Shown here: piece after piece, positions 1 to 64,000 of the stretch | How the letters are laid out: each line of letters starts with the position of its first letter | Numbering within the stretch: the stretch's first letter is position 1 | Origin: Candidatus Poribacteria bacterium | Lineage (GTDB): Bacteria; Poribacteria; WGA-4E; PCPOR2b | DNA length: 64,000 nucleotides | Reading direction: 5' to 3' | NCBI GenBank assembly: GCA_965215015.1 | Contig: OZ244042.1 | Coordinates: 800,001 to 864,000 of the forward strand | Translations under genes and position numbers: made by a program | The notes under the pieces: generated by a model | What the model was told of the DNA's origin: nothing | The model's input: only the letters and a program-made list of their open reading frames with translations | Database searches by the model: none

Positions 1-1038
1 ATGACGACGGACGATTTCAACGCTGGTTTTGACGCCGGGTGCAGGAGTCTTGCCGAGATGCAGGAGCCGTGCGTCGCCGACCACAAGCGAGCAGTAGGTG
101 CCCACGAAATGCTGCTGAAGCGGTTTGATGGTCAAGCCACCCGTACCGATCAACTCGATTCATATTTCCATGTCTTTGATGCGTACCGCAAGGTCGGACG
201 CGCCGCCGATTGGTTGGAGCAAACCGAAGATATAGTCGAGCAAATCGGTGATGAAATGACACTGATGCATCGCGCACTCTACACACGTGAACGCGGTAAA
301 ACGTTGCGAGAATGGAGGCACCATCAAGAAGCGGCTGATACCTTTGAAACGTTCATCGACTGGCTCAAAAATACGGAGATAAGGGACCCGGAAAAGCAGG
401 CACTTCTCATTGGGGCACAGGGTGACCATCTCCATCTCGCACCGACCTATTATCGGCTCGGTGAACATCAAAAGGTGAAAGTGCTGCTTGCAGAAGCCGA
501 AGCCAACCTTGAGAGTTATCTTGTTGAGCGAGATGCCGTATTGGCAAGTATCACCGATCAAAGCGAGACAACGCGCAAACGGCTGGAGCGAATTTACCAA
601 AGGGCGGGAGATTATCCCACGGGAGGGAGTGTGGCGGATATCCGTCACTGGCTTAATCGGAAGTATTTCATAGGAATCCACATCGCCACGACTTGTCTCG
701 CTCTGGGCTGCTCAGAGATAGGGGAGGGAGAGGCTGCTATCCGCCTATTGAATCGCGCGGCGCAACATTGGGAGCAGCACCGAGATTATATCGAGGAAAA
801 GGGCATGGTGTGGTCGTCCGGGGGAAGAATCATGGCGTGGTTAGCAGCGATGGCGCTAAAATTCCGCAACGACCGCGAAGCAAGTCTTGAATATCTCAAG
901 CGAGCTCACGAGGATCGGCGACGTGCAGCACGTGGTTCAATTAAGCGTTTTTTTGAGACTGACGACGCCTTCGAGCCCGTGCGGCATGACCCCGAGTTTC
1001 TTGCGGTTGTGAATGCTCCGGTGGTTAGGGGGTGTTGA
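1..1038 (+). CDS. Hypothetical alpha-helical/TPR-like protein (may extend left of window)
   Basis: 345-aa ORF, helical A/L/E/R-rich; C-terminal 'DDAFEPVRHDPEFLAVV' resembles the cap ending TPR arrays. Confidence 0.55.
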   Translation: MTTDDFNAGFDAGCRSLAEMQEPCVADHKRAVGAHEMLLKRFDGQATRTDQLDSYFHVFDAYRKVGRAADWLEQTEDIVEQIGDEMTLMHRALYTRERGKTLREWRHHQEAADTFETFIDWLKNTEIRDPEKQALLIGAQGDHLHLAPTYYRLGEHQKVKVLLAEAEANLESYLVERDAVLASITDQSETTRKRLERIYQRAGDYPTGGSVADIRHWLNRKYFIGIHIATTCLALGCSEIGEGEAAIRLLNRAAQHWEQHRDYIEEKGMVWSSGGRIMAWLAAMALKFRNDREASLEYLKRAHEDRRRAARGSIKRFFETDDAFEPVRHDPEFLAVVNAPVVRGC

Positions 1039-1326
1039 CATTTGAGGACAGCACGTCGGTCCAAGACTCTCGGAACGGAGTTGGGTTGAACGGGAACCTG
1101 AAACCCAATCCAAAGGAAGTGGAAAACAGTAGTAGGCATACACCGTATACCTACTACTGGCAACTTACCTTATCATCGTCCAAGTTGCTAGATAGCCCGT
1201 AGGTCGAGTTGCCATACTCGACATCTACTAGAAACAACTTATAGACGGAACACCAACCCGCCGGGCGAGGGAGCCAAGACCTTACCTATCGACGAATTAC
1301 AGACACGACTCACATAAATGTCAACA
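1033..1326. mobile_element. MITE-like element, TIR TGTTGACATTT...AAATGTCAACA, containing REP-like hairpins
   Basis: 11-bp TIRs at 1033-1043 and 1316-1326; its first ~58 bp recur inverted at ~38000-38057. Confidence 0.6.
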
Positions 1327-1370
1327 GAACCTAACCGGTAACTTTCATTGTTTGAAATTCGCACAAGAGA

Positions 1371-2825
1371 TCATTCAAAAGCAACGGAGAAGAGTTCTGC
1401 AGAGCGCAGTTTCACGTGCAAGACAATCGGTTTCCCCTCTGGCACATTGATATCGGACTCGCCGTTCCATGTTACAATCTTGTTCGACCAATCGCCGGTG
1501 AGTGGATCGCAGTCGGCCATAGAACGTCCCACCATCCCCTCAATCCCAATGCCAACCTTACCCGCCATCGGTGCACGGAAATTCAGTCGAATCTGCCGAC
1601 CTGAAGGGAGAATCGGAACAGTCCAAAATTCGCCCTCGTTGTCGGTGGTCACCGCACAGAGCCGGTCTTTCTGCCACCATGCCCACCCCATGTCCGCTGC
1701 AGCAAAAATCGCGGGCCAGCGTGGAAACTTGTGCGGGTACATCGTCCCGGAGTAGGGAATGGCAATCTTGTCCGCACCGAGGGACTGGAGGTCTTTCCCT
1801 GTACCGATAAATTCGCAATCCCATTTCCCTAATTCGCCGGGCGTCAGAATGGGACCACCGGGGATCTGATTCCACGCGATACCATCCTCGCTTGAATAGA
1901 GCCGCACCTCGCTACGTTCAGTGTACCGGTGATAGAGCATTGGAAGCATCAACTGATACTCCGGAAGTTCGGGATAGGAGCTATAACCGTTGAGATAGAA
2001 ATCATAGTCCGGCGGATCTTCAAGGCGGGGCCAAATAATAGGCACCACAGGCGTCCAGTGCATAAAGTCCTCCGCTTCTGCCCGTCCGATCCAACGTCGT
2101 CCGTTGCGAAACATACGGGTGTACATCACGTACCGTTCCAGCGTTTCGTTCCACAATACGGTGGTGTCCGTATCGCTCGGATGCAACATAAACGGTTCAG
2201 GTAAGACGGTCCAGTTGCTCCCGTCGGGCGAAACGGCGGCGAACATTCCGAATCGTCGCTCCCCTGATATCCGGTCATCCCGATGGCGCGGTTGACGGTT
2301 GAAATACGCTGTAAGCTGTGGCTGAAACATGCCTTCCTCGAATTGGGCGCAATAGATAAACTTGTAACGCTGGGATTCGGGGGCATGTGGATCAATGAAA
2401 AAGGTCATCCCGTCGAAGCCACGCTGTCCTGGCACATTGATTTCGTCCCACGTCGGTTCACTCCAGTGAAAGCCATCCAGCGATTCAATCCCACAGATGG
2501 CGACAGAGGTGATGGTGTCGGTATGTGCCACTGATCCTGAGCCCAACATTGAAATCCCGTTGACCTCAATATACCAAGTGCGATACCGCTCCCCATCGAA
2601 GATGACTCTGCCCCAACCTCTGTAACCTTCCATTTTCCCCGCTTTACGCGCCGGTTGTGCCTGCAATCGGATGCCACGTGGGACCAACCGAGGCTCAGCA
2701 CGCATGGGGACCTGTGGTCCGGGAGGCGTGCCGACCCGATAATGCTCCCCCTCCGCTGTCAACCAAGCAACCGCTCCACACTGTATATCCCGCCAATCTG
2801 TAAACAGAATTTTCTTTCTTCTCAC
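1371..2825 (-). CDS. GH32/GH43-like five-bladed beta-propeller protein with C-terminal beta-sandwich
   Basis: 484 aa; Asp-box-like motifs 'SLDGFHW', 'SPDGSNW', 'SEDGIAW'; 'SDTDT'; paralogous to 36234-37727. Confidence 0.6.
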   Translation of the reverse strand: MRRKKILFTDWRDIQCGAVAWLTAEGEHYRVGTPPGPQVPMRAEPRLVPRGIRLQAQPARKAGKMEGYRGWGRVIFDGERYRTWYIEVNGISMLGSGSVAHTDTITSVAICGIESLDGFHWSEPTWDEINVPGQRGFDGMTFFIDPHAPESQRYKFIYCAQFEEGMFQPQLTAYFNRQPRHRDDRISGERRFGMFAAVSPDGSNWTVLPEPFMLHPSDTDTTVLWNETLERYVMYTRMFRNGRRWIGRAEAEDFMHWTPVVPIIWPRLEDPPDYDFYLNGYSSYPELPEYQLMLPMLYHRYTERSEVRLYSSEDGIAWNQIPGGPILTPGELGKWDCEFIGTGKDLQSLGADKIAIPYSGTMYPHKFPRWPAIFAAADMGWAWWQKDRLCAVTTDNEGEFWTVPILPSGRQIRLNFRAPMAGKVGIGIEGMVGRSMADCDPLTGDWSNKIVTWNGESDINVPEGKPIVLHVKLRSAELFSVAFE

Positions 2826-2875
2826 CCCTACCTCCTCAACACATAAGCTGTAGCGAATTAAAAAGGACTAGTGAA

Positions 2876-4039
2876 TCACGCACTAACTCGAATCGGGGCC
2901 CCCAACCCCCACGCTAAGAACCGGCGGGCTTCTGATTCAATCACCTCTATCCCCAACCCTGGGGCTGTCGGGACTGTGATATGGCTATTTACCTGATCAA
3001 AGATTGGATCCGTGAGGTTCTCACGAATGGGATGAGGCGTCCGATCAAACTCCATAACGGATTGATTAATGTAGGGTTCGGGACAGTCGGAGGGTGGGTT
3101 TGACGGCAGACAAGCGACCACATGCAGTGTCGCCGATAGGCTGATGCCGGTGCCCCAAAAATGCGGATTGAAATGCACGCCAAAAGCGTTTGCCATATGA
3201 CCGAGTTTGAACATCTCTGACACCCCACCGGCGTTGACGATGTCCGGCTGAATAATGTCAAACATACGGCTGGCAAGGCGTTCGGCAAATTCATATCGGG
3301 ACTTCAGACTTTCTCCGCCGGCGATTGGCATCAGACCCAACTGTTGCACAAGCAGGTTGCCCCCATCATCGTAAGATCCACACGGCTCTTCAAACCACAT
3401 CAGATCTGCGTCAGCAAGCTTTTGAGCCATCCTAACAGCCATTGTCGGGCTATAAGCCTCGTTTGCGTCTACCATGAGATGCGCTTGCGGACCAAGCACC
3501 TTACGAAGATGATACACCCGCTCAATATCCTCGCCGACTGGCTTGCCACCAATCTTCATTTTCATCCCGGTAAAACCTGCCTGAGCGTATCCAAGTGCTT
3601 CTTCGGTCAAGGCATCGGGAAAATCGTCCTCCGTGTAGTAAAGTCCGGTGGCGTATACAGGGATGCGGTCACGCACACTGCCGCCTAGCAACTCACACAC
3701 CGGCAACCCGGCGGCTTTTCCGGCAATATCCCACAGTGCCATATCGAACGCACTCATGGCGAGCATCTGCGATCCGGCAAACCCGTGACCTTGATACCTA
3801 AGTGTATATAGCATCTGCCAAATCGCTTCTGTGCGTCGGGGGTCTTTGCCGATAAGCAGTGGAGCAAGCATCTCCATTGTTCGGGCATCGCCACTTTCAC
3901 CCCAGCCATACGTCCCGTCATCAGCGATGATTTTCACCGCGGTTGTCATCCGTTCGTCTGTCCATCGCTGAGACCAACCGAACGGTTTCGATAGTTTTGA
4001 TTGAAGCGGATATATCTCGATTTGTTCTATTTTCATCAA
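2876..4039 (-). CDS. Mandelate racemase/muconate lactonizing enzyme family protein
   Basis: 'DMALWDIAGK', 'KMKIG', 'LMVDAN', 'WFEEP', 'GGE', 'IIQPD'. Confidence 0.92.
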   Translation of the reverse strand: MMKIEQIEIYPLQSKLSKPFGWSQRWTDERMTTAVKIIADDGTYGWGESGDARTMEMLAPLLIGKDPRRTEAIWQMLYTLRYQGHGFAGSQMLAMSAFDMALWDIAGKAAGLPVCELLGGSVRDRIPVYATGLYYTEDDFPDALTEEALGYAQAGFTGMKMKIGGKPVGEDIERVYHLRKVLGPQAHLMVDANEAYSPTMAVRMAQKLADADLMWFEEPCGSYDDGGNLLVQQLGLMPIAGGESLKSRYEFAERLASRMFDIIQPDIVNAGGVSEMFKLGHMANAFGVHFNPHFWGTGISLSATLHVVACLPSNPPSDCPEPYINQSVMEFDRTPHPIRENLTDPIFDQVNSHITVPTAPGLGIEVIESEARRFLAWGLGAPIRVSA

Positions 4040-4085
4040 TTTTCCTTCCGTTGTGGAGAAATCTACTCGCTAAAAAAAGGGGAAA

Positions 4086-5252
4086 TTACCTTCGTCCGAG
4101 TCGCTGATCTTCCGCCGCTAGCCACTCGGTATAGTCGCGGGGCATCGGTTCAGGTGGTGCTAAGCCCTGCTCACGTCGCCAACGGAGCAGTGGATGTTCA
4201 AGGCATTTTTGGGGCAGATCAATCCGTTTTCCATACGCCGCCGACTCAAAAATTCCCATCATAATACCCACGATGTGATGCCCTGCCGCACCGCTGCACT
4301 CGTGATCGCGATCCTGGTCTAAGGCAGAAACGTACTCTTCAACGAACCAGTAATCATCCAATTTGGCTGGACTTGAGCGGTCATAGTGTTCCGGGTAGAC
4401 TGGCTCCAGCGACTCCCATTGATCCGGTTTCCCCTCTGGAATGTAGACAGGCTGCGACAAATGCCATGCGCCGCCTTTGATGAGCAGACATGCCGATCCG
4501 AATAGTTTGCCTTCAGTGCCGACAATCTCCATCACCGGATTTGTGCCAGCTGGGAAGCGGTGTTGTAGAAGATTGGCGGTGACACCGTTGTCAAAGTGCA
4601 GCGTTGCGGTGATAGACTCGCCGGCAATCGTTCCCATGCCGAGCGGGGATGGGACAACATCCTCGGGTGTGATGGGACGACAATCGGTCAGCGCAACGGC
4701 GGAAACACTGCGACAATGACCCGCAAACTTCAGCATATTGTTCAGTTGATGGGTGCCGATGTTCATCAACCCCAACCCGCCGTAGTAGGCTTTGCCACGG
4801 CTGTTGATGTAACGGAGTTCGCCAATCGTCCCTTTTGTGAACGCCTTGTACATCGCCCGCATGAGCGCACCAACGCGCCCTTGGTGATGTACCGCCACCC
4901 GAACCCCCTTCTCCTTTGCCTTCGCTATCACCGCACTCGTGCCTTCGAGGTCAACGCACATCGGCTTTTCAACTTCAATATGGACGCTGTGTTCCAACAC
5001 CCTCATGCAGAGCGGGTAATGGAACTCTGTCCCTGTCGGGATAGCCACGATGTCGGGTTGAGTCTGGACAATCATCTCGTCCAAGTCAGTAAATCGGGCA
5101 ACGACACCCAACTCGTCGCCGAGGGTGTCGAGTCGTTCCTGGATCAGATCACACAATGCGACAACTTCAATGCGTGGATGGGCGTGATAGGCGCGCCCCG
5201 CGGCGGTCCCTCGTCCACGACATCCTAAAATTGCGACGCGATAGGTTTTCAT
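4086..5252 (-). CDS. Gfo/Idh/MocA family oxidoreductase
   Basis: 'VAILGCRGRG', 'EKPM', 'GTH'; AGGAGG RBS before ATG 5252. Confidence 0.9.
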   Translation of the reverse strand: MKTYRVAILGCRGRGTAAGRAYHAHPRIEVVALCDLIQERLDTLGDELGVVARFTDLDEMIVQTQPDIVAIPTGTEFHYPLCMRVLEHSVHIEVEKPMCVDLEGTSAVIAKAKEKGVRVAVHHQGRVGALMRAMYKAFTKGTIGELRYINSRGKAYYGGLGLMNIGTHQLNNMLKFAGHCRSVSAVALTDCRPITPEDVVPSPLGMGTIAGESITATLHFDNGVTANLLQHRFPAGTNPVMEIVGTEGKLFGSACLLIKGGAWHLSQPVYIPEGKPDQWESLEPVYPEHYDRSSPAKLDDYWFVEEYVSALDQDRDHECSGAAGHHIVGIMMGIFESAAYGKRIDLPQKCLEHPLLRWRREQGLAPPEPMPRDYTEWLAAEDQRLGRR

Positions 5253-5467
5253 ATGACCTCCTAAGTCCAATCAGGATTTTCAACCAAGAATCTCTTATCT
5301 TATTCTTTGATTCTGTTAATCCTTTAATCTGGTAAATCCTGATTCGCTTTCGTGCTTGACGTTGCTTGCAGACAATGGTATAGTAGATTGTGTATTTTAT
5401 TGTATAAGGTTTTGGACATTAATTCAACCGGATTATCATCCGATTTCCTGCACGCATCTAATTCCCT

Positions 5468-7099
5468 TTGCCATCAATAAAACTTCGACTCTCTAAAAGG
5501 CAGCTTATTATCCTTTGTGCAATCGTCATCCTCCTGCTCCTGATTATGCTGGTTTATCATCAGACCTCTCTCTGGGAGCCGGGTCAGAGTCTCTTTACTT
5601 TCCTCCCCGATGCACCAATCTGCTATGTAAGTGTGAAGGACCTTGGAAGCTTCATCGAGACCTTTCAACGGAGTGAATTTGGGGTGCAAACGGCCCAGAT
5701 GCCCATCCTTGCAGAGATTCGTAGGGAATTCTGGTGGCGGCGGCTCATGTATCAGAAGCAGCGGTGGGAGTTGGAAATGGGTGGGAAACTCGACCTCAAC
5801 CGGCTGCGAGGATACTTGGGTGAAGAAGCGATCTTGAGTATCTATAAGCGGAACGGTAAAATTTCATTTCTGCTCATCACCGCCCTCGGAGCGCAGCAAA
5901 AACTGGAAATTGTCACACTCACTGCGACAGCATCCATCAACCCTAAATACAAACGGTTGAAAGAGAATTATAGAAAACTGGAAATCAATACTATCACAGG
6001 CTATCCACAAGATTTCAGCTATGCCTTTATTGGCAAGATTGGTCTGTTAGCAACAGATAAATCCTTGATCCAGGATACGGTTGACATCTACGCTGAACAG
6101 AAGCAGAGCTTTACCGCGCTAGCGGCTACGGGAGACTATCTGGGCAAACAGTATGAAACCGCTCGTAACACCATCTATATTAATCCCGCCAAATTTACTG
6201 AAGTTTTTAAGTTTGCCCCATCCCTCAAATCATTATTACAGGGAATCGATGTGTGGACGTTCAGCAATCGCTACGAGGATGGCGTTATCTACTCACAACA
6301 CCGAATGATTAGGAACACCGATTCGCAATCCCGACAATCCCCACGTTTGATAGACGAAAAACTGTTTTCGATGCTTCCCGCAACAACCGCATTTCTGATT
6401 GCAAATAATGATGCAAACTTCACAGGGTTGTGGCAACAGGCGAAAACAAATTTGCCCTTGAAATATCAGGGAAATGAGATTGATTTATCGCGTCATCTTG
6501 AAGCTAGAACTGCGCTGGCATTGTTCCCTCCCCCGGCAGGTGTCCCCGCGTTAGTGCCTTCGGTGCTCCTGATTTGCCCAATTCAGGACCGAGCGAACTT
6601 AGAAGCGGCTTTAACAAAATTTAAGCGGACCAAGATTTCTATCAACGGTAAACCGATCCGATTTCCACCTCCGGTAAAGCATCGAGACATTGAGCTACAA
6701 CCGATACAACTTCAACTTGGTCTCATCTTCGCCCTAAAGGGAGGATATGCGCTTCTCGATAACTACTGGGTCGTCGGCACAACGCTCGGCGGAGTGAAGT
6801 CTGCTATCAACGCCTCCACTGGGCAAGAGGTTGCGCTGGCTGATACGAAAATGCCGGATTACTTACAGCGTCCAAGCCACAGTCATATCCGGATTCAACC
6901 GAGCCTTTTGGTTCCGGAATTGAAACGTCTGCTTCCGATCGCCAGTTTGATGTTTCCACAACAGATTGAGGCAAAACTGATTCGGCGCATAATGGATAAC
7001 CTATCCCCATTGGAAGCACTCGGATTGGTCACCGCCGGCATCAATTTCAACGATGATTTTGTGGAGGCCGAAGTTCAGATCACTTTGGAAGGACAGTAA
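5468..7099 (+). CDS. Hypothetical N-terminally membrane-anchored protein (DUF3352-like)
   Basis: 543 aa; N-terminal hydrophobic helix; two 'LP..' modules ('TFLPDAP', 'SMLPATT'). Confidence 0.5.
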   Translation: MPSIKLRLSKRQLIILCAIVILLLLIMLVYHQTSLWEPGQSLFTFLPDAPICYVSVKDLGSFIETFQRSEFGVQTAQMPILAEIRREFWWRRLMYQKQRWELEMGGKLDLNRLRGYLGEEAILSIYKRNGKISFLLITALGAQQKLEIVTLTATASINPKYKRLKENYRKLEINTITGYPQDFSYAFIGKIGLLATDKSLIQDTVDIYAEQKQSFTALAATGDYLGKQYETARNTIYINPAKFTEVFKFAPSLKSLLQGIDVWTFSNRYEDGVIYSQHRMIRNTDSQSRQSPRLIDEKLFSMLPATTAFLIANNDANFTGLWQQAKTNLPLKYQGNEIDLSRHLEARTALALFPPPAGVPALVPSVLLICPIQDRANLEAALTKFKRTKISINGKPIRFPPPVKHRDIELQPIQLQLGLIFALKGGYALLDNYWVVGTTLGGVKSAINASTGQEVALADTKMPDYLQRPSHSHIRIQPSLLVPELKRLLPIASLMFPQQIEAKLIRRIMDNLSPLEALGLVTAGINFNDDFVEAEVQITLEGQ

Positions 7100-7178
7100 C
7101 TGATACAAGCTGAGGGGGGAGTGGGCATAATTGGAGACGCATTATAGCAGAATTCAGAGGAGGGGACCTGGGTCAATC

Positions 7179-7228
7179 GTAGAGGCTTGGTTCCTACGCC
7201 TGATGGGTTGGGAGACCCAACCCCTACG
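7179..7228. repeat. GTAG-type REP-like palindrome
   Basis: gtagaggcttggttcctacgcctgatgggttgggagacccaacccctacg: GTAG...CTAC ends, internal hairpins. Confidence 0.55.
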
Positions 7229-7323
7229 CATTGAGAGGTATTAAGAGATAAACACATCAAAACCTATTTATGAGCACCCCTCAGCTAAGAGATCTGTCCC
7301 TTGAATTTGACTCAGGAGTTGCT

Positions 7324-8469
7324 ATGGAAAATCAAGAAATCAAAATTATACATGTCGAAAGTGAACTCTACCAATGGGATAAACCACCAATCTGGAACGG
7401 TCTGCATATCTATGACACAGGTAGACTTCATCTGGTGCGAGTGCGGGCGATAAGTGGGGCAGAGGAGGTTGTCGGCTACGGCTTCAATGGAGGCACAGCA
7501 GCGACGCGACCGCTTCAGATGTTCCCAATGTATGTCGACCAGTTCAGACCACAGCTGATAGGAAGATCCCCCATAGATACCGCGTATGTGTCTCAATTGG
7601 CGGATAATTTTAAGATATACGGTCCAGGGGGCTATCACACACAGGTACTGGCTGCAATCAATCAGGCATGTTGGGATATCAAGGGGAAAGTCGCGGGAAA
7701 GTCGGTTCACCAGTTACTAGATGGTCAACAGCGACGGATTCGAGCGTATATTGCGGGTGGATACTACGGTAAAGATAAAGGGCTCGATGAGTTGAGAGAA
7801 GAGATGGATCGTAATGTCAACGAGTTTTTTGCAACCGCCGTCAAGATGAAGATCGGGGACAGAGACGCGGGCCTAGACAATGACATCAAACGGATAGAGG
7901 CGGCGCGGCAGCAGGTTGGACCCGATATTACCTTGATGGTAGATGCCAACTGTGCACTGAGCCTTGAGGGAGCGATGGCTTATCTCCCTGTGCTGAAAGC
8001 AAACGATATCTTCTGGTTTGAAGAGCCGATTCCCAGTCACGATTACCGAGGGCATAAAGAATTGGCTGCAATTGCTAAAGATTACGATGTCCTAATCGCA
8101 ACGGGTGAAAACGGCTACGGGGCTCATCACTTTCAAACGTTGATCGATTATCAGGGAGCAGATGTTTTTAATATTGATGTCGCGATCTTAGCCGGTTACG
8201 AACCTGCCTTAGCGGTGGTGGAAGAATCTGCAACCCATCAGAAGTTGATTGCGCCCCATGGGGCGCAGGAACTTCAGGTGCATATCGCAGCGGCGCGCCA
8301 AAACGGTTTGATGCTTGAATACTATCCGCCTGCCGTGGATCCGCTGAGGGGTGAAATCTTTCTGCCGCAAATGTCATTGGAAAAGGATGGATACGTAACG
8401 GTGCCACAGAAACCGGGAATCGGTTTTGAACCGAACATGGCTCTCCTTGAGCAGCATCGTATCGGATGA
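7324..8469 (+). CDS. Mandelate racemase/muconate lactonizing enzyme family protein
   Basis: 'WDIKGK', 'KMKIG', 'LMVDAN', 'WFEEP', 'TGEN'; AGGAG RBS before ATG 7324. Confidence 0.92.
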   Translation: MENQEIKIIHVESELYQWDKPPIWNGLHIYDTGRLHLVRVRAISGAEEVVGYGFNGGTAATRPLQMFPMYVDQFRPQLIGRSPIDTAYVSQLADNFKIYGPGGYHTQVLAAINQACWDIKGKVAGKSVHQLLDGQQRRIRAYIAGGYYGKDKGLDELREEMDRNVNEFFATAVKMKIGDRDAGLDNDIKRIEAARQQVGPDITLMVDANCALSLEGAMAYLPVLKANDIFWFEEPIPSHDYRGHKELAAIAKDYDVLIATGENGYGAHHFQTLIDYQGADVFNIDVAILAGYEPALAVVEESATHQKLIAPHGAQELQVHIAAARQNGLMLEYYPPAVDPLRGEIFLPQMSLEKDGYVTVPQKPGIGFEPNMALLEQHRIG

Positions 8470-8606
8470 GATTTAAGATAACAATTCAAAGAGTTGATTT
8501 TATCAATCGTTCGCAATACAATGCGGTGCTTGTGCCGGCAGATAAAGCGTCCGGGCAACTTGTTAAATCAGCAGGAATGGAAATCTAATGATATAAGGAG
8601 GCTAAG

Positions 8607-9371
8607 ATGAGTTTAACAAATACACAAAAAGTGGATTATGAACGTGATGGATTTGTGATTTATGGGCCCATGCTATCAGAGGACAGGTTAGAAGTCCTGC
8701 GTGAGCGTGTGGATGCCTTGGCAGACGGTTCGCATCCCAATGCGGAGAAGGCAGGAGTGAGGCTGGAAGCTGCTGCTCAGAGAGGTGAACTTGAGGACGT
8801 GCTCCGTCGTGACAAGGTTTGGCAACTTTTAGACCCCCACCGTTACGATGAAGTGATTTTTGATCATGCCCGTAACCCGAAAATCCTAGACATCGTTTCG
8901 GAGCTGCTTGGTACGGAGGATATCAAACTATTCCACACCCAAACCTTGATGAAGCCTGCTTTCCATGGTTCAATTGTTTCTTGGCATCAGGATTCGGCTT
9001 ACTGGACTTCCGTGGATCCGCCGACACTTGTGAGTTGCTGGACAGCGTTGGACGATGCGACGGAAGAGAACGGTTGTGTGCGGTTGCTACCCGGCAGTTA
9101 CAAAAAGGGACTTTGGCCCCATGAACGACGAGATTTCCTGCACGCTCAAGGCATAGACGAATCAACGGCGGTTCCAGTGGTGTTGAAGGCTGGTGGATGT
9201 AGTTTTCATCACAGTTTGACCATTCACGGCAGTGGCGAAAATCGCACGCCACATCGCCGTCGGGGACTTGCGACCAGTTACATGCGAGCGGATTCTAAGT
9301 GGGTTGGCGATCCAGATCAAAAACGGGATTTCCCACTCTTGCGAGGCAGGGAATACCCTGGCCGTGTTTGA
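8607..9371 (+). CDS. Phytanoyl-CoA dioxygenase (PhyH) family Fe(II)/2OG oxygenase
   Basis: 'WHQD' (HxD), 'WTALDDATEENGC', 'IHGSGEN'. Confidence 0.92.
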   Translation: MSLTNTQKVDYERDGFVIYGPMLSEDRLEVLRERVDALADGSHPNAEKAGVRLEAAAQRGELEDVLRRDKVWQLLDPHRYDEVIFDHARNPKILDIVSELLGTEDIKLFHTQTLMKPAFHGSIVSWHQDSAYWTSVDPPTLVSCWTALDDATEENGCVRLLPGSYKKGLWPHERRDFLHAQGIDESTAVPVVLKAGGCSFHHSLTIHGSGENRTPHRRRGLATSYMRADSKWVGDPDQKRDFPLLRGREYPGRV

Positions 9372-9376
9372 ACGGA

Positions 9377-10279
9377 TTAAATAGTAAACGAAGCAGTGTG
9401 GATGCAAAAGCCAAGACTTTCATATAGATTCACCGCTGCGGTGCGATAAAATTGGGTGCCAACTTCCGTCGCGGCGATGCCCCGGTCGTGCAGATAATTC
9501 AGAGAACTAACCATCAGTGCTCTGCCGAGGCCGACACCTCTGTGGTCTTCATGGACGCCTGTCCAACCGATGCCGCCGGGGAACGTTCCGCTAATCTTTT
9601 TCCGATCATGGAGAACGATACCCGCACAGATGCCGACAGGCTCTCCGTCCTTTTCGGCAAAGAAGAATCCCTCCGGGGCAAAGTCCAATCGCTTGTTGAC
9701 ACCCAAGAAGGTTTGGGTCCAGAACTCCTCTGATGTCGATGAACTGCCAAACACTGCATTCTTGACTTCCGCCCAGGTTTGCTCATCGTTCTCTCGAAAT
9801 GTTCGCAGATTATACCCCCCTTGAATTGGGGGCGGCTGCGGCGTGTAGTCTCGCATGTTGAGACGCAGGATAAGCTGGTCGTGTTCAACTTCAATGCTCT
9901 CTCGCTCAAAATAGCTCAACATCTGACGATAAGGGGCGTCCAGCCAATTCGCTATGCCAATCCGTTTCGCACCCTTATCCTTTAGGAAGTTGATACATGC
10001 CCGCATCGGGGGAAGGCTGCGGCACTCGCCCCGGAAGTCGTCGGGTACACCCGTCCAACGGATTTCTCCCAACCCCTCCTCTACCATAGAGCTATATGCG
10101 AAACTGATCAGCTCGCCATCCATAGAACCGAGCGCGAAGATACCCGATTGTTCCAGTGCGCTCAAATCAGCCGCCGTGAGCGGCTGGAATCCGTGCACAT
10201 CGTCATAAGTATCATTTATCAAGGAGAGCACCGTGTTTCGATTTTTTGCGTTTAGTTTTTCGATGGTCAGGTGATCCAT
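9377..10279 (-). CDS. Tandem GNAT acetyltransferase (MshD-like architecture)
   Basis: 'WTGVPDDFRG' and 'WTGVHEDHRGVGLGRAL', 'AVNLYESLGF'. Confidence 0.85.
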   Translation of the reverse strand: MDHLTIEKLNAKNRNTVLSLINDTYDDVHGFQPLTAADLSALEQSGIFALGSMDGELISFAYSSMVEEGLGEIRWTGVPDDFRGECRSLPPMRACINFLKDKGAKRIGIANWLDAPYRQMLSYFERESIEVEHDQLILRLNMRDYTPQPPPIQGGYNLRTFRENDEQTWAEVKNAVFGSSSTSEEFWTQTFLGVNKRLDFAPEGFFFAEKDGEPVGICAGIVLHDRKKISGTFPGGIGWTGVHEDHRGVGLGRALMVSSLNYLHDRGIAATEVGTQFYRTAAVNLYESLGFCIHTASFTI

Positions 10280-10288
10280 TTTTTATCC

Positions 10289-10668
10289 TTTAGGACTTAC
10301 GCAGTTGAACCTTCAAAGGAAACACCAAACACTACTGCGCGACTGTCCAGGTAGGTTGAGCCAGGATTATGGCGCAATGGTCATGGTATCTTTCGGTGAC
10401 TCATCACCGGACAATACACTTCACGATGCCCGATGAATCGGGCAGCTCCAGTTCAGCAGACAGGAGTCGGCACACTCCACGTGCCCTCCCCCTGCTTGCG
10501 GGGGGATAGAGGGGGGTAATCCCGAATACCCACACAGTTCTCTTCCCCCTGCTTGCGAGGGGCTAAGGGGGAACACCCCGCCGGGTATTTAGCGGGGAAG
10601 GGGGTTATATGCCGTATGCATACTACTCTCGGGCGATTTATCGTCAAATCAAGTGCGTAACTCCTAAA
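10289..10668. mobile_element. MITE-like element, TIR AGGACTTACGCA...TGCGTAACTCCT, with internal CCCCCTGCTTGCG-GGGG hairpin repeats
   Basis: TIRs at 10292-10303 and 10654-10665; the same ends recur at 27932, 34480 and 35068. Confidence 0.65.
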
Positions 10669-10692
10669 GACAAGAGAATAAGACACCCATTT

Positions 10693-12816
10693 TCATACTC
10701 CCATCTCAATGACGATATTCCTCCATTCATCCCGCCGCGCCTTACAGTGTGGTGGAACTAGAATTGTCGTGTCATACTCCTCGACGATGAACGGTCCATC
10801 TTCAGACTCCCTTCCCAGTCCTTCACGAGATAACACCGGCACCTCCAGCCAACCCGTCTCCCTACCAAAGTAACAACGGCGGTTTGGGGGTAAGGTTTGA
10901 GAGCTTGGAGGTTGGAGATATGAGAACGGGGACTTGGCTGTTGGGATGATAGCGGTCAGGCGTAGGTTGACAACCTCTATTGGGTCATCGGGTGCGCGGT
11001 GTCCGTAGGTACGCTCGTGGTCGGCGGCAAACCGCTCGCCCAATATGTGGAAAAACTGCGGCTGTCCGATCCGAACTTGTCGGAATCCTGACCTATCGGG
11101 ATCTAAGTCAACGATGGGCAGCGTCAATTCGGACGATTGTCCTGCATAGCGGAGGTCTACGGCACGCTGCAGGATAAGTTGTGTCGCGGTTTCGCCTTCT
11201 GCCATCAACCCTTCCCGTGCCGAGGCTTCCAGGCGTTCCAGTGTCTCCTTGAACTCGCCTGCGTTAAGCTCAGTGAGTAAACGCTTGTAGGTTTGGACTA
11301 GGTGATAGGCGATGTCCGCGTAAAGTAACCCGAAGGCACTGAAAAGTCCGGGGGAGGGGGGAATGAGGATTCGCTTTATGCCGAGCGATTCTGCCAACTC
11401 TGTCGCGTGTAGGGGACCGTTGCCGCCGAAAGCACACAGTACGAACTCGCGTGGATCGCGTCCGCGCTCCAATGACACCGCTCGTGCCGCCCGCGCCATG
11501 TTCGCTGCGGCGATACGATAGACCCCATGAGCGGCGTCGGATACCTCCAAGTTGAGTGGAGTCGCAATTTTGTCGTGTAAGGTTTGATATGCTTTCTCTG
11601 CGTTCAGCGGCAGCGCGCCCCCTGCGAGGTGCTCTGGATTGAGATAGCCGAGCACTACATTGGCGTCGGTGAGCGTCGGTTCTTCTCCACCCAACGCATA
11701 ACAGGCAGGGCCAGGCACCGCCCCCGCGCTTTGCGGACCAACCCGTAATGCCCCACCCGTGTCTAGATATACGATACTCCCACCACCAGCACCGACCTCA
11801 GCGATGTCAATTGCGGGTACACGTAATGGATAACCACCCCCTTTGCTCAAACGGGTGCCAACCGAAACCCCGCCACCAACTTGGTATTCCGGCGAGTGCG
11901 TGATCTGGCCATCTTCGATTAGCGATGCCTTTGCCGTAGTACCACCCATGTCGAGCGTCAAAACGTTAGTTAAACCAACACGCTCAGCAAGCGTGAGCGA
12001 GGCGATGACCCCCGCCGCTGGTCCCGATTCGATGATATGAATGGGTATCTCAGCAGCGGATTCAGCGGACATGACCCCGCCGTTGGATTGCATGACATAG
12101 AGTGGGAGAGCGTTATCTGTGCGGGTCAATTGTTGGTTCAGTCGGTCGGACAGCGAGTGCAGGTAGTGGCTGACGACGGGTTGTAGGTAAGCGTTGATAA
12201 CAGTCGTGCTCGTTCGCTCATACTCTTTGATTTCGGGTAGGACATCACAAGACAGGGAAACGGGTAGGTCGGGTGCCAGTTCGTGGATGAGTTCACCCAA
12301 CTGCCGCTCGTGGGCGGGATTGATGTAGGCGTTGATGAGGCAAACTGCGAGAGATTCAATATTTTGCGCTAGCATCCATCGAATGACCTCCCGTGCCCCG
12401 TCAACATCCAACGGCTGCACAATCTCACCGTTCGCACCGACACGCTCCTCAACCTCCCGTCGTAAACGTCTCAACGCCAATGGGAGCGGCTTCTCCCACG
12501 TCAAGTCGTACAAGCGAGGGTAGCGTAGTCGTCCAATCTCAAGTACGTCCCGGAAGCCGTTCGTTGTGATCAACCCGGTCAAAGCACCTTTGCGCTCTAG
12601 AATCGTGTTGGTCGCCACCGTTGTGCCGTGCACTACCTCGCTAATTTGACAAGGCAGCAGCGGTGCCAAGCCCGCAACTATGCCTTGTGCGTAATTGTCT
12701 GGCGTGGAGGGTACCTTTTGTGTCAGCACCGTACCATCATCCCCGATCAGCACAATGTCGGTGAAGGTGCCACCGATGTCAATGCCAAGGCGGTGTGTCT
12801 TTTGAGTCAAATTCAT
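10693..12816 (-). CDS. Hydantoinase/oxoprolinase family protein, A subunit
   Basis: 'GIDIGGTFTD', 'HGTTVATN', 'EYERTSTT', 'SGPAAG', 'DMGGTT', 'GAGGGS'. Confidence 0.95.
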   Translation of the reverse strand: MNLTQKTHRLGIDIGGTFTDIVLIGDDGTVLTQKVPSTPDNYAQGIVAGLAPLLPCQISEVVHGTTVATNTILERKGALTGLITTNGFRDVLEIGRLRYPRLYDLTWEKPLPLALRRLRREVEERVGANGEIVQPLDVDGAREVIRWMLAQNIESLAVCLINAYINPAHERQLGELIHELAPDLPVSLSCDVLPEIKEYERTSTTVINAYLQPVVSHYLHSLSDRLNQQLTRTDNALPLYVMQSNGGVMSAESAAEIPIHIIESGPAAGVIASLTLAERVGLTNVLTLDMGGTTAKASLIEDGQITHSPEYQVGGGVSVGTRLSKGGGYPLRVPAIDIAEVGAGGGSIVYLDTGGALRVGPQSAGAVPGPACYALGGEEPTLTDANVVLGYLNPEHLAGGALPLNAEKAYQTLHDKIATPLNLEVSDAAHGVYRIAAANMARAARAVSLERGRDPREFVLCAFGGNGPLHATELAESLGIKRILIPPSPGLFSAFGLLYADIAYHLVQTYKRLLTELNAGEFKETLERLEASAREGLMAEGETATQLILQRAVDLRYAGQSSELTLPIVDLDPDRSGFRQVRIGQPQFFHILGERFAADHERTYGHRAPDDPIEVVNLRLTAIIPTAKSPFSYLQPPSSQTLPPNRRCYFGRETGWLEVPVLSREGLGRESEDGPFIVEEYDTTILVPPHCKARRDEWRNIVIEMGV

Positions 12817-12886
12817 CTTACGGTTCCTCGTTCATTAGCGGTATTCCTTCTGAAACGGCTCTGGACTCATCTGCGTTGGTACCCAC

Positions 12887-13285
12887 ATGGCTGCCAAACT
12901 AACGGTCAATCAAGCCGCTCAAAAATTGAATCTTTCATCTAAGAACGTCAAGTGCTGGCTCAAGGATGGCAAGCTAAACGGTAAAAAGGTAAAGGGGAAA
13001 TGGCGTGTTCAAGCTGATAGCACATTTGAACACTACCTAAATGCCGGTGGCACCCAGATGGATATCCATCTATCCATTGATCAACTGAAGGCTGAAACGA
13101 AACATTTGCGCGAGTTATTGGCGAACAGGGACGAACAAATTGAATCCATGAGTCAGCAGATAGAACGTCTCTCTCAACTGTTGGCTGTCTCCCATAGGTC
13201 GCTCCAACAGGTTACGGATCAGTATCACCTATTGATAGAAGATAATCGAAAGCGGTCTTTCTGGAAACGTCTGTTCGGCGGTTAA
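12887..13285 (+). CDS. Excisionase/MerR-like HTH protein with coiled-coil C-terminus
   Basis: 'LTVNQAAQKLNLS...WLKDGKL'; heptad-rich tail ending 'SFWKRLFG'. Confidence 0.75.
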   Translation: MAAKLTVNQAAQKLNLSSKNVKCWLKDGKLNGKKVKGKWRVQADSTFEHYLNAGGTQMDIHLSIDQLKAETKHLRELLANRDEQIESMSQQIERLSQLLAVSHRSLQQVTDQYHLLIEDNRKRSFWKRLFGG

Positions 13286-13499
13286 TTATCGGTTCTTCTT
13301 TGAATCGCCTACATTGGTCAGTGGAGCATCGCATTTGTCTGAATCTGGATTGACAAGATTTCAGGATTTGGGGACATGTCTTTTCTTATCCCTATATCAC
13401 TTGGATAGCCATATCCAAGCTTTTCCTTGTTCTCCCAGATGAACACTTTCAGATTAATTCCTCTATCTTTTGCCAAAAGTAGCAGAAGTTGGGCGATTT

Positions 13500-14408
13500 G
13501 TTCGTTTCTACATTCATGTGTAGGGCGATGCATTCTGCCCCTGCTGATTTTTCCCTGCCAACCGATCTCCAACCATCCTTATCGATTTGGTCTATCCCCG
13601 GAATCTTATCGGCGATTCCTTCTAGAATCGCCTTGAAACGTTCTGGATGCTCATGTTCCATAAATTGCATGACATTACTGAGGTTATCGCCATGGATATT
13701 GAGATGTTGCTGGGGGCCCACCAGTGGGCGGGCTGCGTGCAGCGTCTGGAGTAAAGTAACTCAGATGCCAACTTTCGATGAAGCGGCGAAAAGCAGAAAT
13801 TTTCGGGTGTTGTTTTTAAGCACCGAGTGTGGCAATGCCGAGCTTGCGTCGATCTTCCAACTCGATAATCTCGATCTCGTCAGATTCTTCTGCTGTTATT
13901 AATTTTATAAGTTCAAAGAAATTGGGTAGTTCCACTTCTTCGTCAATCTGGCATCCTTCCTCTTCCTCCCTCCACGCCAGCCCCTTCCCATCATCGAGAA
14001 ATCAAAAGAAAAACGGGCGACCGTATCTCTGGCCTTTTCGTCCCCGTCTGAGACGTTCTCGCAGGAGGTAGGGGTGTCCAGACTCGTCTGTCGCTATGTC
14101 AAGCTGATATGTAGTGGGGCGTGCATTCCTATGTTCCGGGTAATACACATCGAATCCGATGGGCCCGTCTCACCTTGCGTCCGTATTTTCTCAAAGCCGC
14201 CGCGCCCTCGCGCATCGCAAGCTTCCTCAACGCCGGATTTAAGAGCGTCAGCAAGGAACCCAAAGGCATCGCATAGGACAGTTTTCCCAACCCCATCTTT
14301 GCCAATAACTACTGTCATAGGGGTGAGTGGTTGTTTTTTTCGTTAGTGCCACAAGCGGCCCAATGTCACATCCTTGAGTACTTCTCTGAATCCTCCTATC
14401 CTTGCCAT
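13500..14408 (-). pseudogene. Disrupted AAA_21/ABC-type ATPase
   Basis: Fragments across frames: 'MARIGGFREVLKDVTLG', Walker A 'VIGKDGVGKT', 'FRRFIESWHLSYFTPDAAR', 'GDNLSNV'; internal stops, frameshifts, C-terminal half absent. Confidence 0.75.
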
Positions 14409-14434
14409 TTTGCAGCCCTCATTTAATATACACG

Positions 14435-15265
14435 CTAAATGCTAGTCTTAATATTATTTGCATCCTGCGATACATCCAACCGTTGCCTATTATGCTGCAC
14501 TGCATCGGGGAAATTCCCTTTCAGATGGTCAAGAACCTCCTCAATAGGGCATTCGCACCGCAAATTAGCAAACGGAAATTCCCCCGTTTTCCGGAATAGC
14601 GCATCGTTCCGGGCGTGGAAATCTCCCAGACGGCTTGTGAACTGTCCCCAGTGCCCCATGGTATATCGAACTTCAGCTCTCGGCACTGCACTCTGTTTCC
14701 AACGCTCTGGAAACAGTTTCTGAAATGGTGGAACGGAATTAAGCCAACTCCCGCAACGGACGATTTCGACCTCGGGACGCCTGACCTGAGAATCCTCCAA
14801 CAACCGGATGAGGGAGGCGGCAAACGGAACCCACATATCGCTCAGAGGCGATCGGGGTTGATAGACGTTCAGGATGTGGATGTTAAGCTGATCTGCCCCG
14901 TAGTCGTAACTCCAGCACTCGTAGGGCCGTGTCTCCGGTGATGGGAGCGCATCCGGGCATTTCCTCAGGTATGGCGACAATAGGTCTAACCCCGCTGCTT
15001 CAAGCTGCTCGGTGGAGGGTTCATCTATATAATGGTCGAAAATCGTCCGCAGTCCTTCCAGAATCTCTTTCCACTTCGGACCGACCTCCTCACTGGATGG
15101 GTGGTGTTTGCCATCGTAAAGCCACGTGTTCCGGTAAATATTTACCTGACCGCTCACCAACCCTTCAAAGTCACTTTCCCCTTCGCAAAAACGTTTATGG
15201 ACAAACCAGAGACTGAGTTTGGTAAATTCTCTCACATAGTTGATGTGTATCGAGTCATGTTGCAA
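14435..15265 (-). CDS. Hypothetical protein
   Basis: Long ORF; AGGAGG RBS before TTG 15265; 'CGSWLN', 'WGQF' motifs. Confidence 0.6.
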   Translation of the reverse strand: MQHDSIHINYVREFTKLSLWFVHKRFCEGESDFEGLVSGQVNIYRNTWLYDGKHHPSSEEVGPKWKEILEGLRTIFDHYIDEPSTEQLEAAGLDLLSPYLRKCPDALPSPETRPYECWSYDYGADQLNIHILNVYQPRSPLSDMWVPFAASLIRLLEDSQVRRPEVEIVRCGSWLNSVPPFQKLFPERWKQSAVPRAEVRYTMGHWGQFTSRLGDFHARNDALFRKTGEFPFANLRCECPIEEVLDHLKGNFPDAVQHNRQRLDVSQDANNIKTSI

Positions 15266-15318
15266 GGTGCACTTCCTCCTGCTGATAATTGTTCTGTTCA
15301 CTGCATGACGCGGGTAGG

Positions 15319-16752
15319 TTATTTTTTTGCATCCCGCTTTGAGGCGCGTTGAATTGACCAGAGTGTCTTGAAAAGGATTTTGATGTCAAAGCCAATTGAC
15401 CAGTTTTCAATGTAGTACAGATCATAACGGATACGTTCCTCGAGCGAGGTATTCCCCCGGAGTCCGTTGATCTGTGCCCAGCCGGTGAGTCCGCATTTGA
15501 CACGGTGCCGGTCTAAGTAATGTGGGATCGATTTGCTGAAGCCGTCAATTAGTCCTGACATCTCCGGACGAGGCCCTACCAAACTCATATCTCCCTTGAG
15601 GACATTGAAGAATTGGGGAAGTTCATCTAAACACCAACGCCTTAGAAACCTACCGAGCCATGTCTGCCGTGGGTCGTCTTTTGAAGCCCAGACGTGTCCA
15701 ACGCCCACTTCCGCATCTTGTCGCATCGATCTGAACTTATAAATATAGAAAGGGTTACCATCTCGCCCCACCCGTTCCTGTCGAAAAATTACCTTCCCCG
15801 GCGACGAGAGCTTCACAGCGATAGCGATGACGAGCATCAATGGACTGCAAACAATCAGCGCGACGCCACTTAACAGGATGTCCATTCCACGTTTAATCAT
15901 TCGGCACCAGCCTTGGAGTGGCAGTTCCTTTAACTTGACGACTGGAATACCATCAAAATCCGCTACCTGTGTGTGGCCGATCATCACCTCATAGAGGTCT
16001 GGAAGCAGATGCAGTCGCACGGATAGTCCTTCGCACACATCCACAATTTGCAGAATCTCTGTGTGGGAAATCGCCGGTGAGGTGATGAACAGTTCATCAA
16101 TCCGATACTTCTGGATGAGACTCCGAACCTCCGTGAACTCACCAAGAATACGGTGAGTAATTGGTTGTGAGGGAGGCAGCTCACCGAGTAGGACGCCAAC
16201 AAATTGGTAACCGTTGCCCGTTTTCTCCTGGAGCGTGTGAATCAGTTGCTGTGTCGTCCTGTTAAAACCGACAACCGCAACACGACTGATACCCACGCCC
16301 AGCTGTTGGATCGCCGCTTTGAAACGCTGGATTGCTAGCCGATTGAAACACAGGAGAAGGACACTCAGTCCACACGACAAGATCATTACCCAGCGTGAAT
16401 ATTGGTGATTGTGATAGATGAAGAAAATTGCGCTGAGCGTGGCGATTGACGCAATCAACCCTGCTTTTGACAGGGACACTATTATTTCGAGGGTGACATG
16501 CCCCTCGATCCGGTAGAGTCCGCCCCCCCGGAGTACGAGGAGCCAGATGAATCCCATCAGCGGGATGAGTTGGAAATAGTAATCGAGCGGCGGCGGTGCT
16601 CCCTTATGGATGGCAACCCCGTCTAGCCACCCCGATTCAAAGCGGAGCCAGTATGCGATAAAAACCGATGTGCTGATGAAGCAGACATCTAGGAGAAGAG
16701 TTAAGATAATGAGGAATTGATCAAGGGTTTTGTTTGACATTGTTATATTCAA
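15319..16752 (-). CDS. wcaJ: Undecaprenyl-phosphate glucose phosphotransferase (WcaJ/WbaP type)
   Basis: N-terminal TM helices; 'KRGMD', 'KFRSM', 'DELPQFFNVLKGDMSLVGPRPE', 'GLTGWAQING', 'DLYYIENWS'. Confidence 0.9.
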   Translation of the reverse strand: MNITMSNKTLDQFLIILTLLLDVCFISTSVFIAYWLRFESGWLDGVAIHKGAPPPLDYYFQLIPLMGFIWLLVLRGGGLYRIEGHVTLEIIVSLSKAGLIASIATLSAIFFIYHNHQYSRWVMILSCGLSVLLLCFNRLAIQRFKAAIQQLGVGISRVAVVGFNRTTQQLIHTLQEKTGNGYQFVGVLLGELPPSQPITHRILGEFTEVRSLIQKYRIDELFITSPAISHTEILQIVDVCEGLSVRLHLLPDLYEVMIGHTQVADFDGIPVVKLKELPLQGWCRMIKRGMDILLSGVALIVCSPLMLVIAIAVKLSSPGKVIFRQERVGRDGNPFYIYKFRSMRQDAEVGVGHVWASKDDPRQTWLGRFLRRWCLDELPQFFNVLKGDMSLVGPRPEMSGLIDGFSKSIPHYLDRHRVKCGLTGWAQINGLRGNTSLEERIRYDLYYIENWSIGFDIKILFKTLWSIQRASKRDAKK

Positions 16753-17042
16753 TTTCAGTGCACCTATTCGGATTGATGGAATTGTATCAAAAACAGCTGC
16801 AATTTATCAATGCTAATTTGTATGGGGTGACGGAACTATTTTCGTTGCAGCAGTAATCGTTCAAACGGAGGTAACATTCGTAAGATGGGTGGGTCACAAA
16901 GGCCAACCTAATTTTAGCATTGCGACTGCGCTAGTGGGTATGCTATAATCGGAAATCGGACTCTCAGTTGCTTGGCTTAGATCCGGTATTCCCCTACATG
17001 AAGATTTGGGCTGCGTATCCGATTATAAGAAGGAAGAACTGT

Positions 17043-17912
17043 ATGAGAAATTCCTTACCATTCCGATGGAATCGGGCTTCAAAGCAACTTGCAACCCCGA
17101 TTGTATTGAGATTCACAGTAATTTGTGTGATTGCTATCTTTTTAGCAATTCCATCGGCGGTTCTCGCACGCGCCACTGTATCCATCCAACCGTCAGAGAT
17201 GAAGTCTCCAACCGTCGGAAAGGAATTTTCTGTGGCTGTGGCTATCAACAATGGCGCAAATGTTGCCGCGTATCAAGTCACCGTGGAGTTCAATCCAAGG
17301 ACGCTTGCATTTGTAGACACAAAGAATGCCGACTACTTGCCGGTGGGTGCCTTTGTGGTGCCACCGCTTATTGCTGACAATAACGTAACATTGGCGGCGG
17401 CCTCTCTGGCTGGTACATCCAATGGAGACGGCATCCTCGCAACCATTACTTTTGCTGTAATCGAGGCGAATCCTTCCATAATCGGATTTACGGTGGTTCT
17501 CCTGTCAGACTCAGATGCTAACCGGCTGGACGTAATCACGACAAACGGTCAAATTACAGGCCCTGCAGAGGTTAATGAATTTCCTGTCGCCATCATCAAC
17601 GCCGTACCGACGAAAGTTTTCACGGGCCAAACGGTTTCATTGAGCGGTGCAGGTTCGCTAGACGACAGCGGGATTAGACATTACGTTTGGCATTTTGGCG
17701 ACGGTTCGAGTGCCGAACAGAAAGAAACGGTCACGCATGTTTATAAGCAATCCGGTAATTATACCGTTACACTCACGGTTACCGATGATGGGATTCCCCC
17801 ACTGACAGATCAAGCGATTTTAATACTCACGGTTACTGATAAAAATTTGCCTGTCCATCAACGGAGAAAACAGATAACATCATGGGGGCGGCTTAAAAAA
17901 ATCACAAGATAA
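17043..17912 (+). CDS. Secreted cohesin-like + PKD domain protein
   Basis: Signal-like N-terminus; cohesin-like 'YQVTVEFNP...GDGILATITF'; PKD 'YVWHFGDG', 'HVYKQSGNYTVTLTVTD'; C-terminal 'KQITSWGRLK'. Confidence 0.8.
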   Translation: MRNSLPFRWNRASKQLATPIVLRFTVICVIAIFLAIPSAVLARATVSIQPSEMKSPTVGKEFSVAVAINNGANVAAYQVTVEFNPRTLAFVDTKNADYLPVGAFVVPPLIADNNVTLAAASLAGTSNGDGILATITFAVIEANPSIIGFTVVLLSDSDANRLDVITTNGQITGPAEVNEFPVAIINAVPTKVFTGQTVSLSGAGSLDDSGIRHYVWHFGDGSSAEQKETVTHVYKQSGNYTVTLTVTDDGIPPLTDQAILILTVTDKNLPVHQRRKQITSWGRLKKITR

Positions 17913-17949
17913 AGGATAAACAGGGAATCCTTGATAAGGAGATAGGAAG

Positions 17950-18984
17950 ATGAGATTGATTCAATTTCAGTTGCCAGAAAAAGGAAGGCGGGTCGGATAT
18001 ATTGATGGCGATCAGGTTATCGACCTGACCAGCGTCAATACGGAGTGGACATGGATCTATAATCTCTTCTTTGAGGCTCGCAGACGGAAAAAAACTATCG
18101 GTGCGTATATTGCAGCGACTCCCACTGAGGCCGCAGACCGAGTGTTGTATAATCAGCTGTTAACCGGGCGACCGGGGGATGCAAGCGGATGGATCTTACC
18201 CCCACTCGATCATCCGGACCCAGCCCACTGCACAGTTTCCGGGACAGGGCTAACGCATCTCGGGAGTATGGAAGCACGGGACCAGATGCACACAATCGCT
18301 GACACCAATGAGGCAACGAAGACAGATTCGCAGAAGATGTTTGAGATGGGGTTGAAAGGTGGTAAACCCGCGCCCGGTGAGCGTGGAATACAGCCCGAAT
18401 GGTTCTATAAAGGGAACGGGACAATTCTCCGGGGCCACAACGACTTTCTGGATATTCCCGACTTTACAAAAGATGGCGGAGAGGAACCGGAAATTGTGGG
18501 TTGCTACGTCATTGACGCCGATGGGATTCCCTGCCGGCTCGGTTTTACAATCGGCAACGAATGGGCAGACCATCCTATGGAGCGCGTGAATTACCTGTGG
18601 CTTGCTCTCTCGAAAATGCGCGTTTGTGCTGTAGGGCCTGAATTAGTAACCGACGAGTCATTTGCGGATCTTCGAGGCAGCTGCCGTATCGTACGGGAAT
18701 CGGAGGAAATCTATCATTCCGGCGATCTCCTCACGGGCGAAGCGCACATGAGCCACACCCTTGCCAATCTCGAAGACCATCACTTTAAGTATCCCCACTT
18801 TCGGATCCCCGGCGATGTGCACATGCACTACTTTGGAACCATGAAACTCTCTTTCCCAGACAGACCGACCTATGAAACCGGGGATAAGATTGAAATCCAC
18901 TTTAATGGGATGGGGGCAACGCTCGTCAACTATGTCCGTCAGATTCCGGTGTCGAAGACACAGGTTGGGGTGGAGAAGGGATAG
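17950..18984 (+). CDS. AraD1/GguC-like FAH-superfamily protein
   Basis: 'VSGTGLTHLGS', 'TDSQKMF', 'QPEWFYKGNG', 'DGGEEPE', 'NLEDHHFKY'. Confidence 0.88.
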   Translation: MRLIQFQLPEKGRRVGYIDGDQVIDLTSVNTEWTWIYNLFFEARRRKKTIGAYIAATPTEAADRVLYNQLLTGRPGDASGWILPPLDHPDPAHCTVSGTGLTHLGSMEARDQMHTIADTNEATKTDSQKMFEMGLKGGKPAPGERGIQPEWFYKGNGTILRGHNDFLDIPDFTKDGGEEPEIVGCYVIDADGIPCRLGFTIGNEWADHPMERVNYLWLALSKMRVCAVGPELVTDESFADLRGSCRIVRESEEIYHSGDLLTGEAHMSHTLANLEDHHFKYPHFRIPGDVHMHYFGTMKLSFPDRPTYETGDKIEIHFNGMGATLVNYVRQIPVSKTQVGVEKG

Positions 18985-19043
18985 AACGTCAATTTATCGG
19001 GCTGCTGATTCGTGCATTGATTTCGATGGAATTGGGAAACCGG

Positions 19044-19958
19044 TTATCGAGCGATGCGAAACCCAATCACAAACTCCGTGTACTCCTTACTGAAGAAGTC
19101 ATAGCTTGTGCAGGTGCTGTAATCGTGGTTGTAGTACCACGCCCCACCCCTGACCACGCGAAAGTGTGGGTCGTCTTCGTCGTACCATGTGCTTGTCCAT
19201 TCCCACACGTTCCCTAGCATATCGTAGCAACCGAAGGGGCTAATCCCGTCTGGGAAAGCACCCACAGGGGTTGTGCCGCCCGCCCCAAGTTCTACGGTGT
19301 TGCAGCGCGGTTTGTCGATTTCATCTCCCCACGGAAATAGGCGTTCATCATCGCCGCGAACAGTCCGCTCCCATTCCTCGAAGGCGGGCAATCGGGAACC
19401 TACCCACCCTGCATACGCTTCCGCCTCCTCACAACTCACCTCCACGACCGGGTGATCGCCCTTTTTTTGGGGGTATGCTCCGTCCTCCCAAGATTGTGGC
19501 TGCTGATGCCCTGTTGCCTGAATGAACCGCTGGTACTGTGCGTTCGTCACCGGGTAGCGAGCCATCTGGAATCTTTCCACCCAGAGCGGGGTCAACTCCT
19601 CACCGATCAACACTTTCCCGGAGGGGATGTCAACCATGTTATCCAATACCTGAAAAGCAGCATCACGGATGCTTTGATCCGCGTAATCAAGGGCATGACC
19701 GAGCGGTGAAATAACCTCTCCTATTGGCGGCGTTGTGAGCGGGCACATCTGCTCCCAACCCAGATTCGTCGCTAACAGTAGACGAGCAGCTTCCGCTAAG
19801 GATTCCTCAAAGTGCCATGTCCAGTACTGCTTGAGCAGTTGCTGCAACGCCTCCGGATCATCACTCTGTGTGAGCGTAACCCTCGCTTTCCGCGAATCTG
19901 TCCCGCTTTGTTCACTCAGCGTCTTCAGACTTATCAATTCTGCCAATGTACTTCCCAC
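19044..19958 (-). CDS. Formylglycine-generating enzyme (SUMF1) family domain protein
   Basis: 'PVTNAQY', 'HPVVEVS', 'RLPAFEEWE', 'YDMLGNVWEW', 'RGGAW', 'GFR'. Confidence 0.9.
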   Translation of the reverse strand: MGSTLAELISLKTLSEQSGTDSRKARVTLTQSDDPEALQQLLKQYWTWHFEESLAEAARLLLATNLGWEQMCPLTTPPIGEVISPLGHALDYADQSIRDAAFQVLDNMVDIPSGKVLIGEELTPLWVERFQMARYPVTNAQYQRFIQATGHQQPQSWEDGAYPQKKGDHPVVEVSCEEAEAYAGWVGSRLPAFEEWERTVRGDDERLFPWGDEIDKPRCNTVELGAGGTTPVGAFPDGISPFGCYDMLGNVWEWTSTWYDEDDPHFRVVRGGAWYYNHDYSTCTSYDFFSKEYTEFVIGFRIAR

Positions 19959-19980
19959 CTTCTTAGGACTCGAATGCGTA

Positions 19981-21117
19981 TCACTCCAACGTCGATATAT
20001 CCTCCACTAGTTGCTTCAACCGTCCTAGGAACTGTGCTGCGATTACACCATCAACAACCCGATGGTCACACGACAGCGTCAGTGCTATTCGCACCCCGGG
20101 CACTATCTGTCCATCTTTGACCACAGGCTTCTCCACAATCGCCCCAACAGCGAGGATGGCCGCTTCCGGGGCGTGGATAATAGCATGAAAGGTCTCAATG
20201 TCGTACATGCCCAAGTTCGTGATGCTGAACCCTGCGCCGGATACTTTATCCGCCGACAGTTTTCCAGACCGCGCTCCATCAACCAGCGAACGCACGGTTT
20301 CAGCAATCTCGATGAGTGCCTGCTGATTGGCATCGCGTATCACAGGCACAACCAGTCCGCCCTCCACTGCGGTGATTAGCCCGACGTTCACGGTGTGAGG
20401 AATGGCGAACGCATCGCCCTCAACACTTGCCCGCATTTGTGGATATTCGTGAAGTGCCAATCCGGCCGCCTTGACCAAACAGTGGGTGACTGAGATGCCT
20501 TCTGGACGATCATTCAAAAGTGACGCTGCATCTGCCTCCAGCGTAAGGTAGAAGTGCGGGGCATTCTGGAAGCTCTCTTGGGTCATCTGAGCAATGGCAC
20601 GACGCATTGAACTCATTGGCACTCGATCGACATCAGAGGATGCCCGGCTGGCTTCTATGGCATGTTCCACATCCCCGGTTGTTATCGCACCGCCGGGGCC
20701 GCTGCCTGACAGCCCTGCCAGATCAATTCCATGCTCCGTTGCGAGTTTTCGGGCAGCGGGGGAGGCTCGTACCCGACCTGTTGCCGCGCGACGCGGACGC
20801 GCAGACGGGCTTGGGGTTGTGCTAGTCTGCGTTGCTTCAGGAGTTGGGGAAGGAACCTCCTCAACTTCGGGGAGGGGTTCATCTGCCTCGCCGATAAAAC
20901 CCATCGTCACACCCACGGGTCGTGTCTCCCCTTCGCGGATAAATATCTTGCGTAGGAGTCCCGACGCGGGTGCAGTAATCTCAATGGTTGTCTTTTCAGT
21001 CTCTACCTCGCACAGAAGCTGTCCCTCCTCAACGCGGTCTCCCTCTGCTACACTCCACCCGATAACCGTTGACGCCTCGCTGGTAAAACCCGATTTGGGG
21101 AGCACAATCGGTGTCAT
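19981..21117 (-). CDS. acoC: Dihydrolipoamide acetyltransferase E2 of an acetoin/pyruvate-type dehydrogenase
   Basis: Lipoyl 'EVETEKT', E3-binding 'RASPAARKLA...GSGPGG', catalytic 'DHRVVDG'. Confidence 0.85.
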   Translation of the reverse strand: MTPIVLPKSGFTSEASTVIGWSVAEGDRVEEGQLLCEVETEKTTIEITAPASGLLRKIFIREGETRPVGVTMGFIGEADEPLPEVEEVPSPTPEATQTSTTPSPSARPRRAATGRVRASPAARKLATEHGIDLAGLSGSGPGGAITTGDVEHAIEASRASSDVDRVPMSSMRRAIAQMTQESFQNAPHFYLTLEADAASLLNDRPEGISVTHCLVKAAGLALHEYPQMRASVEGDAFAIPHTVNVGLITAVEGGLVVPVIRDANQQALIEIAETVRSLVDGARSGKLSADKVSGAGFSITNLGMYDIETFHAIIHAPEAAILAVGAIVEKPVVKDGQIVPGVRIALTLSCDHRVVDGVIAAQFLGRLKQLVEDISTLE

Positions 21118-22136
21118 ACAGACATCACCTCCTGGATTGTCTCCACAACCCGCTCTTGCGAGGGGATGTAGGCATTTTCTAACGTTGGACTAAAGGGCAC
21201 GGGTGTGTGGGGTGCGGTGATACGCTTGATTGGTGCCTCAAGGCTATAGAACGCCTCGTCCGCTGCTAACGCCGCGATGTCCGTAGCAAGACTGCACCGC
21301 GGGGTGTCCTCATCGACAATCACGAGGCGACCTGTTTTCTCCACCGAATCCAGAATGGTTCCACCGTCCAACGGGCTAAGTGTTCGTGGATCTATGACCT
21401 CAACACTGACCCCCTCAGCTGCAAGCGTCTCCGCTGCAGATAGTGCTACGTTGACCATCTTTGCAATGGCGACGATGGTCACATCGCTGCCTCCGCGTCT
21501 AATTTCTGCTTTGCCCAAGGGTACGGTGTACGGGTCTTCGGGCACGGGTCCCTTTTCACCCAGCAGCGTCTTGTGTTCAAGGAAAAACACGGGGTCGTCA
21601 TCCCGAATGGCGGCAATCATCAGTCCCTTGGCATCGTAGGGTGTGGTGGGGATTACCACCTTTAAGCCGGGAATGTGGGTGAAAATGGAGTAGAGGCTCT
21701 GAGAGTGCTGTGCCGCTGCGTTCACCCCTGCCCCAATCAGCGCACGGATGACCATCGGGACCTTCGCCTTGCCGCCGAACATGTAACGCAGTTTCGCGCC
21801 TTGATTGTAAATCTGATCCATCGGGATACCAAAGAAATCAATGAACATCAACGCAGCGATGGGTCGCAAGCCTGTTGCCGCCGCACCAACGGCTGCGCCA
21901 ATAAAACCAGCCTCGCTGATCGGCGTGTCGCGCACTCGATTGCGTCCAAATTTGCTTACCAGTCCTCGGGTGATGCCCATCGGGCCTCCCCAAGAATCCT
22001 CTGCACCCGGCTCGTCCGATCCAGCACCACCAACGATATCCTCACCCATCATAATGACCGTGGAGTCGCGCTCCATCTCTTGATGGAGCGCCTCACGGAT
22101 AGCCAGCCCAAGCGTCATTGTACGTTCTTCGCCCAT
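21114..22136 (-). CDS. acoB: TPP-dependent dehydrogenase E1 beta (AcoB-like)
   Basis: 'RVRDTPISE', 'AKLRYMFGGKAKVP', 'AAQHSQ'. Confidence 0.88.
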   Translation of the reverse strand: MGEERTMTLGLAIREALHQEMERDSTVIMMGEDIVGGAGSDEPGAEDSWGGPMGITRGLVSKFGRNRVRDTPISEAGFIGAAVGAAATGLRPIAALMFIDFFGIPMDQIYNQGAKLRYMFGGKAKVPMVIRALIGAGVNAAAQHSQSLYSIFTHIPGLKVVIPTTPYDAKGLMIAAIRDDDPVFFLEHKTLLGEKGPVPEDPYTVPLGKAEIRRGGSDVTIVAIAKMVNVALSAAETLAAEGVSVEVIDPRTLSPLDGGTILDSVEKTGRLVIVDEDTPRCSLATDIAALAADEAFYSLEAPIKRITAPHTPVPFSPTLENAYIPSQERVVETIQEVMSV

Positions 22137-23116
22137 TATATTGCCTCCTCATAATTAACGTAAACGTCTGTCGTTACCTCGCTTGCATCAGGGAAGGGGC
22201 TGTTTGCTGCAAATTTGACAGCCGCCTCAATTGCGTCAGCGACCTGTGCATCAATTGCGTCCAGTTCGTCCTCCCCTAACAATCCTTGTTCAGTAACACG
22301 GTCACGGAACCGTTGGAGGGCACAATGTTTGGTCCGATACTCCTCAATTTCCTCCCTTGACCGATACCCCTGCGTATCGCCTTCGTAGTGACCATAAAAG
22401 CGGTAGGTCTGGCACTCTAACAGTGTGGGACCGTCTCCCGCCCGCGCCCTGTCAATGGCCGCACCTGTTGTCTCATAAACGTCGAAGAGATCTAAGCCAT
22501 CAACAGTAACGCCGGGGATGCCGTAGGCTTGGGCACGTGCGGCGATGTCCCCGCCGGCAGAGGCGTACTTCACGCTCGTGGATTGGGCGTAACGGTTGTT
22601 TTCTACAACAAATATCGCGGGAAGTTTCCAGATAGCTGCCAAGTTCAAGCCCTCGTGGAAGGTGCCTTCGTTCGCACCACCATCTCCAAAAAAACTGACA
22701 GCAACTGCTCCGCTGCCCTGTACCTGTGCTGTGAGTGCTGCCCCGCAAGCCAGCGGAACACCGCCGCCGACAATACCGTTAGCACCGAGCATGCCCCGGT
22801 CAATATCAGCAATGTGCATGGAGCCGCCCTTACCTTTGCAGGCACCGGTAGCGCGTCCATACAACTCAGCCATCATCTCGTTGACACCGACACCTTTGGC
22901 AATGCAGTGGCCGTGACCGCGGTGGGTGCTGGTGATGCTGTCCGCATCGGACAGGTGAGCACAGACGCCGACCGCCACCGCCTCCTCCCCCGCGTAAAGG
23001 TGGACGAAGCCCGGAATTCGGCCGGCGGCGTATTCGTCGTGCACCCGATCCTCGAACTTGCGGATGGTGACCATCCGCTCATAGATTTCAAGTAGTTTGT
23101 CCCTTGGCATGTCCAT
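22136..23116 (-). CDS. acoA: TPP-dependent dehydrogenase E1 alpha (AcoA-like)
   Basis: 'IPGFVHLYAGEEA', 'HRGHGH', 'GKGGSMH', TPP motif 'GDGG...ENN'. Confidence 0.88.
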   Translation of the reverse strand: MDMPRDKLLEIYERMVTIRKFEDRVHDEYAAGRIPGFVHLYAGEEAVAVGVCAHLSDADSITSTHRGHGHCIAKGVGVNEMMAELYGRATGACKGKGGSMHIADIDRGMLGANGIVGGGVPLACGAALTAQVQGSGAVAVSFFGDGGANEGTFHEGLNLAAIWKLPAIFVVENNRYAQSTSVKYASAGGDIAARAQAYGIPGVTVDGLDLFDVYETTGAAIDRARAGDGPTLLECQTYRFYGHYEGDTQGYRSREEIEEYRTKHCALQRFRDRVTEQGLLGEDELDAIDAQVADAIEAAVKFAANSPFPDASEVTTDVYVNYEEAI

Positions 23117-23139
23117 ACGATTCTCCTTAATTTATGTTG

Positions 23140-23991
23140 TCAGCTCATAGATGAACCACCGGCGACATTAATAGCGAGGCCGGTGAGATAATCAGATTCA
23201 GATGAAGCGAGAAAAGCCGTCGTTTTCGCCACATCTTCTCCTACGGCAACCCGCCCCAAGGGAACTCTCGAATCGCGTTGCTTCATTGCCTCAGCGTGCC
23301 GTCCACTCGCCCGCCACTCTTCGCCGGATATATCCTCCGACGATAGAGCAGCCGCTATGTAACTCCACCGTTCCGTATCAACAACACCGGGACAGATGGC
23401 GTTCACGTTAATATGGTAGGGTGCTAATTCTTGTGCCAAGGCTTGCGTGAAGCCGATTACTCCGAATTTAGAGGAGGCATAAGCTGCGAAACGTGCCGAA
23501 CCGCTTTTGCCCGATACGGAGGACATGGTAATGATTTTTCCACCCCCGCCGCGGTCTATCATATGCCGAGCAACAGCTCTACAGCAGAGAAAGGTCCCTT
23601 TGAGGTTAATTCTGTGCACGGTATCCCACGCCCCTTCCTCTAGTTCAACCACCGGCACACGATCTGGACCAGGACGTGAGCCAGCATTGCTCACCAAGAT
23701 GTCAATATGCCCGAACCGCTCAACGCCCTCATTCACCAGCGCGTCCACCTGATCGGCGTCAGATACATCTGCTAAGATAGTCACTGCCTGCCGCCCCAAT
23801 GTCTCAATTTCACGGACAACGGAAGGAGCTCCCTCCCAATCGTTTGAATCATAGGCATAAGGATTATCGACAATGTCATTGACAATGACATCGGCCCCCT
23901 CCTTGGCAAGGCGTGTGGCAATCGCACGACCAATGCCGTATTCACCACCCGCGCCTGTTACTAGGGCAACTTTTCCGTTAAGATTGTACAT
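23140..23991 (-). CDS. SDR family oxidoreductase
   Basis: 'VTGAGGEYGIG', 'SNAG', 'YASSK'. Confidence 0.93.
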   Translation of the reverse strand: MYNLNGKVALVTGAGGEYGIGRAIATRLAKEGADVIVNDIVDNPYAYDSNDWEGAPSVVREIETLGRQAVTILADVSDADQVDALVNEGVERFGHIDILVSNAGSRPGPDRVPVVELEEGAWDTVHRINLKGTFLCCRAVARHMIDRGGGGKIITMSSVSGKSGSARFAAYASSKFGVIGFTQALAQELAPYHINVNAICPGVVDTERWSYIAAALSSEDISGEEWRASGRHAEAMKQRDSRVPLGRVAVGEDVAKTTAFLASSESDYLTGLAINVAGGSSMS

Positions 23992-24093
23992 ATAATTTCC
24001 CTTCTGCTGACCGGCTTTGTATGAGCCCCTCGAACGGAAACAGATTCGTTTCTGCTGGCTAAGTTTTGATCCTCGACTAACCAGCCAAGAGAC

Positions 24094-24960
24094 TCACTCT
24101 CCTTCCCGGCGGGGTCTCACTAGTGTGGTGCCATCCGCCTCAATCAGCGGGCGATGGTAAATGTACGGCGGCTCCAGCACTGCTTGCTGGGCTTCAGTCA
24201 GTTCAGAGAGCCACTCCGGCATATTTGCTTCGTAATAGCCCCCGTGATAGTGGAGGTACTTGGGAGTATAGCGGTAGAGGGCTGTGCGTCTCTCACCCTT
24301 TCCCTTCCAAGGGAGGGTGCCGTGGGTGGTGGCTTCGTTGAAGATGACCAAATCACCAGCCGAAAGGGGGATATGATAGACAATCTCCCGGTCGGTTTCC
24401 CATAACAGGATGTCTTCGGGACAGGGGTAGTTGGCTTTGTGGCTGCCCGGTATGACACACAGACCACCATCGCCGGGATTCACATCCGTCATGTAAAACT
24501 GGCAGTTGATTAGACCGCAGCGCATTCTACCGTTTTGGTAGGCGTAGAAGCGGGATCCGTTGAAAGTGACGTTGCCATCGCCATGAAGACGCAGCCCCTC
24601 GGCACCGGCTGTGGAGGTTAGTATATCGGGCGCGTGGTCCAGTTTCCAACCGCGACCCAGCAAGGTATTGAGGTAAGGGATGAGCTTGGGATGGGCTAAC
24701 AAATCGCGAAAAGGCTGACACCAAGGATGCTCCCAAGTTAGCATACCGCTGATATGACCGCGGAGGTGTGTTCCCTCCAACTGGGCCCCAACTGCGCGAC
24801 TGGTGTGTTCGCCATGTTTATCTAGGTTGGCGTCGACAGCTTCGTTCAGGTGTTTCACCTCGGCGGTCGAGAGCAAACCTCTGACGACGAGAAAGCCCTG
24901 CAGATCGAACAGGTATTTTTCTCGCTCGCTCATTGTGGGGAACTGTTCTGCTTCGTACAT
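24094..24960 (-). CDS. PhyH family Fe(II)/2OG oxygenase
   Basis: 'YLFDLQGFLV', 'LHGD', 'IPGSHK', 'THGTLPW'; GGAGG RBS before ATG 24960. Confidence 0.88.
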   Translation of the reverse strand: MYEAEQFPTMSEREKYLFDLQGFLVVRGLLSTAEVKHLNEAVDANLDKHGEHTSRAVGAQLEGTHLRGHISGMLTWEHPWCQPFRDLLAHPKLIPYLNTLLGRGWKLDHAPDILTSTAGAEGLRLHGDGNVTFNGSRFYAYQNGRMRCGLINCQFYMTDVNPGDGGLCVIPGSHKANYPCPEDILLWETDREIVYHIPLSAGDLVIFNEATTHGTLPWKGKGERRTALYRYTPKYLHYHGGYYEANMPEWLSELTEAQQAVLEPPYIYHRPLIEADGTTLVRPRREGE

Positions 24961-25383
24961 AATTGCCACCTCCCGTTTGGCGTGTGAATTAATGATACCC
25001 AAGCGCGGGGTCGAGGACACCAATCGGTGCCCTTATTACCAAAGGGTAATTACTATACCACCGCCCCCCAATCGAGTCAAGCGAAAACCGATCACGACAA
25101 TAGGGGATTGCATCTGTTATAGAAATTACACAGCAGGGATCACAGGCTAGGAAACCTATGGCTACGAGTACATTTCCATTGTCGTATGCTCAAGTCCCAT
25201 ACACTGTTTACATGCAATTACCCTAATCACGATAACGTTTTCTGTTGACGCTATAGAACAATCGTGATATAAAAATAGGGGTGATACGTTATTATTTCCT
25301 CAACTCAAGAGACTAGTAGGCTATCCTACCGGCGACAGAATCAACCTAGTCAGGATTGCGCCTAAACGCAAGGAGGCTTTCTC

Positions 25384-26451
25384 ATGAAACTCGGTTTCTT
25401 CACAATGCCACTGCATCCGCCGGGCGCGGATTTCACGAAGACCTTGGATCACGACATGGAGCAAGTGGTGACACTGGACAAGTTGGGCTACACGGAGGCG
25501 TGGATTGGTGAGCACTTCACTTTTGAATGGGAAAATATTCCATCCCCTGAGCTCTTCATCGCAAATGCTTTGGGGTTGACCAAAAACATCGTCTTCGGCA
25601 CGGGTGTCACATGTATGCCCATCCACAACCCGGCTGCCGTTGCCCATCGGATCGCTCAACTTGACCATCTCGCGCACGGACGTTTCTATTGGGGCGTCGG
25701 TTCTAGTGCCATACCGGGGGACTGCGAGATGTTTGGATTCGCCGCGGACGGTGACCGGCGAAAGGCAACACGAGAAGGGATCGAGGCGGTGCTACAAATT
25801 TGGGAGGACCCCAAACCGGGCCTATATGAAACCGAGTACTGGCGTTATAAGATTCCTGAACCGGTGGAAGATATCGGCTTAAAGGTTCACATCAAGCCGT
25901 ATCAGAAGCCGCACCCGCCTATCGCGATGGGAGGCGTTTCACCCAGATCGGATACGCTGATATTGGCAGGCGAGCGGGGTTGGATTCCGATGAGCCTCAA
26001 TCTGATACCTGTAGAGGTCATCCAGACACACTGGGAAGCTGTGGAAGAAGGCGCGCAGAAAGCGGGGCGTACTCCAGATCGGTCAATATGGCGTATCGCC
26101 CGAGAGATTTATATCGCAGACACCACCGAGCAGGCACGTCAGGAGGCACTAGCGGGAGTCCTCGCACGCGACTTCAATGAATACTGGTTCAAACTCCTAC
26201 CTAAAGAACGATTCAAGAGAGATCCCAATATGCCCAACGATGCAGTAACAGTCGAGTGGCTACTCGACAACCTCTGGATTGTCGGAAGTCCCGACGATGT
26301 CGCCAATCAATTGCGTCAATTATACGAGGACGTGGGGGGGTTTGGCGTACTCTTGGCGATGGGGCACGAATGGGACCCCAAGGAGAAGTGGATCAATTCT
26401 ATGACACTACTTATTAACGAGGTGATACCCAAATTGGCAGACCTGACATAG
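25384..26451 (+). CDS. LLM (luciferase-like) flavin-dependent oxidoreductase
   Basis: 'FFTMPLHPP', 'WIGEH', 'KPYQKPHPPIA', 'VGSPD'. Confidence 0.92.
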   Translation: MKLGFFTMPLHPPGADFTKTLDHDMEQVVTLDKLGYTEAWIGEHFTFEWENIPSPELFIANALGLTKNIVFGTGVTCMPIHNPAAVAHRIAQLDHLAHGRFYWGVGSSAIPGDCEMFGFAADGDRRKATREGIEAVLQIWEDPKPGLYETEYWRYKIPEPVEDIGLKVHIKPYQKPHPPIAMGGVSPRSDTLILAGERGWIPMSLNLIPVEVIQTHWEAVEEGAQKAGRTPDRSIWRIAREIYIADTTEQARQEALAGVLARDFNEYWFKLLPKERFKRDPNMPNDAVTVEWLLDNLWIVGSPDDVANQLRQLYEDVGGFGVLLAMGHEWDPKEKWINSMTLLINEVIPKLADLT

Positions 26452-26481
26452 GCCACGATCGGGGCTTTCAGGAGGTAGGAT

Positions 26482-27246
26482 ATGCGTTTAAAGGACAAAG
26501 TAGCACTGGTTACAGGTGGCGGTTCCGGCATTGGACACGCGACATCGGTGCTATTCGCTGGACAGGGAGCGAAAGTGATTGTCTCCGATTTGAACGAGGC
26601 GAACGCGCTCGAAACTGTTGCGAAAATAAAAGCTGGGGAAGGTGATGCCACCGCTCTCACGGGAGATGTATCGAAGAACACCGATGCTGAGGCGATGGTG
26701 AAAGGTGCGGTAGAGACTTATGGCAGTCTAGATGTTGTGGTCAACTGCGCCGGGGTTATCGCCGGTAAAGCACTCCCGAAAGGCGCGTCTCCTGAGGAGG
26801 TATGGGATCGTGTGATGGACGTTAACCTGAAGGGTACCTATTTGGTAACGTGGTATGCGGTGCGGACGATGGAACAATCTGATGGCGGTTCGATAATCAA
26901 CATTGCCTCCATCAACGGACTGGTAGGCTATCCGATTGGCCTCGGCGGCGGCTTCGACGCATATGTTCCCTCAAAGGGAGGCGTGGTTCAGTTCACCAAA
27001 AACTTGGCTATCGACTACGGCAAGAAGAACATCCGTGTGAATTGCATCTGCCCCGGGCACATAGACACCAATCTAATCCGCGAGTTTGTCCAAGAACAGC
27101 GTGAATGGTTGGAGCAGCGTTATCCAATGGGGCGGATTGGCCGTCCCGAAGAGATTGCTTACGCGGCACTCTTTCTAGCGTCGGATGAATCCTCTTTTGT
27201 GACGGGGGCTCCGCTTATTGTCGATGGCGGGTATACAGCGCAGTAG
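26482..27246 (+). CDS. SDR family oxidoreductase
   Basis: 'TGGGSGIG', 'NCAG', 'YVPSK', 'VDGGYTA'. Confidence 0.93.
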   Translation: MRLKDKVALVTGGGSGIGHATSVLFAGQGAKVIVSDLNEANALETVAKIKAGEGDATALTGDVSKNTDAEAMVKGAVETYGSLDVVVNCAGVIAGKALPKGASPEEVWDRVMDVNLKGTYLVTWYAVRTMEQSDGGSIINIASINGLVGYPIGLGGGFDAYVPSKGGVVQFTKNLAIDYGKKNIRVNCICPGHIDTNLIREFVQEQREWLEQRYPMGRIGRPEEIAYAALFLASDESSFVTGAPLIVDGGYTAQ

Positions 27247-27401
27247 ATCGGACTTATCGATCGAGGAGATATAAGGGAAGACTTAGGAATGGGGAAATCT
27301 TTCTTAGGTAGATCCTTAATAGAGCCCGGCTTTTGTTGTCTTTTTTTTATTCATTCGTGATAGCATTTCCGCTAGCGTTGTGATTCGACTAAGAACTTTA
27401 G

Positions 27402-27744
27402 TTAGTAATCTCCCCAGCACTGAATCTTATTGCTTTCAGGATCTGAAATATCGAAACACCCTAATCCAGCCTCATTTTTTGACGGTTTCAACCGCAACCC
27501 CTTCGCTTTGAGAGCATCAGGAACGGCTTTTACGCTCTTGACGTGAAAGACAATCTTTTGTCTGCCGCCGTTAGGTTTGCCTGAACCATGAAGACAGAGT
27601 TTACACTGCCCTGTGTTAAAGCGGAAAAAGCTATCAACCGGAAACGGTTGTTTTCCGTCGGGATGTAAGCCGACAATATTCTTAATAAAATGCGGTAATA
27701 GCCTCCATGTCTTTGGCAAAGAGTATAATGCTTCCTATATCCAT
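27402..27744 (-). pseudogene. VOC/glyoxalase family protein with a frameshift
   Basis: AGGAG-ATG 27744 reads MDIGSIILFAKDMEAITAFY*; removing one T near 27685 continues 'KNIVGL...FDISDPESNKIQ'. Confidence 0.75.
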
Positions 27745-27931
27745 GAGATTGCTCCTATAATGTAACGTTAGTTGAAGTATATACGCGTAATTTAGGTGCG
27801 CGCCATGCTATAGCCGATGACTCACTTCATTGAAATCGGGGTTTTCAACTTAAAAGAAGATTAACATCAGCAAAACACGCTATAATACATCGAAAAACAC
27901 TTGTCAACAAAAAAGAGGCCCGATCCAAGTC

Positions 27932-28132
27932 AAGACTTACGCGGTTGAACGCTCGAAGCCTTGTAATTCGGCGATGAATCAGGCAGCTACAGTTAATCCC
28001 ATAGTAGTAGGCACACTCCGTCGTGCCATCCTCCCGCAAGCGGGGAGGGGGGGTTACGGCATACGCCGTATGCCTACTACCTTAAAGACGCGGGTTGAAT
28101 TGCGCGACTACAAACTCAAATGCGTAACTCCT
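27932..28132. mobile_element. MITE-like element (AGGACTTACGCA family) containing a GTAGTAGGCA...TGCCTACTAC hairpin
   Basis: Left end aagacttacgcggttgaac; right end tgcgtaactcct. Confidence 0.6.
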
Positions 28133-28252
28133 CATTCACTTAAATTTTTTGATAACAATCCTTCCTTTGCTGATCAAGGAAGATTGATAAACTATGAGTA
28201 GCCATAGGTCAGCCGTTTGAAAAACAGATGGTAGACCAATAAGGAGAAACCA

Positions 28253-29074
28253 ATGACCGCGCGACCTGATTATGACCTCGATTTAAAACTTGCCGAATTG
28301 AAGATTAACGGTTACGTTACTTTTGAAGACTTGATACCTGTTGAGACAATCGATCGGATACGTAAAGCGTTTCTGCCCCTTCTGGAAGTGGTGAAGACTC
28401 ACAGCAATACGCAAGGCGAAGATGTCAAGGTACGTGGACATACCGATGATCGGCTTGTCGTGGAGGGGTGTCTACAGATTGTCAATCGTTACACAATGTA
28501 TGTTCCTTGGGAACAACCCTTCGCCGACTCCCAGATTTTCGAGAACCCGGTGCTGCTCGCCTTTCTCGACCGGTATTGGGGCACCAGCGACTATCATATT
28601 ACTTGCTACCATTCAAACAACCCGTATCCTGGCAGCGAGTACCAGCGGTGGCATCGAGATGCAGGGATTTCCAAACTAGTCCCTCACGTCGGTTTAGAAG
28701 TTTGTCCCCATTTTGGTATCAAGTTTCCATTGGTCGATACCTATGAAGAAAATGGGAGTTTTGAAATCTTGCCCGCCACCCAATACCTCGCTGATCCAGA
28801 GTTGGAAGATCGTTACGACGAATTGCTGACAAAAGGCGACTTCCCCACAGCACGCCGTCTCGACCTGAAGAAGGGAACGCTATGGATTCAAGACCCACGG
28901 ACACTCCACCGTGGGACCCCCAACCGCGCTGACCACCCCAGACCGGAGTTGGTGATCTGCTATTCCCTTCCTTGGTTCGCGATGCGTAAACCGATTGAGA
29001 TGACCCAGACAGAATTTGACAAACTTTCTAAACGAGGCAAGGAGATGCTCTCTCGGTGCGAGATAATTGAATAA
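28253..29074 (+). CDS. PhyH family Fe(II)/2OG oxygenase
   Basis: 'QRWHRD', 'PLVD..EENG', 'LHRGTPN'. Confidence 0.88.
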   Translation: MTARPDYDLDLKLAELKINGYVTFEDLIPVETIDRIRKAFLPLLEVVKTHSNTQGEDVKVRGHTDDRLVVEGCLQIVNRYTMYVPWEQPFADSQIFENPVLLAFLDRYWGTSDYHITCYHSNNPYPGSEYQRWHRDAGISKLVPHVGLEVCPHFGIKFPLVDTYEENGSFEILPATQYLADPELEDRYDELLTKGDFPTARRLDLKKGTLWIQDPRTLHRGTPNRADHPRPELVICYSLPWFAMRKPIEMTQTEFDKLSKRGKEMLSRCEIIE

Positions 29075-29139
29075 CGGTGTCAAAGCCGCTTTGGGTGGAA
29101 CACACGTAGAAACTCAACAACCTTTAGGGAGGAAACACA

Positions 29140-29973
29140 ATGAAAACGCTCAACAGTTTAACCCGATTAACCGTGGGAGTCATCGGTCTTGTGCTGATCA
29201 GCAGTTTGATGATGATTGGTATTTATGCACAGGCAGACACAGCGAAAGAACAACTGGAGAAATCGCCGCGGCACGGAGAGTGGGTGAAAATTTCCACAGA
29301 GAGCGGCCGCGAGATCAGTGCCTTTATCGTTTTCCCTGAGATTAAGGAGAATGCGACCTCGGTGATTGTCATCCATGAGATTTTTGGTCTAACAGATTGG
29401 ATCAGGCAGGTCGGTGATGAACTTGCGAAAGCGGGCTTTGTCGCGATCTGTCCCGATTTCCTTTCCGGGATGGCGCCAAATGGAGGCGGCACCGACAGCT
29501 TCGGGGCTGGCGATAATGTCCGACGGGCGATTCGGGACCTAGACCCGGACCAAATCACAACCGACCTCAAAGCGGTGATGAAATACGTCCGTGATCTGCC
29601 CTCGACGACAGATGCAGTCGCTGTGAGTGGATTCTGTTGGGGTGGTAGGCAATCGTTCCGCTTTGCCACCAATGACAATTCATTAAAAGCTGCTTTCGTT
29701 TTCTATGGCAGCCCCCCGGATGCAACGACATTAGGGAAGATTACCTGTCCAGTCTACGGTTTTTACGGTGAGAGTGACAACCGAATCAACTCGACTATTG
29801 AATCAACAAAAGCAGCCGCAAAATCCGCCGGCATCATCTATGAACCATTGGTCTATTCCGGTGTAGGTCACGGTTTCTTGAGACGAGGCATGGCTGCAGA
29901 GGCGAGTGAAGTTCAGAAAACCGCAACCCGTGAAGCGTGGGAACGATGGGTGAATTTGCTAAATAAGCACTAA
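29140..29973 (+). CDS. Secreted dienelactone hydrolase family protein
   Basis: Signal peptide, 'HEIFGL', nucleophile 'GFCWGG', 'GHGF'. Confidence 0.93.
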   Translation: MKTLNSLTRLTVGVIGLVLISSLMMIGIYAQADTAKEQLEKSPRHGEWVKISTESGREISAFIVFPEIKENATSVIVIHEIFGLTDWIRQVGDELAKAGFVAICPDFLSGMAPNGGGTDSFGAGDNVRRAIRDLDPDQITTDLKAVMKYVRDLPSTTDAVAVSGFCWGGRQSFRFATNDNSLKAAFVFYGSPPDATTLGKITCPVYGFYGESDNRINSTIESTKAAAKSAGIIYEPLVYSGVGHGFLRRGMAAEASEVQKTATREAWERWVNLLNKH

Positions 29974-30006
29974 AAAATACAACTTTAACACAGGAGAAAT
30001 TTTTCA

Positions 30007-31347
30007 ATGAAAAGGACAATAACCACCTTTATCTGTTTTTGTGTAATTTCAACTTTTTTGTGGGGGATGGACTCGCAGTCAGATTTCGAGAGATATTGGC
30101 ACCAGTGGCGGGGCCCTGAGGCTTCCGGCGTCGCACCACACGGGGATCCACCCATCGAGTGGAACGAAAACAAAAACATCCGGTGGAAAACTGAGATTCC
30201 GGGTCAAGGACACGCCACCCCAATTGTGTGGGGCGATACCGTTTTTGTTACAACCGCCATCAAGACCGACCAGCAGGTCAAACTAGAGCCGATCGAAGCA
30301 CCACAACAGCGCAGAGGTCGCCGAGGCCGCTCCGCAGCTCCATCATCTATCCACCAGTTTGTAATTTTCGCTATTAACCGTTCTGACGGTAGCATCCGTT
30401 GGCAGCGGACCACCCGTGAAGAAGTGCCGCATGAGGGAACACATCAGACCGGCAGCTGGGCGGCAAATTCCCCGGTCACCGACGGGGAGCATGTTTATGC
30501 CTACTTTGGTTCTCGCGGCCTCTACTGTTATAACATGGAGGGAAATCTCCAGTGGGAGAAAGACTTTGGGGATATGAGCATCAGACGCAGTTTCGGTGAA
30601 GGCAGTTCACCGGTGCTTTATGGTGATACCATCGTTCTTAACTGGGATCACGAAGGGAATTCGTTCATTATCGCGCTGGACAAGCGAACGGGTGAAGAAC
30701 TTTGGAAAGTGGACCGAGATGAAGTCACATCGTGGGCAACGCCAATCGTCGTTGAACACAATGGGAATCATCAAGTGATTATCAATGCAACGCACCGCAC
30801 ACGCGGCTATGATCTGGCGACAGGGGAAATGCTCTGGGAATGCGGTGGTATGACAACCAACACAATTCCATCGCCTGTGACAGCGAACGGCATTGTCTAC
30901 GTCACCAGCGGCTTCCGCGGCAACGCTTTGCAAGCGATTCGTCTCGCCGATGCGGAAGGAGACATTACCCGTACAGCAGCGATCGCCTGGGAGTATGATA
31001 GGGATACCCCGTACGTGCCCTCCCCGCTGCTCTATGACGATACACTCTATTTCCTGAAACACAACAGAGGAATGCTCTCCGCCTTCAACGCCAGTACCGG
31101 TGAGGCTTACTATGGCCCGGAGCGTCTAGAAGGCATATCGGATGTCTATGCCTCACCGGTTGGTGCGGGGAACCGTATCTACATCGCGGATAGAGACGGT
31201 GTTACGCTGGTAATCAAACACGGCTCCACCTTTGAGGTCCTTGCTGAAAATATTCTTGACGATGGTTTCAACGCCTCACCCGCAATCGTAGGCAAGGAGA
31301 TGTTCCTACGTGGGAACAAATCTCTCTACTGCATTGCGTCGGATTAA
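30007..31347 (+). CDS. PQQ-binding-like beta-propeller repeat protein
   Basis: Signal peptide, 'WHQWRGP', repeated 'SPV', 'ALDKRTGEELW'. Confidence 0.9.
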   Translation: MKRTITTFICFCVISTFLWGMDSQSDFERYWHQWRGPEASGVAPHGDPPIEWNENKNIRWKTEIPGQGHATPIVWGDTVFVTTAIKTDQQVKLEPIEAPQQRRGRRGRSAAPSSIHQFVIFAINRSDGSIRWQRTTREEVPHEGTHQTGSWAANSPVTDGEHVYAYFGSRGLYCYNMEGNLQWEKDFGDMSIRRSFGEGSSPVLYGDTIVLNWDHEGNSFIIALDKRTGEELWKVDRDEVTSWATPIVVEHNGNHQVIINATHRTRGYDLATGEMLWECGGMTTNTIPSPVTANGIVYVTSGFRGNALQAIRLADAEGDITRTAAIAWEYDRDTPYVPSPLLYDDTLYFLKHNRGMLSAFNASTGEAYYGPERLEGISDVYASPVGAGNRIYIADRDGVTLVIKHGSTFEVLAENILDDGFNASPAIVGKEMFLRGNKSLYCIASD

Positions 31348-31385
31348 CTTAGCACCCAATATGCTAGAAAGAAAACTAAATAAAA

Positions 31386-32996
31386 ATGTTCGATGATTAT
31401 CGTCCCAATCGATTTGGGCCAGGGCGATCCGCTGTCATGTGCAAACATGGCGCGGTCGCCACAAGTCAACCCCTCGCTGCACAAGCAGGCTTGCAGATCC
31501 TGCGCGATGGTGGAAATGCGATTGACGCTGCCGTTGCTACAGCTGCCATGCTCAACGTTGTTGAACCGATGTCTACGGGGATTGGTGGAGATGTGTTTGC
31601 GTTGGTATATCGTCCTCAAGATGGCGTTATCCGTGGGTTGAACGGAAGTGGACGTGCGCCGTATGCTGCGGACCTTGAATTCTTTACGAAGCAGGGGTTG
31701 ACTAGCATTCCAAGCACAGGGAACCTGTATCCGGTGACCGTTCCCGGCACGGTTGATGGGTGGGCAACAATCCTCGAAGCCTGCGGCACGATGACGTTGA
31801 GCGATGTCCTCAAGCCTGCTATTGAGCACGCAGAGAACGGATTTCCAGTCAGTCCACAGATCAGCCTGGCATGGCAAGAAGCCGTTGGGCTACTTTCGAG
31901 CACGCCTGACGCCGCGAAAACCTACCTGATAAATGGACGCGCTCCCAAACCGGGAGAGGGCTTCTACCAGCCTAATTTTGCAAACACCCTCCGTCTGATT
32001 GCTGAAGGGGGAAGCGAGGCATTTTATCAAGGTGAAATCGCCAGAAAGATTGTGCAATTCTCCGATGAGAACGGCGGCTTATTCACGATGCAGGACTTCG
32101 CTGACCATACCTCGAATTGGGTAGAGCCGATTTCAACCAATTATCGAGGTTACGATGTCTACGAAATTCCACCTAACGGACAGGGGATTGCTGCCCTGCT
32201 CGCGCTGAACATCGCTGAAGGTTTCGACCTCCAATCAATGGGGCATAATAGTACAACCACCCTACACTGCTTGATTGAGGCAATGAAGCTGGGGTTTGCC
32301 GATCTGCACCAATACATCACCGATCCGGAGGTTGAGGACGTTCCCGTCGCGGGTTTACTTTCCGCCGAATACACCGACAACCAAAGGGCGCGGATTAACC
32401 TCGATCGTGCCAATATGGATCTAATCGCGGGCGCACCACCGATGGGAAGTGATACCGTTTATCTCTCCGCTGTTGACAAGGACCGCAATGTTGTTTCGTT
32501 CATCAACAGTCTTTTTGCAGGCTTTGGTTCAGGTATGGTAGCGGGGGATACAGGGATTATGTTGCAAAACCGAGGGGCAGGTTTCTCACTCAACCCGAAT
32601 CATGTCAACCGGATTGCGCCACATAAACGCACGATGCACACAATTATCCCCGGTATAATCGCCCAAAACGGCCTTCCCCTTGTAACCTTTGGCGTGATGG
32701 GGGGACAGATGCAGCCACAAGGACACCTACAATTGGTGTGCAACCTCGTCGATTTTAATATGGACGTGCAATCCGCGCTTGATGCCCCGCGCTTCCGGGT
32801 TTTGGACGGATCGACCGTCACCGTCGAAGAGGGTGTACCGATGAACGTCCAAGCCGGATTGGCGAGAAAGGGACACCAGTTACTACCGCCGTATACCTTC
32901 TTCGGTGGCGGGCAGGCAATCTTCATTCATCCCGAGTACAACACACTGATTGCGGGTTCCGAGCCACGCCGTGATGGGTGTGCTGTGGGATACTGA
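31386..32996 (+). CDS. ggt: Gamma-glutamyltransferase
   Basis: 'GGNAIDAAVA', 'GIGGD', autocleavage Thr 'SDTVYLS', 'GVMGG'. Confidence 0.95.
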   Translation: MFDDYRPNRFGPGRSAVMCKHGAVATSQPLAAQAGLQILRDGGNAIDAAVATAAMLNVVEPMSTGIGGDVFALVYRPQDGVIRGLNGSGRAPYAADLEFFTKQGLTSIPSTGNLYPVTVPGTVDGWATILEACGTMTLSDVLKPAIEHAENGFPVSPQISLAWQEAVGLLSSTPDAAKTYLINGRAPKPGEGFYQPNFANTLRLIAEGGSEAFYQGEIARKIVQFSDENGGLFTMQDFADHTSNWVEPISTNYRGYDVYEIPPNGQGIAALLALNIAEGFDLQSMGHNSTTTLHCLIEAMKLGFADLHQYITDPEVEDVPVAGLLSAEYTDNQRARINLDRANMDLIAGAPPMGSDTVYLSAVDKDRNVVSFINSLFAGFGSGMVAGDTGIMLQNRGAGFSLNPNHVNRIAPHKRTMHTIIPGIIAQNGLPLVTFGVMGGQMQPQGHLQLVCNLVDFNMDVQSALDAPRFRVLDGSTVTVEEGVPMNVQAGLARKGHQLLPPYTFFGGGQAIFIHPEYNTLIAGSEPRRDGCAVGY

Positions 32997-33147
32997 TATT
33001 ACGAAAGTTGTTACCCGTTGTTTAGGTGTCCGTATGAATCGTGAAATGTAATGCCTGATGCGTAAGTTAGCTTACTTTGGTTCATTAGTACATTAATGAA
33101 CTCTTGAGACTACAGCATATTGCTTTGAATATGTCTACTACTAGCAA

Positions 33148-34440
33148 CTAAACAGTGGCACGAATATTCGCCCGTGTTCCTTCAACATCAAAACAGGCGT
33201 ACTGATTATTCCGCATGATGCGCGTTGCGATTTGCATCGCCTGCGCTTCGGTCATATAACCATCCGCTATTTCCCCTTCGAGAGCACGGCGAATCTCGTT
33301 ACGTGCCTGTATTGCATACGCCATCGCACTTGTGGGCCAATGGGTGTCCCCGCCAAACGCAAATAGCTTGTTTGATGGGACAGCGTGCAGGAACCGCCGC
33401 AAAAAGTCGCGAGAGCTATACGGATCGATGCTCCACGCCCAACAGAGATCCACCCAGATGTTACGATAGTGCTTCGCGAGTGCGACCAGTTCATCGGTAT
33501 AGGGATAGGAAATGTGCATCAGGATAAACTTGGCGTCGAGGTAACGCGCAAAGAGATCACACATGTTGCCAGCGGGGATTCGACTGATGGGCATCCGATT
33601 GTTTCCCGCGTAGTAGCCGGTATAAATCTTGAAGGGCAGGTTGTGTTCGATAGACTGCTCAACGCCTCGCGCCCAACACCAATCTCCCAAACAGAGCCGC
33701 GTTTCGACATCGATTTCCTCCGCAGGCTGAGTTAACACTTTTCGGAGAGCGGCAGACGCTTCAACATCGTTCCGTTCAACCCAATTGAGAGTGCGATTGT
33801 AGGCGTGTTGTGCCTTCACCGCAATGGCGGTGGGAGCGTGTTTTGCAAAGATTGCTTCCATCCCCTGCTTCAGCGTTTTGAGATCTACCACCTCGATTCC
33901 CGTTTCGGCGTGGATCTGTTCCAGTTCGATTTCCCCATTGCAGAAGCTACGCCACGACAGGTCATAGAGGAAGAAGTCGAGCCCAGAACTATCCGGGACA
34001 CACACCCACAGCTTATCATCGGTCTGCGTGTGGTCAAGGTTAGCGACATCATGCAGCAATCGGAAACGTTCACCCGGGCGGCGCAGCATCTTAATTTTCT
34101 CTTGGGCCGATGCTAGGTTTGCTCCGGTGAGTTCATTAATCCCGTAGGCGTGTTGTGCGATGAGTCGCACCGCCTCGCCGTATCCAGTGAACTGTGTCGC
34201 TTCCCACGCCTCTCGGACCCCCTCAAAGCGTCCAACGATATCCGTGTCTGACCCATCCATCAGACGTTTCATCGCGTCGGGCGATGCACCCGCTGCGTTG
34301 AGGTCTGCGGGGACGTAATTTCCAAACAGGTCTTGTAAGATATCTGGCCCGTTGTCCAGCCACACATGTTCTCGATCCAAATGTTCATGTGTATCAACTA
34401 AAGCCGTATCCTGAATGTGATGTGCCAAATCGGTTGACAT
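33148..34440 (-). CDS. Amidohydrolase family protein (uronate isomerase-like)
   Basis: 'VDTHEH', 'FILMH', 'FGGD'; AGGAGG RBS before ATG 34440. Confidence 0.85.
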   Translation of the reverse strand: MSTDLAHHIQDTALVDTHEHLDREHVWLDNGPDILQDLFGNYVPADLNAAGASPDAMKRLMDGSDTDIVGRFEGVREAWEATQFTGYGEAVRLIAQHAYGINELTGANLASAQEKIKMLRRPGERFRLLHDVANLDHTQTDDKLWVCVPDSSGLDFFLYDLSWRSFCNGEIELEQIHAETGIEVVDLKTLKQGMEAIFAKHAPTAIAVKAQHAYNRTLNWVERNDVEASAALRKVLTQPAEEIDVETRLCLGDWCWARGVEQSIEHNLPFKIYTGYYAGNNRMPISRIPAGNMCDLFARYLDAKFILMHISYPYTDELVALAKHYRNIWVDLCWAWSIDPYSSRDFLRRFLHAVPSNKLFAFGGDTHWPTSAMAYAIQARNEIRRALEGEIADGYMTEAQAMQIATRIMRNNQYACFDVEGTRANIRATV

Positions 34441-34479
34441 ATTTTTCCTCCTTGTATAGTCCACGCTACCACATATTAT

Positions 34480-34977
34480 AGGACTTACGCAGTTGAACCC
34501 TTAACGCCAACACCAGAAAAGGTCGTGCAATGCTCATCGTTGGTTGAACCCCCCCGGACTCTCGCGCAATGTTCCAGCGGATTGAAAATACCCGGACTAT
34601 AGCACTATAGGCCGGGTGTTTTGTCGAGATATAAGTATAGACCTGCAGGTATTGGATTAGGCGACTCGTATAGGATTGACACATCCACCGCACAAGATAC
34701 CTAGCACATTGTGCAACAGTTTTGGCCCAATCAACCCGGAACATTGCGCTATAGTCCGGGGGTTTATGACTTGGATATGTCTATCCAAGCGAAGCGGGTT
34801 TATCAACTAGCAACTATCAACTAGCAACTTAGGTTACAATAAATCCTTACCGAGAGCCCCCGATTTCATAGGGGACAGCAATTGTTATTCCCTATACAGA
34901 ACCGAGCGTCCACGATTCAGTAAGTCCCAATCAAGGTTTCGTGCCAATGGTATCGGGGGCGGAAGTGCGTAACCCCT
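34480..34977. mobile_element. Composite MITE-like element (AGGACTTACGCA family) with nested ~37-bp inverted repeat
   Basis: Ends aggacttacgca / tgcgtaacccct; inner IR ~34547-34585 vs ~34729-34764. Confidence 0.6.
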
Positions 34978-35067
34978 ATGAATTGGGCCTCGTATTTCAT
35001 AAAGAATCCCAATGTAAAAAAATTAGCGTCCATAACTGATACAAATTCACACTGACGATTATTATGT

Positions 35068-35354
35068 AGTACTTATGCAGTTGAACACTCAAAGCACACC
35101 CTGCCTTAGATACCCGTTGGCGGTGACACTTCTCCAGTTCCCAGAGGTGATTTGCCTACGCTAGCCTAGATTGCTTATCCCATTTTGCCGCGTTGTAACG
35201 GTTGTCGTTATTTTTCAGGCTGGATTCTAACAGCCTCGGTATAACTGTGTATCTATGAGTTGCAATCGGAAAGTTGATAGTGTCATATTCAGTTTATTTG
35301 GGTGGATTCATAGCTTGTATTATAAGCTATTTTCTGACCAAGTGCGTGAATCCT
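35068..35354. mobile_element. Degenerate AGGACTTACGCA-family element
   Basis: Left end agtacttatgcagttgaac; right end tgcgtgaatcct. Confidence 0.45.
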
Positions 35355-35423
35355 AATATTATATCGTTTGTAATTTCATCAAAAAAAAAAAAATAAACAA
35401 TAGAAATTCCCTCGGAGGTATAC

Positions 35424-36068
35424 ATGCACTCCTGCGCTATTTTCGATCTGGATGGGACAATTATTGACAACTCTTCTGAGCGGGCTTTCCTCAAATATTT
35501 GCTTGAGGGTGGTGAACTGCCATTTCGTAATCTGTCTCAATGGCTCTTCAATTTTATCCGGATTCGAGATCTCCGTCAAGCCAAAGCAGACAAGGGCTAC
35601 CTAAAAGGCTTAGATTATCAGCATATTTGCAATTTAGCACAAACTTGCTTTACGGAACGCTTGGTAGACAGAATTTCGCCTAAAGTTTTTGACCTCATCG
35701 CATGGCACCGCGCCGAAGGACGATCGGTTGTCATCTTATCAGGATCTCTGGAATTCTTAATACGGTTTTTCCATGAATACCTGAAGGCGGATCTCATGGT
35801 CGGATACACCTTAGAAATTGTTGACGGAGCAATCACAGGGCACTGTGTGGGCTTAAATCCTTACGGCGAAAATAAAGCCCGATTGGTTCAGGAACTTGCC
35901 GAGGCACACAATTTTGACCTGAGCGAATCTTATGCCTACGGAAACCACCATTCGGACGCATACAAGCTCAAACGGGTTGGACACCCAGTTGCCGTCAATC
36001 CTGACAGAAAACTACGAGAAATCGCCGCTGCCAACGATTGGCATATTGAACAATTTCATATAGATTAA
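35424..36068 (+). CDS. HAD-IB family hydrolase (SerB-like)
   Basis: 'IFDLDGT', 'ILSGS', 'GENKA', 'YAYGNHHSD', 'AVNPD'. Confidence 0.92.
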   Translation: MHSCAIFDLDGTIIDNSSERAFLKYLLEGGELPFRNLSQWLFNFIRIRDLRQAKADKGYLKGLDYQHICNLAQTCFTERLVDRISPKVFDLIAWHRAEGRSVVILSGSLEFLIRFFHEYLKADLMVGYTLEIVDGAITGHCVGLNPYGENKARLVQELAEAHNFDLSESYAYGNHHSDAYKLKRVGHPVAVNPDRKLREIAAANDWHIEQFHID

Positions 36069-36127
36069 GTAAAGGGAAAGTGCAAAAAGTGATGTCCCGT
36101 TCCGAGGCTCCCGATCTATCGGGAGGT

Positions 36128-36190
36128 GAAACGTGAAAACCATCTGTTCATCGGTTCATTAATGAACGGTGAACTAATGAACTCAATCGG
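36128..36190. repeat. Dispersed repeat GAAACGTGAAAA...AATGAACTCAAT
   Basis: Near copy at ~53842-53894; degenerate copy at ~33040-33103. Confidence 0.55.
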
Positions 36191-36233
36191 TTGCTGCTGC
36201 AGGATTTCTTAGCATGAGCCACTAAGGAATATG

Positions 36234-37727
36234 CTAAACCGTGAACTGAAAGGCATAGAGTTTGCAATCATACATCTGAAAATGCAAACGGATTGGAACG
36301 CCCGCGAGCCCACTGACATCTGATTTCCCTTGGAAACGGACCAGCATAGAAACTGAATTCCCATTGTGTTCATCGGAATCCGCCAAGGTATAGCCTTCAA
36401 TTGGTCGCCCATCAGCGGACTGAATTTCAGTCCGAAGGATGCCCCCCGCACTCGTGTCTAGGTTCAGAGTTAATTGATTCCCCTTGAATATCAGCGGAGG
36501 GGTGGTCAGGCTTCCACCTCCATAAGGAGTGTCTGCTGAAATAAAGCCGTCCAACCGAGAAACAGCTCGGAATAGCCCACTCCCTTTCGTGGCCGACTCC
36601 GGGTCAGACTGGCTGGAATGGTCGAAGTTAGATCCTTTGTAGTAGTGCCATAAATCAGTCCCCACCCTTACGACGCCGGGGGCTGCGTAAATCATCCGTG
36701 ACGAAAGGGTGCCCCATGTCCCAAGCCGTAGAAACGGCTTCCGACCCCCGGCGTAGTGCCAGTCGATCCCATCCCGACTGGTCAGCAGTCGCACATCACA
36801 GGTGTCCGGGAAATTAATCTGCCGCTCGCTTGATATCTCCTTGCAGTCCCAGTGATATAGAAAACTCGGCATCATAAAGTAGGTATCCTGCGCGAAGGGA
36901 TATTTCATGCAGGCATTGGTATAAACATCTACATACGATCCGATACGGTCGCGACAACCGGGTGGCACTGGGGCACGAAAATCTTCCAGTGACGCTTGGA
37001 AGACAATCTCAGTCTCTGACCAATTCTGAAAATCCTCCGATTCAACACGCCCGACAGAACGACCTTGGTAGCCGTCCGCCTTTGTCCGTGAACGAACGTA
37101 TCCAACGTATTTTTGAAGTCGATCGTCCCAGAAAGGGACGTTCTGCGTATCGCAGTGGGCAGTATCGACACGCTTATCGTACACTTTCCAGTAGATTCCA
37201 TCTTCGGAGTACATCGCCACCAGACCACCGGTCTTTCCGGACTGAATATCCTCCGGGGGAATGCGCTGCATCTTGGTCCAGAGCTTGTAGCGTTCACCGG
37301 GCGGACAGGCGGAGTTCGTATCCTTGAAAACGGTTCCACCTTCCATCTCGCCACGCGGTGCGTCCGGGACACGGGGTGCAACGAAGTTGTTTTCCTTTGA
37401 ACCTTGAAACTCAATAAGGTTCAGGTTCAGCTTCGTCCAGTGGATGCCATCTTCTGATTCTGCATAAGCGATGCCTCGCAAGATTTCTGATGACCCTTCC
37501 GGCAGAATTACATCATACCAGAGTCGAAACAGATCGCCCTCCTTCAACACGGTGTTGTAGGCACCGATGAACCCCTCCCACGGTCGATCCACCACCAGCA
37601 CCGGCTCAGGAATCTGCTGCGGGGGATTCATCGTGAGGGTTAGTCCATCGCTTTCAGCGATAAATTTATCGTCGATAAACAGCTGCTTTTCCAAATTGAC
37701 GGCAATTGGTGCATCTATGTCTGCCAT
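36234..37727 (-). CDS. GH32/GH43-like five-bladed beta-propeller protein
   Basis: 'QLFIDD', 'AESEDGIHW', 'SEDGIYW', 'CDTQN', 'SRDGIDW', 'RLDGFIS'. Confidence 0.65.
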   Translation of the reverse strand: MADIDAPIAVNLEKQLFIDDKFIAESDGLTLTMNPPQQIPEPVLVVDRPWEGFIGAYNTVLKEGDLFRLWYDVILPEGSSEILRGIAYAESEDGIHWTKLNLNLIEFQGSKENNFVAPRVPDAPRGEMEGGTVFKDTNSACPPGERYKLWTKMQRIPPEDIQSGKTGGLVAMYSEDGIYWKVYDKRVDTAHCDTQNVPFWDDRLQKYVGYVRSRTKADGYQGRSVGRVESEDFQNWSETEIVFQASLEDFRAPVPPGCRDRIGSYVDVYTNACMKYPFAQDTYFMMPSFLYHWDCKEISSERQINFPDTCDVRLLTSRDGIDWHYAGGRKPFLRLGTWGTLSSRMIYAAPGVVRVGTDLWHYYKGSNFDHSSQSDPESATKGSGLFRAVSRLDGFISADTPYGGGSLTTPPLIFKGNQLTLNLDTSAGGILRTEIQSADGRPIEGYTLADSDEHNGNSVSMLVRFQGKSDVSGLAGVPIRLHFQMYDCKLYAFQFTV

Positions 37728-37796
37728 ACTTTGACCTCCGATTATGTGCTGCACCCCATACCCCTCGGTTTGGACGGGTATGATCGCTAGGTTCTC

Positions 37797-38057
37797 TTGA
37801 CATTTAGATGTCGAGATATGAATATAGACCTACAGGCTATCTGCCAGTATTGGATCGGGTGAGAAGGGCGGGCAAAATGTCCGACCTACGGGTGTGGTGT
37901 TGAGTTTTACGTCCCGGTGTCTTTGGTCCCGAAAGACTTACCAGACCGTGGATCCACGGTTCGGTAAACGTCAGCACAACACAACGGAATCGGGGGGGAG
38001 CGTTCAACCAAACTCCGTTTCGAGAATCTTGGACCGATGTACTATCAAATGTCAACA
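37797..38057. mobile_element. MITE-like element of the TTGACATTT family, inverted relative to 1033-1326
   Basis: TIR ttgacattt / aaatgtcaa; ~58-bp terminal similarity to 1033-1092. Confidence 0.6.
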
Positions 38058-38061
38058 CGCC

Positions 38062-39063
38062 CTAATCATTCGCTTCAATCATGCCTGCGGCGCGAAGTAC
38101 AGTCTCCTGAACGGTGAACTCGTGATCGAGAGAACGGTCTGGCGATTTTTCACCCCGAATATCCGCTATGAACGCGCAAAGGCTTTCGATATAGCGAGGA
38201 CGATTTTCCACCCGCACCGTTTGCCAGCCTTCGGCATAGCCGTCCCGCTCTTCATCGAGACAGAGGCGTAATGCCGGCGGCTCAAGCGGTTCAAGGATTG
38301 CGCTGCCGCGTGTGCCGTAAACTTCCAGCCGCCTCGATGCCCCCGATGAAACTTCCAGTCCCGTTGACTCGATAATCGCCATCGCACTCGGATATTCAAG
38401 GACAGCTGCTGTATTATCGTGATACCATGGAAAAGCCTTGTCTTCATTCTTTAAAAACGGAGTCACGCGATCTGGACGCCCCAATAAGGCGACAAAGATG
38501 TCGATCAGGTGGCAGGCGAGTATAAACATAATGCCGCCCTCACGTTCTCCGCGTGAATCCCATCGCTTCCATTCGTCTTCGGTTGAACCACCAGATGCTA
38601 TCCGTCCACGGACAGAGAAGATATCTCCGAGCTTGCCCGACCATGCCCAATCGAGGATGAACTGAAAGCCCGCATTGTAGCGGAACATATAGCCGAGTTG
38701 CACCAGCAACCCTTTCTCCCGTGCGATGTCTAAAACTGCACGGAACGCCTCCAAGTCATCGCCGGCGGGTTTATCGAGCCAGATATGCTTGCCTTGCTCA
38801 AGTGCTTCCCGCGCAAAGCCGAGGTTTTCCGAGACCCGCCCTTGGACAGCAATTCCAACAATTGATTCATCTTCTAGCATCTCCTCTTTCGACGAAAACC
38901 AGTGAGCACTATCATAGGGAGATGTATTTCCGAGTGTGTTGCGGGTGTCCGGTGTCGGCTCAAAGATACCGCAAAAATCGACCTCATCGCTCTCCTGCAT
39001 CACCCGCGCTTTTCCTGACGCATGATCATGGGATATACCGTATTGTGCAAGCTTGATCTTCAT
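38062..39063 (-). CDS. Gfo/Idh/MocA family oxidoreductase
   Basis: 'AQYGISHDH', 'LDKPAG', 'GYMFRY', 'CHLID'. Confidence 0.9.
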   Translation of the reverse strand: MKIKLAQYGISHDHASGKARVMQESDEVDFCGIFEPTPDTRNTLGNTSPYDSAHWFSSKEEMLEDESIVGIAVQGRVSENLGFAREALEQGKHIWLDKPAGDDLEAFRAVLDIAREKGLLVQLGYMFRYNAGFQFILDWAWSGKLGDIFSVRGRIASGGSTEDEWKRWDSRGEREGGIMFILACHLIDIFVALLGRPDRVTPFLKNEDKAFPWYHDNTAAVLEYPSAMAIIESTGLEVSSGASRRLEVYGTRGSAILEPLEPPALRLCLDEERDGYAEGWQTVRVENRPRYIESLCAFIADIRGEKSPDRSLDHEFTVQETVLRAAGMIEAND

Positions 39064-39083
39064 TGAGACCCTCCTTTGACATT

Positions 39084-39758
39084 TTAAGACGTGACTGCCT
39101 CCTGGGGCAGGTGGCTAATCTTGTTAAGATAATGCAGTTGTCTCCGCTCCAATGTGAACAGGATTTTACTAACCCCTGTATTGTTTTGGGTGAAGCGCGA
39201 ATAGCTTACATCTGGCGGCAGACCAAAGAATGCACTGATTAAGCTCCCACCGGAGCCCCCGTGAGAGACAACGGCAACTCGTTGCTCTGCACCGACGTGA
39301 TATTCTGTCAAATGGGCGATGAAAGCCAAGGCATTCTCATGTGCCAATTGACGCATGCCTTCACTGTCTGCCGCAACCCCCGTGTCAAACCACCAACCTT
39401 GGTCGGTTATATCTTCGGGTAAAACGACATCGGGACAGATTTCACGGATTTCAGAGCGGGTCAATCCGGGCAGTTGTACGGCGGTTTCATCTCCACGGGC
39501 TTCCCAGATACCGCCCCACTCATGAAGTCCAACGAAGACGTGTGGAGGGAGCCCGAGAATGGTGCTGATAATCTGGGCAGTCTGCAATGTCCTCAACATC
39601 GGGCTACAGTAGAGCCAAGTAATACCCTCATCCTTGAGAGATTCACCGACCCAGCGTCCCTGCTCCACCCCAATATCCGTCAACGGCGGATCTGCAGCAC
39701 GCGGGAGTTTCCCTTCGTTGTTAGTAGATTGTCCGTGTCGAATCAGGTAAAGTTCCAT
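39084..39758 (-). CDS. Histidine phosphatase (phosphoglycerate mutase) family protein
   Basis: 'LIRHGQS', 'SPMLRTLQTA', 'VSHGG'; GGAGG RBS before ATG 39758. Confidence 0.92.
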   Translation of the reverse strand: MELYLIRHGQSTNNEGKLPRAADPPLTDIGVEQGRWVGESLKDEGITWLYCSPMLRTLQTAQIISTILGLPPHVFVGLHEWGGIWEARGDETAVQLPGLTRSEIREICPDVVLPEDITDQGWWFDTGVAADSEGMRQLAHENALAFIAHLTEYHVGAEQRVAVVSHGGSGGSLISAFFGLPPDVSYSRFTQNNTGVSKILFTLERRQLHYLNKISHLPQEAVTS

Positions 39759-40313
39759 GACGATTGGTTGCCTCCAAAATAAAATTTTGTTCTTTTTTCG
39801 GGCTTTCAACAGACCAAACATCCCTAATCGGATCAGAAAACAAGGTATTATACCCCAAGTGCCTAGATACCCCGTAGGAGTCGAGTTTCCACACTCGACC
39901 CCTATGAGAAATAACCAAATCTACCTTAGATCAGGGTTGGCGAACGACGAGCATTGATTTTCTCAATATATCGTGGATCAACCCAATGCGGTACATGTCG
40001 CCTCGCTGGGGCTATGGGTCGGGTAAGATGTCTGATCTACGGGTATGCCTACTACTAGTAACTTGTGTTATTATACTATGTTTTGACCCTATCCGCATGA
40101 TAAAATGATAGCCAAATTTCTGGGTAAAAATCTGGCTTTCGTGATATAATAGTTGGGCAAAGAGATTGAAACAGAATTTAAGGATTTTCAGGAGTGAATC
40201 CTGCTTGAGTCAATCTGCGAATCCCCAGAGACAAAATAGGAACGCAGATTTGCGTTCCCTACATAGGACTAAAATTTCGTCTCTAAATCCTGTCTAAAAT
40301 TAAGGAGGAATTT

Positions 40314-41546
40314 ATGGCAAGTAAACTCGTTATGTCCGGTGGAACGCCTGTCCGTGACACGCAAAAAAATCCGTGGCCCATTTCGCCTCTAGCCGGTGTG
40401 GAAGAATGGGAGTCGGAAATAGAACCAAGGTTGCGCGAAGTCTATCTTAGTGCGACGGAGGGATTAGGCGGTCAAAAAATAGAAGAACTCAATGAGAAGT
40501 ACGCTGAATACACCGGCACAAAATATGCTATGTTCATGCCGCATGGGACCGATGCAATCAGTGCCGCGTTGGCGGGTGCACTCGATCTGGACGGCTTTGG
40601 CGATGGCGGCGAGGTGATTATCCCCAATTATACCTTTGTCGCAACGGCAAGTGCCGCTCTCGATCGGAATTGTACCATTGCGTTTGTGGACATCGAACCG
40701 AATAGCTTTACAATTGATCCCGCTGCTGTGGAAGCCGCAATTGACCCAAACCGGACCCGGGCGATTTTGCCGGTGCATTTGGGCGGACACCCCGCACACA
40801 TGGACGCCCTGCGACAAATCGCAGATCAACATGGAATCGCAATCGTTGAGGATTGTGCACAGGCACACGGTGCAGCGTATCAAGGAAAAAAGGTGGGGGG
40901 ACTCGGTGATGCGGGGGCTTTCAGCTTCCAATCGTCCAAGAACCTGACTTCGGGTGAAGGCGGGATGGTAACAACGGATGATAAAGACGTTCGCGACCGC
41001 GTCTCTGCCTTTATGAACGTTGGACGGGCACCGGGCGGCGCACGATGGGAGTATCCACGCCTCGGCTGGAACTATCGTCCATCGGAATACCTTGCAGCAC
41101 TGCTCATCCCGCGTCTGGGCAAATTGGAGGAGCAAACAGCACGCCGAAATGTAAACGCGGCGTACCTCTCAACGGAGTTGAAGCAGATTGAAGGCTTCAC
41201 ACCTCCAAAACTGAGCCCTTGGGTTAACCAACACGGTTATCATCTGTATTGTGCCAAGTACAATCCAGAAGGGTTCGGCGGAGTGCCGCGGAGCAAATTT
41301 CTCGAAGCACTGAGCGCAGAGGGTATCCCTTGTTCAAGTGGGTATGGTGCCCCACTTTCGCAGGAGGCTGGTATCGCACATGCCGCTCAGAAATATCCGC
41401 GTCTAGTTCGTGAACTTCCCTGTCCCGTCGCGGAGCAGGTGTGTCAAGAAAGTGTTTGGCTATTCCAAAACCTTCTACTCGGTTCACGTAAGGACATGGA
41501 CGACATCGTTGAAGCAATTGCAAAGATCCAACAGGCATGGACGTAG
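40314..41546 (+). CDS. DegT/DnrJ/EryC1/StrS family PLP aminotransferase
   Basis: 'YTFVATA', 'EDCAQAHG', 'FSFQSSKNLTSGEGG'. Confidence 0.95.
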   Translation: MASKLVMSGGTPVRDTQKNPWPISPLAGVEEWESEIEPRLREVYLSATEGLGGQKIEELNEKYAEYTGTKYAMFMPHGTDAISAALAGALDLDGFGDGGEVIIPNYTFVATASAALDRNCTIAFVDIEPNSFTIDPAAVEAAIDPNRTRAILPVHLGGHPAHMDALRQIADQHGIAIVEDCAQAHGAAYQGKKVGGLGDAGAFSFQSSKNLTSGEGGMVTTDDKDVRDRVSAFMNVGRAPGGARWEYPRLGWNYRPSEYLAALLIPRLGKLEEQTARRNVNAAYLSTELKQIEGFTPPKLSPWVNQHGYHLYCAKYNPEGFGGVPRSKFLEALSAEGIPCSSGYGAPLSQEAGIAHAAQKYPRLVRELPCPVAEQVCQESVWLFQNLLLGSRKDMDDIVEAIAKIQQAWT

Positions 41547-41631
41547 GCGCAACGATCGTTGCGCCCTACAAGAGCAAACCCAACAAATACTGTAGTTGCC
41601 CAACTCATCGGGCACATATATGGAGGAACGC

Positions 41632-42171
41632 ATGGACTTAGAAACAGCAACGTTCGGTGGTGGATGTTTCTGGTGTGTCGAAGCTATTTATCAAGATCTC
41701 CAAGGTGTACATGAGGTAATCTCCGGTTATTCGGGGGGTGTGGTTGAAAATCCAACCTATCAACAGGTCTGCAGCGAAACCACCGGCCACGCCGAAGTTG
41801 TGCAGATCACTTTTGAGCCTGAGGTTATTTCTTACGAAGACATATTGTATATTTTCTGGCGTACCCATGACCCAACCACCTTGAATCGGCAAGGTGGTGA
41901 TGTCGGAACTCAATACCGCTCTGTGATTTTTTATAATAGTGAGGGACAGAAAAGGGTAGCGCAAAAATCAAGGGAAGAAACCGATGCTTCGGGGTTATGG
42001 CAGAATCCGATCGTTACGGAAATTGAACCGGCGGGGATTTTTTATCCCGCAGAGGCGTACCACCAGAATTATTACCGACTGAACCCCTATCAGCCATATT
42101 GCCAAGTGGTCATTGACCCCAAAGTCCGGAAATTTAGGAAGGCGTTTCGGGATAAACTGAATCCGAACTGA
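41632..42171 (+). CDS. msrA: Peptide-methionine (S)-S-oxide reductase
   Basis: 'GGGCFWC', 'TGHAE', 'GTQYRS', 'AEAYHQNYY'. Confidence 0.97.
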   Translation: MDLETATFGGGCFWCVEAIYQDLQGVHEVISGYSGGVVENPTYQQVCSETTGHAEVVQITFEPEVISYEDILYIFWRTHDPTTLNRQGGDVGTQYRSVIFYNSEGQKRVAQKSREETDASGLWQNPIVTEIEPAGIFYPAEAYHQNYYRLNPYQPYCQVVIDPKVRKFRKAFRDKLNPN

Positions 42172-42331
42172 ATCCGCGAATCTAAGCGAAACAGTCTCTG
42201 ATGGTGAGAGTTTATCAGTGCGGATTCGCGCGACTAGCGGACACTGATTAGATCGCGAACTACTGAGAGGGGTTCGTCCCGATAAATCGGGATTTATATC
42301 CGCTCACCCCATGGAAAGGAAACAGATAACT

Positions 42332-43789
42332 ATGAACATAGAAACGGTCCTTAACAATTATATTAACAATGAGTGGCGTCGTTCCAGTGCTAGCGAGTAT
42401 ATGGATGTCACGAATCCAGCCACGGCAGAAGTGCTCGGGACGGTGCCCCTTTCCCCTAGTGCCGAAGTCGATCTGGCGGCGCAGGCGGCGGCGGATGCAC
42501 TGGTCGAATGGCGGCGCACGCCAGCACCAGACCGTGTCCAATACCTATTTAAACTGAAAAACTTGCTTGAAGAAAACTTCGACGATATCGCCCGCACTAT
42601 CACGCTGGAATGCGGTAAAACACTAGACGAGTCGCGAGGGGAGATGCGGCGTGCCATTGAAAATGTTGAGGTTGCTTGCGGCATTCCGACACTGATGCAG
42701 GGCTATAACCTCGAAGATATCGCTACTGGGATTGATGAAATCATGATTCGGCAGCCGGTGGGGGTTTGTGCGGCAATCGCTCCGTTTAATTTTCCCGGAA
42801 TGATTACATCGTGGTTTATGCCGTATGCGATTGCCTGCGGTAACACGTACATCGTCAAGCCCTCTGAGAAAGTGCCATTGACGATGCAGAAGATCTTTCA
42901 ACTCATCGAAAGTACAGGTCTACCCAAAGGCGTCGTCAATCTAGTGAACGGTTCCGAGGCAACGGTAAACGCTATTCTAGATAACCCCACCATTAAGGCG
43001 GTCAGCTTTGTCGGTTCTACTGCCATTGCCAGATATGTTTACAGCCGGGCGACAGCCAACGGAAAACGTGCTCAATGCCAAGGCGGGGCAAAGAACCCAA
43101 TTATCGTCCTGCCCGATGCAGATCCGGAGATGACGCGCCACGCCACAGCTGAGAGTGCCTTCGGGTGTGCGGGACAGCGGTGTTTGGCGGCTTCGGTGGC
43201 TGTTACCGTCGGCGAGGCACGAGAGTGGTTCACGGATGCGATGACCGACGCCGCGGAAACGCGCGTGGTTGGATACGGATTAGAGGACGGCGTCGAGATG
43301 GGGCCCGTGATAACGCCCGAAAGCAGATCTCGGATCGAGGGATTCATTCAGAAAGGGCTAGAGGCGGGTGCGAAGGTTTTGGTCGACGGACGAAATCCCC
43401 AAATCTCCGGGTATGAAAATGGAAATTTTGTCCGCCCGACGCTCCTAGGCGATGTGAATCCATCGAGCGAAATCGCTCAAACGGAGATTTTTGGGCCCGT
43501 GCTGAGCACTATCCACGTGGACACGATCGACGAGGCAATTTCGCTGGTGAACGGCGGAAGTTATGGGAATATGGCGTGCCTATTTACCAGTAGTGGGGCA
43601 GCCGCACGGAAGTTCCGCTATGAGGCAGAGATCGGTAACATCGGAATTAACCTCGGTGTTGCGGCACCGATGGCGTTCTTCCCTTTCAGCGGGTGGAAGG
43701 ATAGTTTCTTCGGGGATATGCACGGACAGGGTAAAGACGCGGTCGAGTTCTTCACACAGAAGAAGGTGGTTGTGGAGCGTTGGGCATAG
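42332..43789 (+). CDS. mmsA: CoA-acylating methylmalonate/malonate-semialdehyde dehydrogenase
   Basis: 'PFNFPGM', 'KPSE', 'SFVGST', 'GGAKN', 'GCAGQRC', '[10 protein letters not shown]'. Confidence 0.95.
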
Positions 43790-44079
43790 CAAGTCATTAA
43801 GGAAAACGGTGAAACAAGAGAAATCTTTTCGATCCACAGTGCGGTACTTATCCGCTCGATCTCAGCGTAGTAGTTCGCGGTAAAAGCACCCCTTTTGAAA
43901 ATCATGGTTTGGTAGAATGCGAGGTATTGTATCTGTCCTATATCATCTTGGATAAATCGATCGGCACTCTTAACAGGAATGCGATACCAACGCTGCGCTC
44001 GTGCGATCTCCAAGGCCCGTTGGTTGTTCACAATTGCAATAAGGACTTCGGGGGAGGGGGAGTTTGAGGTGGTTGTCAT
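43790..44079 (-). pseudogene. Truncated N-terminal fragment of a conserved hypothetical protein
   Basis: 'EVLIAIVNN...WYRIPVKSA...YLAFYQT...NYYA', then frameshifts and runs into convergent mmsA. Confidence 0.55.
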
Positions 44080-44463
44080 CTTATGAATTATCCTTACCGT
44101 GCCTGGGGCAATTTAATGATCTGATTGATTGACAATCTTGTAGGTCGAGTTTCCAAACTCCACAGCCGCTGTGTCGAGATGTGAATCTCGATCTACAGGC
44201 TACGTTATTATTTTTTTAAAATTCATGAAAATCAGCATCGGGGTGTGCTGTTTTTGGCAATACGTCACAATTGCACACCAGATTATTCCCAGAGATTGAA
44301 GTAGTCTTCTCAGGAGTCTCTGAAAATAACTGTTTTATTTTAAAATAATCCTGATTGGAAATGAATTGAAAATCATAAACACATATCGAAAAAAATATGA
44401 TGGCAGAGAACGCAGATCTGCGTTCCCTATAAAATGAGCTGCCAGTTGAGGCAAAGGTGAAAT

Positions 44464-46004
44464 ATGAAAAATCCAATGGAGCCAATCGATCTCCGGGAAA
44501 GCGTGCTGCTTGGCATCGAACATATTTGTAACAGCGTGGACCGCGAGCGAGATTGCCGTCCGTACTTTCGCTTTAACCTGATTTCGCCGCCTGTTTGGGC
44601 TCAGCACGAAGCCGCCGACACACCACACACCGTCGGCCGGTTCCTGCATGCACTCAATGTGTGTCATGAGATGGTTGGCTTACCGGATGATACGGAGCTG
44701 CTGGAGGGGCTGCGTAAACAGATTTTTGCCAGTTGCGACCATGGCGATGGTTTCGCTTGGGACGATATGGGCAGTGATTCAGGCCCCCCCCCTTGGCTTA
44801 TATGCACCATCAGCGGGAAGCGTTGCTCAGCTTAATCGCTGTCTGGCGGATTTGGGGCGATCCACAAGCTAAGCGATATGCCAAAGCACTCGTTGCAGCA
44901 ATGGAGAAGACAACTCGTGCCATCGGGACGTATCCGGGAAGATGCTTGGGACCGGAGGGTTGGCAGGGCGATAACATAGCAACAACAACTTCAGAACGGG
45001 CGATTGGCGCGCTGATTGCCTACAGTCGCACCTTTGACGATTCGCTTGGAATAGATCTGGCACTCCGTTTCGCCCGCCACGCCCTCGCAGTTAGTTTCGG
45101 AGAGAATGGAGAGTTGACTCCAGCTTGTGGAACGCATATCCACTCGATCACCGGGACAATCGCCTCGCTGGCGGAGCTCGGATTGGTTCTCGGAGAACGA
45201 GAGTTTACCGCTCGGGCACGGCTCATCTTTGATGTGGGGACGCTGCCCTATCGCATCTCTACAGGTTGGGTCAAGGAAAGTGTAAACGCAAAATACGGTC
45301 GAGGTGAGGCGAACTGCACCGCAGATTTGATCGAGGCAGCCTGTTTGCTTGGTGCATCGGGTTATAGCTCCTATTTTGAAGATGCGGAACGGATGCTTCG
45401 CAACCATCTACTTGCATCCCAAATGGATGATTTATCATGGGTGGTAGAAAATGCGGGGATGGCAAATACTGAAAAGCGGGCGTATGAGGGGCTGCGCCGA
45501 CAGGCGCGTGGTGCTTTTTGCTTCGGTGAACCGAATGGTTTTCATTCTTATAACTCAGATTTGACCGGTGCCGCTTTACAAGGGATCGCGGCTGCTTGGG
45601 ATCATATGATCACCTGCGAAGATAACGACAACATCCGCGTCAACTTGCTATTGTCCCGCGAACACGAAGCGGTCACAGTCCTTAGTGGCAGCACTAATCT
45701 AATGGTCAAAGCGAAACGCCCTATTGAGACATTGTCTATTCGCATTCCTCCTTGGTGCAAATCCTTCAGAGCGACCATTGATGGGATTGCAATACCGACA
45801 ACTCGATATCACCTGAAGGTGAGTCAAGTCCGTGAGGGGGCTCAGGTAAAAATGACTTTTGATCGACCACAGTTTCTGACGCAGGAACGTGCCGTGGGAT
45901 ATGAAAATCCCTATCGGATTCAGTGGGCGGGAAACACCGTGACCGCTATGGACGGTGCTGGGAAGCATACGGCATTGTACCCGGCATTGGAGCCAGCGGG
46001 ATGA
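44464..46004 (+). pseudogene. GH127-like (alpha/alpha barrel + beta-sandwich) protein split by a frameshift in a C9 run
   Basis: ORFs 44464-44835 and 44793-46004 join at poly-C 44784-44792; 'HIHS', 'GEANCTAD', 'AERMLRNHLLASQ', 'SIRIPPW'. Confidence 0.6.
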
Positions 46005-46262
46005 AGAGAAGTTAATAAAAAATGGCTCATATAAAAAGGAAGTACAAAATGCTAAGAGAAACCGAGTTTTTGGCAAAAACTCAATTTCTGTTGCATGATT
46101 TCTTAACATGAGCCAAAAATTTGCATCCACCGAAAAAAAATGCTACACTTTAAGCATCGGTAGCGACAGGATATCGTCCTATCCTGGTGGAAAAGGGAAT
46201 GCAAGACAGATGGAAAGGGGCCTGAAAGCTGGTGCGAATTCCTTACCGCATCTATTGACCTG

Positions 46263-47465
46263 ATGAAAAGGGAACTGAAAGCGCGAAAACAGCTCTATTT
46301 CCTTACCGTCGTCCATACCGTCATCGATTCCTACGCGACAGTCTTACCACACCTACTCCCCCTGCTGCTCAAAAAGCTCGCATCCCAAACCGCTGCGCGG
46401 AATAGCCTCGCAGGGATAATCATCTCGGTTTATAGCACCTTTAGCTCGCTGGGACAGATCTTCTTCGGTTGGGTATCAGATCGGTTTCAGACGATTCATT
46501 TTGTGACTTTTGGTGTCGCGTTCACCGCTATTGCTCTGAGCTTATTGGGGGTTGCACCTTCACTTTTCTTAGTGCTTATGCTGCTGGGGATTGGTGGCTG
46601 CGGTGTCGCTGCCTTCCACCCGAAAGCTACCAGCCACGCAGCAGCACTCGCCGGAGGGGAGAGAGGTTTTGCCATATCAATATTCTTGACGGGAGGCAAC
46701 ATTGGGCGCGCCCTCGGTCCCTTACTCATTATGTATCTGGTAGTGTACCGTTATGGGTTGGAGTTGATGCCATGGTGCATGTTCGCTGGGGTACTCGTTG
46801 CGTTGTTTATCCCGAAAATCTTGAAGACACCGCCGGCGGCGGTGGTGAATGTATCATCTCAACTGGTAGCAGCACCCACGAACCCACCTGAGAAACAGAA
46901 GAATCTTTGGGGGGCAATTCGTCCCCACTGGCGCCCCCTCCTTGTGTTATATCTGCTCTCCGTCCTGCGAACAATAACAGGAATTGGGCTGGAAAATTTT
47001 CTCTCGTTGTACCTTGATGACTTGCAGTACTCCAACCTCGCACGTTCGGGGGTTATCGGGCTGTTTATATTCGCCGGTTCGATGGGTATCATGGTAGGCG
47101 GATCGCTCTCTGATCGGATTAATTACTACGGTTTGTTACTGTTTTCTTTTATTGGCTCCCCCCCACTGTTATACATCTCTCTGCATAGCACAGGGGGAGT
47201 CTTTCTGATTCTTCTCTTTTTGGGAAATTTTGTCCTCTCCAGTTCAACTACGATTAATATCGTTCTCGCCCAGCGATTGCTCCCTGAACACGAAAACATT
47301 GCTTCTAGTTTCATGATGGGTGCAGCATGGAGCATTGGCGGATTGTTGAGTATTCCGGTTGGCCTGCTTGGTGACCACTTCGGACTAGCGAGGGTGTTGG
47401 ACGGATTGGTGATGCTTCCGTTGATAACTGTCGCGCTAGTACCCCTTCTGAAACAGAAACGATGA
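46263..47465 (+). CDS. MFS transporter (Fsr-like)
   Basis: About 12 hydrophobic segments; 'FGWVSDR', 'AFHP', 'GGNIGRALGP'. Confidence 0.9.
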   Translation: MKRELKARKQLYFLTVVHTVIDSYATVLPHLLPLLLKKLASQTAARNSLAGIIISVYSTFSSLGQIFFGWVSDRFQTIHFVTFGVAFTAIALSLLGVAPSLFLVLMLLGIGGCGVAAFHPKATSHAAALAGGERGFAISIFLTGGNIGRALGPLLIMYLVVYRYGLELMPWCMFAGVLVALFIPKILKTPPAAVVNVSSQLVAAPTNPPEKQKNLWGAIRPHWRPLLVLYLLSVLRTITGIGLENFLSLYLDDLQYSNLARSGVIGLFIFAGSMGIMVGGSLSDRINYYGLLLFSFIGSPPLLYISLHSTGGVFLILLFLGNFVLSSSTTINIVLAQRLLPEHENIASSFMMGAAWSIGGLLSIPVGLLGDHFGLARVLDGLVMLPLITVALVPLLKQKR

Positions 47466-47582
47466 GAGTAAAAAAAATAAACCGTCAGATTTGATAATTT
47501 CACGTGACTACTTCGTATTCGTACGGCATAATTCACATTAAAAAAACCAGATAAACATTTGTGAAAACAAGAAAAGGAGAAT

Positions 47583-48706
<1,124 letters not shown>

Positions 48707-48736
48707 CCCCTACTAAGGATCCTTAACTCGCGTGTG

Positions 48737-51700
48737 TTACTCAGATGCTGTTACAGGTAGCCCGACGAAAAGCCGGCTATCAATATCCGTAAGCGGGTCA
48801 ATTTCCCGGCACGCTGCGGCGCGGGCGAACACGATCCCGGGCTGCTTGGCTCGCATCGCACGCGACAAAACGGTAAACCCTTTTGATTGGCTGCTATTGC
48901 GTAATTCCCACGCAACTCGTTCCAGCTCTAAGTTGAATCGAACAAGCCCTTCCCGTGAGCCAACGCATAGCGTGTAGAGTTCATCAGACGTTAAGCCCTC
49001 GCAATACCCGTTACGAATCACAACCTCTCCGCCTCGGATATCTGACACTGTCCCTCGCGCCCCGACAACACAACCAAGTCGATGAAGTCTGCTCGTAAAG
49101 GAGCGGCTTTTGACTGCGAGGATATGTGCTCCCAAGTTGTTATCAGCAAAGTTTTCGTAAGCGGCAATCCATTCTATAAGTTCTTCCGCGTAAGTGTCCC
49201 ACGCTGTTGCATCGTCAGGGTCCCTAGGAACGGGAGGACTACCATCGCCCCTACTGAGAAACGGACTCATGGATGCCCCCGATTCCTTTACAATTTCGAG
49301 TCCACGCTGCATCAACCGTTCAGCGACTTCAATGGTGCGATCAATTCCCTCGCGTTTGAGGAGTGTTCTTAGCGTATCCGCTAACGAGCGTCGCGTGACC
49401 AAACCATCAGGAATAGCAACCTCCATCCCGACAATTCCTGCGAGTTCATCACGCCCCTCAGGGGTGAGACTCAAACTTGCCAATCCCCATATCGCGTCAT
49501 GCCCTGGGGCTAATGCTGTGCATACATTTGGATCCCGTTTGAGATGTCCAGTGATGGAGAGCCGTTCACTAGCTTCTCGTTGGCCCGCCGCTGTGATGGG
49601 CAGAAAAACCGCCGCTTGGTCGCCATCAAAGTCAGCATTCATTAACTCACAGACGAAAGGGTGAACACGGATGACACGGCCTGGCTGGCGTACCGGATGA
49701 AATGCAACAAAGGAGGTAGGCATATACGCAGGGGCTCGATGCACAATCACCCATGAACGTCCCATCAGCTCATCAAGTGCCTGTGTTGCACCTTGGCTGC
49801 GGCCTCGCACGGCTTTGGCATCACCGAGTTCCTTTGTAAGTTCCGGCCCGAAGAGTGCCCATGCCATCTGTTCTGGAATGCCGACCTGATCGGCGCGTAG
49901 CTCCGCACCCGGGACAATGACGCAGCGCCCACTGAAGAGTGTCCGTGCCTTAAAGCGCATGTCTGCCGGGCTTAGCAGCACGTTGAAGTATTCCGCAAGG
50001 CGCGTTTGGAGTTGCTTGAGGGCTTGGAAGGTCAGGCTTTCCGGTGCATCATTTGCAAACATCCGCTCTGCTCTGGTATTGGCATCGGCAAGTACATGAT
50101 ACTCGGAAATGCCTTCACAGACACCAACTTCATCAATGGTTTGACTATGTAGCCACGGATGGGAGACTGGCCGGGCAAGCTGGAGCGTATTTCCAGTCGG
50201 ACGTACAAATTGGAAAGTCAGTCTGTCACCATCAAAGTTAGCGCAGATACCTGCCGCCGAAAGCTGCTCCCTGAGCTTAGTAAACATCGGCGTCGGTGGA
50301 CTTGCTTGCTCAACTTTCCCTGCTGTAACACGATCGAGAAGTGTCTCCGCATCTACTCGCGTCGCAGCACGGGTATTGAAATGTTCCCGCAAAGTTTCAA
50401 ATGCTGAAGTGTTGCGTAGCGTATAGTATTCGAGTTCACCAAGCCCTTGATGATATATAGGGGCCTCGTGGACGATTGGTTCAGATACCTTGAGCTTATC
50501 AAGCGCGATGTGAACTGTCTTCCCCCAATAAACCCAACCAACTGTACTCGGCCGATTCAGTTTTTTGCCGTTAGCTCCAAACGTGAGGGTTTCCATCCCA
50601 TCTTCAGGCAGCCCTAACTTTTGGAGTAGCTCACGGAGTTGATTGACACTAGGTGCTTGAAATGGCGGCACAATGGCCGTTTCTCCTTCCGTCCGTGCGA
50701 TGCGCCCCACGATTGCTTCACGGATTTGACCAAAGTTCATCCGCCCGTGCAAAGCACCGAAGCTGAAGACAAGCTCTACCGGCGTGCCATCGGCGAGGTG
50801 GGGCATCTCATCGTCAGGGGTGATGCGCGAAATGACCCCTTTCGTGCCGTGACGGTTACTGATCTTATCACCCGGCTCAATAATATAAGGGAAATTCAGA
50901 CGCGTAGCGCACGACTCACTAATCACGATGCCGTCCTCAAAGGTCTCCCCGCCCCAAGAGATAAAAGCGGTCAACAGATTACGTCCACACCAAAAGTAGG
51001 GGACATCAGGCTCGTAACCTGTCTGGACAAGTGCAGGCTCTGGGGAGACAGTCAATCTTGGCATCTCCTTGGAACAGCTAACTGGAGCAGCCTCTGGAGC
51101 AGTAGGCGACAACCACTGACGCATCATGTTCGCCCCCATGAGTACTCGCGATGGATCATTGTGTTCGAGAAAAGGGATTAGTGCTGCAGACAGACCTAGC
51201 GTTGCTTCCTGGCTATCATCCACGATGACCAATTTTTTATCACGAATCTCCGCCCCCCTCGCAACTGTCAGAATTTTGCCGACGTTTGGTCCTTCTGGCG
51301 TTTCAAATGGGCAGGTCCGTCCAAAGTGTCCAGAGGTAAAGACCTGATTCCCCTGTAAAATCCGCACCCTACGTAGATGTGTATGCTTGTCGAGCCAGTT
51401 GGTACTGGAGAGTCTCTGAGCGGTAAATGTGTCACGAAAGAACTCGCGCACCCATCTGTCAATCGGAAGCCACGAGCGAATAAGCGACGTATCCCATTCC
51501 AGATCTGGCGGTGCTTCTCTGATACGCGCTTTGAAGTAATCGTACAGTTGATCGCCCACACACTCAATCTTCGCTTGTTTCAGTTTCACGGTTGAGGCGG
51601 TCGGTACGACAACATAGGGTTCACCATCAAGCGTGAACATACCGTCTACATCAGGCTGCGGAATACCCGTGTATTCGACCTCAACATACCCCTCAGTTGA

Positions 51701-51856
51701 CGCCAGCACAAGTTTCACGCGACAGGTGTACGTACCAATTGGCTCAAAACGATAACCGGCTAGTGGCAGCCGGTCAGCAAGGAGTTCTGGCAATCGTTCT
51801 TTCATCAATCCTTCAAAAGACTGCTTGTGCCAAAATGCAGTAATGTTGTTCGACAT
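48737..51856 (-). CDS. Miniaturised single-chain RNA polymerase-like protein (RpoB-RpoC fusion)
   Basis: Beta motifs in order: 'GRTCPFETPEGPNVG', 'LIPFLEHND', 'MGANMMRQ', 'FEDGIVISE', 'GDKISNRHGTKG', 'GRMNFGQ', 'LGELE'. Then beta-prime motifs: 'FSGRCVI', 'HRAP', 'NADFDGD', 'EGL', 'GSREGL'. AGGAGG RBS. Confidence 0.93.
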   Translation of the reverse strand: MSNNITAFWHKQSFEGLMKERLPELLADRLPLAGYRFEPIGTYTCRVKLVLASTEGYVEVEYTGIPQPDVDGMFTLDGEPYVVVPTASTVKLKQAKIECVGDQLYDYFKARIREAPPDLEWDTSLIRSWLPIDRWVREFFRDTFTAQRLSSTNWLDKHTHLRRVRILQGNQVFTSGHFGRTCPFETPEGPNVGKILTVARGAEIRDKKLVIVDDSQEATLGLSAALIPFLEHNDPSRVLMGANMMRQWLSPTAPEAAPVSCSKEMPRLTVSPEPALVQTGYEPDVPYFWCGRNLLTAFISWGGETFEDGIVISESCATRLNFPYIIEPGDKISNRHGTKGVISRITPDDEMPHLADGTPVELVFSFGALHGRMNFGQIREAIVGRIARTEGETAIVPPFQAPSVNQLRELLQKLGLPEDGMETLTFGANGKKLNRPSTVGWVYWGKTVHIALDKLKVSEPIVHEAPIYHQGLGELEYYTLRNTSAFETLREHFNTRAATRVDAETLLDRVTAGKVEQASPPTPMFTKLREQLSAAGICANFDGDRLTFQFVRPTGNTLQLARPVSHPWLHSQTIDEVGVCEGISEYHVLADANTRAERMFANDAPESLTFQALKQLQTRLAEYFNVLLSPADMRFKARTLFSGRCVIVPGAELRADQVGIPEQMAWALFGPELTKELGDAKAVRGRSQGATQALDELMGRSWVIVHRAPAYMPTSFVAFHPVRQPGRVIRVHPFVCELMNADFDGDQAAVFLPITAAGQREASERLSITGHLKRDPNVCTALAPGHDAIWGLASLSLTPEGRDELAGIVGMEVAIPDGLVTRRSLADTLRTLLKREGIDRTIEVAERLMQRGLEIVKESGASMSPFLSRGDGSPPVPRDPDDATAWDTYAEELIEWIAAYENFADNNLGAHILAVKSRSFTSRLHRLGCVVGARGTVSDIRGGEVVIRNGYCEGLTSDELYTLCVGSREGLVRFNLELERVAWELRNSSQSKGFTVLSRAMRAKQPGIVFARAAACREIDPLTDIDSRLFVGLPVTASE

Positions 51857-51922
51857 GCTATCCTCCTATTTCTTTCGTATTGCGTGTGTGTAGATTGTAA
51901 AACGTCAAATATTGCTACTCGC

Positions 51923-52537
51923 TCACCTTTCCTCTTCTTCCCAGCCGCTTGCGATCTCCTTCCATTCGCGGGCAAGGTGTTTTATGGAATGGTGTAAACG
52001 CGACTTCACTGTGCCTTCTGGAATACCTAGCTCTATGGCGGCTTCTCGCAGTGCCATTTCCCTCTGATATATGAGGTGAAGGACTTCGCGTTTCTCTTGG
52101 GGGAGCTCATCAACAAGCTGCCAGAGCAGCTGAGATTGTTCGGCTTGCTCCACCATCACTTCGGGACCATGTGACGAAACGTCAACCATCCAATCTGGAT
52201 CTGGCAGACGTTCCTCCTCATCGTCGAATTCGTCTGGAGGTATTTCAAGGGGTTCCTGTCGCCGTCGCCGCACGGTGCGCAGATGATTGAGGGCGAGGTT
52301 CGTTGCGATGCGGAAAAGCCAGCCCTTGAACTCGCCTTGACCATTCCACTGTTCAGCACGCGTCCAGACACGTAAAAACACCTCTTGAACCAGATCCTCA
52401 GCAGCACTTTCAACCCGCACGATGCTAAGGATATGCTGACGGACGGGCACACGGTATCGAGCAAAAAGCGTTTCAAAGGCGGCGGCATCGCGCTTTACAG
52501 TCTTGCGAATGAGGGTTTGGTCTGATTGTTCCATCAT
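51923..52537 (-). CDS. ECF (group 4) sigma-70 family sigma factor
   Basis: Region 2 'AEDLVQEVFLRVW', 'WLFRIATNLALNHLR'; region 4 'AAIELGIPEGTVKSRLH'. Confidence 0.95.
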   Translation of the reverse strand: MMEQSDQTLIRKTVKRDAAAFETLFARYRVPVRQHILSIVRVESAAEDLVQEVFLRVWTRAEQWNGQGEFKGWLFRIATNLALNHLRTVRRRRQEPLEIPPDEFDDEEERLPDPDWMVDVSSHGPEVMVEQAEQSQLLWQLVDELPQEKREVLHLIYQREMALREAAIELGIPEGTVKSRLHHSIKHLAREWKEIASGWEEEER

Positions 52538-52554
52538 AAAAGGCTTTCACTGTA

Positions 52555-52582
52555 AATGACACCGTAGGAGGGATAAAAGTTC
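52555..52582 (-). promoter_or_regulatory. Putative ECF-type promoter GAACTT-N16-GTCATT upstream of the sigma gene
   Basis: Minus strand: GAACTT ttatccctcctacggt GTCATT, ending 17 nt before ATG 52537; fits the AAC(-35)/GTC(-10) ECF pattern. Confidence 0.65.
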
Positions 52583-52794
52583 ATTGTCTGAATCAGGATT
52601 CTCAGGATTAGGTTAAATAAAACGCAAAGGCGCGAAGGCACAGAACCGCAAAGAAGATCAGACAAAACTTTGCGTCTCTGCGTTAGATTTTTCATCGAAT
52701 CCCGATTAGGTTTTCGGATTTTGGGTGGCGTGAATGGGTATAAATGTGATAAGATGCACATGTTACTCATCACACAATACATTAGGTTAGGAAC

Positions 52795-53769
52795 ATGTCA
52801 AAAATAAGAATCGGTATTATTGGATCTGGCGGTACCGGGACGCGTCATGCAGATAGGTTCTCTGAAATGGAAACCGCCGAGGTTGTAGCAATTGCGTCAA
52901 GAAACGCTGAAACGGGCAACGCACTCGCTGAAAAACATGATGCGGAGTTTATCTCCAATTGGCAGGCACTTGTCCAGCACGATGATCTGGATGGTGTTGT
53001 TATCTGCACCCATAACGATACCCACGCCGAAATTGCACTCGCGGCACTCCATTGCGATAAACATATCTTTATGGAATATCCATTGGCACGGTCAATTGAT
53101 GCGGGTGAAGCTGTGGTCAAAGTTGCACAAAGCAATCAGCGGGTTCTGCGGATTAACCACTCCGAAACCGTGTCTAACTTGCATCAGGCAATTAAGCAGA
53201 AAGTACAGGGACTTGGAGATCTGCTGTTGACCACCTTTTTGCGCCTTACACCGGGGCGAGGCGTCCGTCCGGAGATTCTTTTCAATTTGCCTGTTTCCGG
53301 TCCACCGGCACACTTTTTCATCTACCACATCTACCCAGTCATCGATATCTTCGGAGGTATCAGGTCGGTCGAAGGGGCAGCGGTTTACGAAGGTTTAACG
53401 GATCAGGGAAATTATAACCGATTTGTCAACACCGTCAATGTCGAATTCAAAAACGGTGGGGTGGGAAGTTGGGTCTGGGCTGGAGGGGTGGAGATTCAGG
53501 ATTCTGAGCAGCACGCCCGCTATGTTCTGACCGGTGGCACAATTAGCGATAGCAGCAGCAAGTGGCACTGTTCAACGGGGACAGGAGTGGAGGAGATTCT
53601 GCCGGTTGACGCCCCAAGTGTTTCGCTTCAGGAACGGTGGATACAGGAGATTCAAAATCAGGAGATAGGCGCAGCGCATAGAGATGCAGTTACCGCACTT
53701 GAAGCGATACGGGTGAGCTTGTCCGCCGAACAATCAATGCAGAAGAAACGACGGATTGTGTTGGAATGA
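52795..53769 (+). CDS. Gfo/Idh/MocA family oxidoreductase
   Basis: 'IGIIGSGGTG', 'ICTHNDTH', 'EYPLA'. Confidence 0.88.
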   Translation: MSKIRIGIIGSGGTGTRHADRFSEMETAEVVAIASRNAETGNALAEKHDAEFISNWQALVQHDDLDGVVICTHNDTHAEIALAALHCDKHIFMEYPLARSIDAGEAVVKVAQSNQRVLRINHSETVSNLHQAIKQKVQGLGDLLLTTFLRLTPGRGVRPEILFNLPVSGPPAHFFIYHIYPVIDIFGGIRSVEGAAVYEGLTDQGNYNRFVNTVNVEFKNGGVGSWVWAGGVEIQDSEQHARYVLTGGTISDSSSKWHCSTGTGVEEILPVDAPSVSLQERWIQEIQNQEIGAAHRDAVTALEAIRVSLSAEQSMQKKRRIVLE

Positions 53770-53958
53770 AGGGAAGGAGATTAGTAACTATCAACCAATG
53801 GTGCGAATTTGCAACTGTTGATAACGTGAAATGTGATGCGCGAAACGTGAAAACAATTGGCTCACTCGTACATCAATGAACTAATGAACTCAATATCCTC
53901 ACCAACTCGCACCAAAGGTTATCAATCGCCGCGTCGGCGGAGGTGAAAGGAGTTTTAC

Positions 53959-55152
53959 ATGCGGAATTCGTTATCAATAACGGTAGGTAGAGGCGATGGT
54001 CAAATTAACGGCAGCGATGATCGTGCTATTCAGGCAGGGATCGATTACCTCGGTGCGCTCGGCGGAGGAACGCTGAAAATCTTACCCGGCGCCTATCATC
54101 TCAACAACGCAATTTATCTACGAAGTAACATCCGGATTGAAGGGAGCGGCGACGAAACAGTGCTGGCTAAAAACCCGTCCGTGAGTACACCCCTCGCTAT
54201 CGATTCAGATTGGTACGATGCAGACGTGACCGTGATTAAGAGCACTGGTTTTGAGGTCGGGTACGGGGTTTGCCTGAGAGCAAAGACCCCACATCATGGT
54301 GGATCGAATGTCATCAAGCGCACGATTATCGCGAAAGAGGGAAACCGTCTCTGGCTCGATAGATCGCTCGAAAAGAATTTCTGGGCAGATCACGAAGCAC
54401 GAATCTCGACCCTATTTCCGATCCTGAGTGGCGAACATATTTGCGACGTTGAGATCCGAGATCTCGTCCTCGATGGCAACCGATCTAACAATCAACACCT
54501 TGATGGGAACTATGCGGGCTGCATCTTCATGCAGGACTGCGATCGGATAACAGTCGATAACGTCGAAGCGCGAAACTATAACGGCGACGGCATTTCATGG
54601 CAGATTTGCCACGACGTGACCGTGAGGAATTGCCGGAGCCTGAACAATGCTGATTTGGGGTTGCACCCGGGCTCCGGATCGCAACGCCCGATTATGCAGG
54701 ATAATTACCTTGCAGGAAATCGGCTGGGGCTTTTCTTCTGCTGGGGTGTGAAACACGGGCTCGCAGAGAACAACCGAATTCTCGATAACCGTCAGTATGG
54801 CATCTCCATCGGACATCGAGACACCGACAATATCATCCGACTCAATCAAATCGAGGGCAGCGGAGAGGTCGGAATTACCTTCCGCAATGAACCGAACGAA
54901 GGGCGTAGTCCCCATCGGAATATAGTGGAAAACAACCGGATTACGAACAGTGGATCGGACAAAGATGGAATCGGTATTGACATTCAGGGGGAGACTCAAT
55001 CAATTACGATTCAGGAAAATCAGATAACCGAAATGCGGGAAGGGGGCGAACATATCGGTGTCCAAATCGGTGAAAAGACCGCCAATATCCTTCTTGAGAG
55101 GAACAAGTTTTCAGGGTTGGCTATAGGAGTCAGAGATTTGCGGGACAAATAG
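53959..55152 (+). CDS. Right-handed parallel beta-helix (pectin lyase fold) protein
   Basis: 'DRAIQAGID...GGGTLKILPGAY', repeated 'N..DGI', 'GISIG', 'ENNRI'. Confidence 0.85.
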   Translation: MRNSLSITVGRGDGQINGSDDRAIQAGIDYLGALGGGTLKILPGAYHLNNAIYLRSNIRIEGSGDETVLAKNPSVSTPLAIDSDWYDADVTVIKSTGFEVGYGVCLRAKTPHHGGSNVIKRTIIAKEGNRLWLDRSLEKNFWADHEARISTLFPILSGEHICDVEIRDLVLDGNRSNNQHLDGNYAGCIFMQDCDRITVDNVEARNYNGDGISWQICHDVTVRNCRSLNNADLGLHPGSGSQRPIMQDNYLAGNRLGLFFCWGVKHGLAENNRILDNRQYGISIGHRDTDNIIRLNQIEGSGEVGITFRNEPNEGRSPHRNIVENNRITNSGSDKDGIGIDIQGETQSITIQENQITEMREGGEHIGVQIGEKTANILLERNKFSGLAIGVRDLRDK

Positions 55153-55160
55153 AGGTCTTC

Positions 55161-55179
55161 GCCTCGATTTCATCGAGGC
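55161..55179 (+). terminator. Hairpin downstream of the beta-helix gene (terminator or REP-like)
   Basis: gcctcgat-ttc-atcgaggc perfect 8-bp stem, 8 nt after the stop; weak U tract. Confidence 0.4.
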
Positions 55180-55326
55180 TTCAAAGTAAGCCAATTCTCG
55201 ATCCATTTTGTCAATTCCTACGATGTATTACGACGTTTGACAGAAGATTGATAATGTGATAACATAAGCCGCGAACGTTTGCATCTTAACGTGGCAACTT
55301 AGGTCATAATTAAGGAGAAGTTAAGG

Positions 55327-56235
55327 GTGTGTGGTATTGTCGGCTTTTTAGATAAAACGCAAAATAGCAATGCGCCCGTGGGCAAGACTATTCTTACCAT
55401 GCTCACGGCACTGGGAGTGCGGGGACCGGATTCGGCAGGCGTCGCACTTTATCATCCTCCGGAAAATGGAGCGTTCACGCTGCAGGTAAAATTAGGGGAA
55501 CTTGATGGTGCAGCTGAGAGGGGCACCTTGATTGCAGAGCAGGTCAAGGCATTTGGCTCCGTGCACGAGGTCAAAACCACTGCTGAGTATTTGCGGCTCG
55601 TCATCAATCTGCGAGGGGAAGCAACACCGCTAATACAATTCATAGAATCTTTAGATGAGGACATTGAAGTTGTTAGCATGGGACGCGAACTCGAAATTGT
55701 CAAGCAGGTCGGCACACCTCAGAATCTCGATGCGACCCACAGCGTTTCTAGGCTTCTGGGAACACACGGCCTAGGACACACACGCCTTTCGACAGAGAGC
55801 CGTGTGGATCTGAGCCACTCGCAACCCTTCTGGGCACACAACTATCCTGACCTCGCAATTGTTCACAACGGGCACATCACAAACTACCACAAGTTACGCC
55901 GCATCTACGAGCAGCGCGGTGTCAGATTCTACACGGAAAACGACTCCGAAGTCATCGGTGTATACCTTGCCGACCAATTGTTTAAGGGACTGAGGTTCAA
56001 AGAAGCGTTAGAGGCGTCGCTTACCGATTTGGGCGGATCCTTCAGCTATCTCGCGGCAACAGAGGATTATATTGGATTTGCCAAAGATCCCTTCGCGTTC
56101 AAACCGCTACTCTTTACCGAAACGGATGATTTTGTCGCTGTCGCAACCGAGGAGATTGCGATCCGGGCTGCCTTCGAGGGCAACTATGAAGTGCGCGAAG
56201 CACAAGCAAGGGATGTGGGTATATGGCAGAGATAA
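55327..56235 (+). CDS. glxB: Class II glutamine amidotransferase; N-methylglutamate synthase subunit A (GlxB/MgsA)
   Basis: 'MCGIVG', 'RGPDSAG', 'GHTRLSTES', 'HNGHITNY', 'ENDSEV'; operon context. Confidence 0.85.
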   Translation: MCGIVGFLDKTQNSNAPVGKTILTMLTALGVRGPDSAGVALYHPPENGAFTLQVKLGELDGAAERGTLIAEQVKAFGSVHEVKTTAEYLRLVINLRGEATPLIQFIESLDEDIEVVSMGRELEIVKQVGTPQNLDATHSVSRLLGTHGLGHTRLSTESRVDLSHSQPFWAHNYPDLAIVHNGHITNYHKLRRIYEQRGVRFYTENDSEVIGVYLADQLFKGLRFKEALEASLTDLGGSFSYLAATEDYIGFAKDPFAFKPLLFTETDDFVAVATEEIAIRAAFEGNYEVREAQARDVGIWQR

Positions 56236-56933
56236 TCTGTGCAGGCAAAACAACTCGCGACATTAACGCGGAAATCAAACGCCTCATCGCGGATGGTGAG
56301 ACTGACATCTGTATGAGAAATCCCGTCGCCCGGCACAACTTAGGTGTGGCGATTCTACAGTCGGTGAAACTGACCTTTGATGGGAGTGTTGGCTACTATT
56401 GTGCAGGGATGGTTGACGGCCCCACTGTCAAGATTAAAGGGAGCGCAGGTTGGGGATTGGCGGAATCCATGATGGGTGGCACCGTTACCGTCGAAGGGAA
56501 TGCGGGCAACGGGGCAGCGGCTTCAATTCGAGGCGGGACGGTTGTCATTCGTAGCGATGCAGCTTCACGGCTAGGCGTTTCGATGAAGGGTGGACTGATT
56601 ATCGTCGGAGGCAACTGCGGCTATATGGCAGGTTTCATGGCGCAGCGGGGAACAATCATCGTCTGTGGAGATACCGGCGAAGCATTCGCCGATTCGATGT
56701 ATGAGGCGGTTTGTTTTGTCGGTGGCAACATCGCTGAACTCGGCAATGATGCCGTGATTGAAGAACCGACTGCAGAAGACCTCACCTTTCTCGAATCCAC
56801 CCTATCTCAGCACCTCCCCGCCAAAGTTGGCAATTCACAGACCGCTATCCGCAATTTCAAGAAAGTCGTCTCTGGGCGCAAATTGTGGAGTTTCGATAAA
56901 GACGAGCGAGCATTGTGGCGAGAAGCATTATGA
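56223..56933 (+). CDS. glxC: GXGXG-domain protein; N-methylglutamate synthase subunit B (GlxC/MgsB)
   Basis: 'GSVGYYCAGM', 'AESMMGG', repeated GG motifs, 'DSMYE'. Confidence 0.85.
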   Translation: MAEIICAGKTTRDINAEIKRLIADGETDICMRNPVARHNLGVAILQSVKLTFDGSVGYYCAGMVDGPTVKIKGSAGWGLAESMMGGTVTVEGNAGNGAAASIRGGTVVIRSDAASRLGVSMKGGLIIVGGNCGYMAGFMAQRGTIIVCGDTGEAFADSMYEAVCFVGGNIAELGNDAVIEEPTAEDLTFLESTLSQHLPAKVGNSQTAIRNFKKVVSGRKLWSFDKDERALWREAL

Positions 56934-57600
56934 ATTTATTGCCTAACCACGAACATGCAATCATTAAGAAAGATTCAGTAATCAACTTTGCGGGGACAAA
57001 CCTAATTTGAATATCAGTGAACGCTTGTGTTAGTCAGTGCCGGTTGTGCTTACATCGCCTGCCAAGGGTACCATTGGGCGTGTCGGTGAAATTTTGGTAT
57101 ATGCGGATACGGGCAAACTACTAGCAGACACAGTAGAAAGGGTTGACGCTAATGCCGAATGGCTGGGCTCAACGTTCCCCACTTTAGGCCGGAATTCAAC
57201 TACTCGTGTGTTGCTGCCTGCGGCCCCATGGTGAGACGTATTACGGACGCAACGAATCGGAAGATAGTGTGTGTCAGCTGTTAGGTACGACATCACGGGG
57301 GGGCGCGAGCTGCCAATGTGATGCGCGTTGTTCAGTTGGGTTTTGATGTACGGTCTAGTGCCTCCAACCTACCACAACTACAAGCTATCCTTGCTACCAA
57401 TGTACCCCCATCATCTTTCTGCTAACCGGAGGGTTGGATTACTGGGAAGTTAACGAGGCTCATGCGGTCGTACTCATCGGGGTCGACGCAGCAAGTGTCC
57501 GTTTCAATAATCCTTTCTTCTATACCTTTGCATAACAGACACCGTAACGAGTTTTCAGCGAGCGTGGACGACGGGACACTTGGCAGCCTTTATTCGTCTA
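56930..57600 (+). pseudogene. Decayed cassette: small hypothetical fragments plus C39-like cysteine peptidase remnant
   Basis: 'VPVVLTSP...VGEILV..DTG'; from 57152 '(MPNGW)LNVPHFRPEFNYSCVAAC' and later 'AHAVVLIGVD...FNNP' across frameshifts. Confidence 0.6.
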
Positions 57601-57625
57601 CAGTCATAGGAGAGAAGCTTTCAGC

Positions 57626-58969
57626 ATGCCAGACAAATCAAATTACCTCCGAACCAGTGGAACATTTACACCCGACATCATTGAAGACATCCAAGTTAAG
57701 GCAGAGTTGGGTAGATACCGCATTCGCGGATTTGGGACGTTGCGTGAGCGGCGATGGACAACGTTCGATGATCTGACCTTCATCCCCTGTACCCTGACCC
57801 GCATCCCACTCGAAGGCTATCGGGAACGCTGTTCAGCCAAGACCCTGCTCGGCACCCGTTTCGCTGAGAAGCCAATTGAGCTTGAGGTTCCCATTATGGT
57901 TACCGGTATGAGTTGGGGCGCGCTCTCTTACAACGCTAAAGTCGCGCTGGCAAAGGGCGCGAATATCGTTGGCTCGTCCAACACCACCGGCGACGGCGGG
58001 ATGCTGATGGCGGAGCGTGAGCAGAGTCGAGCATTAATCTACGAGGTGTTGCCATCTCGCTACGGCATCAATGTGCACCATCTACAGATGGCGGATGGCA
58101 TCGAGTTGACTATTGGACAGGGCGCGAAGCCGGGAACGGGGGGATTGCTGCTTGGCTCAAAGGTATTGGATACGATTGCGGAACAACGGGACCTACCCCT
58201 CGGCGTCGATCAGCGCAGCCCGGCGCGGCATCCCGACTTCCTCGGGCCCGACGACATGATTATCAAGATTGAAGAACTACGAGAGGCGACCGACTGGCAG
58301 GTACCGATTTTTGTGAAGATGGGGGCGACGCGGGTGTTCGACGACGTAAAGTTAGCGGCAAAAGCAGGGGCCGATGTCATCGTCGTGGACGGGATGGAGG
58401 GCGGCACCGGCGCATCCGCCGAAATCTGTCAAGAGCACACAGGCGTTCCCACGCTCGCTGCTGTATGTGAGGCACGCGCGGCACTCGAAGACCTCGGATT
58501 GTACGGTGAGGTGCAACTCATTATCGCGGGCGGCATCCGACACGGTGTGGACGCAGCAAAGGCGATGGCACTCGGTGCGGATGCGGTATACATCGGCACA
58601 GCGGCACTAATGGCACTCAACTGTAACAAACCCATCCACCTCGAGAGCTACCACGAGCTCGGCACCGAGCCGTACCACTGCCACCATTGTCACACGGGAC
58701 GCTGTCCTGTCGGGATTACAACGCAGGACCCCAATCTGATGAAACGTCTCGATATCGACGAAGCGGCAGAACGCGTGGCCAATCTGCTGCAAGCGATGAC
58801 TTCGGAGATCCAGATTCTTGCCCGCGCTTGCGGTAAGGCGGACGTACACGCCCTCGACCCCGAGGATCTCCGGGCATTGAACTTGGAAGCTTCGATGATT
58901 TGTGGAATCCCGCTCGTTGGGACGAACCGTGTGTTTGGCGGCGGTCCCGGGTGGAAGGAACGGGAGTGA
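57626..58969 (+). CDS. glxD: FMN-binding glutamate synthase family protein; N-methylglutamate synthase subunit C (GlxD/MgsC)
   Basis: 'GMSWGALS', 'TTGDGGM', 'GQGAKPG.GG', 'DGMEGGT', 'CHHCHTGRCPVG'. Confidence 0.88.
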   Translation: MPDKSNYLRTSGTFTPDIIEDIQVKAELGRYRIRGFGTLRERRWTTFDDLTFIPCTLTRIPLEGYRERCSAKTLLGTRFAEKPIELEVPIMVTGMSWGALSYNAKVALAKGANIVGSSNTTGDGGMLMAEREQSRALIYEVLPSRYGINVHHLQMADGIELTIGQGAKPGTGGLLLGSKVLDTIAEQRDLPLGVDQRSPARHPDFLGPDDMIIKIEELREATDWQVPIFVKMGATRVFDDVKLAAKAGADVIVVDGMEGGTGASAEICQEHTGVPTLAAVCEARAALEDLGLYGEVQLIIAGGIRHGVDAAKAMALGADAVYIGTAALMALNCNKPIHLESYHELGTEPYHCHHCHTGRCPVGITTQDPNLMKRLDIDEAAERVANLLQAMTSEIQILARACGKADVHALDPEDLRALNLEASMICGIPLVGTNRVFGGGPGWKERE

Positions 58970-59029
58970 CGTTTATCGGACCGAGAAGCTTGAGTCGTTT
59001 CCAACGGCAACAAGAAAGGAGTTATAACG

Positions 59030-60364
59030 ATGACGTTAAACGAGGTTAAAACGTTAGTCGCAGAGGAGGAAATCGAGTTTTTCCTCTGTTCCTTTGTAGA
59101 AATGGCGGGAGCCCCAAAAGCGAAGGTAGTCCCAACGACGCATATTGATGACATGGCGGCGGAAGGTGCAGGTTTTGCCGGGTTTGCGGCAGGCGAGATT
59201 GGTCAGGGACCACACGATCCGGACATGGCAAGCCTCCCCGACTTTAACTCACTCACAATCGTGCCGTGGCGCAAAAACGTGGCGTGGTTGGCAGGGAATG
59301 TGCACGTAGGTGACGAGGCCTGGCCCTACTGCCCACGCACCATTTTGCAGCGAGAGTTGGAGAAAGCCAGACAAAAGGGCTATCTCTTCAACGTCGGCGT
59401 CGAGGCAGAGTTTATGTTGTTGAAACAGGGAGAGGACGGTAGTTACGCACCGTGGGACCCACTTGATACGCTTGGCAAGCCCTGTTATGACCTCCGGGCA
59501 CTCCACCGCAACCTCGATACAATGACTACCCTAATTAAGTACCTGCAGGAGTTAGGTTGGGGCCCATACGCCAATGACCATGAGGACGCCAACTGTCAGT
59601 TTGAACTCAATTGGCTCTACTCCGATGCACTGACCACCGCAGATCGGCACACCTTCTTTAAGTGGATGGTCAAGACCGTCGCCGAAGAGCAAGGACTGAC
59701 AGCAACCTTTATGCCCAAGCCATTTGCAAACTTAACCGGCAACGGCGCACATTTTCACATGAGCCTGTGGGATACGGAAAACCAGACCAACCGGTTCCTT
59801 GACGAATCCGATGAAAATGGCCTGTCACAACTTGCCTATTGGTTCATGGGCGGTATCCTCAAGCACGCCAAAGCACTTGTTGCTGTTACCAACCCTCTCG
59901 TCAATAGCTACAAACGCCTAATCTCTGGTGCGCCTCGCTCCGGGGCGACGTGGGCACCCGTTTATATCACGTATGGCGGGAGCAACCGGACGCAGATGAT
60001 TCGCATCCCTGATGCTGGGCGGATTGAAAACCGTTCGGGGGACGGTGCCGCCAATTCGTACCTCGCTATGGCAGCGACGCTTGCCGCTGGACTCGATGGT
60101 ATCGAGAACCAGATTGACCCCGGTGGGCGCAACGACGATAACCTCTACGAAATGCCTGTGGATGAGCTGCAACGACGCGGTATTGATGTGCTACCAAGAA
60201 CACTCAGCCAAGCACTTGACTGTCTGGAAGAGGATGAGGTCATCCAGAGCGCACTTGGACCTGAATATGCACCTTACTACATCCAAGTCAAGCGTGAAGA
60301 ATGGCGAAGTTACCACCAGAGCATTAGCCAGTGGGAAACCGATAATTATCTTGGGCTTTACTGA
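59030..60364 (+). CDS. gmaS: Type III glutamine synthetase-like gamma-glutamylmethylamide synthetase
   Basis: 'GAGFAGFA', 'KPCYD', 'DHEDANCQFELN', 'ATFMPKPF', 'SGATWAP', 'NRTQMIRIP'; follows glxBCD. Confidence 0.85.
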   Translation: MTLNEVKTLVAEEEIEFFLCSFVEMAGAPKAKVVPTTHIDDMAAEGAGFAGFAAGEIGQGPHDPDMASLPDFNSLTIVPWRKNVAWLAGNVHVGDEAWPYCPRTILQRELEKARQKGYLFNVGVEAEFMLLKQGEDGSYAPWDPLDTLGKPCYDLRALHRNLDTMTTLIKYLQELGWGPYANDHEDANCQFELNWLYSDALTTADRHTFFKWMVKTVAEEQGLTATFMPKPFANLTGNGAHFHMSLWDTENQTNRFLDESDENGLSQLAYWFMGGILKHAKALVAVTNPLVNSYKRLISGAPRSGATWAPVYITYGGSNRTQMIRIPDAGRIENRSGDGAANSYLAMAATLAAGLDGIENQIDPGGRNDDNLYEMPVDELQRRGIDVLPRTLSQALDCLEEDEVIQSALGPEYAPYYIQVKREEWRSYHQSISQWETDNYLGLY

Positions 60365-60831
60365 GGGTAGATAGCAGGTTGCTGCGTTTCGCAAATTTAG
60401 GGGTCATCTCAACTCAGGATTGATATAATAGCCCGAGTTGTCCCTTAAAGCTCCAGCGAAGCGGCATGTGGAGGGGATCTGAGCAGTCACAGCATTTTTT
60501 GAATGTTCTGCACAAATGATGTTTTCCCGGTCTAGGCAGCAACTTGAGTTATGTAAAGAAGATTCTGATAACTACCACCTAACAGACGGCTCAAGACTAA
60601 AGGTTACTTACCGGGAATGAACACGGACGGAATCAGCTGGGTGAGTCTGTCGCCAGTGGGTCCTATTTTTATACGCTGACAGCCGGCAAATTTACGGGGC
60701 CGCGACGGATGTTGATACTGAAGTAAAGCAAATCTGATTGCCCCATTTCAGCTGTATGGTATAATAACTAGAGACTTCAGGTGGCAACCTGAATGGTAAT
60801 ATGATGGACAACTTCAGGAGGTAACATAGAT

Positions 60832-61506
60832 ATGTCAGAACAACTAACGTTGAAACAGCGGATACATAACAGCGAAATTATTAACATCGGTGGTGCTCCT
60901 ACGGGTGCCTCAAAAAGTGAACTTGAAGCCATTCTCAGTCAGGACTCCTACGATTTAATCGGAACGGATGCCCAACACTCGGCATTCAATGAAGAGAGGC
61001 TCGTTTCATTTTGCGCTAACTTATCAGAGTTGGGAATACCTGTTCAGTTGCGCATCAAACACACACGGAACGCTTATCTCATTGGGAATATCCTCGATTT
61101 GGGCCCATTGGCGATTGTAGTGCCACAAGTTGAAACGGAGGGAACGGTCTATGAAGCAATCGAGGCCTTCTACTATCCGCCGATCGGAAAACGGAGTTGG
61201 GGGCCCAGTTCGGGGTACGGCTTCAACCCAGATCTTGATCGCTTGGAATACGCGGAATGGTGGAACAACAACGGCATCCTCAGCCTGCAACTGGAGTCTG
61301 TTGATGCGATTATCAATGCCCGAAAACTCGCCAAACCCGGCGTTGATATGCTGATGTTTGGGGCAAATGACTTAGGATTCAGCCTCGAAACATATCCAAA
61401 TCCCCCGTTCAAAACGGTTGAAGAATGCTTCCAGCATGTTGTGGAGCAGATGGAAGGGACTCAAGTCAAAGTGGGGGTTGCCTACTCACCCGGCGGGCGA
61501 CTCTGA
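60832..61506 (+). CDS. HpcH/HpaI aldolase family protein
   Basis: 'DAQHS', 'LDLGP', 'VPQVET', 'YYPPIGKRSWG', 'QLES', 'GANDL'. Confidence 0.88.
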   Translation: MSEQLTLKQRIHNSEIINIGGAPTGASKSELEAILSQDSYDLIGTDAQHSAFNEERLVSFCANLSELGIPVQLRIKHTRNAYLIGNILDLGPLAIVVPQVETEGTVYEAIEAFYYPPIGKRSWGPSSGYGFNPDLDRLEYAEWWNNNGILSLQLESVDAIINARKLAKPGVDMLMFGANDLGFSLETYPNPPFKTVEECFQHVVEQMEGTQVKVGVAYSPGGRL

Positions 61507-61649
61507 GCCGACACACCTAAGATGCGCGAATATTGTGCAATCGCCCGCCAAAATTGCCGAGCGAAGCGTGAAATATATCACCCTTTCCGCTTTACGACTA
61601 TAACTGCGTAACTTCTCACGAATTCAGTGATGGAGAAAGGATCAGTCCA

Positions 61650-62417
61650 ATGATCATCGTCGATACCCACTGCCATGCCGGACTGAACAAATATGAACCC
61701 ATCGAAACCTTGCTTTACCACATGGAGCAATCTGGTGTCGATCGGGCGGTTTTAATACAGCATCAGGGCACCACCGACAATAGCTACCACGTTGAATGTT
61801 TGCAGGCACACCAGGACCGGCTTACCTCGGCGATGATTGTGGAGAGCACCGACGATGGAGAGCGGATGCGTTACTGGGCTGAACAAGGGCTTGTGGGGAT
61901 TCGTCTCGGCGCAGATTCACGAGCGGATGCGTCTGACCCACTTGCACAGTGGCGTACCGCCGCTGAACTCAACCTTGTCGTCAGTGCCCCCTCAGATCCA
62001 CCAACGCTCCTCAGTGATAAATTTGCTGAAGTCCTGAGGACTTTTCCTGACCTCCAGATAGTCATCGAACACTTAGGGGGTGTCGGTAGGGAGGCTGTGC
62101 CCCCTTATGATGAATTCAAACGTGCTCTCGCCTTGGCAAAACACCCCAACCTGACGATAAAACTTCCGGGCTTTGGGGAATTCTGCAACCTGCCTTATCC
62201 ATTCGAGACCGTCCCTCCGCTGGCACGCATGGTTGTGGAGGCGTTTGGGCCGCAACGGGTGATGTGGGGGAGTGACTTTCCACCGGTCAGTTCGAGGGAA
62301 GGATACAATCATTCACTTCAATTCCCGATCGAATACTTCTCTGATTTGAGCGAGGGAGAGCGGGAGTGGATTTTCGGACGTACCGCGCTATCAGTGTGGA
62401 AATTCATTGATTCTTGA
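61650..62417 (+). CDS. Amidohydrolase-2 family protein
   Basis: 'VDTHCH', 'VIEHLG', 'RVMWGSDFP'. Confidence 0.9.
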   Translation: MIIVDTHCHAGLNKYEPIETLLYHMEQSGVDRAVLIQHQGTTDNSYHVECLQAHQDRLTSAMIVESTDDGERMRYWAEQGLVGIRLGADSRADASDPLAQWRTAAELNLVVSAPSDPPTLLSDKFAEVLRTFPDLQIVIEHLGGVGREAVPPYDEFKRALALAKHPNLTIKLPGFGEFCNLPYPFETVPPLARMVVEAFGPQRVMWGSDFPPVSSREGYNHSLQFPIEYFSDLSEGEREWIFGRTALSVWKFIDS

Positions 62418-62449
62418 TGTTTGGGTTGCATCGTGCAGCCAGAATATAT

Positions 62450-62639
62450 TAACGCAAGTTGCCACCCAACACCTGTCACCCCATTGGGGCTTTAGGGAAT
62501 TTGGGTGAAACATGCTCTATATACATGGTGCTCCTCTGGGGCGCAAGCAGCGGAGGTATCAGCATCCTATAGACATATCGCTCCTCTGGAGCGAAAGACT
62601 AAGCACTTTGGCTTTAGCAGAACCTAGCAACTTGCGTTA
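62450..62639. mobile_element. MITE-like element, TIR TAACGCAAGTTGC...GCAACTTGCGTTA, with internal direct repeats
   Basis: Perfect 13-bp TIR; internal 'gctcctctgg' twice; related GCAACTT ends near 60540, 34823 and 1160. Confidence 0.6.
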
Positions 62640-62703
62640 TATTAACACAGATCTATTTTTACTGGAAAATCGTTAAACGACTGATTACGATGGAGATGAT
62701 GTT

Positions 62704-63636
62704 ATGACGAGTACAACGAAAAATGATTTGCCCCAACCGACAGCCGACCTTAGTATAGCAAAGGCACATTTAGATGAATTTGGCTATTGTCTACTCGCTA
62801 ACGCGCTCACTCCAAAGCAGGTTGAGGCGTTACGCACTCGATTGGTAGAGCAGGCAGCTGCGGAAAAGCAACAAGGGCTTGCTTTTGAGGATGGCAGCAA
62901 GGAAAAGAGCAGCGGTATCAATCAGCGGGTCTGGATGCTGATTAACAAGGGCAAAATTTTTCATGAACCGCTGCTCCACAAGGAGGTACACGAACTCATT
63001 AGACATGTTCTCGGCGAGCAATACCTGTTGTCGTGTTATACCGCCAATATTGCCAAGCCGGGCGGCGTAGCGATGAATCTACACACCGACCAGTGGTGGA
63101 TGCCGCCACCGACCCGGCGCGATCGTTCCCCGCTCCCCGTCGGGTCAATTACGCGGGAACGTCGAGATGTGGATGACGCCGGCCCACCGTCGATGATTGC
63201 ACCAGCTGTTGTTGTCAATGTTATGTGGATGCTGGTTGATTTCACCCCTGAAAACGGCGGCACCCGCCTCGTACCCCGAAGCCATCTGACCGGACGACAT
63301 CCGGACAAAGAACTGGATCGGGATGTTGAACCGATTGCTGCCGAGGGCCCCGCTGGCACGGCGATGGTGTTTGACGGTCGCATGTGGCACGGGACCGGCG
63401 CGAATGTGAGCGACGGTCCGCGGCTAGGGGTGCTGTCAACATTCTGCGGACCCCAATTCCGGACGCAAGAGAATTTAACGGTCGGCACATCAAAGGAGGT
63501 CTTGGAGAACGCGCCTCCGGAACTGTTGGCGTTGCTCGGCTTCAAGGTGTGGAACGCTTATGGCCGTGTCGAAAGTCCCGCCGTTGATTTCATATCACCC
63601 GACGAGATCTCTCTGGGGGAATTGCGCCCGGAGTAA
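62704..63636 (+). CDS. PhyH family Fe(II)/2OG oxygenase
   Basis: 'LHTDQWW', 'DFTPENGGT', 'WHGTGAN'. Confidence 0.9.
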   Translation: MTSTTKNDLPQPTADLSIAKAHLDEFGYCLLANALTPKQVEALRTRLVEQAAAEKQQGLAFEDGSKEKSSGINQRVWMLINKGKIFHEPLLHKEVHELIRHVLGEQYLLSCYTANIAKPGGVAMNLHTDQWWMPPPTRRDRSPLPVGSITRERRDVDDAGPPSMIAPAVVVNVMWMLVDFTPENGGTRLVPRSHLTGRHPDKELDRDVEPIAAEGPAGTAMVFDGRMWHGTGANVSDGPRLGVLSTFCGPQFRTQENLTVGTSKEVLENAPPELLALLGFKVWNAYGRVESPAVDFISPDEISLGELRPE

Positions 63637-63707
63637 TTGTAAGTCAGCAAACCTGAATAGAAAGTCACCTTGCCGGCCTCATCTTGCCTGCGGATCAAAG
63701 GCCAAGA

Positions 63708-64000
63708 TCACGCCCCCCTTTTGCTGTGGGCTTGTCGATACACCGCCCAGTTTCGACGCATCGGTCCGAATTCAAGGAAAACGCAGTTTCGTTCAAATGC
63801 CTCCTTGATTGCATCTGCCTCAATTAGCGAACAACAGAGCGGTTTCTCGGCATACATCCCCTTGACACCGTGTTCCGCCCCATAAATCATCGCCTCGGCG
63901 TGCTGCTCCGGTCGGGTTGTAATACTGAGGATATCGGGTTTCTCCACATCAATTAGCTCACGATAATCCGCGTACCCCCGCGGCACGTTCCAGCGTTGTT
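63708..64000 (-). pseudogene. Gfo/Idh/MocA oxidoreductase fragment (start outside window, premature stop)
   Basis: 'YADYRELIDVEKPDILSITT', 'EKPL'; stops at 63708 just after the NAD-binding domain. Confidence 0.65.

What the first reader, a model, noticed from the sequence alone, without database searches (positions are those of the whole stretch)
48737..52582. Two-gene system: ECF sigma factor plus a 1039-aa fused mini beta-beta' RNA polymerase
Seen: one uninterrupted ORF with an RBS carries RpoB motifs in order (aa ~60-540) then RpoC motifs (aa ~555-1035), 66 bp downstream of a co-oriented ECF sigma gene. Established: normal beta plus beta' total about 2700 aa; the Helicobacter/Wolbachia fusions are full length; the housekeeping genes sit beside rplL/rpsL, which are absent here. 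Single-chain two-barrel RNAPs such as phage YonO are far more divergent from RpoB/RpoC than this protein, which can be aligned by eye. No phage, integrase or alpha-subunit gene is nearby. Inference: a second, streamlined RNA polymerase paired with its own sigma, i.e. a private transcription system. I do not know a description of this architecture, but cannot confirm novelty without a search.
Basis: partly seen in the sequence, partly recalled or inferred. Interest (0 to 1): 0.97.

Follow-up and report, generated by a model that had tools for sequence, protein, structure and literature searches.

The report
Sigma-linked single-chain mini RNA polymerase
A sponge-symbiont-type bacterium carries, besides its normal RNA polymerase, a conserved two-gene cassette encoding its own sigma factor and a one-third-size enzyme in which the two catalytic polymerase subunits are trimmed and fused into one chain, apparently an undescribed second transcription machine.

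Summary
Window 48737-51856 (-) is an intact 1039-aa ORF. Its first half aligns to RpoB and its second half to RpoC. It lies 66 nt downstream of a 204-aa ECF sigma gene (51923-52537, -). The genome has full-size rpoB and rpoC 1.3 Mb away. The protein belongs to a deep family of about 1000-aa proteins, all unnamed, found in at least 7 phyla. Catalytic residues are conserved (the DxDGD aspartates in 77-79 of 81 sequences), dN/dS is 0.13-0.18, and AlphaFold gives pLDDT 93. It keeps both catalytic barrels, the clamp helices (the sigma-2 dock), switch 2 and the bridge helix. It lacks the lobes, flap, Zn-binding clamp core, rudder and trigger loop. An orthologous sigma lies directly upstream in 38 of 39 testable loci, often translationally coupled. 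A conserved ECF-type promoter, TGAAC-N14-CGGTGTC, precedes the sigma. Where the polymerase gene was lost, the sigma decays. No other conserved neighbour, mobile-element context or wider regulon was found. Eight literature searches found no description, but one key 2012 review could not be read. Sigma binding to the mini core, its templates and its expression remain untested. Verdict: real, conserved and probably undescribed; a new variant of the two-barrel RNA polymerases.

The parts
52558..52583 (-). Conserved ECF-type promoter TGAAC-N14-CGGTGTC. The -35-like TGAAC is at 52583-52579 and the -10-like CGGTGTC at 52564-52558. The motif starts 46 nt upstream of the sigma start codon.
   Evidence: The same motif at the same spacing lies upstream of the sigma gene in the window and in 23 of 36 related loci examined, across 6 phylum-level groups. 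All 25 instances found with the looser GAAC-N14-CGGT pattern extend to CGGTGTC. It is the only module-specific instance in this genome and its congeners. Its function as a promoter is inferred.
51923..52537 (-). ECF sigma factor gene, 204 aa: sigma-2 and sigma-4 domains, an acidic linker of about 40 aa with a conserved PxWM(I/V)D motif, and an acidic C-terminal tail.
   Evidence: Sigma70_r2 4e-17, r4_2 4.5e-11, TIGR02937 112 bits above cut-off. Orthologs lie upstream of the polymerase gene in 38 of 39 testable loci. Alignment A3. dN/dS 0.10-0.21.
51857..51922 (-). 66-nt spacer between the sigma and polymerase genes, with the ribosome-binding site GGAGGA at 51866-51861.
   Evidence: sequence read directly. 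In 23 of 37 related loci this spacer is 10 nt or less, or the genes overlap.
48737..51856 (-). Single-chain mini beta-beta' gene, 1039 aa plus stop.
   Evidence: AlphaFold pLDDT 93.4, pTM 0.91.
51596..51856 (-). N-terminal family-specific beta-rich domain (aa 1-87), with no detectable sequence match to RpoB. It is a candidate replacement docking surface; that is speculation.
   Evidence: The alignment to RpoB starts at aa 88. One search gives a weak atlas lead to phage proteins, some with Rpb2_1. A separate fold test could not be run.
50222..51595 (-). Beta-derived half (aa 88-545): end of the protrusion, fork (Rpb2_3), the beta double-psi barrel with ED (aa 307-308) and NRHGTKG (aa 334-340; nt 50837-50857), and the C-terminal clamp piece. 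The flap, the external-1 domain and the lobes are deleted.
   Evidence: hhalign to own RpoB 611-1476, with gaps at about 750-820, about 866-960 and 1004-1246.
49958..50110 (-). Clamp-helix hairpin (aa 583-633), equivalent to the beta' coiled-coil that docks sigma region 2.
   Evidence: In one search it aligns to own RpoC 287-340, and the family consensus keeps an N-RL-R-L...AP pattern. One search shows helices 584-601 and 606-627. That this element is the sigma-2 dock is established knowledge of bacterial holoenzymes, not tested here.
49619..49639 (-). Catalytic Mg-binding motif NADFDGD (aa 740-746) in the beta' double-psi barrel.
   Evidence: Conservation: D742 in 77 of 81, D744 in 79 of 81, D746 in 78 of 81.
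48890..48988 (-). Bridge helix (aa 957-989), preceded by the F-loop. Only about 50 residues follow it, so there is no room for a trigger loop.
   Evidence: aligned to own RpoC up to residue 811; 33-residue helix. G954 is invariant in 81 of 81 sequences.
48686..48716 (.). 10-bp inverted repeat (TTAGTAGGGG ... CCCCTACTAA) just past the polymerase stop codon. It overlaps the end of the convergent bioD-like gene and could be a bidirectional terminator.
   Evidence: Read by eye. The terminator scan did not call it because there is no T tract. Weak.

Best explanation
This is an accessory, horizontally spread two-gene operon. It encodes a dedicated ECF sigma factor and a catalytically competent minimal RNA polymerase core.

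The core is one 1039-aa chain made from a trimmed bacterial-type beta fused head-to-tail to a trimmed beta'. It keeps the two double-psi barrels and their catalytic residues, the fork, switch 2, the clamp helices, the F-loop, the bridge helix and the C-terminal clamp closure. It has lost the lobes, flap, Zn-binding clamp core, rudder, most of the pore/funnel region and the trigger loop.

Most likely mechanism:
1. The sigma docks by its region 2 on the retained clamp helices, forming a two-protein holoenzyme.
2. This holoenzyme starts transcription at TGAAC-N14-CGGTGTC promoters, including the operon's own, which gives positive autoregulation.
3. First-round expression may come from the host core using the same sigma.

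Shown here: the architecture, the conservation, the catalytic-site conservation, the sigma linkage, the joint loss and the conserved promoter motif.

Inferred: polymerase activity, sigma binding to the mini core, promoter use, and independence from alpha and omega. Templates other than its own operon are unknown.
For: 1. Both halves are true RpoB and RpoC homologs in the right order.
2. The fold is confident over all 1039 residues (pLDDT 93.4, pTM 0.91). All top 50 PDB neighbours are bacterial or plastid beta chains.
3. The catalytic residues are conserved in 81 diverse members: D742 77, D744 79, D746 78, R335 81, K339 77, D308 75.
4. dN/dS against 7 orthologs is 0.125-0.177 for the polymerase and 0.098-0.205 for the sigma.
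5. The family is deep. The top 120 word-index hits are all about 990-1106 aa. In the exhaustive search of 1.84 billion representatives, about 75 full-length representatives fall to 37% identity before canonical fusions appear at about 260 bits.
6. An orthologous sigma (E 1e-38 to 1e-119) lies immediately upstream on the same strand in 38 of 40 loci. One locus had no upstream DNA, and one has a peptidase gene inserted between the two genes.
7. The sigma stop and polymerase start overlap or lie within 10 nt in 23 of 37 loci.
8. No other conserved neighbour exists.
9. The clamp helices are retained while most peripheral elements are gone.
10. The two genes are lost together. Of 4 near-complete same-genus genomes without the polymerase, one has the sigma with 2 in-frame stops, one has only a fragment, and two have only paralogs at 36% identity or less. 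The flanking genes are intact.
11. The promoter motif is conserved across phyla.
12. The canonical rpoBC is present elsewhere in the genome, so this is an extra enzyme.
Against: 1. The beta flap, the canonical anchor of sigma region 4, is entirely deleted (its role is stated in PMC7824862). It is therefore unclear how -35 recognition would be positioned.
2. The promoter has ordinary ECF geometry, which is what the host core plus this sigma would read. The motif fits the rival reading equally well.
3. No second well-placed promoter copy was found. Strict hits elsewhere are antisense inside ORFs or are shared with genomes that lack the module. With one mismatch allowed there is no enrichment over controls (2 against 1-4).
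5. In 3 of 40 loci the polymerase gene is split by frameshifts (L035, L038, L045). These may be sequencing errors or pseudogenes.
6. The gene is dispensable: it was found in 22 of 121 genomes of the phylum.
7. Loss of the trigger loop predicts slow or altered catalysis. This is an inference from knowledge of RNAP.
Confidence: 0.55

Rival explanations
1. The sigma works only with the host core RNA polymerase, as a dedicated activator of this one operon. The mini polymerase acts without a sigma, as YonO may, on templates that are not defined by this promoter, for example single-stranded or nicked DNA, RNA templates or primer synthesis.
For: The flap, which is the sigma-4 anchor, is absent. The promoter has standard ECF geometry. 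The sigma is an ordinary ECF by sequence, 28-36% identical to many paralogs in the same genomes. Only one cognate promoter is present per genome. Joint loss of the sigma and polymerase is also expected under this reading.
Against: The clamp helices are retained with the canonical N-RL-R-L..AP pattern although most other surface elements were removed. Start and stop overlap tightly in 23 of 37 loci, which is typical of proteins made in fixed proportion to bind each other; that is an inference. The pairing is strict across at least 7 phyla, with no case of the polymerase behind another regulator among 39 testable loci.
Confidence: 0.25
2. The mini beta-beta' is a core-polymerase mimic that sequesters its sigma. 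It would be an anti-sigma by mimicry, sitting in the gene position usually held by an anti-sigma, and it would not synthesise RNA.
For: It occupies the position downstream of an ECF sigma, often translationally coupled. It keeps the sigma-2 docking helices. No anti-sigma gene is nearby. No regulon output is visible.
Against: Conservation is strong at the Mg-binding aspartates, the beta-side basic residues, switch 2, the fork and the bridge helix, and the two-barrel active centre is modelled confidently. None of this would be needed for a decoy. A 1039-aa decoy for a 204-aa sigma with no other visible target is not parsimonious.
Confidence: 0.07
3. It is a domesticated or still selfish remnant of a phage or plasmid transcription module, possibly with a role in conflict such as defence or a backup polymerase when the host enzyme is inhibited. 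This concerns origin and role and is not exclusive of the best explanation.
For: The distribution is patchy: 22 of 121 genomes of the phylum, in 3 of 19 genera, and absent from 4 of 13 other genomes of the same genus. Host phyla are interleaved in the gene tree. The cassette is self-contained and self-promoted. Large phages also carry beta::beta' fusions. The N-terminal domain has a weak atlas lead to phage proteins.
Against: None of the 13 viral-contig relatives is a family member; they are 27-36% identical and 1476-2084 aa long. In the tree the phage fusions form their own group, separate from the mini clade. Among 70 immediate neighbours there are no integrases, transposases or phage genes. 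There is no PADLOC hit for the polymerase. Flanking genes are ordinary metabolic genes.
Confidence: 0.12
4. It is an assembly chimera or a decaying pseudogene.
For: None was found. Read-level verification could not be done.
Against: More than 100 independent full-length homologs share the same architecture, including on closed chromosomes. The ORF is intact, dN/dS is 0.13-0.18, and the fold is confident across the fusion junction.
Confidence: 0.01

Closest known systems
Canonical bacterial RNA polymerase beta (RpoB) and beta' (RpoC)
   Same: Sequence homology is clear (E 2e-54 and 2e-32 to this genome's own subunits). It shares both double-psi barrels, NADFDGD, the fork, switch 2, the clamp helices, the F-loop and the bridge helix. 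The top 50 structural neighbours are bacterial or plastid beta chains.
   Different: It is one chain of 1039 aa, against 1706 + 1414 aa in this genome. It lacks the lobes and protrusion, the external-1 domain, the flap, the Zn-binding clamp core, the rudder and the trigger loop. It is not next to ribosomal protein genes. It is accessory rather than universal. It forms a separate clade outside all 34 sampled canonical sequences.
Full-length beta-beta' fusions (Helicobacter/Wolbachia type; NCBIfam NF011417, NF007172)
   Same: Beta is followed by beta' in one polypeptide.
   Different: Those are about 2800-2900 aa and are the cell's only, complete enzyme. This protein scores 179 and 161 bits against cut-offs of 4632 and 5372. 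That they are the sole housekeeping enzyme is recalled knowledge.
Yeast killer-plasmid pGKL2 Orf6 (K2ORF6p), a 982-aa Rpb2::Rpb1 fusion
   Same: The order is the same (beta-like then beta'-like), the size is similar, and there is heavy trimming with loss of the lid, rudder and rim helices (PMC2919709 passages; PMC6211774 passages).
   Different: It sits on a eukaryotic cytoplasmic linear plasmid and works with a separate small subunit carrying the beta' C-terminal regions and with a capping enzyme, not with a sigma. It is said to keep the flap-type insert in the beta barrel (PMC7824862). I made no direct sequence comparison.
YonO and other single-chain two-barrel phage RNA polymerases (crAss-like, P23-45 tape-measure-fused)
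   Same: Both barrels are in one chain of about 100 kDa. There is no flap insert and no trigger loop. YonO-like genes also occur in bacterial chromosomes (PMC5467207 passages; PMC7824862).
   Different: Those are highly divergent from cellular subunits and are prophage-borne. None appears among the top 50 PDB neighbours. One tape-measure-like viral model ranks 35th, with 8% identity. No sigma partner is reported in the passages I read.
Phage-encoded beta::beta' fusions on large viral contigs (L087-L099), probably related to the RNAP-encoding Caudovirales of PMC7481178
   Same: They are fusions of cellular-type beta and beta' with recognisable Pfam domains.
   Different: They are 1476-2084 aa and keep Rpb1_1, and in one case Rpb1_3 and Rpb1_5. 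They are 27-36% identical, form a separate clade and sit in phage genomes of 24-210 kb. I did not check those loci for the cognate sigma. Whether they belong to the published group was not tested.
Second rpoB copies in actinomycetes (Nonomuraea) and putative alternate beta' in Beggiatoaceae
   Same: They are precedents for bacteria holding extra polymerase subunit genes (PMC5431353 abstract; PMC4679880 title and abstract).
   Different: Those are single full-length subunit paralogs that swap into the normal multi-subunit core. They are not a fused minimal enzyme with its own sigma.

Membership tests
Bacterial RpoB (TIGR02013 equivalog) | Full-length match above the curated cut-off (801 bits) | tested here: not met
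   177.7 bits in 4 stretches. The genome's real rpoB scores 1747 bits.
Bacterial RpoC (TIGR02386 equivalog) | Full-length match above the curated cut-off (963.5 bits) | tested here: not met
   93.3 bits over aa 638-798 only. The genome's real rpoC scores 1643 bits.
Two-barrel (double-psi beta-barrel) RNA polymerase superfamily | A beta'-type barrel with the DxDGD metal-binding triad | tested here: met
   NADFDGD at aa 740-746. The three Asp are conserved in 77, 79 and 78 of 81 sequences. Rpb1_2 scores 2e-18.
Two-barrel (double-psi beta-barrel) RNA polymerase superfamily | A beta-type barrel supplying conserved basic residues | tested here: met
   NRHGTKG at aa 334-340. R335 is conserved in 81 of 81 and K339 in 77 of 81. 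Rpb2_6 scores 8e-40.
Cellular-type multisubunit RNAP large subunits | Flap (SBHM insert in the beta barrel) that binds sigma or TFIIB | tested here: not met
   hhalign leaves own RpoB 1004-1246 unmatched. Only 26 residues lie between ED307-308 and NRHGTKG334. The definition of the feature is from PMC7824862.
Cellular-type multisubunit RNAP large subunits | Trigger loop after the bridge helix | tested here: not met
   The alignment to RpoC ends at residue 811 of 1414. Only about 50 residues follow the bridge helix. There is no Rpb1_5 Pfam hit.
Cellular-type multisubunit RNAP large subunits | Clamp helices (sigma region 2 docking site) | tested here: met
   aa 583-633 align to RpoC 287-340 and form a helical hairpin at 584-627. 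Binding itself was not tested.
Cellular-type multisubunit RNAP | Assembly with an alpha dimer and omega | not testable with these tools
   No alpha or omega gene is linked. Whether the host alpha or omega binds is unknown.
Full-length beta-beta' fusion (NF011417 / NF007172) | A complete fused protein of about 2800 aa above the cut-off | tested here: not met
   179.4 and 160.9 bits against cut-offs of 4632 and 5372.
YonO-like single-chain RNAP | Both barrels in one chain, with no flap insert | tested here: met
YonO-like single-chain RNAP | Only remote similarity to cellular subunits; phage or prophage context | tested here: not met
   Homology to RpoB and RpoC is strong. There are no phage genes among the neighbours and no family member on viral contigs.
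ECF (group 4) sigma-70 family, for the partner protein | Sigma-2 and sigma-4 domains only, with a match above the ECF superfamily cut-off | tested here: met
   Sigma70_r2 4e-17, r4_2 4.5e-11. TIGR02937 scores 112.2 bits against 42.9.
ECF sigma with cognate anti-sigma | A co-transcribed anti-sigma gene | tested here: not met
   The downstream gene is the polymerase. No other conserved neighbour exists.
Known anti-phage defence systems (PADLOC-DB v2) | A match to a defence-system protein model | tested here: not met
   There is no hit for the polymerase. The sigma has only a weak HTH-level hit at E 2e-4.

The most novel reading that the evidence does not exclude
Bacteria of at least seven phyla carry a second, autonomous, sigma-programmed RNA polymerase made of only two proteins: one 115-kDa chain plus one ECF sigma. 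It would be the smallest sigma-dependent member of the multisubunit polymerase lineage. It would work without alpha, omega, flap or trigger loop. It would therefore be blind to most host regulators and inhibitors that act through those elements.
Probability: 0.4. Interest if true: 0.95.

Novelty: new variant of a known kind. Interest (0 to 1): 0.86.

Why it matters
Textbooks hold that a bacterium has one RNA polymerase core that is shared among sigma factors. The known exceptions are single-subunit paralogs or highly divergent prophage enzymes.

A conserved, chromosomal, cellular-type core cut to about one third of the normal mass and tied to its own sigma would be significant in three ways:
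1. It is a natural minimal definition of what a sigma-type polymerase needs. It makes testable whether the flap, trigger loop, Zn-binding clamp core, alpha and omega are dispensable for promoter-specific initiation.
2. It is a possible second transcription channel that would be insensitive to regulators and inhibitors acting on the missing parts. This is an inference, not something tested.
3. It is a compact two-gene orthogonal transcription module of obvious interest to synthetic biology.

It also bears on how polymerase subunits fuse and shrink during evolution, alongside the killer-plasmid and phage cases.

Tried and rejected
**Complex prediction.** I submitted polymerase aa 270-1039 with the full sigma, both as alignments (collected). 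The verdict was 'no answer': score 0.30 against a mark of 0.32, and the controls were not run. This is neither for nor against binding. The full-length pair exceeds the 1000-residue limit, so the N-terminal 269 residues were left out.

**N-terminal domain fold.** I built an alignment of aa 1-145 (A5; cleaned as A6) and submitted it. The atlas search of aa 1-95 gave only weak leads (0.90-0.92).

**Regulon search.** Three approaches found nothing:
- The bare GAAC-N14-CGGT pattern is not enriched at spacing 14: 229 hits against 194-260 at other spacings.
- The strict 12-base motif has 3 other hits in this genome, all inside ORFs on the other strand. These recur as orthologous sites in congeners without the module.
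- Allowing one mismatch and requiring an intergenic, upstream position gives 2 hits against 1-4 for controls.

My gene mask for that last test was a crude ORF-length heuristic. A weaker or different target motif is therefore not excluded.

**Conserved neighbours.** All-against-all clustering of flank ORFs gave only the sigma, the polymerase and overlapping-frame shadows of them. A GFO/IDH/MocA cluster in 10 loci proved to be a common family, seen in 4 of 70 immediate neighbours. The Pfam tally of those 70 neighbours was heterogeneous.

**The 82-aa ORF at 52534-52782 (-)**, which overlaps the sigma start, has no Pfam hit and covers the promoter region. I treat it as spurious.

**Defence and phage libraries.** There is no PADLOC hit for the polymerase. 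The PHROG hits are generic phage RNAP-subunit families.

**Literature.** Eight counted searches and passages from PMC2919709, PMC7826278, PMC6211774, PMC5467207, PMC7281927, PMC7481178 and PMC7824862 contained no sigma-linked bacterial mini beta-beta'. Iyer and Aravind 2012 (J Struct Biol 179:299; PMC3769190) is not held and could contain it. The ECF reclassification paper (PMC7826278) has no mention in its main text, but its supplements, which list the genomic contexts of ECF groups, are closed and may bear on this.

**Rifampicin-pocket comparison.** I considered this by eye but did not pursue it, because the alignment in that segment was ambiguous.

Full report
**What is there.** The minus strand of the window carries an intact 1039-aa ORF at 48737-51856 and, 66 nt upstream of it, a 204-aa ORF at 51923-52537. 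The spacer holds a GGAGGA ribosome-binding site. The small protein is an ordinary-looking ECF sigma, with Sigma70_r2 and r4_2 domains and a TIGR02937 score above cut-off. The large protein carries Rpb2 domain 3, Rpb2 domain 6 and Rpb1 domain 2, in that order. It matches rpoB, rpoC and fused rpoBC models only in pieces and far below their cut-offs. Against solved structures it hits bacterial beta chains (2e-43) with aa 130-540 and beta' chains (2e-22) with aa 638-840.

**It is an extra enzyme.** The genome is a single 5.94-Mb contig, 98% complete. It has a canonical rpoB (1747 bits; 1706-aa ORF) and rpoC (1643 bits; 1414-aa ORF) side by side at 2.19-2.20 Mb. The window lies at 0.80-0.86 Mb.

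**What was kept and what was cut.** I aligned the family profile (81 sequences) to this genome's own subunits and read the result against their Pfam coordinates.
- Residues 1-87 match nothing.
- Residues 88 to about 540 align to RpoB 611-1476 (probability 100, E 2e-54).
- Three RpoB segments are skipped: about 750-820 (external-1 domain), about 866-960, and 1004-1246 (the whole flap). RpoB 1-610, which holds the lobe and most of the protrusion, has no counterpart.
- Residues 583-976 align to RpoC 287-811 (probability 99.9, E 2e-32). This region includes the clamp-helix hairpin, a shortened rudder region (a 22-residue gap), switch 2, the barrel with NADFDGD, cut-down pore and funnel parts, the F-loop and the bridge helix.
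- RpoC 1-286 (the Zn-binding clamp core) has no aligned counterpart, and neither does anything after about residue 830 (trigger loop, jaw). Only about 50 residues follow the bridge helix.
- By eye, those last 50 residues resemble the conserved beta' C-terminal segment. That is my reading, not a tool result.

AlphaFold2 with the 81-sequence alignment gives a confident single globule: mean pLDDT 93.4, pTM 0.91 and no segment below 50. Foldseek against the PDB returns only bacterial and plastid beta chains in the top 50 (E down to 3e-23). Against viral models the matches are weaker, to multisubunit virus polymerase subunits. One tape-measure-type single-chain enzyme ranks 35th.

**It is a real, selected family.**
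- The word-index search returned 2308 hits. The best 120 are all 990-1106 aa, carry the same domains, are 50-98% identical and are all called 'hypothetical protein' or left unnamed.
- The exhaustive search of 1.84 billion cluster representatives lists about 75 full-length representatives of about 945-1101 aa, down to 37% identity, plus fragments. Canonical fused enzymes of 1948 and 2309 aa appear only at about 260 bits.
- The Mg-binding aspartates are conserved in 77, 79 and 78 of 81 sequences. The beta-side R335 is conserved in 81, K339 in 77 and D308 in 75.
- Nei-Gojobori dN/dS against seven orthologs is 0.125-0.177 for the polymerase and 0.098-0.205 for the sigma.
- NCBIfam and Pfam have no model for the fused family.

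**The sigma linkage.** A scan of one genome per species returned 40 family loci:

| Group | Loci |
|---|---|
| Candidatus Poribacteria | 9 |
| Chloroflexota | 13 |
| Planctomycetota | 6 |
| Armatimonadota | 5 |
| Latescibacterota | 4 |
| Myxococcota | 1 |
| Gemmatimonadota | 1 |
| Unclassified | 1 |

In 38 of these loci a clear ortholog of the window's sigma (E 1e-38 to 1e-119) lies immediately upstream on the same strand. One locus had only 52 bp of upstream DNA. One (L020) has an S9 peptidase gene inserted between the two genes. The sigma stop and polymerase start overlap or lie within 10 nt in 23 of 37 loci, are 11-50 nt apart in 5, and are more than 50 nt apart in 9. Three loci (L035, L038, L045) have the polymerase in pieces; these may be sequencing errors or decay.

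Nothing else is conserved around the pair. Clustering of flank ORFs gave only the two genes and their shadow frames. The downstream neighbour is usually convergent. A Pfam tally of 70 immediate neighbours is heterogeneous, with the top family, PhyH, in 6 of 70, and it contains no integrase, transposase or phage gene. In the window the neighbours are a BioD-like ATPase, an MFS transporter, a GFO/IDH/MocA oxidoreductase and other metabolic genes.

**A natural loss experiment.** In the phylum the gene was found in 22 of 121 genomes, in 3 of 19 genera. Four near-complete genomes of the window's own genus lack it. In those four:
- the sigma ortholog is a pseudogene with two in-frame stops in G051 (84% identity);
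- it is a fragment covering residues 105-190 in G085;
- it is absent in G091 and G101, where the best hits are paralogs at 36% and 32%.

A control genome that has the polymerase keeps an intact 86% ortholog. In G051 and G085 the flanking genes are intact at 88-94% identity. The polymerase gene has been replaced by the same 1581-nt segment, 95% identical between the two genomes. That segment carries a 342-aa ORF that looks nucleotidyltransferase-like by eye. So the sigma is not maintained without the polymerase. The two genes are functionally interdependent, and the sigma has no independent regulon worth keeping.

**Promoter.** Upstream of the sigma start the Poribacteria loci share a long conserved block. 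Its core, TGAAC-N14-CGGTGTC, recurs at the same spacing upstream of the sigma in the window and in 23 of 36 other loci, across six phylum-level groups. I searched only for GAAC-N14-CGGT, yet all 25 instances extend to the longer form. Chance expectation for the 8-base pattern is about 0.005 per 320-nt region. Four Latescibacterota and Gemmatimonadota loci share a different ECF-like motif, and nine loci showed neither. The motif has typical ECF -35/-10 character; that judgement rests on recalled knowledge of ECF promoters. It is probably the autoregulated promoter.

It appears to be the only one. The bare pattern is not enriched genome-wide at this spacing. The three other strict hits lie antisense inside ORFs and recur as orthologous sites in congeners that lack the module. 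Allowing one mismatch gives no excess over controls.

**Relationships.** I built a tree on 307 columns of the shared beta and beta' barrel blocks (77 rows, IQ-TREE quick, LG+G4). It separates the mini family (36 rows, SH-aLRT 100), canonical bacterial enzymes (34 rows, 99) and phage fusions (7 rows, 99). The tree is unrooted and the tool warns of long branches. Inside the mini clade the host phyla are interleaved: Poribacteria appear in two places, Armatimonadota in two and Planctomycetota in three. This fits horizontal transfer. Viral contigs hold no family member. They do hold larger beta::beta' fusions of 1476-2084 aa at 27-36% identity. The protein atlas likewise shows two bacterial clusters of about 1000-aa proteins (135 and 73 members) next to many fused clusters of 1.2-1.8 kaa.

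**How it most likely works.** The conserved active centre and purifying selection argue for a working polymerase, which makes a decoy unlikely. The strict, often translationally coupled pairing, the joint loss, and the selective retention of the clamp helices, which dock sigma region 2 in all bacterial holoenzymes (established knowledge), argue that the sigma binds the mini core. I therefore favour a two-protein holoenzyme that reads TGAAC-N14-CGGTGTC, with confidence 0.55.

The main difficulty is that the flap is gone, and the flap normally holds sigma region 4. The family-specific N-terminal domain is a candidate substitute, but this could not be tested. The chief rival (0.25) is that the sigma merely drives the operon through the host core and the mini enzyme works sigma-free on other templates. 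Nothing computed here separates these two readings. The complex prediction gave no verdict and is listed only under things tried.

**Novelty.** Reviews of non-canonical two-barrel polymerases that I could read list the following, and none mentions a bacterial sigma-linked mini fusion:
- killer-plasmid Orf6, baculovirus, phiKZ-type and YonO-like enzymes (PMC2919709, passages);
- cellular, killer-plasmid, RdRP/YonO/transposon and PolD members (PMC7824862, passages).

A 2018 study calls the Orf6 beta::beta' fusion unknown in any other polymerase (PMC6211774, passages). The main text of the ECF reclassification has no mention of polymerase subunits (PMC7826278). Its supplements are closed and may list such a context. 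Iyer and Aravind 2012 could not be read.

Within these limits the system appears undescribed. I rate it a new variant of a known kind. It is not categorically new, because single-chain and fused two-barrel polymerases are known.

Noticed in passing
L087-L099 (viral contigs), e.g. L088:3799-8496, L087:3628-8058, L093:4186-10440: Viral contigs of 24-210 kb encode single ORFs of 1476-2084 aa that fuse cellular-type beta and beta' domains. L088 has a weak intein-like hit inside it, and a separate ORF follows that may be the rest of beta'. They form their own clade, apart from both the mini family and the cellular enzymes.
   Followed up: partly
L100 (G051:C1:5429000-5440000) about 5764-7344 and L101 (G085:C1:864000-875000) about 5801-7381: In two congeners the mini polymerase gene is replaced by the same 1581-nt segment (95% identical). 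It carries a 342-aa ORF with a nucleotidyltransferase-like GS...DID motif, read by eye. The orphaned sigma next to it is a pseudogene in one genome and a fragment in the other.
   Followed up: partly
L020:5233-7638: One Poribacteria lineage has an 801-aa S9 prolyl-oligopeptidase-family gene inserted between the sigma and the polymerase gene. Its close relative L021 does not.
   Followed up: partly
Own genome (outside the window) at 2805131, 3637633, 4851281, 5691231: A 48-nt sequence beginning TGTGAACCTCACGCC and ending GATTTTAGTGGATGAAACCCAG occurs four times, nearly identically. It is probably the end of a repeated or mobile element.
   Followed up: no
L030, L031, L033 (Latescibacterota) and L040 (Gemmatimonadota), 30-145 nt upstream of the sigma start as I called it: These loci lack the TGAAC-N14-CGGTGTC motif. 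Instead they share a nearly identical block, GGTGGAATTGGTCGAG...GGCGTTAGGCTCATG, which looks like a GGAAT-N16-GCGTTAG ECF-type promoter. The near-identity across two phylum labels may reflect recent transfer or mis-binning.
   Followed up: no
L007, L009, L012, between the sigma and the polymerase gene: The spacer is 200-263 nt in these close relatives but 66 nt in the window and 73 nt in L008. This suggests a small inserted element.
   Followed up: no
L001:1477-6597 (own canonical rpoB): The housekeeping RpoB of this genome is unusually long, at 1706 aa. The Rpb2_1 match is stretched over residues 27-666 and there is a long insertion inside the flap region.
   Followed up: no
window 52534-52782 (-): An 82-aa ORF overlaps the sigma start by 4 bp. 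It has no family match and covers the conserved promoter and the divergent intergenic region, so it is probably not a gene.
   Followed up: partly

What the first reader, a model, noticed from the sequence alone, without database searches (positions are those of the whole stretch)
49619..50941. Catalytic residues of both barrels are intact despite heavy divergence
Seen: NADFDGD at aa 740-746 (49619-49639), 'HRAP', 'FED', 'GDKISNRHGTKG', 'GRMN' and 'KTVH'. Established: these match E. coli beta' N458/D460/D462/D464 and R425, and beta E813/D814, K1065/K1073, R1106 and H1237. Inference: selective retention of Mg-, NTP- and RNA-contacting residues argues for an active nucleotidyltransferase rather than a decaying duplicate.
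Basis: partly seen in the sequence, partly recalled or inferred. Interest (0 to 1): 0.85.

Follow-up and report, generated by a model that had tools for sequence, protein, structure and literature searches.

The report
Miniature fused RNA polymerase with own sigma
The gene encodes a one-chain, one-third-size version of the bacterial RNA polymerase core that keeps its catalytic residues, is under purifying selection and is always paired with its own sigma factor, a widespread module we found described in no paper.

Summary
ORF 48737-51856 (-) encodes a 1039-aa protein. Its N-terminal half is a condensed RNAP beta and its C-terminal half a condensed beta'. All six motifs lie at the stated places and map to the E. 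coli residues named.

In 68 representatives that are 35-54% identical to it, the 13 catalytic positions are kept in 91% of cells, against 31% mean column identity. The Asp triad is kept in 65-66 of 68. Only N740 (40/68) and R707 (57/68) vary much, and two representatives have lost all three Asp. dN/dS against same-genus orthologues is 0.14-0.19, so this is not a decaying duplicate. Canonical rpoB/rpoC lie elsewhere in the genome.

New here:
- The lobe, flap and rudder are deleted, and no room is left for a trigger loop. The clamp helices and bridge helix are retained.
- An orthologous ECF sigma gene sits directly upstream in 72 of 76 testable loci, from at least eight phylum-level labels.
- A conserved ECF-type promoter precedes the pair in 69 of 74 loci. 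It is the only strong site of its kind in this genome.

Best reading: an active minimal RNA polymerase that is the dedicated output of its sigma. Whether it also uses that sigma is open. No paper on this family was found.

The parts
48737..51856 (-). Gene for the 1039-aa fused mini beta-beta' protein (P0001). An AGGAGGA ribosome-binding site lies just upstream of the ATG.
   Evidence: Pfam and NCBIfam; model
50222..51856 (-). Beta-like half, aa 1-545. It corresponds to E. coli beta 444-1342 with gaps, plus a short N-terminal part. The lobe (about beta 150-443) and the flap with SI2 (beta 832-1058) have no counterpart.
   Evidence: hhalign E 1.8e-50; Z about 29-31
48740..50221 (-). Beta'-like half, aa 546-1039. 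aa 583-978 correspond to E. coli beta' 266-790. The rudder segment (about 311-340) is deleted, and only 50 aa follow the bridge helix.
   Evidence: (hhalign E 6e-33)
49619..49639 (-). NADFDGD, aa 740-746: the catalytic Mg-binding Asp triad of the beta' barrel.
   Evidence: D742 66/68, D744 66/68, D746 65/68, N740 40/68
49730..49741 (-). HRAP, aa 706-709. R707 corresponds to beta' R425.
   Evidence: R707 57/68
50933..50941 (-). FED, aa 306-308. E307/D308 correspond to beta E813/D814.
   Evidence: E307 59/68, D308 63/68
50837..50872 (-). GDKISNRHGTKG, aa 329-340. K331/K339 correspond to beta K1065/K1073, and R335/H336 to R1069/H1070.
   Evidence: R335 68/68, K331 62, H336 65, K339 64
50735..50746 (-). 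GRMN, aa 371-374. R372 corresponds to beta R1106.
   Evidence: R372 67/68
50510..50521 (-). KTVH, aa 446-449. H449 corresponds to beta H1237.
   Evidence: H449 62/68
49976..50107 (-). Two-helix coiled coil, aa 584-627, aligned to the beta' clamp helices (E. coli 266-310). In canonical RNAP this is the site that binds sigma region 2 (that role is recalled knowledge).
   Evidence: (H584-601, H606-627)
48890..48988 (-). Long helix, aa 957-989, aligned to the beta' bridge helix. G954, just before it, is invariant.
51923..52537 (-). ECF-type sigma-70 family factor (P0122, 204 aa), 66 nt upstream on the same strand. It is the conserved partner gene.
   Evidence: (TIGR02937 112 bits, cut-off 42.9)
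52558..52583 (-). Conserved ECF-type promoter, TGAAC-N15-GGTGTC, about 45 nt before the sigma start codon.
   Evidence: (30.8 bits; next best in the genome 21.1)

Best explanation
The ORF encodes a catalytically competent, radically minimised, single-chain two-barrel RNA polymerase. It is a bacterial-type beta fused to beta' and reduced from about 2750 aa (E. coli RpoB 1342 + RpoC 1407) to 1039 aa. Both double-psi beta-barrels, the Mg-, NTP- and RNA-3'-end-contacting residues, the bridge helix and the clamp helices are kept. The lobe, flap and rudder have no counterpart, and no room is left for a trigger loop.

It forms a two-gene operon with a dedicated ECF sigma factor. The operon is driven by a conserved ECF-type promoter that this sigma presumably recognises (autoregulation). 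The mini-polymerase is the only conserved output of that sigma.

Shown here: the homology, the anatomy, the conservation, the purifying selection, the gene linkage and the promoter conservation.

Inferred:
- that it polymerises NTPs;
- that the host core enzyme with this sigma fires the operon first;
- that the mini-polymerase itself binds the sigma through its retained clamp helices and uses it to initiate. I put this last step at about 0.4.
For: Catalytic set:
- All 13 residues map to E. coli.
- They are kept in 804 of 884 cells (91%) of alignment A1, my sum of the counts, against 31% mean column identity.
- dN/dS is 0.14-0.19 against six intact same-genus orthologues.

Fold and anatomy:
- The AF2 model has pLDDT 94.1 and pTM 0.92.
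- Foldseek top hits are bacterial RNAP beta chains at E about 1e-23, with beta' chains near 5e-20.
- VIA-align gives Z about 29-31.
- The coiled coil at aa 584-627 aligns to the beta' clamp helices, and helix 957-989 aligns to the bridge helix.

Extra paralogue: the genome has canonical rpoB/rpoC about 1.35 Mb away, at C1:2.19-2.20 Mb.

Family size:
- At least 67 full-length representatives of 50%-identity clusters.
- Relatives in 411 candidate stretches of the species-genome collection. The 80 listed carry the labels Poribacteria, Latescibacterota, Chloroflexota, Planctomycetota, Armatimonadota, Hydrogenedentota, Gemmatimonadota and a Verrucomicrobiota-type genus.

Sigma linkage:
- An orthologous sigma, 43-89% identical to P0122, lies within 400 nt upstream on the same strand in 72 loci. 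76 of the 80 loci had at least 700 nt of upstream sequence.
- Four more loci have it 0.8-2.1 kb upstream, and one (L035) has none.
- Sigma and mini-RNAP are the only gene clusters shared across the loci, in 78-79 loci of the 80 plus the window's own region; the other large clusters are antisense ORFs inside these two genes.
- Their identities to the window's proteins co-vary: r 0.95 over 76 loci, and 0.59 over 64 loci after dropping close kin.

Promoter:
- GAAC-N17-YGTC is present in 69 of 74 upstream stretches, in 0 of 74 reverse complements, and in a mean of 0.45 shuffles.
- Where sigma and polymerase genes are separated (L021), or sigma is absent (L035), a promoter copy sits directly before the polymerase gene.

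Predicted sigma-polymerase complex:
- The verdict is 'weak support': score 0.40, best of 3 controls 0.00.
- The mark was reached by 58 of 80 solved complexes and 2 of 110 mismatched pairs. At 0.60 or under, only 7 of those 80 reached it, and so did both mismatches.
- The runs agree in at least 46% of contacts, and the partner's pLDDT is at least 62.
- My own alignments were used, so these counts hold only roughly.
- Sigma with beta' clamp helices is a textbook pair, so the pass may reflect likeness to solved holoenzymes.

Precedent: YonO, a ~100-kDa single-chain relative with no detectable trigger-loop homology, makes phosphodiester bonds as efficiently as the multisubunit enzyme (PMC5467207, passages read).
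Against: - No call shows activity or expression.
- The trigger loop is an essential catalytic element of multisubunit RNAPs (PMC5467207 passages). It has no room here, since only 50 aa follow the bridge helix.
- Fork loop 2 is shortened by 11 aa.
- The ribose-sensing positions are the least conserved: N740 40/68, R707 57/68.
- Two of 68 representatives lost the whole Asp triad, so some members are surely not polymerases.

Against use of the sigma by the mini-enzyme:
- The flap has no counterpart. In canonical holoenzymes its tip docks sigma region 4 and sets the -35/-10 geometry (recalled).
- The promoter nevertheless has a classical fixed-spacer bipartite form. This fits the host core enzyme better.
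- Three E. coli clamp-helix residues that I recall as critical for sigma-70 binding (R275, E295, A302) align to A592, A612 and R619 (alignment; the residue roles are recalled, not tested).
- The PWM finds no second convincing site in the 5.94-Mb genome. The own site scores 30.8 bits. The next best score 21.1 and 20.2 bits, one inside an ORF on the other strand and one with no downstream same-strand ORF.
- A sigma-dependent mini-enzyme would therefore have only its own operon to transcribe.
- The complex prediction is only weak.
Confidence: 0.6

Rival explanations
1. It is an active polymerase that works without its sigma. The sigma, with the host core enzyme, merely switches the gene on. The mini-enzyme then does something other than promoter-directed transcription. 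Possibilities are primer or R-loop synthesis, RNA-templated RNA synthesis, or extension of RNA 3' ends. An open enzyme without lid, rudder or flap would favour these.
For: - The promoter has the classical ECF bipartite form with a fixed spacer, and the flap is missing from the mini-enzyme.
- Only one strong promoter site exists per genome: in the own genome, and mostly one exact site per genome among same-genus relatives, 14 of 18 of which have a match.
- The rudder segment has no counterpart. The lid region lies before the aligned stretch and was not mapped.
- The YonO paper's discussion says the lid separates RNA from the template and prevents R-loops (PMC5467207 passages).
- The lobe and jaw, which hold downstream duplex DNA in canonical RNAP (recalled), are absent.
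Against: - The clamp-helix coiled coil is retained and its 'N-x-R-L-x-R-x-L...AP' core is conserved in the family consensus. This would be unexplained if no sigma-like partner bound there.
- The complex prediction gave weak support for binding (score 0.40 against a best control of 0.00, with all the caveats stated under the best explanation).
- Nothing here points to a template or product.
Confidence: 0.25
2. It is a core-mimicking regulator of its sigma, that is, a functional anti-sigma or decoy. It occupies the position that an anti-sigma gene usually has in ECF operons, binds the sigma through the clamp helices, and titrates it away from the host core. Catalysis would be secondary or absent.
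For: - No other gene, and so no anti-sigma gene, is conserved next to the sigma.
- The second gene of the operon retains the sigma-docking coiled coil.
- There is weak support for binding (score 0.40, best control 0.00, caveats as above).
- Two of 68 representatives have lost the Asp triad yet remain full length.
Against: - A decoy would need only the clamp helices.
- Instead the residues for Mg, NTP and the RNA 3' end in both barrels are among the best conserved positions of a 1039-aa protein.
- Both halves are under equal purifying selection.
Confidence: 0.08
3. It is a decaying or non-functional duplicate of rpoB-rpoC, or an annotation artefact.
For: - It scores far below the curated cut-offs of every rpoB/rpoC model: 177.7 against 801 bits and 93.3 against 963.5 bits.
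- About 60% of the canonical length is missing.
- One same-genus orthologue (L068) reads as a broken frame.
Against: - The 1039-codon frame is intact.
- dN/dS is 0.14-0.19.
- Orthologues of the same length and architecture occur in at least eight phylum-level labels.
- The predicted fold is confident and compact.
- The partner gene and promoter are conserved.
Confidence: 0.02

Closest known systems
Canonical bacterial RNAP beta and beta' (RpoB/RpoC), including the natural full-length RpoB-RpoC fusions (NCBIfam PRK14844 and PRK09603 models)
   Same: - It is clearly derived from this lineage, with 28-38% identity in the main aligned core segments to E. coli.
- Bacterial models score higher than archaeal ones: rpoB 177.7 against 135.1 bits, rpoC 93.3 against 38.9 bits.
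- It has both barrels, the same catalytic residues, a bridge helix and clamp helices, in beta-then-beta' order.
   Different: - It is about 38% of the combined length.
- The lobe, flap with SI2, and rudder have no counterpart, and no room is left for a trigger loop or jaw.
- The whole N-terminal part of beta' before about residue 105, where I recall the Zn-binding segment to lie, has no aligned counterpart.
- It scores far below every curated cut-off.
- It is an accessory gene present alongside the real rpoB/rpoC, and is patchy even within its genus, 9 of 13 genomes.
- Positions equivalent to E. coli beta D516 and S531, which I recall as rifampicin-resistance sites, are S and R (alignment).
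YonO of Bacillus prophage SPbeta (single-chain two-barrel RNAP; PMC5467207, abstract and passages read)
   Same: It is a single polypeptide of about 100 kDa with two barrels and no trigger-loop homology, and a much reduced set of nucleic-acid-contacting domains. YonO sets the precedent that such an enzyme can be an efficient RNA polymerase.
   Different: - According to the paper, YonO shares only a few active-centre residues with multisubunit RNAP. This protein has strong, long-range sequence homology to beta and beta'.
- YonO is prophage-encoded. No member of this family was found in the phage records, plasmid records or IMG/VR contigs; those matches were 25-35% identical, and the annotated features under them are RNAP beta/beta' genes.
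- Linkage to a sigma factor is not a YonO feature, as far as I recall.
- No direct sequence comparison with YonO was run.
K2ORF6p, the large RNAP subunit of yeast cytoplasmic linear plasmids (PMC6211774, passages read)
   Same: It is a beta fused to part of beta' in one chain of about 1000 aa, with lid and rudder likely missing.
   Different: - The yeast enzyme needs a second small subunit (K2ORF7p) that carries C-terminal beta' regions. According to that paper it is of viral origin, and it works with a capping enzyme and helicase.
- Here no third conserved gene exists, the similarity is to bacterial beta/beta', and the partner is a sigma factor.
[quoted passage not shown]
ECF sigma / anti-sigma operons (PMC7826278: abstract read, main text term-searched; supplements closed)
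   Same: The upstream gene is an ordinary two-domain ECF sigma. It has a conserved GAAC...GTC-type promoter in front of its own operon.
   Different: The co-transcribed partner is not an anti-sigma factor but a polymerase-core homologue. The main text of the classification paper holds none of the terms I searched for. Its supplementary context tables could not be seen.

Membership tests
Two-barrel (double-psi beta-barrel) polymerase superfamily | Two double-psi beta-barrel domains homologous to those of beta/Rpb2 and beta'/Rpb1 | tested here: met
   Pfam Rpb2_6 at 8e-40 and Rpb1_2 at 2e-18. hhalign E 1.8e-50 and 6e-33. VIA-align Z about 29-31 to beta/Rpb2 chains. Foldseek beta' chains at about 5e-20.
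Two-barrel (double-psi beta-barrel) polymerase superfamily | DxDxD metal-binding triad in one barrel, and conserved basic residues in the other | tested here: met
   D742/D744/D746, K331/K339, R335 and R372 are present. They are kept in 62-68 of 68 representatives.
Canonical bacterial RpoB / RpoC (NCBIfam equivalogs TIGR02013, TIGR02386) | Score above the curated whole-protein cut-off | tested here: not met
   177.7 bits against a cut-off of 801.15, and 93.3 bits against 963.5.
Canonical bacterial RpoB / RpoC (NCBIfam equivalogs TIGR02013, TIGR02386) | Flap domain (beta) and trigger loop (beta') | tested here: not met
   E. coli beta 832-1058 has no counterpart. Only 50 aa, with three short helices, follow the bridge helix. 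The alignment to beta' ends at residue 790.
Canonical bacterial RpoB / RpoC (NCBIfam equivalogs TIGR02013, TIGR02386) | Assembly with the alpha dimer and omega into a five-subunit core | not testable with these tools
   No call addresses it.
YonO-type single-chain RNAP | Single polypeptide with both barrels and no trigger loop | tested here: met
   The feature list comes from PMC5467207 passages.
YonO-type single-chain RNAP | Sequence relatedness to YonO and a prophage context | not tested
   No YonO sequence was compared. No family member was found in the phage records, plasmid records or IMG/VR contigs.
Yeast linear-plasmid RNAP (K2ORF6p/K2ORF7p) | Beta-beta' fusion plus a separate small subunit carrying C-terminal beta' regions | tested here: inconclusive
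   The fusion is present. No third conserved neighbouring gene exists, but a partner encoded elsewhere is not excluded.
ECF sigma-70 family (the neighbouring gene P0122) | Sigma region 2 and region 4 only, scoring above the TIGR02937 cut-off | tested here: met
   Pfam Sigma70_r2 at 4e-17 and r4_2 at 4.5e-11. TIGR02937 at 112.2 bits, cut-off 42.9.
ECF sigma-70 family (the neighbouring gene P0122) | Cognate anti-sigma factor encoded alongside (common, not universal) | tested here: not met
   Only the sigma and mini-RNAP gene clusters are shared across the loci.
Known anti-phage defence systems (PADLOC-DB 2.0) | Match to any defence-protein model | tested here: not met
   P0001 matched 0 families. 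P0122 gave only a marginal hit, E 2e-4, over a 40-aa helix-turn-helix stretch.

The most novel reading that the evidence does not exclude
The pair is a natural, self-contained, orthogonal transcription system. A 115-kDa single-chain core binds its own ECF sigma through the retained clamp helices. It initiates at the conserved TGAAC-N15-GGTGTC promoter without alpha, omega, flap or trigger loop. This would be the smallest sigma-dependent RNA polymerase known.

Its product, or the R-loop left by an enzyme without lid and rudder, would be the physiological output. A role such as drug- or phage-insensitive back-up synthesis is conceivable, because the Rif-pocket positions are altered.
Probability: 0.3. 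Interest if true: 0.92.

Novelty: new variant of a known kind. Interest (0 to 1): 0.8.

Why it matters
If it is active, this family defines by natural experiment the minimal part of the bacterial beta/beta' core that still polymerises. About 1000 residues would suffice, with no trigger loop, flap, lobe or rudder. Unlike YonO, every retained residue can be aligned to the E. coli enzyme.

Its strict pairing with one ECF sigma and one promoter gives a directly testable question: can a sigma factor work on a core that lacks the flap? It could also supply a compact orthogonal polymerase, sigma and promoter set for synthetic biology.

It adds a bacterial, chromosomal, sigma-linked branch to the two-barrel polymerases. 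It also suggests a new kind of ECF output or regulator, in which a core homologue takes the place of the anti-sigma gene.

Tried and rejected
Literature. Six full-text searches found no paper on a miniaturised beta-beta' protein linked to a sigma factor.
- The searches were: two-barrel, fused, single-subunit; ECF, Rpb2, genomic context; paralog, rpoB, rpoC, fusion, Poribacteria; mini-RNAP, RpoBC and similar terms; double-psi, ECF sigma; Iyer/Aravind.
- The library lacks most subscription journals.
- Iyer & Aravind 2012 (PMC3769190) and Iyer, Koonin & Aravind 2003 are not held, and either could mention the family.
- The main text of the ECF classification paper (PMC7826278) holds none of my terms. 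Its supplementary context tables are closed and may list this sigma group.

Mobile or viral origin. There were no family members in 50,697 phage records, 72,556 plasmid records or IMG/VR. Those matches were 25-35% identical, and the annotated features under them are RNAP beta/beta' genes.

Defence system. There was no PADLOC match for the polymerase.

Regulon.
- The PWM scan of the own genome found no second convincing site.
- The second-tier site at genome position 5912204 (+), 20.2 bits, was not followed up.
- Exact-pattern counts in 30 relatives were mostly one per genome.

Expression. No RNA holder was listed by the look-up of sequencing runs: four runs of one study, kind unknown.

C-terminal 54 aa. 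Local alignment to E. coli beta' was not significant: z -0.7, with 156 of 200 shuffles scoring as high. Its homology (the stretch after the trigger loop, or the beta' C-terminus) is unresolved. My recalled resemblances there are leads only.

Other points.
- The beta' half was not folded alone, so the structural search tested mostly residues 1-545.
- The 82-aa ORF at 52534-52782 was rejected as a gene. It has no Pfam match, has homologues in only 4 loci, and covers the promoter.
- The simple sigma-70 promoter and terminator scan showed nothing above shuffles.
Full report
What is there. Window 48737-51856 (- strand) is one open frame of 1039 codons with a strong ribosome-binding site. Pfam finds RNA_pol_Rpb2_3 (aa 149-204), Rpb2_6 (best stretch 326-457) and Rpb1_2 (best stretch 700-764). 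NCBIfam and PDB searches hit bacterial RpoB with the N-terminal half and RpoC with the C-terminal half, but far below the curated cut-offs: 177.7 against 801 bits and 93.3 against 963.5 bits.

Mapping to E. coli. I fetched E. coli K-12 rpoB-rpoC and aligned it.
- K331/K339 = beta K1065/K1073
- R372 = beta R1106
- H449 = beta H1237
- E307/D308 = beta E813/D814
- R707 = beta' R425
- N740/D742/D744/D746 = beta' N458/D460/D462/D464

The genome is one 5.94-Mb contig. It carries canonical rpoB and rpoC in long open frames (1743 and 1418 codons between stops) at 2.19-2.20 Mb, so this gene is an extra paralogue.

Anatomy. Profile-profile alignment of the family against E. coli beta (E 1.8e-50) covers aa 88 to about 540 against beta 444-1342. 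It leaves large gaps: beta 832-1058 (flap and SI2), part of 578-650, about 700-760, and 1122-1180. The lobe (about beta 150-443) has no counterpart.

Against beta' (E 6e-33), aa 583-978 align to beta' 266-790. This covers the clamp helices, the active-site barrel, the 'GAS' and 'GARG' regions and the bridge helix. The rudder segment is deleted.

The AF2 model is very confident, with pLDDT 94.1 and pTM 0.92. It shows a coiled coil at 584-627 and a 33-residue helix at 957-989. Only 50 residues with three short helices follow, so a trigger loop has no room. Fork loop 2 is 11 residues shorter.

Foldseek's best matches are bacterial RNAP beta chains at about 1e-23, with beta' chains at about 5e-20. 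VIA-align gives Z about 29-31 at rmsd 2.2-3.2 A over 416-523 residues for model residues 1-545. The beta' half was barely tested structurally.

Is the catalytic set conserved? An exhaustive phmmer search of 1.84 billion cluster representatives gave 9896 hits at E up to 0.001, canonical subunits included. Its top 150 rows include the full-length family members of roughly 920-1100 aa.

I aligned the window protein with 67 of these, which are 35-54% identical to it (alignment A1). Mean column identity is 31%. The counts out of 68 are: R335 68, R372 67, D742 66, D744 66, D746 65, H336 65, K339 64, D308 63, K331 62, H449 62, E307 59, R707 57 and N740 40, with D in 18, E in 4 and Q in 3. That is 804 of 884 cells (my arithmetic). 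P0160 and P0190 have lost all three Asp, and P0166 has D746N.

Against six intact same-genus orthologues, dN/dS is 0.14-0.19 and is alike in both halves. A seventh orthologue, L068, reads as a broken frame. The 'decaying duplicate' reading is therefore rejected.

The partner gene. Directly upstream on the same strand lies a 204-aa ECF sigma factor. The family alignment found relatives in 411 candidate stretches of the species-genome collection. The 80 loci kept are labelled Poribacteria, Latescibacterota, Chloroflexota, Planctomycetota, Armatimonadota, Hydrogenedentota, Gemmatimonadota and a Moanabacter MAG.

An orthologue of this particular sigma, 43-89% identical, lies within 400 nt upstream on the same strand in 72 loci. 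76 of the 80 loci had at least 700 nt of upstream sequence. Four more have it 0.8-2.1 kb upstream on the same strand. L035 has none nearby. Three loci are too short to tell.

All-against-all clustering of ORFs shows that sigma and polymerase are the only gene clusters shared across the loci, in 78 and 79 loci of the 80 plus the window's own region. The other large clusters are antisense shadow ORFs inside the two genes. The window's metabolic neighbours recur in at most 13 loci, those of close Poribacteria.

Sigma and polymerase identities to the window's proteins co-vary: r 0.95 over 76 loci, and 0.59 over 64 loci after removing close kin. This shows co-inheritance, not binding.

The sigma orthologues are unusually alike, with 53% mean column identity. 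They share a conserved motif in the region 2-region 4 linker.

The promoter. A motif TGAAC-N15-(G/A)GTGTC lies upstream of the sigma gene, 40-60 nt upstream in most loci. The loose form GAAC-N17-YGTC is in 69 of 74 upstream stretches. It is in 0 of 74 reverse complements, and in a mean of 0.45 (maximum 3) of 20 shuffled sets. The strict form is in 61 of 74. In the window it is at 52558-52583 (-).

Where sigma and polymerase are separated (L021), a second 34-bit copy sits 166 nt before the polymerase gene. Where sigma is missing (L035), a 22.5-bit copy sits 74 nt before it.

I built a PWM from 47 dereplicated sites (24 bits). It scores the own promoter at 30.8 bits in the 5.94-Mb genome. The next hits score 21.1 and 20.2 bits. 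One lies inside an ORF on the other strand, and the other has no downstream same-strand ORF.

Of 18 same-genus genomes, 14 carry an exact match to the pattern, mostly one per genome. A first try with a wrong spacer was void. So the polymerase is the one conserved member of this sigma's regulon.

How it most likely works. I regard homology, anatomy, conservation, selection, linkage and promoter as shown. The rest is inferred:
(i) the enzyme polymerises nucleotides with RNAP chemistry, about 0.8;
(ii) the classical bipartite promoter is first read by host core plus this sigma, giving an autoregulated operon;
(iii) the mini-enzyme binds the sigma through its retained clamp helices, about 0.4.

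For (iii) the complex prediction gave only 'weak support':
- The score was 0.40 and the best of 3 controls 0.00.
- The mark was reached by 58 of 80 solved complexes and 2 of 110 mismatches. At 0.60 or under, only 7 of the 80 reached it, and so did both mismatches.
- The runs agree in at least 46% of contacts, and the partner's pLDDT is at least 62.
- The polymerase was cut to residues 1-796, and my own alignments were used.
- Sigma with clamp helices is a textbook pair that can pass by likeness.

Against (iii) stand the missing flap, the altered clamp-helix positions (their roles are recalled) and the lack of other promoter sites.

YonO shows that a single-chain two-barrel enzyme without trigger-loop homology can be efficient (PMC5467207, passages read).

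Comparison with what is known. The protein belongs to the two-barrel superfamily and descends from bacterial-type beta/beta'. It fails the membership tests for canonical RpoB/RpoC: the cut-offs, the flap and the trigger loop.
- It resembles YonO in being a single chain without a trigger loop. Unlike YonO, it is alignable to beta/beta' throughout, is chromosomal and is sigma-linked.
- It resembles the yeast linear-plasmid K2ORF6p in being a beta-beta' fusion. In 2018 that paper called this arrangement unknown elsewhere (PMC6211774, passages read). The yeast enzyme, however, has a second subunit and a viral origin.
- No family member appears in the phage records, plasmid records or IMG/VR, and the polymerase matches no PADLOC defence model.
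- Within the phylum the gene is patchy: family f1 14/18, f3 8/9 and f2 0/82 genomes, and 9 of 13 in the own genus. It is an accessory gene.

Novelty and limits. Six literature searches and term searches in the ECF classification paper found no description of this family. Two papers that might mention it are not held, and supplements are closed. So 'undescribed' means not found in what I could search.

There is no evidence on expression: no RNA holder was listed. I rate it a new variant of a known kind, with interest 0.8. The boldest reading still open is the smallest sigma-dependent RNA polymerase, a natural orthogonal transcription module, which I put at about 0.3.

Noticed in passing
L068:6001-9116: A same-genus orthologue of the mini-polymerase reads as a 607-aa ORF only. 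The locus is one base shorter than its neighbours' loci, so this is a frameshift or an assembly error.
   Followed up: partly
L021:5835 and L035:5144: The promoter travels with the polymerase gene. L021 has a second 34-bit copy directly before the polymerase gene, where sigma lies about 800 nt away. L035 has a 22.5-bit copy although no sigma gene is nearby.
   Followed up: partly
own genome G000:C1:5912204 (+), outside the window: The second-tier promoter-like site (20.2 bits) lies in an 830-nt intergenic gap with no + strand ORF of 120 aa or more downstream. It is either chance or a non-coding target.
   Followed up: no
G026:C1:1752850 and 1777631: A same-order genome has two exact matches to the promoter pattern, with similar spacers, 25 kb apart. 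The polymerase match lies at 1746000-1747424, near the first. A second target or module is possible.
   Followed up: no
window 51923-52537 (-), sigma aa 112-126: The linker between sigma regions 2 and 4 carries a conserved motif, P-x-W-M/L-x-D ... G-P, with W116 and P125 kept in 90% or more of 52 orthologues. This is unusual for a linker that I recall as poorly conserved in ECF sigmas.
   Followed up: no
window 51370-51465 (-), aa 131-162: In the segment aligned to E. coli beta 497-533, the positions matching D516 and S531 are S and R. I recall these as rifampicin-resistance sites. The pocket is probably not drug-competent.
   Followed up: no
window 52534-52782 (-): The 82-aa ORF listed upstream of sigma has no Pfam match, has homologues in only 4 loci, and covers the promoter and 5' region. 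It is probably not a gene.
   Followed up: yes
P0160, P0190, P0166 (family representatives): These are full-length family members in which the Asp triad is lost (two of them) or reads D746N (one). They look like a presumably non-catalytic offshoot. Their gene context was not seen.
   Followed up: no
window 47945-48706 (+): The convergent downstream gene is a dethiobiotin-synthase-like AAA_26 protein (5e-50). The flanks hold an MFS transporter, an aldehyde dehydrogenase, a GFO/IDH/MocA oxidoreductase and a beta-helix protein. These are ordinary metabolic neighbours, and those checked recur only in the close Poribacteria loci.
   Followed up: partly

Follow-up and report, generated by a model that had tools for sequence, protein, structure and literature searches.

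Can an RNA polymerase built from the bacterial beta and beta' subunits do without a trigger loop? The question is raised by a gene for a mini-RNAP (48737..51856, minus strand; product P0001) in the window, the 64,000-nucleotide stretch of a Candidatus Poribacteria contig analyzed here, for which the original prediction was that no trigger loop follows the bridge helix. The trigger loop is a mobile part of normal RNA polymerases that makes their synthesis fast and accurate. It is regarded as central to catalysis and fidelity in all multisubunit-type RNA polymerases, and even the most distant of the solved two-barrel enzymes are described as retaining part of it (PMC10770324).

P0001 is a half-size polymerase, a single chain of 1039 aa in which a reduced beta is fused to a reduced beta', an assignment made from the ORF and its translation, Pfam, PDB matches, and a structural model. 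The only Pfam matches are Rpb2_3, Rpb2_6, and Rpb1_2, and Rpb1_5 (PF04998) gives no match at E ≤ 1. In the PDB, beta chains are matched with E-values down to 2.3e-43 and beta' chains down to 1.6e-22. Profile comparison (hhalign) aligns P0001 to the cell's own beta (P0272) at E 7.3e-55 with the flap deleted, and the family profile to the cell's own beta' (P0271) with a probability of 99.87 and E 1.1e-31, residues 583-976 corresponding to beta' 287-811. An AlphaFold2 model based on the 69-sequence family alignment reaches a pLDDT of 93.1 and a pTM of 0.90 and was used in place of a single-sequence model, which was discarded (pLDDT 33.6). In structural alignments (VIA), model residues 1..542 match beta/Rpb2 chains with Z of 27-30, and identity to bacterial beta chains is 28-31%; for 4kbj_A and 3mlq_A, the B1 part alone aligns. 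Residues 501..1039 match residues 2..1265 of Mtb beta' (6edt_D; Z 17.2, rmsd 3.4, 493 aligned), and residues 541..995 match Sulfolobus A' (2pmz_A; Z 14.1). Foldseek and a first VIA pass were filled by beta chains and were uninformative on the C-terminus, which a wide VIA search covered. The family is unannotated: no NCBIfam model scores above its cut-off with P0001 (TIGR02013 for rpoB, 177.7 versus 801; TIGR02386 for rpoC, 93.3 versus 963.5), PADLOC has no model for mini-RNAP, PHROGs yielded only rpoB/rpoC-like families, and a search of full texts found no description of a sigma-linked beta::beta' mini-RNAP. Judged by sequence and model, P0001 is derived from the catalytic core of bacterial beta/beta', strongly minimized and in a single chain.

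Alignments and model indicate that mini-RNAP retains the two double-psi barrels, complete with catalytic residues, and the fork, as well as the beta' clamp coiled-coil, F-loop region, bridge helix, and region H. The beta-like half (aa 1-542; 50231..51856, minus strand) comprises beta1/protrusion, the fork, and a compact double-psi barrel, without the beta2 lobe or the flap. Its barrel is detected by PF00562 (E 8.3e-40) and has the GDK..RHG.KG motif, here GDKISNRHGTKG (aa 329-340; 50837..50872, minus strand), a basic active-site motif in which G329, D330, R335, and G337 occur in 69 of 69 family representatives, K331 in 64, and K339 in 65. The beta'-type barrel (PF00623, E 1.9e-18) has the metal-binding triad in NADFDGD (aa 740-746; 49619..49639, minus strand), with D742, D744, and D746 conserved in 64, 67, and 66 of the 69, respectively, and N740 in just 42, a D taking its place in 17. 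The beta' clamp coiled-coil (aa 584-627; 49976..50107, minus strand), canonically the docking site of sigma region 2, is modeled as helices 584-601 and 606-627 and aligns to the cell's own beta' from residue 287 onward. The Arg of 'RAP', described as ribose-sensing (PMC9508822), is retained in 59 of 69 representatives.

The C-terminal end of the chain is where the trigger loop should be found. The bridge helix (aa 957-988; 48893..48988, minus strand) is a single 32-residue helix in the model, with pLDDT of 88-95; its N-terminal part aligns to own beta' 789-811 (hhalign), and its C-terminal half varies across the family. The original prediction concerned positions 48857-48961, minus-strand codons 966-1000 in the ORF at 48737-51856, and its reading of them holds. 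The bridge-helix-like string that it quoted, CVGSREGLVRFNLELERVAWEL, is aa 965-986 and makes up the N-terminal two thirds of a bridge helix, and about 10 residues (RNSSQSKGFT, followed by V) indeed precede the final block, aa 997-1032. In the secondary structure of the model, a linker of seven residues (aa 989-995; 48872..48892, minus strand) leads from the bridge helix to short helices. In the cell's own beta', the bridge helix ends near residue 830 and region H starts near 1336, a hand-counted interval of about 505 residues that includes the trigger loop and is replaced by this linker. A AQSIGEPGTQLTMRTFH-like string, present in the cell's own beta', is absent from the P0001 translation, as the prediction stated, and between bridge helix and region H there is no trigger loop, with its two trigger helices and GEPGTQ...RTFH-type motif. 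Profile alignment and structure prediction of the C-terminus, the checks it proposed, return a bridge helix, about 10 residues, and a region-H block. Nor do homologs retain the loop, as they could have done had this copy alone lost it. The distance from the invariant G954 to R999 is 42-60 residues, with a mode of 46, in 69 of 69 family representatives, and on the aligned sequences trigger-loop loss is family-wide rather than peculiar to P0001.

The short helices after the linker could themselves be a trigger element in miniature, with aa 996-1015 forming a helix-turn-helix that is fixed on the bridge helix, contacts the NTP as does the permanently closed trigger loop of QDE-1, and retains the function in reduced form. 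They belong to the terminal block (aa 996-1035; 48752..48871, minus strand), which is modeled as helices 996-1002, 1006-1015, and 1025-1031, has a dN/dS of 0.09-0.16, and is invariant in 28 of 28 sequences at R999, A1000, R1002, P1006, A1013, A1014, E1018, D1020, and L1022. The invariant R999, R1002, and P1006 and the nearly invariant G1007 fall within aa 996-1015, and the block's invariant Arg and Pro are without counterpart in region H of the cell's own beta'. The trigger-loop subdomain of QDE-1 (1102-1136) directly follows the bridge helix and is described as rigid and in contact with the NTP (PMC9508822), and the structural alignment with QDE-1 (7y7p_A; Z 9.7, rmsd 5.0, 433 aligned) extends past it, ending at residue 1035 of the model and 1172 of the chain. 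Against such an element, the helices of 7 and 10 residues are far shorter than trigger helices, and the matches of the block point elsewhere. A profile of 47 positions from 28 family C-termini, searched against 177,635 distinct PDB sequences, found as its best match the C-terminus of an archaeal A'' at a marginal E of 0.089 (4qiw_C 331-370), which is region H (VLARA...FA.AA..GEVDPL), whereas the A'' trigger loop is placed at the other end of that subunit (PMC8131849). The second match is an unrelated decarboxylase and the third is S. pombe Rpa1 1646-1667, at a marginal E of 0.94. VIA ranges, which give first and last aligned residues only, pair the last residue of the model with the C-terminal ends of largest subunits (6edt_D 1265, 9mu7_A 1463, 7ob9_A 1712, 7aoc_A 1677), and for beta', Rpb1, and Rpa1 these ranges reach 150-600 residues past the trigger loop; Sulfolobus A', a chain that stops after its bridge helix, aligns just to model residue 995. 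With hhalign, the sole match of the last 55 residues in a beta' profile of 60 sequences (P0271 together with 59 canonical beta' drawn from 76 rpoBC loci) is own-beta' 1336-1378 at a nonsignificant E of 0.14, and region H is likewise matched at nonsignificant E of 0.14-0.39 by the C-terminal 100 or 55 residues against own beta' or the beta' profile. An alternative colinear placement of the block on the segment that follows the bridge helix has a nonsignificant probability of 24-40%, with most of the score coming from the bridge helix. On these marginal E-values and alignment ranges, the block is placed at conserved region H, the extreme C-terminus of beta'. The likeness to beta' that had been noticed in the final block is borne out, and a miniature trigger element is improbable.

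The loss of the trigger loop is part of a wider reduction. According to alignments and model, the whole trigger-loop module, the jaw, and the lineage insert are gone between bridge helix and region H. Also lost elsewhere are the flap and beta2 lobe of beta, together with the rudder, the zinc-finger part at the N-terminus, and the first of the rim helices. For the flap, about 240 residues of P0272 (~1005-1245) lack a counterpart and about five residues stand in their place (hhalign); residues ~145-286 of the beta' N-terminus and the lid are likewise without counterpart in P0001. The flap is described as an SBHM inserted into the barrel of beta, where sigma region 4 or TFIIB binds (PMC7824862). 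The cell's own RNAP, encoded by rpoB and rpoC (P0272 and P0271; 1706 and 1414 aa), shares with mini-RNAP the catalytic motifs, fork, clamp helices, bridge helix, region H, and a partner from the sigma family. It differs in having the flap, beta2 lobe, rudder, beta' N-terminal ~145-286, and the trigger loop, jaw, and insert in place of seven residues, and in being universal, whereas mini-RNAP is accessory and patchy.

Mini-RNAP is carried by 33 of 176 genomes of the phylum, 14 of 19 genomes of the genus, and at least 3 of 301 genomes in a Chloroflexota-side survey in which two candidates were scored per genome. A profile search of genome contigs with the full alignment mostly retrieved canonical rpoB, with four true members among 80 loci. 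The neighbors of P0001 are metabolic, ordinary chromosomal genes; none of 2.9 million viral contigs matches the family motif, and none of 50,697 phage records or 72,556 plasmid records covers at least 80% of the mini-RNAP query. The patchy distribution is consistent with an inactive or decaying pseudogene of a duplicated rpoBC, and so are the remnants and splits (a fragment in G031, a split gene in G050, and L109, L114, and L124) and the substitutions at catalytic Asp positions in a few representatives. However, intact full-length ORFs of ~1000-1100 aa occur across many clusters at 50% identity, which span several phyla, dN/dS is 0.145-0.191 in seven same-genus comparisons (among kin and non-independent), 64-69 of the 69 representatives keep the catalytic motifs, and the AlphaFold2 model is confident. 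These sequence comparisons indicate that purifying selection maintains the anatomy family-wide, and that P0001 is a relic is barely credible.

A trigger loop could also be supplied in trans by an unlinked or novel protein, the sigma linker, or a host factor, comparable to Orf7 of the yeast linear plasmid pGKL2 or to archaeal A''. Like mini-RNAP, pGKL2 Orf6 is a beta-then-beta' (Rpb2::Rpb1) fusion, of almost equal length at 982 aa, that is described as having lost about half of the coding sequence, as keeping both barrels and the bridge helix, and as being without lid, rudder, rim helices, or a detectable trigger (PMC2919709). Two C-terminal beta' regions reside on a separate 132-aa subunit, Orf7, which binds Orf6; a figure legend for this polymerase names TH1, TL, and TH2 without stating the chain (PMC6211774). 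Consistent with supply in trans are also an unusually conserved linker motif in the sigma family, PAWMID..LGPD (P125 invariant and D119 nearly so in 26 sequences), and a small ORF of 80-95 aa that follows the RNAP gene in five metagenome loci; the latter is confined to one sublineage. The conserved third gene that the original prediction proposed to look for beside homologs was not found: across 69 loci, the largest flanking family occurs in 7, is oxidoreductase-like, and is mixed in position and strand. PF04998 matches rpoC alone in three of three carrier genomes (that of P0001, G176, and G177), and region H, which accompanies the trigger loop in both Orf7 and A'', belongs to the same chain in P0001, where nothing trigger-like was found. 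A loop in trans is unlikely. The pGKL2 polymerase is moreover eukaryote- or poxvirus-like and uses no sigma, and it is described as retaining a flap-type insert (PMC7824862), in contrast to the flap-less and sigma-linked mini-RNAP.

The partner that is conserved is a gene for an ECF-type sigma factor (51923..52537, minus strand; P0002, 204 aa), which lies on the same strand 66 nt upstream of the mini-RNAP gene. Its product matches Sigma70_r2 (PF04542, 4.1e-17), Sigma70_r4_2 (PF08281, 4.5e-11), and Sigma70 ECF (PF07638, 6.9e-05), scores 112.2 against a cut-off of 42.9 with TIGR02937, and has regions sigma2 and sigma4 only, as in the ECF group (group 4) of the sigma-70 family. The sigma gene adjoins mini-RNAP in 28 of 30 loci (the one in the window, all 4 from genomes, and 23 of 25 from metagenomes), and mini-RNAP is present in each of the 25 genomes whose sigma orthologue is intact. 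Two genomes without the RNAP still match the sigma, which has two stop codons in G056 and is a fragment in G054; because sigma decays where the RNAP was lost, we argue that it has no use without it. In front of the sigma gene is a promoter-like motif, TGAACY-N14-GGTGTC (52558..52583, minus strand), with a footprint across 13 same-genus loci, and all 25 of the loci compared across several phyla share TGAAC-N18-GTC with its spacing unchanged. The full motif has just two exact matches in the 5.94-Mb genome, of which the one before its own operon is the one credible copy, and no target genes were identified. The other match, antisense inside a 263-aa ORF, is probably due to chance; a control pattern also gave one genomic match.

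Whether this sigma serves mini-RNAP is not a given, because in canonical holoenzymes sigma region 4 is described as sitting on the flap (PMC7824862), which is absent here, and the partner of the sigma could be the host RNAP instead. Mini-RNAP might transcribe no genes and instead copy RNA or produce short RNAs such as primers and abortive or signal oligonucleotides, with sigma working mainly with the host RNAP. The losses of flap, lid, rudder, and zinc finger remove RNA-exit and hybrid-separating elements, the genome has one credible promoter copy, and two-barrel enzymes such as QDE-1 are described as copying RNA (PMC9508822), all of which would suit such an enzyme. On the other hand, the decay of sigma in G056 and G054, the retained sigma2-docking clamp helices, the 'RAP' Arg, and the processivity reported for the similarly stripped YonO (PMC5467207) argue against it. 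The conserved ECF-type sigma upstream likewise favors promoter-directed transcription over the synthesis of primers or signal oligonucleotides that had been suggested from the missing loop, and we consider an enzyme that transcribes no genes unlikely. A regulatory role as a 'sigma sink' is rejected because the catalytic residues are conserved. The genetic linkage and co-loss are indirect evidence that sigma binds mini-RNAP. Complex prediction with mini-RNAP aa 250-1039 and sigma supports binding weakly, with a score of 0.39 versus 0.00 for the best of three controls, which may reflect memory of solved sigma-RNAP complexes; the runs used purpose-built alignments, at least 33% of contacts agree, and partner pLDDT is at least 64. 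Of 80 solved complexes, 58 reach the mark for such scores, as do 2 of 110 pairs that are mismatched; just 7 of the 80, but both passing mismatches, do so with a score of at most 0.60.

We suggest, with a probability of about 60%, that a minimized core without trigger loop or flap and its dedicated sigma form a two-gene module in which the barrel core alone carries out sigma-directed transcription. This reading builds on what the comparisons show, namely the anatomy and its conservation throughout the family under purifying selection, the linkage to sigma, and the loss of both genes together. Mini-RNAP and its ECF-type sigma would be transcribed from the promoter conserved across the family, sigma would dock on the retained clamp helices and bring the polymerase to promoters, and nucleotides would be added by the two-metal barrel core without trigger-loop closure. 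If so, mini-RNAP is predicted to be error-prone, to lack trigger-loop- or Gre-dependent RNA cleavage, and to be deaf to trigger-loop-mediated pausing and regulators.

The rate of such an enzyme is harder to predict. Zhang, Palangat and Landick reportedly found in 2010 that deletion of the trigger loop from E. coli RNAP cripples catalysis and, as mini-RNAP is close to canonical beta/beta', it may indeed be slow, as originally predicted. Slowness does not, however, follow from the absence of the loop, because YonO of the Bacillus prophage SPbeta, without trigger-loop homology, is described as matching multisubunit RNAP in the efficiency of phosphodiester bond formation and as being more processive, as well as more error-prone and without RNA cleavage (PMC5467207). 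By analogy, mini-RNAP need not be slow. YonO resembles mini-RNAP in being a single chain (~100 kDa) with both barrels and in being found beside a full host RNAP. It is described as prophage-borne, with very distant multisubunit homology and no specificity factor known in the cited account (PMC5467207), whereas mini-RNAP is chromosomal, near beta/beta', and accompanied by sigma; the two are set apart by description. Relatives with no trigger loop or with one in trans are already known, YonO and pGKL2 Orf6 being examples.

Other single-chain enzymes with two barrels and a bridge helix, namely QDE-1, P23-45 gp96/gp64, and crAss-like phi14:2 gp66, match the model weakly (VIA Z of 7.3 for gp96 and 6.7 for gp66, next to that given above for QDE-1). 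They are described as keeping at least a trigger loop's N-terminal portion (PMC10770324), which mini-RNAP does not, and are far more distant from beta/beta' and without sigma, whereas mini-RNAP is closer and sigma-linked. The mini-RNAP family is alignable residue by residue with beta/beta', yet the trigger loop and the sigma4-binding flap are cleanly excised, under purifying selection and with the tie to sigma kept. Reductive evolution of a cellular RNAP is thereby documented inside bacterial chromosomes, beyond viruses and plasmids. More tentatively, and with some doubt on our part, the 1039-aa beta::beta' chain without trigger loop or flap, the ECF-like sigma, and a promoter class of their own, TGAACY-N14-GGTGTC, may constitute a self-contained chromosomal minimal transcription system in several phyla. 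If true, this would be the first cellular sigma-dependent derivative of multisubunit RNAP without any trigger loop and without a flap, and neither part would be needed for promoter-specific RNA synthesis. If active, mini-RNAP would offer a natural minimal system for finding what the barrel core can do by itself in rate and fidelity, in pausing and cleavage, and in its sensitivity to antibiotics, a way to test how sigma works without a flap, and a compact orthogonal sigma/polymerase/promoter triple for synthetic biology.

The fusion itself has full-size parallels. Natural full-length beta::beta' fusions (NF011417 and NF007172; profiles of 2839-2890 positions) have the gene order and fusion seen in P0001, and NF011417 is its best-scoring NCBIfam model, at 179.4 bits versus a cut-off of 4632. 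Those fusions are full-size and essential and have all domains, whereas P0001 is reduced.

The reported feature corresponds to codons 966-1000 of a 1039-codon ORF (48737-51856, minus strand) that encodes the mini-RNAP. Pfam recognizes Rpb2 domain 3 (aa 149-204), Rpb2 domain 6 (aa 326-457; E 8.3e-40), and Rpb1 domain 2 (aa 700-764; E 1.9e-18) in this protein, and gives no match to Rpb1 domains 3-5 at E<=1. Among PDB sequences, its N-terminal half is similar to bacterial beta chains (best E 2.3e-43) and residues 638-837 are similar to beta' chains (best E 1.6e-22). The Pfam pieces and the PDB matches of each half identify the mini-RNAP as a fusion of beta followed by beta', at less than half of normal size. 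A normal rpoB (1706-aa ORF) and a normal rpoC (1414 aa), the latter with a textbook trigger-loop string, are located elsewhere in the same 5.94-Mb single-contig genome. The rpoB gene (L004:2833-7950, outside the window) has features of its own: an ∼60-aa segment is duplicated near residues 250-380, and an ∼230-aa C-terminal extension includes an additional domain and repeats of the 'DAPDTFDLAPEKQNLQT' type. GC content in the mini-RNAP region is unremarkable and the surrounding genes are ordinary metabolic ones, encoding an aldehyde dehydrogenase, an MFS transporter, a glyoxalase-fold protein, an AAA_26/dethiobiotin-synthase-like protein, and a GFO/IDH/MocA oxidoreductase.

The mini-RNAP lacks a trigger loop, which confirms the original prediction. 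Full-length members (n = 69) were aligned and the alignment was used as input to AlphaFold2, yielding a model with a mean pLDDT of 93.1 and a pTM of 0.90 (pLDDT 88-98 over residues 951-1030). In the model, F-loop-like strands are followed by a single unbroken helix (957-988) and a loop (989-995). Two helices (996-1002 and 1006-1015) and a two-residue strand come next, and the chain ends after a last helix (1025-1031). Profile-profile comparison equates residues 583-976 with residues 287-811 of the cell's own beta' (probability 99.87), a stretch that begins at the clamp coiled-coil, includes NADFDGD, and takes in the first half of the bridge helix. Positions counted by hand in the cell's beta' place the end of the bridge helix at ∼830, the trigger helix 1 string at ∼938-957, and the start of region H at ∼1336, so that ∼505 residues separate bridge helix from region H versus 7 in the mini-RNAP. 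Across the 69 representatives, 42-60 residues separate invariant G954 from nearly invariant R999, with a mode of 46 (43 of 69). Judged from this spacing, there is no room for a trigger loop in any of the 69 members. In canonical enzymes, the trigger helices pack against the C-terminal half of the bridge helix. This half is variable in the mini-RNAP family; the terminal block, by contrast, is among the best-conserved parts of the protein. The interpretation that accompanied the original prediction is partly supported.

That the terminal block resembles beta' region H, as originally proposed, is supported by three lines of evidence that agree, although no single one is strong. A profile of 28 family C-termini (47 positions), when searched against all PDB sequences, had its best match at an archaeal A'' C-terminus (4qiw_C 331-370, E 0.089), with VLARA and FA.AA..GEVDPL in common. 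The second match was to an unrelated decarboxylase and the third was to Schizosaccharomyces pombe Rpa1 (residues 1646-1667, profile positions 22-43, E 0.94). A structural search covered 48,161 representative chains, with ranges that denote first and last aligned residues only. In it, Mtb beta' (2..1265) aligned to model residues 501..1039 (Z 17.2, rmsd 3.4, 493 aligned), Drosophila Rpb1 (12..1463) to 541..1039 (Z 14.2), human RPA1 (12..1712) to 543..1039 (Z 14.2), and S. pombe Rpa1 (1..1677) to 506..1039 (Z 12.9). The A' chain of Sulfolobus stops after the bridge helix and aligned to 541..995 only (Z 14.1). The structural end point of Rpa1, 1677, is consistent with the independent sequence match at 1646-1667. 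Finally, when the C-terminal 55 residues were compared by hhalign with a beta' profile built from 60 sequences, the sole match was at own-beta' 1336-1378 and was not significant (E 0.14). A rival colinear alignment, which pairs the block with the segment immediately after the canonical bridge helix, has a probability of 24-40% and derives most of its score from the bridge helix itself. Where residues 996-1015 lie with respect to the NTP site is an inference, since the structural search reports just the two end points of each alignment.

Other parts of the enzyme are also reduced, and the catalytic residues of the barrel core are intact. Relative to the own beta, the flap (∼240 residues, ∼1005-1245 of that chain) is replaced by ∼5 residues and two more inserts are absent. 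Of the lobe-protrusion module, the B1/beta1 part alone aligns (3mlq_A, 4kbj_A). The first ∼286 residues of beta' are reduced to ∼40, with the 'LA.PV.H.W' strand kept and the zinc finger gone; the rudder region is shorter, and a loop takes the place of the first rim helix. Across the 69 aligned members, the three catalytic aspartates are kept in 64-67, the beta lysines and arginine in 64-69, and the 'RAP' arginine (R707) in 59. The Asn of NADFDGD, which contacts the NTP ribose in canonical enzymes, is N740 here and the position is occupied by Asn in 42, Asp in 17, Glu in four, and Gln in three of the 69. The family combines a barrel core that keeps its catalytic residues, a bridge helix that leads straight into region H, and the clamp helices, which are kept as a coiled-coil at 584-627.

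We suggest that catalysis would rely on the two-metal center together with fixed residues of the barrels and bridge helix, and that the active site would be open on the secondary-channel side. If the enzyme behaves like YonO of the SPbeta prophage (PMC5467207), we expect synthesis to be efficient but error-prone, with little pausing and without hydrolytic proofreading. Trigger-loop deletions of Escherichia coli RNAP suggest the alternative of a very slow enzyme. Single-chain or reduced two-barrel RNAPs without a recognizable trigger loop are already known, YonO being one according to the same sections (PMC5467207). Excerpted accounts of two further enzymes describe C-terminal beta' regions on a separate subunit, Orf7, in the RNAP of yeast plasmid pGKL2 (PMC6211774) and a rigid trigger loop in QDE-1 (PMC9508822). 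In contrast to these enzymes, the mini-RNAP family is close to bacterial beta/beta', has region H in cis, lacks the flap, and is tied to a sigma factor in bacterial chromosomes. A full-text literature search found no description of the family in the main texts covered, and an earlier mention is possible.

The family is large and has a patchy distribution. Searching 1.84 billion cluster representatives exhaustively with HMMER recovered 552 proteins at E<=1e-30, the best of which are ∼1000-1100 aa and align end-to-end to the mini-RNAP with 37-57% identity. A word-indexed search scored 8000 candidates, with 1036 at E<=0.001; among the 120 matches listed, the sole name given is 'hypothetical protein', from sources that include Candidatus Poribacteria (82% identical), Ktedonobacteraceae, Chloroflexi, and Hydrogenedentes. 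No NCBIfam model came near its cut-off for the protein and PADLOC returned nothing for it. Four more genome loci are in Poribacteria, Caldilineaceae, and Latescibacterota (two). The family motif is present in 92 metagenome stretches, 80 of which were retained as loci (70 with a family ORF), and had zero matches in 2.9 million viral contigs; no full-length mini-RNAP was found among the phage or plasmid records searched. Within its own phylum, 33 of 176 genomes have a mini-RNAP: 22 of 28 genomes of its own family (14 of 19 in its own genus), nine of 11 of a second family, and none of the 112 of the largest family. Some genomes given as 98-99% complete are without one. In the phylum of the Caldilineaceae carrier, at least three of 301 sampled genomes have the gene, a lower bound because two candidates per genome were scored.

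Where present, the gene is under purifying constraint, with dN/dS of 0.145-0.191 over its whole length and 0.087-0.160 over aa 950-1039 in seven same-genus comparisons, which involve kin and are not independent. Decay is seen where the sigma/mini-RNAP module is being lost. Examples are a 159-aa C-terminal remnant of the RNAP (G031:C1:2648683-2649147), an RNAP gene split at the beta/beta' junction (G050:C2:821089-824204), and identical remnants in three metagenome loci (L109, L114, and L124) that consist of a truncated sigma gene and a 149-aa RNAP C-terminal fragment.

The mini-RNAP is tied to a linked sigma factor that has its own promoter. An ECF-type sigma gene (204 aa, regions sigma2 and sigma4) is on the same strand 66 nt upstream of the mini-RNAP (51923-52537), and an orthologue with 43-86% identity is in the same place in all four other genome loci, from three phyla. 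Linkage was counted in the 25 metagenome loci that have the RNAP ORF in full length and 650 nt or more upstream of it; three loci with too little upstream sequence and 42 with truncated ORFs were left out. The sigma gene is adjacent in 23 of the 25, at -60 to +300 nt in 18 and overlapping in five (L135, L140, L146, L149, and L168) because the ORF caller took the earliest start codon. It is missing upstream in L143 and L172, which are the same sequence. In these two, an ORF that by eye has the N-terminal sequence of an IS200/REP-tyrosine-transposase-like protein lies ∼0.6 kb upstream of the RNAP (L143:4107-4538; L172:1161-1592). No other neighbor is conserved, as the largest flanking family is present in seven of 69 loci, and its distance and strand vary. 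Five related loci of one sublineage (L112, L125, L128, L132, and L137) have a small same-strand ORF after the RNAP (80-95 aa, with a hydrophobic tail and a conserved 'RERY.DYVREAE.ERLV' segment), 25-34 nt past the stop codon or, in L112, overlapping it by 13 nt. This ORF may encode an anti-sigma-like protein.

Sigma and RNAP are also lost together. Of 61 genomes of the order screened for the sigma, 25 carry an intact orthologue, and the RNAP is present in every one of these. Two RNAP-less genomes still match the sigma, one with two in-frame stops (G056) and one as an 86-residue fragment (G054); in G031, where the RNAP persists as a remnant only, nothing matches the sigma. This pattern of co-loss suggests that a cell without the mini-RNAP has no use for the sigma, though the genomes are related and independent events are therefore few. 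Complex prediction with RNAP residues 250-1039 and the sigma gave weak support for binding, with a score of 0.39 versus 0.00 for the best control, a pass that may reflect memory because sigma-RNAP complexes have already been solved.

Upstream of the sigma gene is a promoter-like motif, TGAACY-N14-GGTGTC (window 52558-52583, minus strand), the one invariant block in an otherwise variable region across 13 same-genus loci. All 25 loci tested (four genome, L005-L008, and 21 metagenome), which represent several phyla, have TGAAC-N18-GTC at constant spacing, mostly in the form TGAACY-N14-GGTGTC. The motif begins 33-96 nt ahead of the aligned start of the sigma, and a GAGG-like ribosome-binding site usually comes after it. 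By hand arithmetic, the loose search pattern is expected by chance in ∼7% of such 160-nt stretches. The strict pattern has two exact matches in the 5.94-Mb genome, this site and one that is antisense within a 263-aa ORF; a reversed control pattern has one match. On this evidence, the module appears to regulate itself, and additional targets are not visible genome-wide with this pattern. An 82-aa ORF (window 52534-52782, minus strand) overlaps the promoter region; it has no match in Pfam and probably does not represent a gene. We propose that sigma region 2 would dock on the clamp helices and that the sigma would recruit the mini-RNAP to promoters of the TGAACY-N14-GGTGTC type, with the flap for region 4 absent. 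The linker between sigma2 and sigma4 is usually variable in ECF sigmas. In this sigma, the linker (∼115-127) has a conserved P-A-W-M-I-D..L-G-P-D, in which P125 is invariant and D119 nearly so among 26 aligned orthologue sequences.
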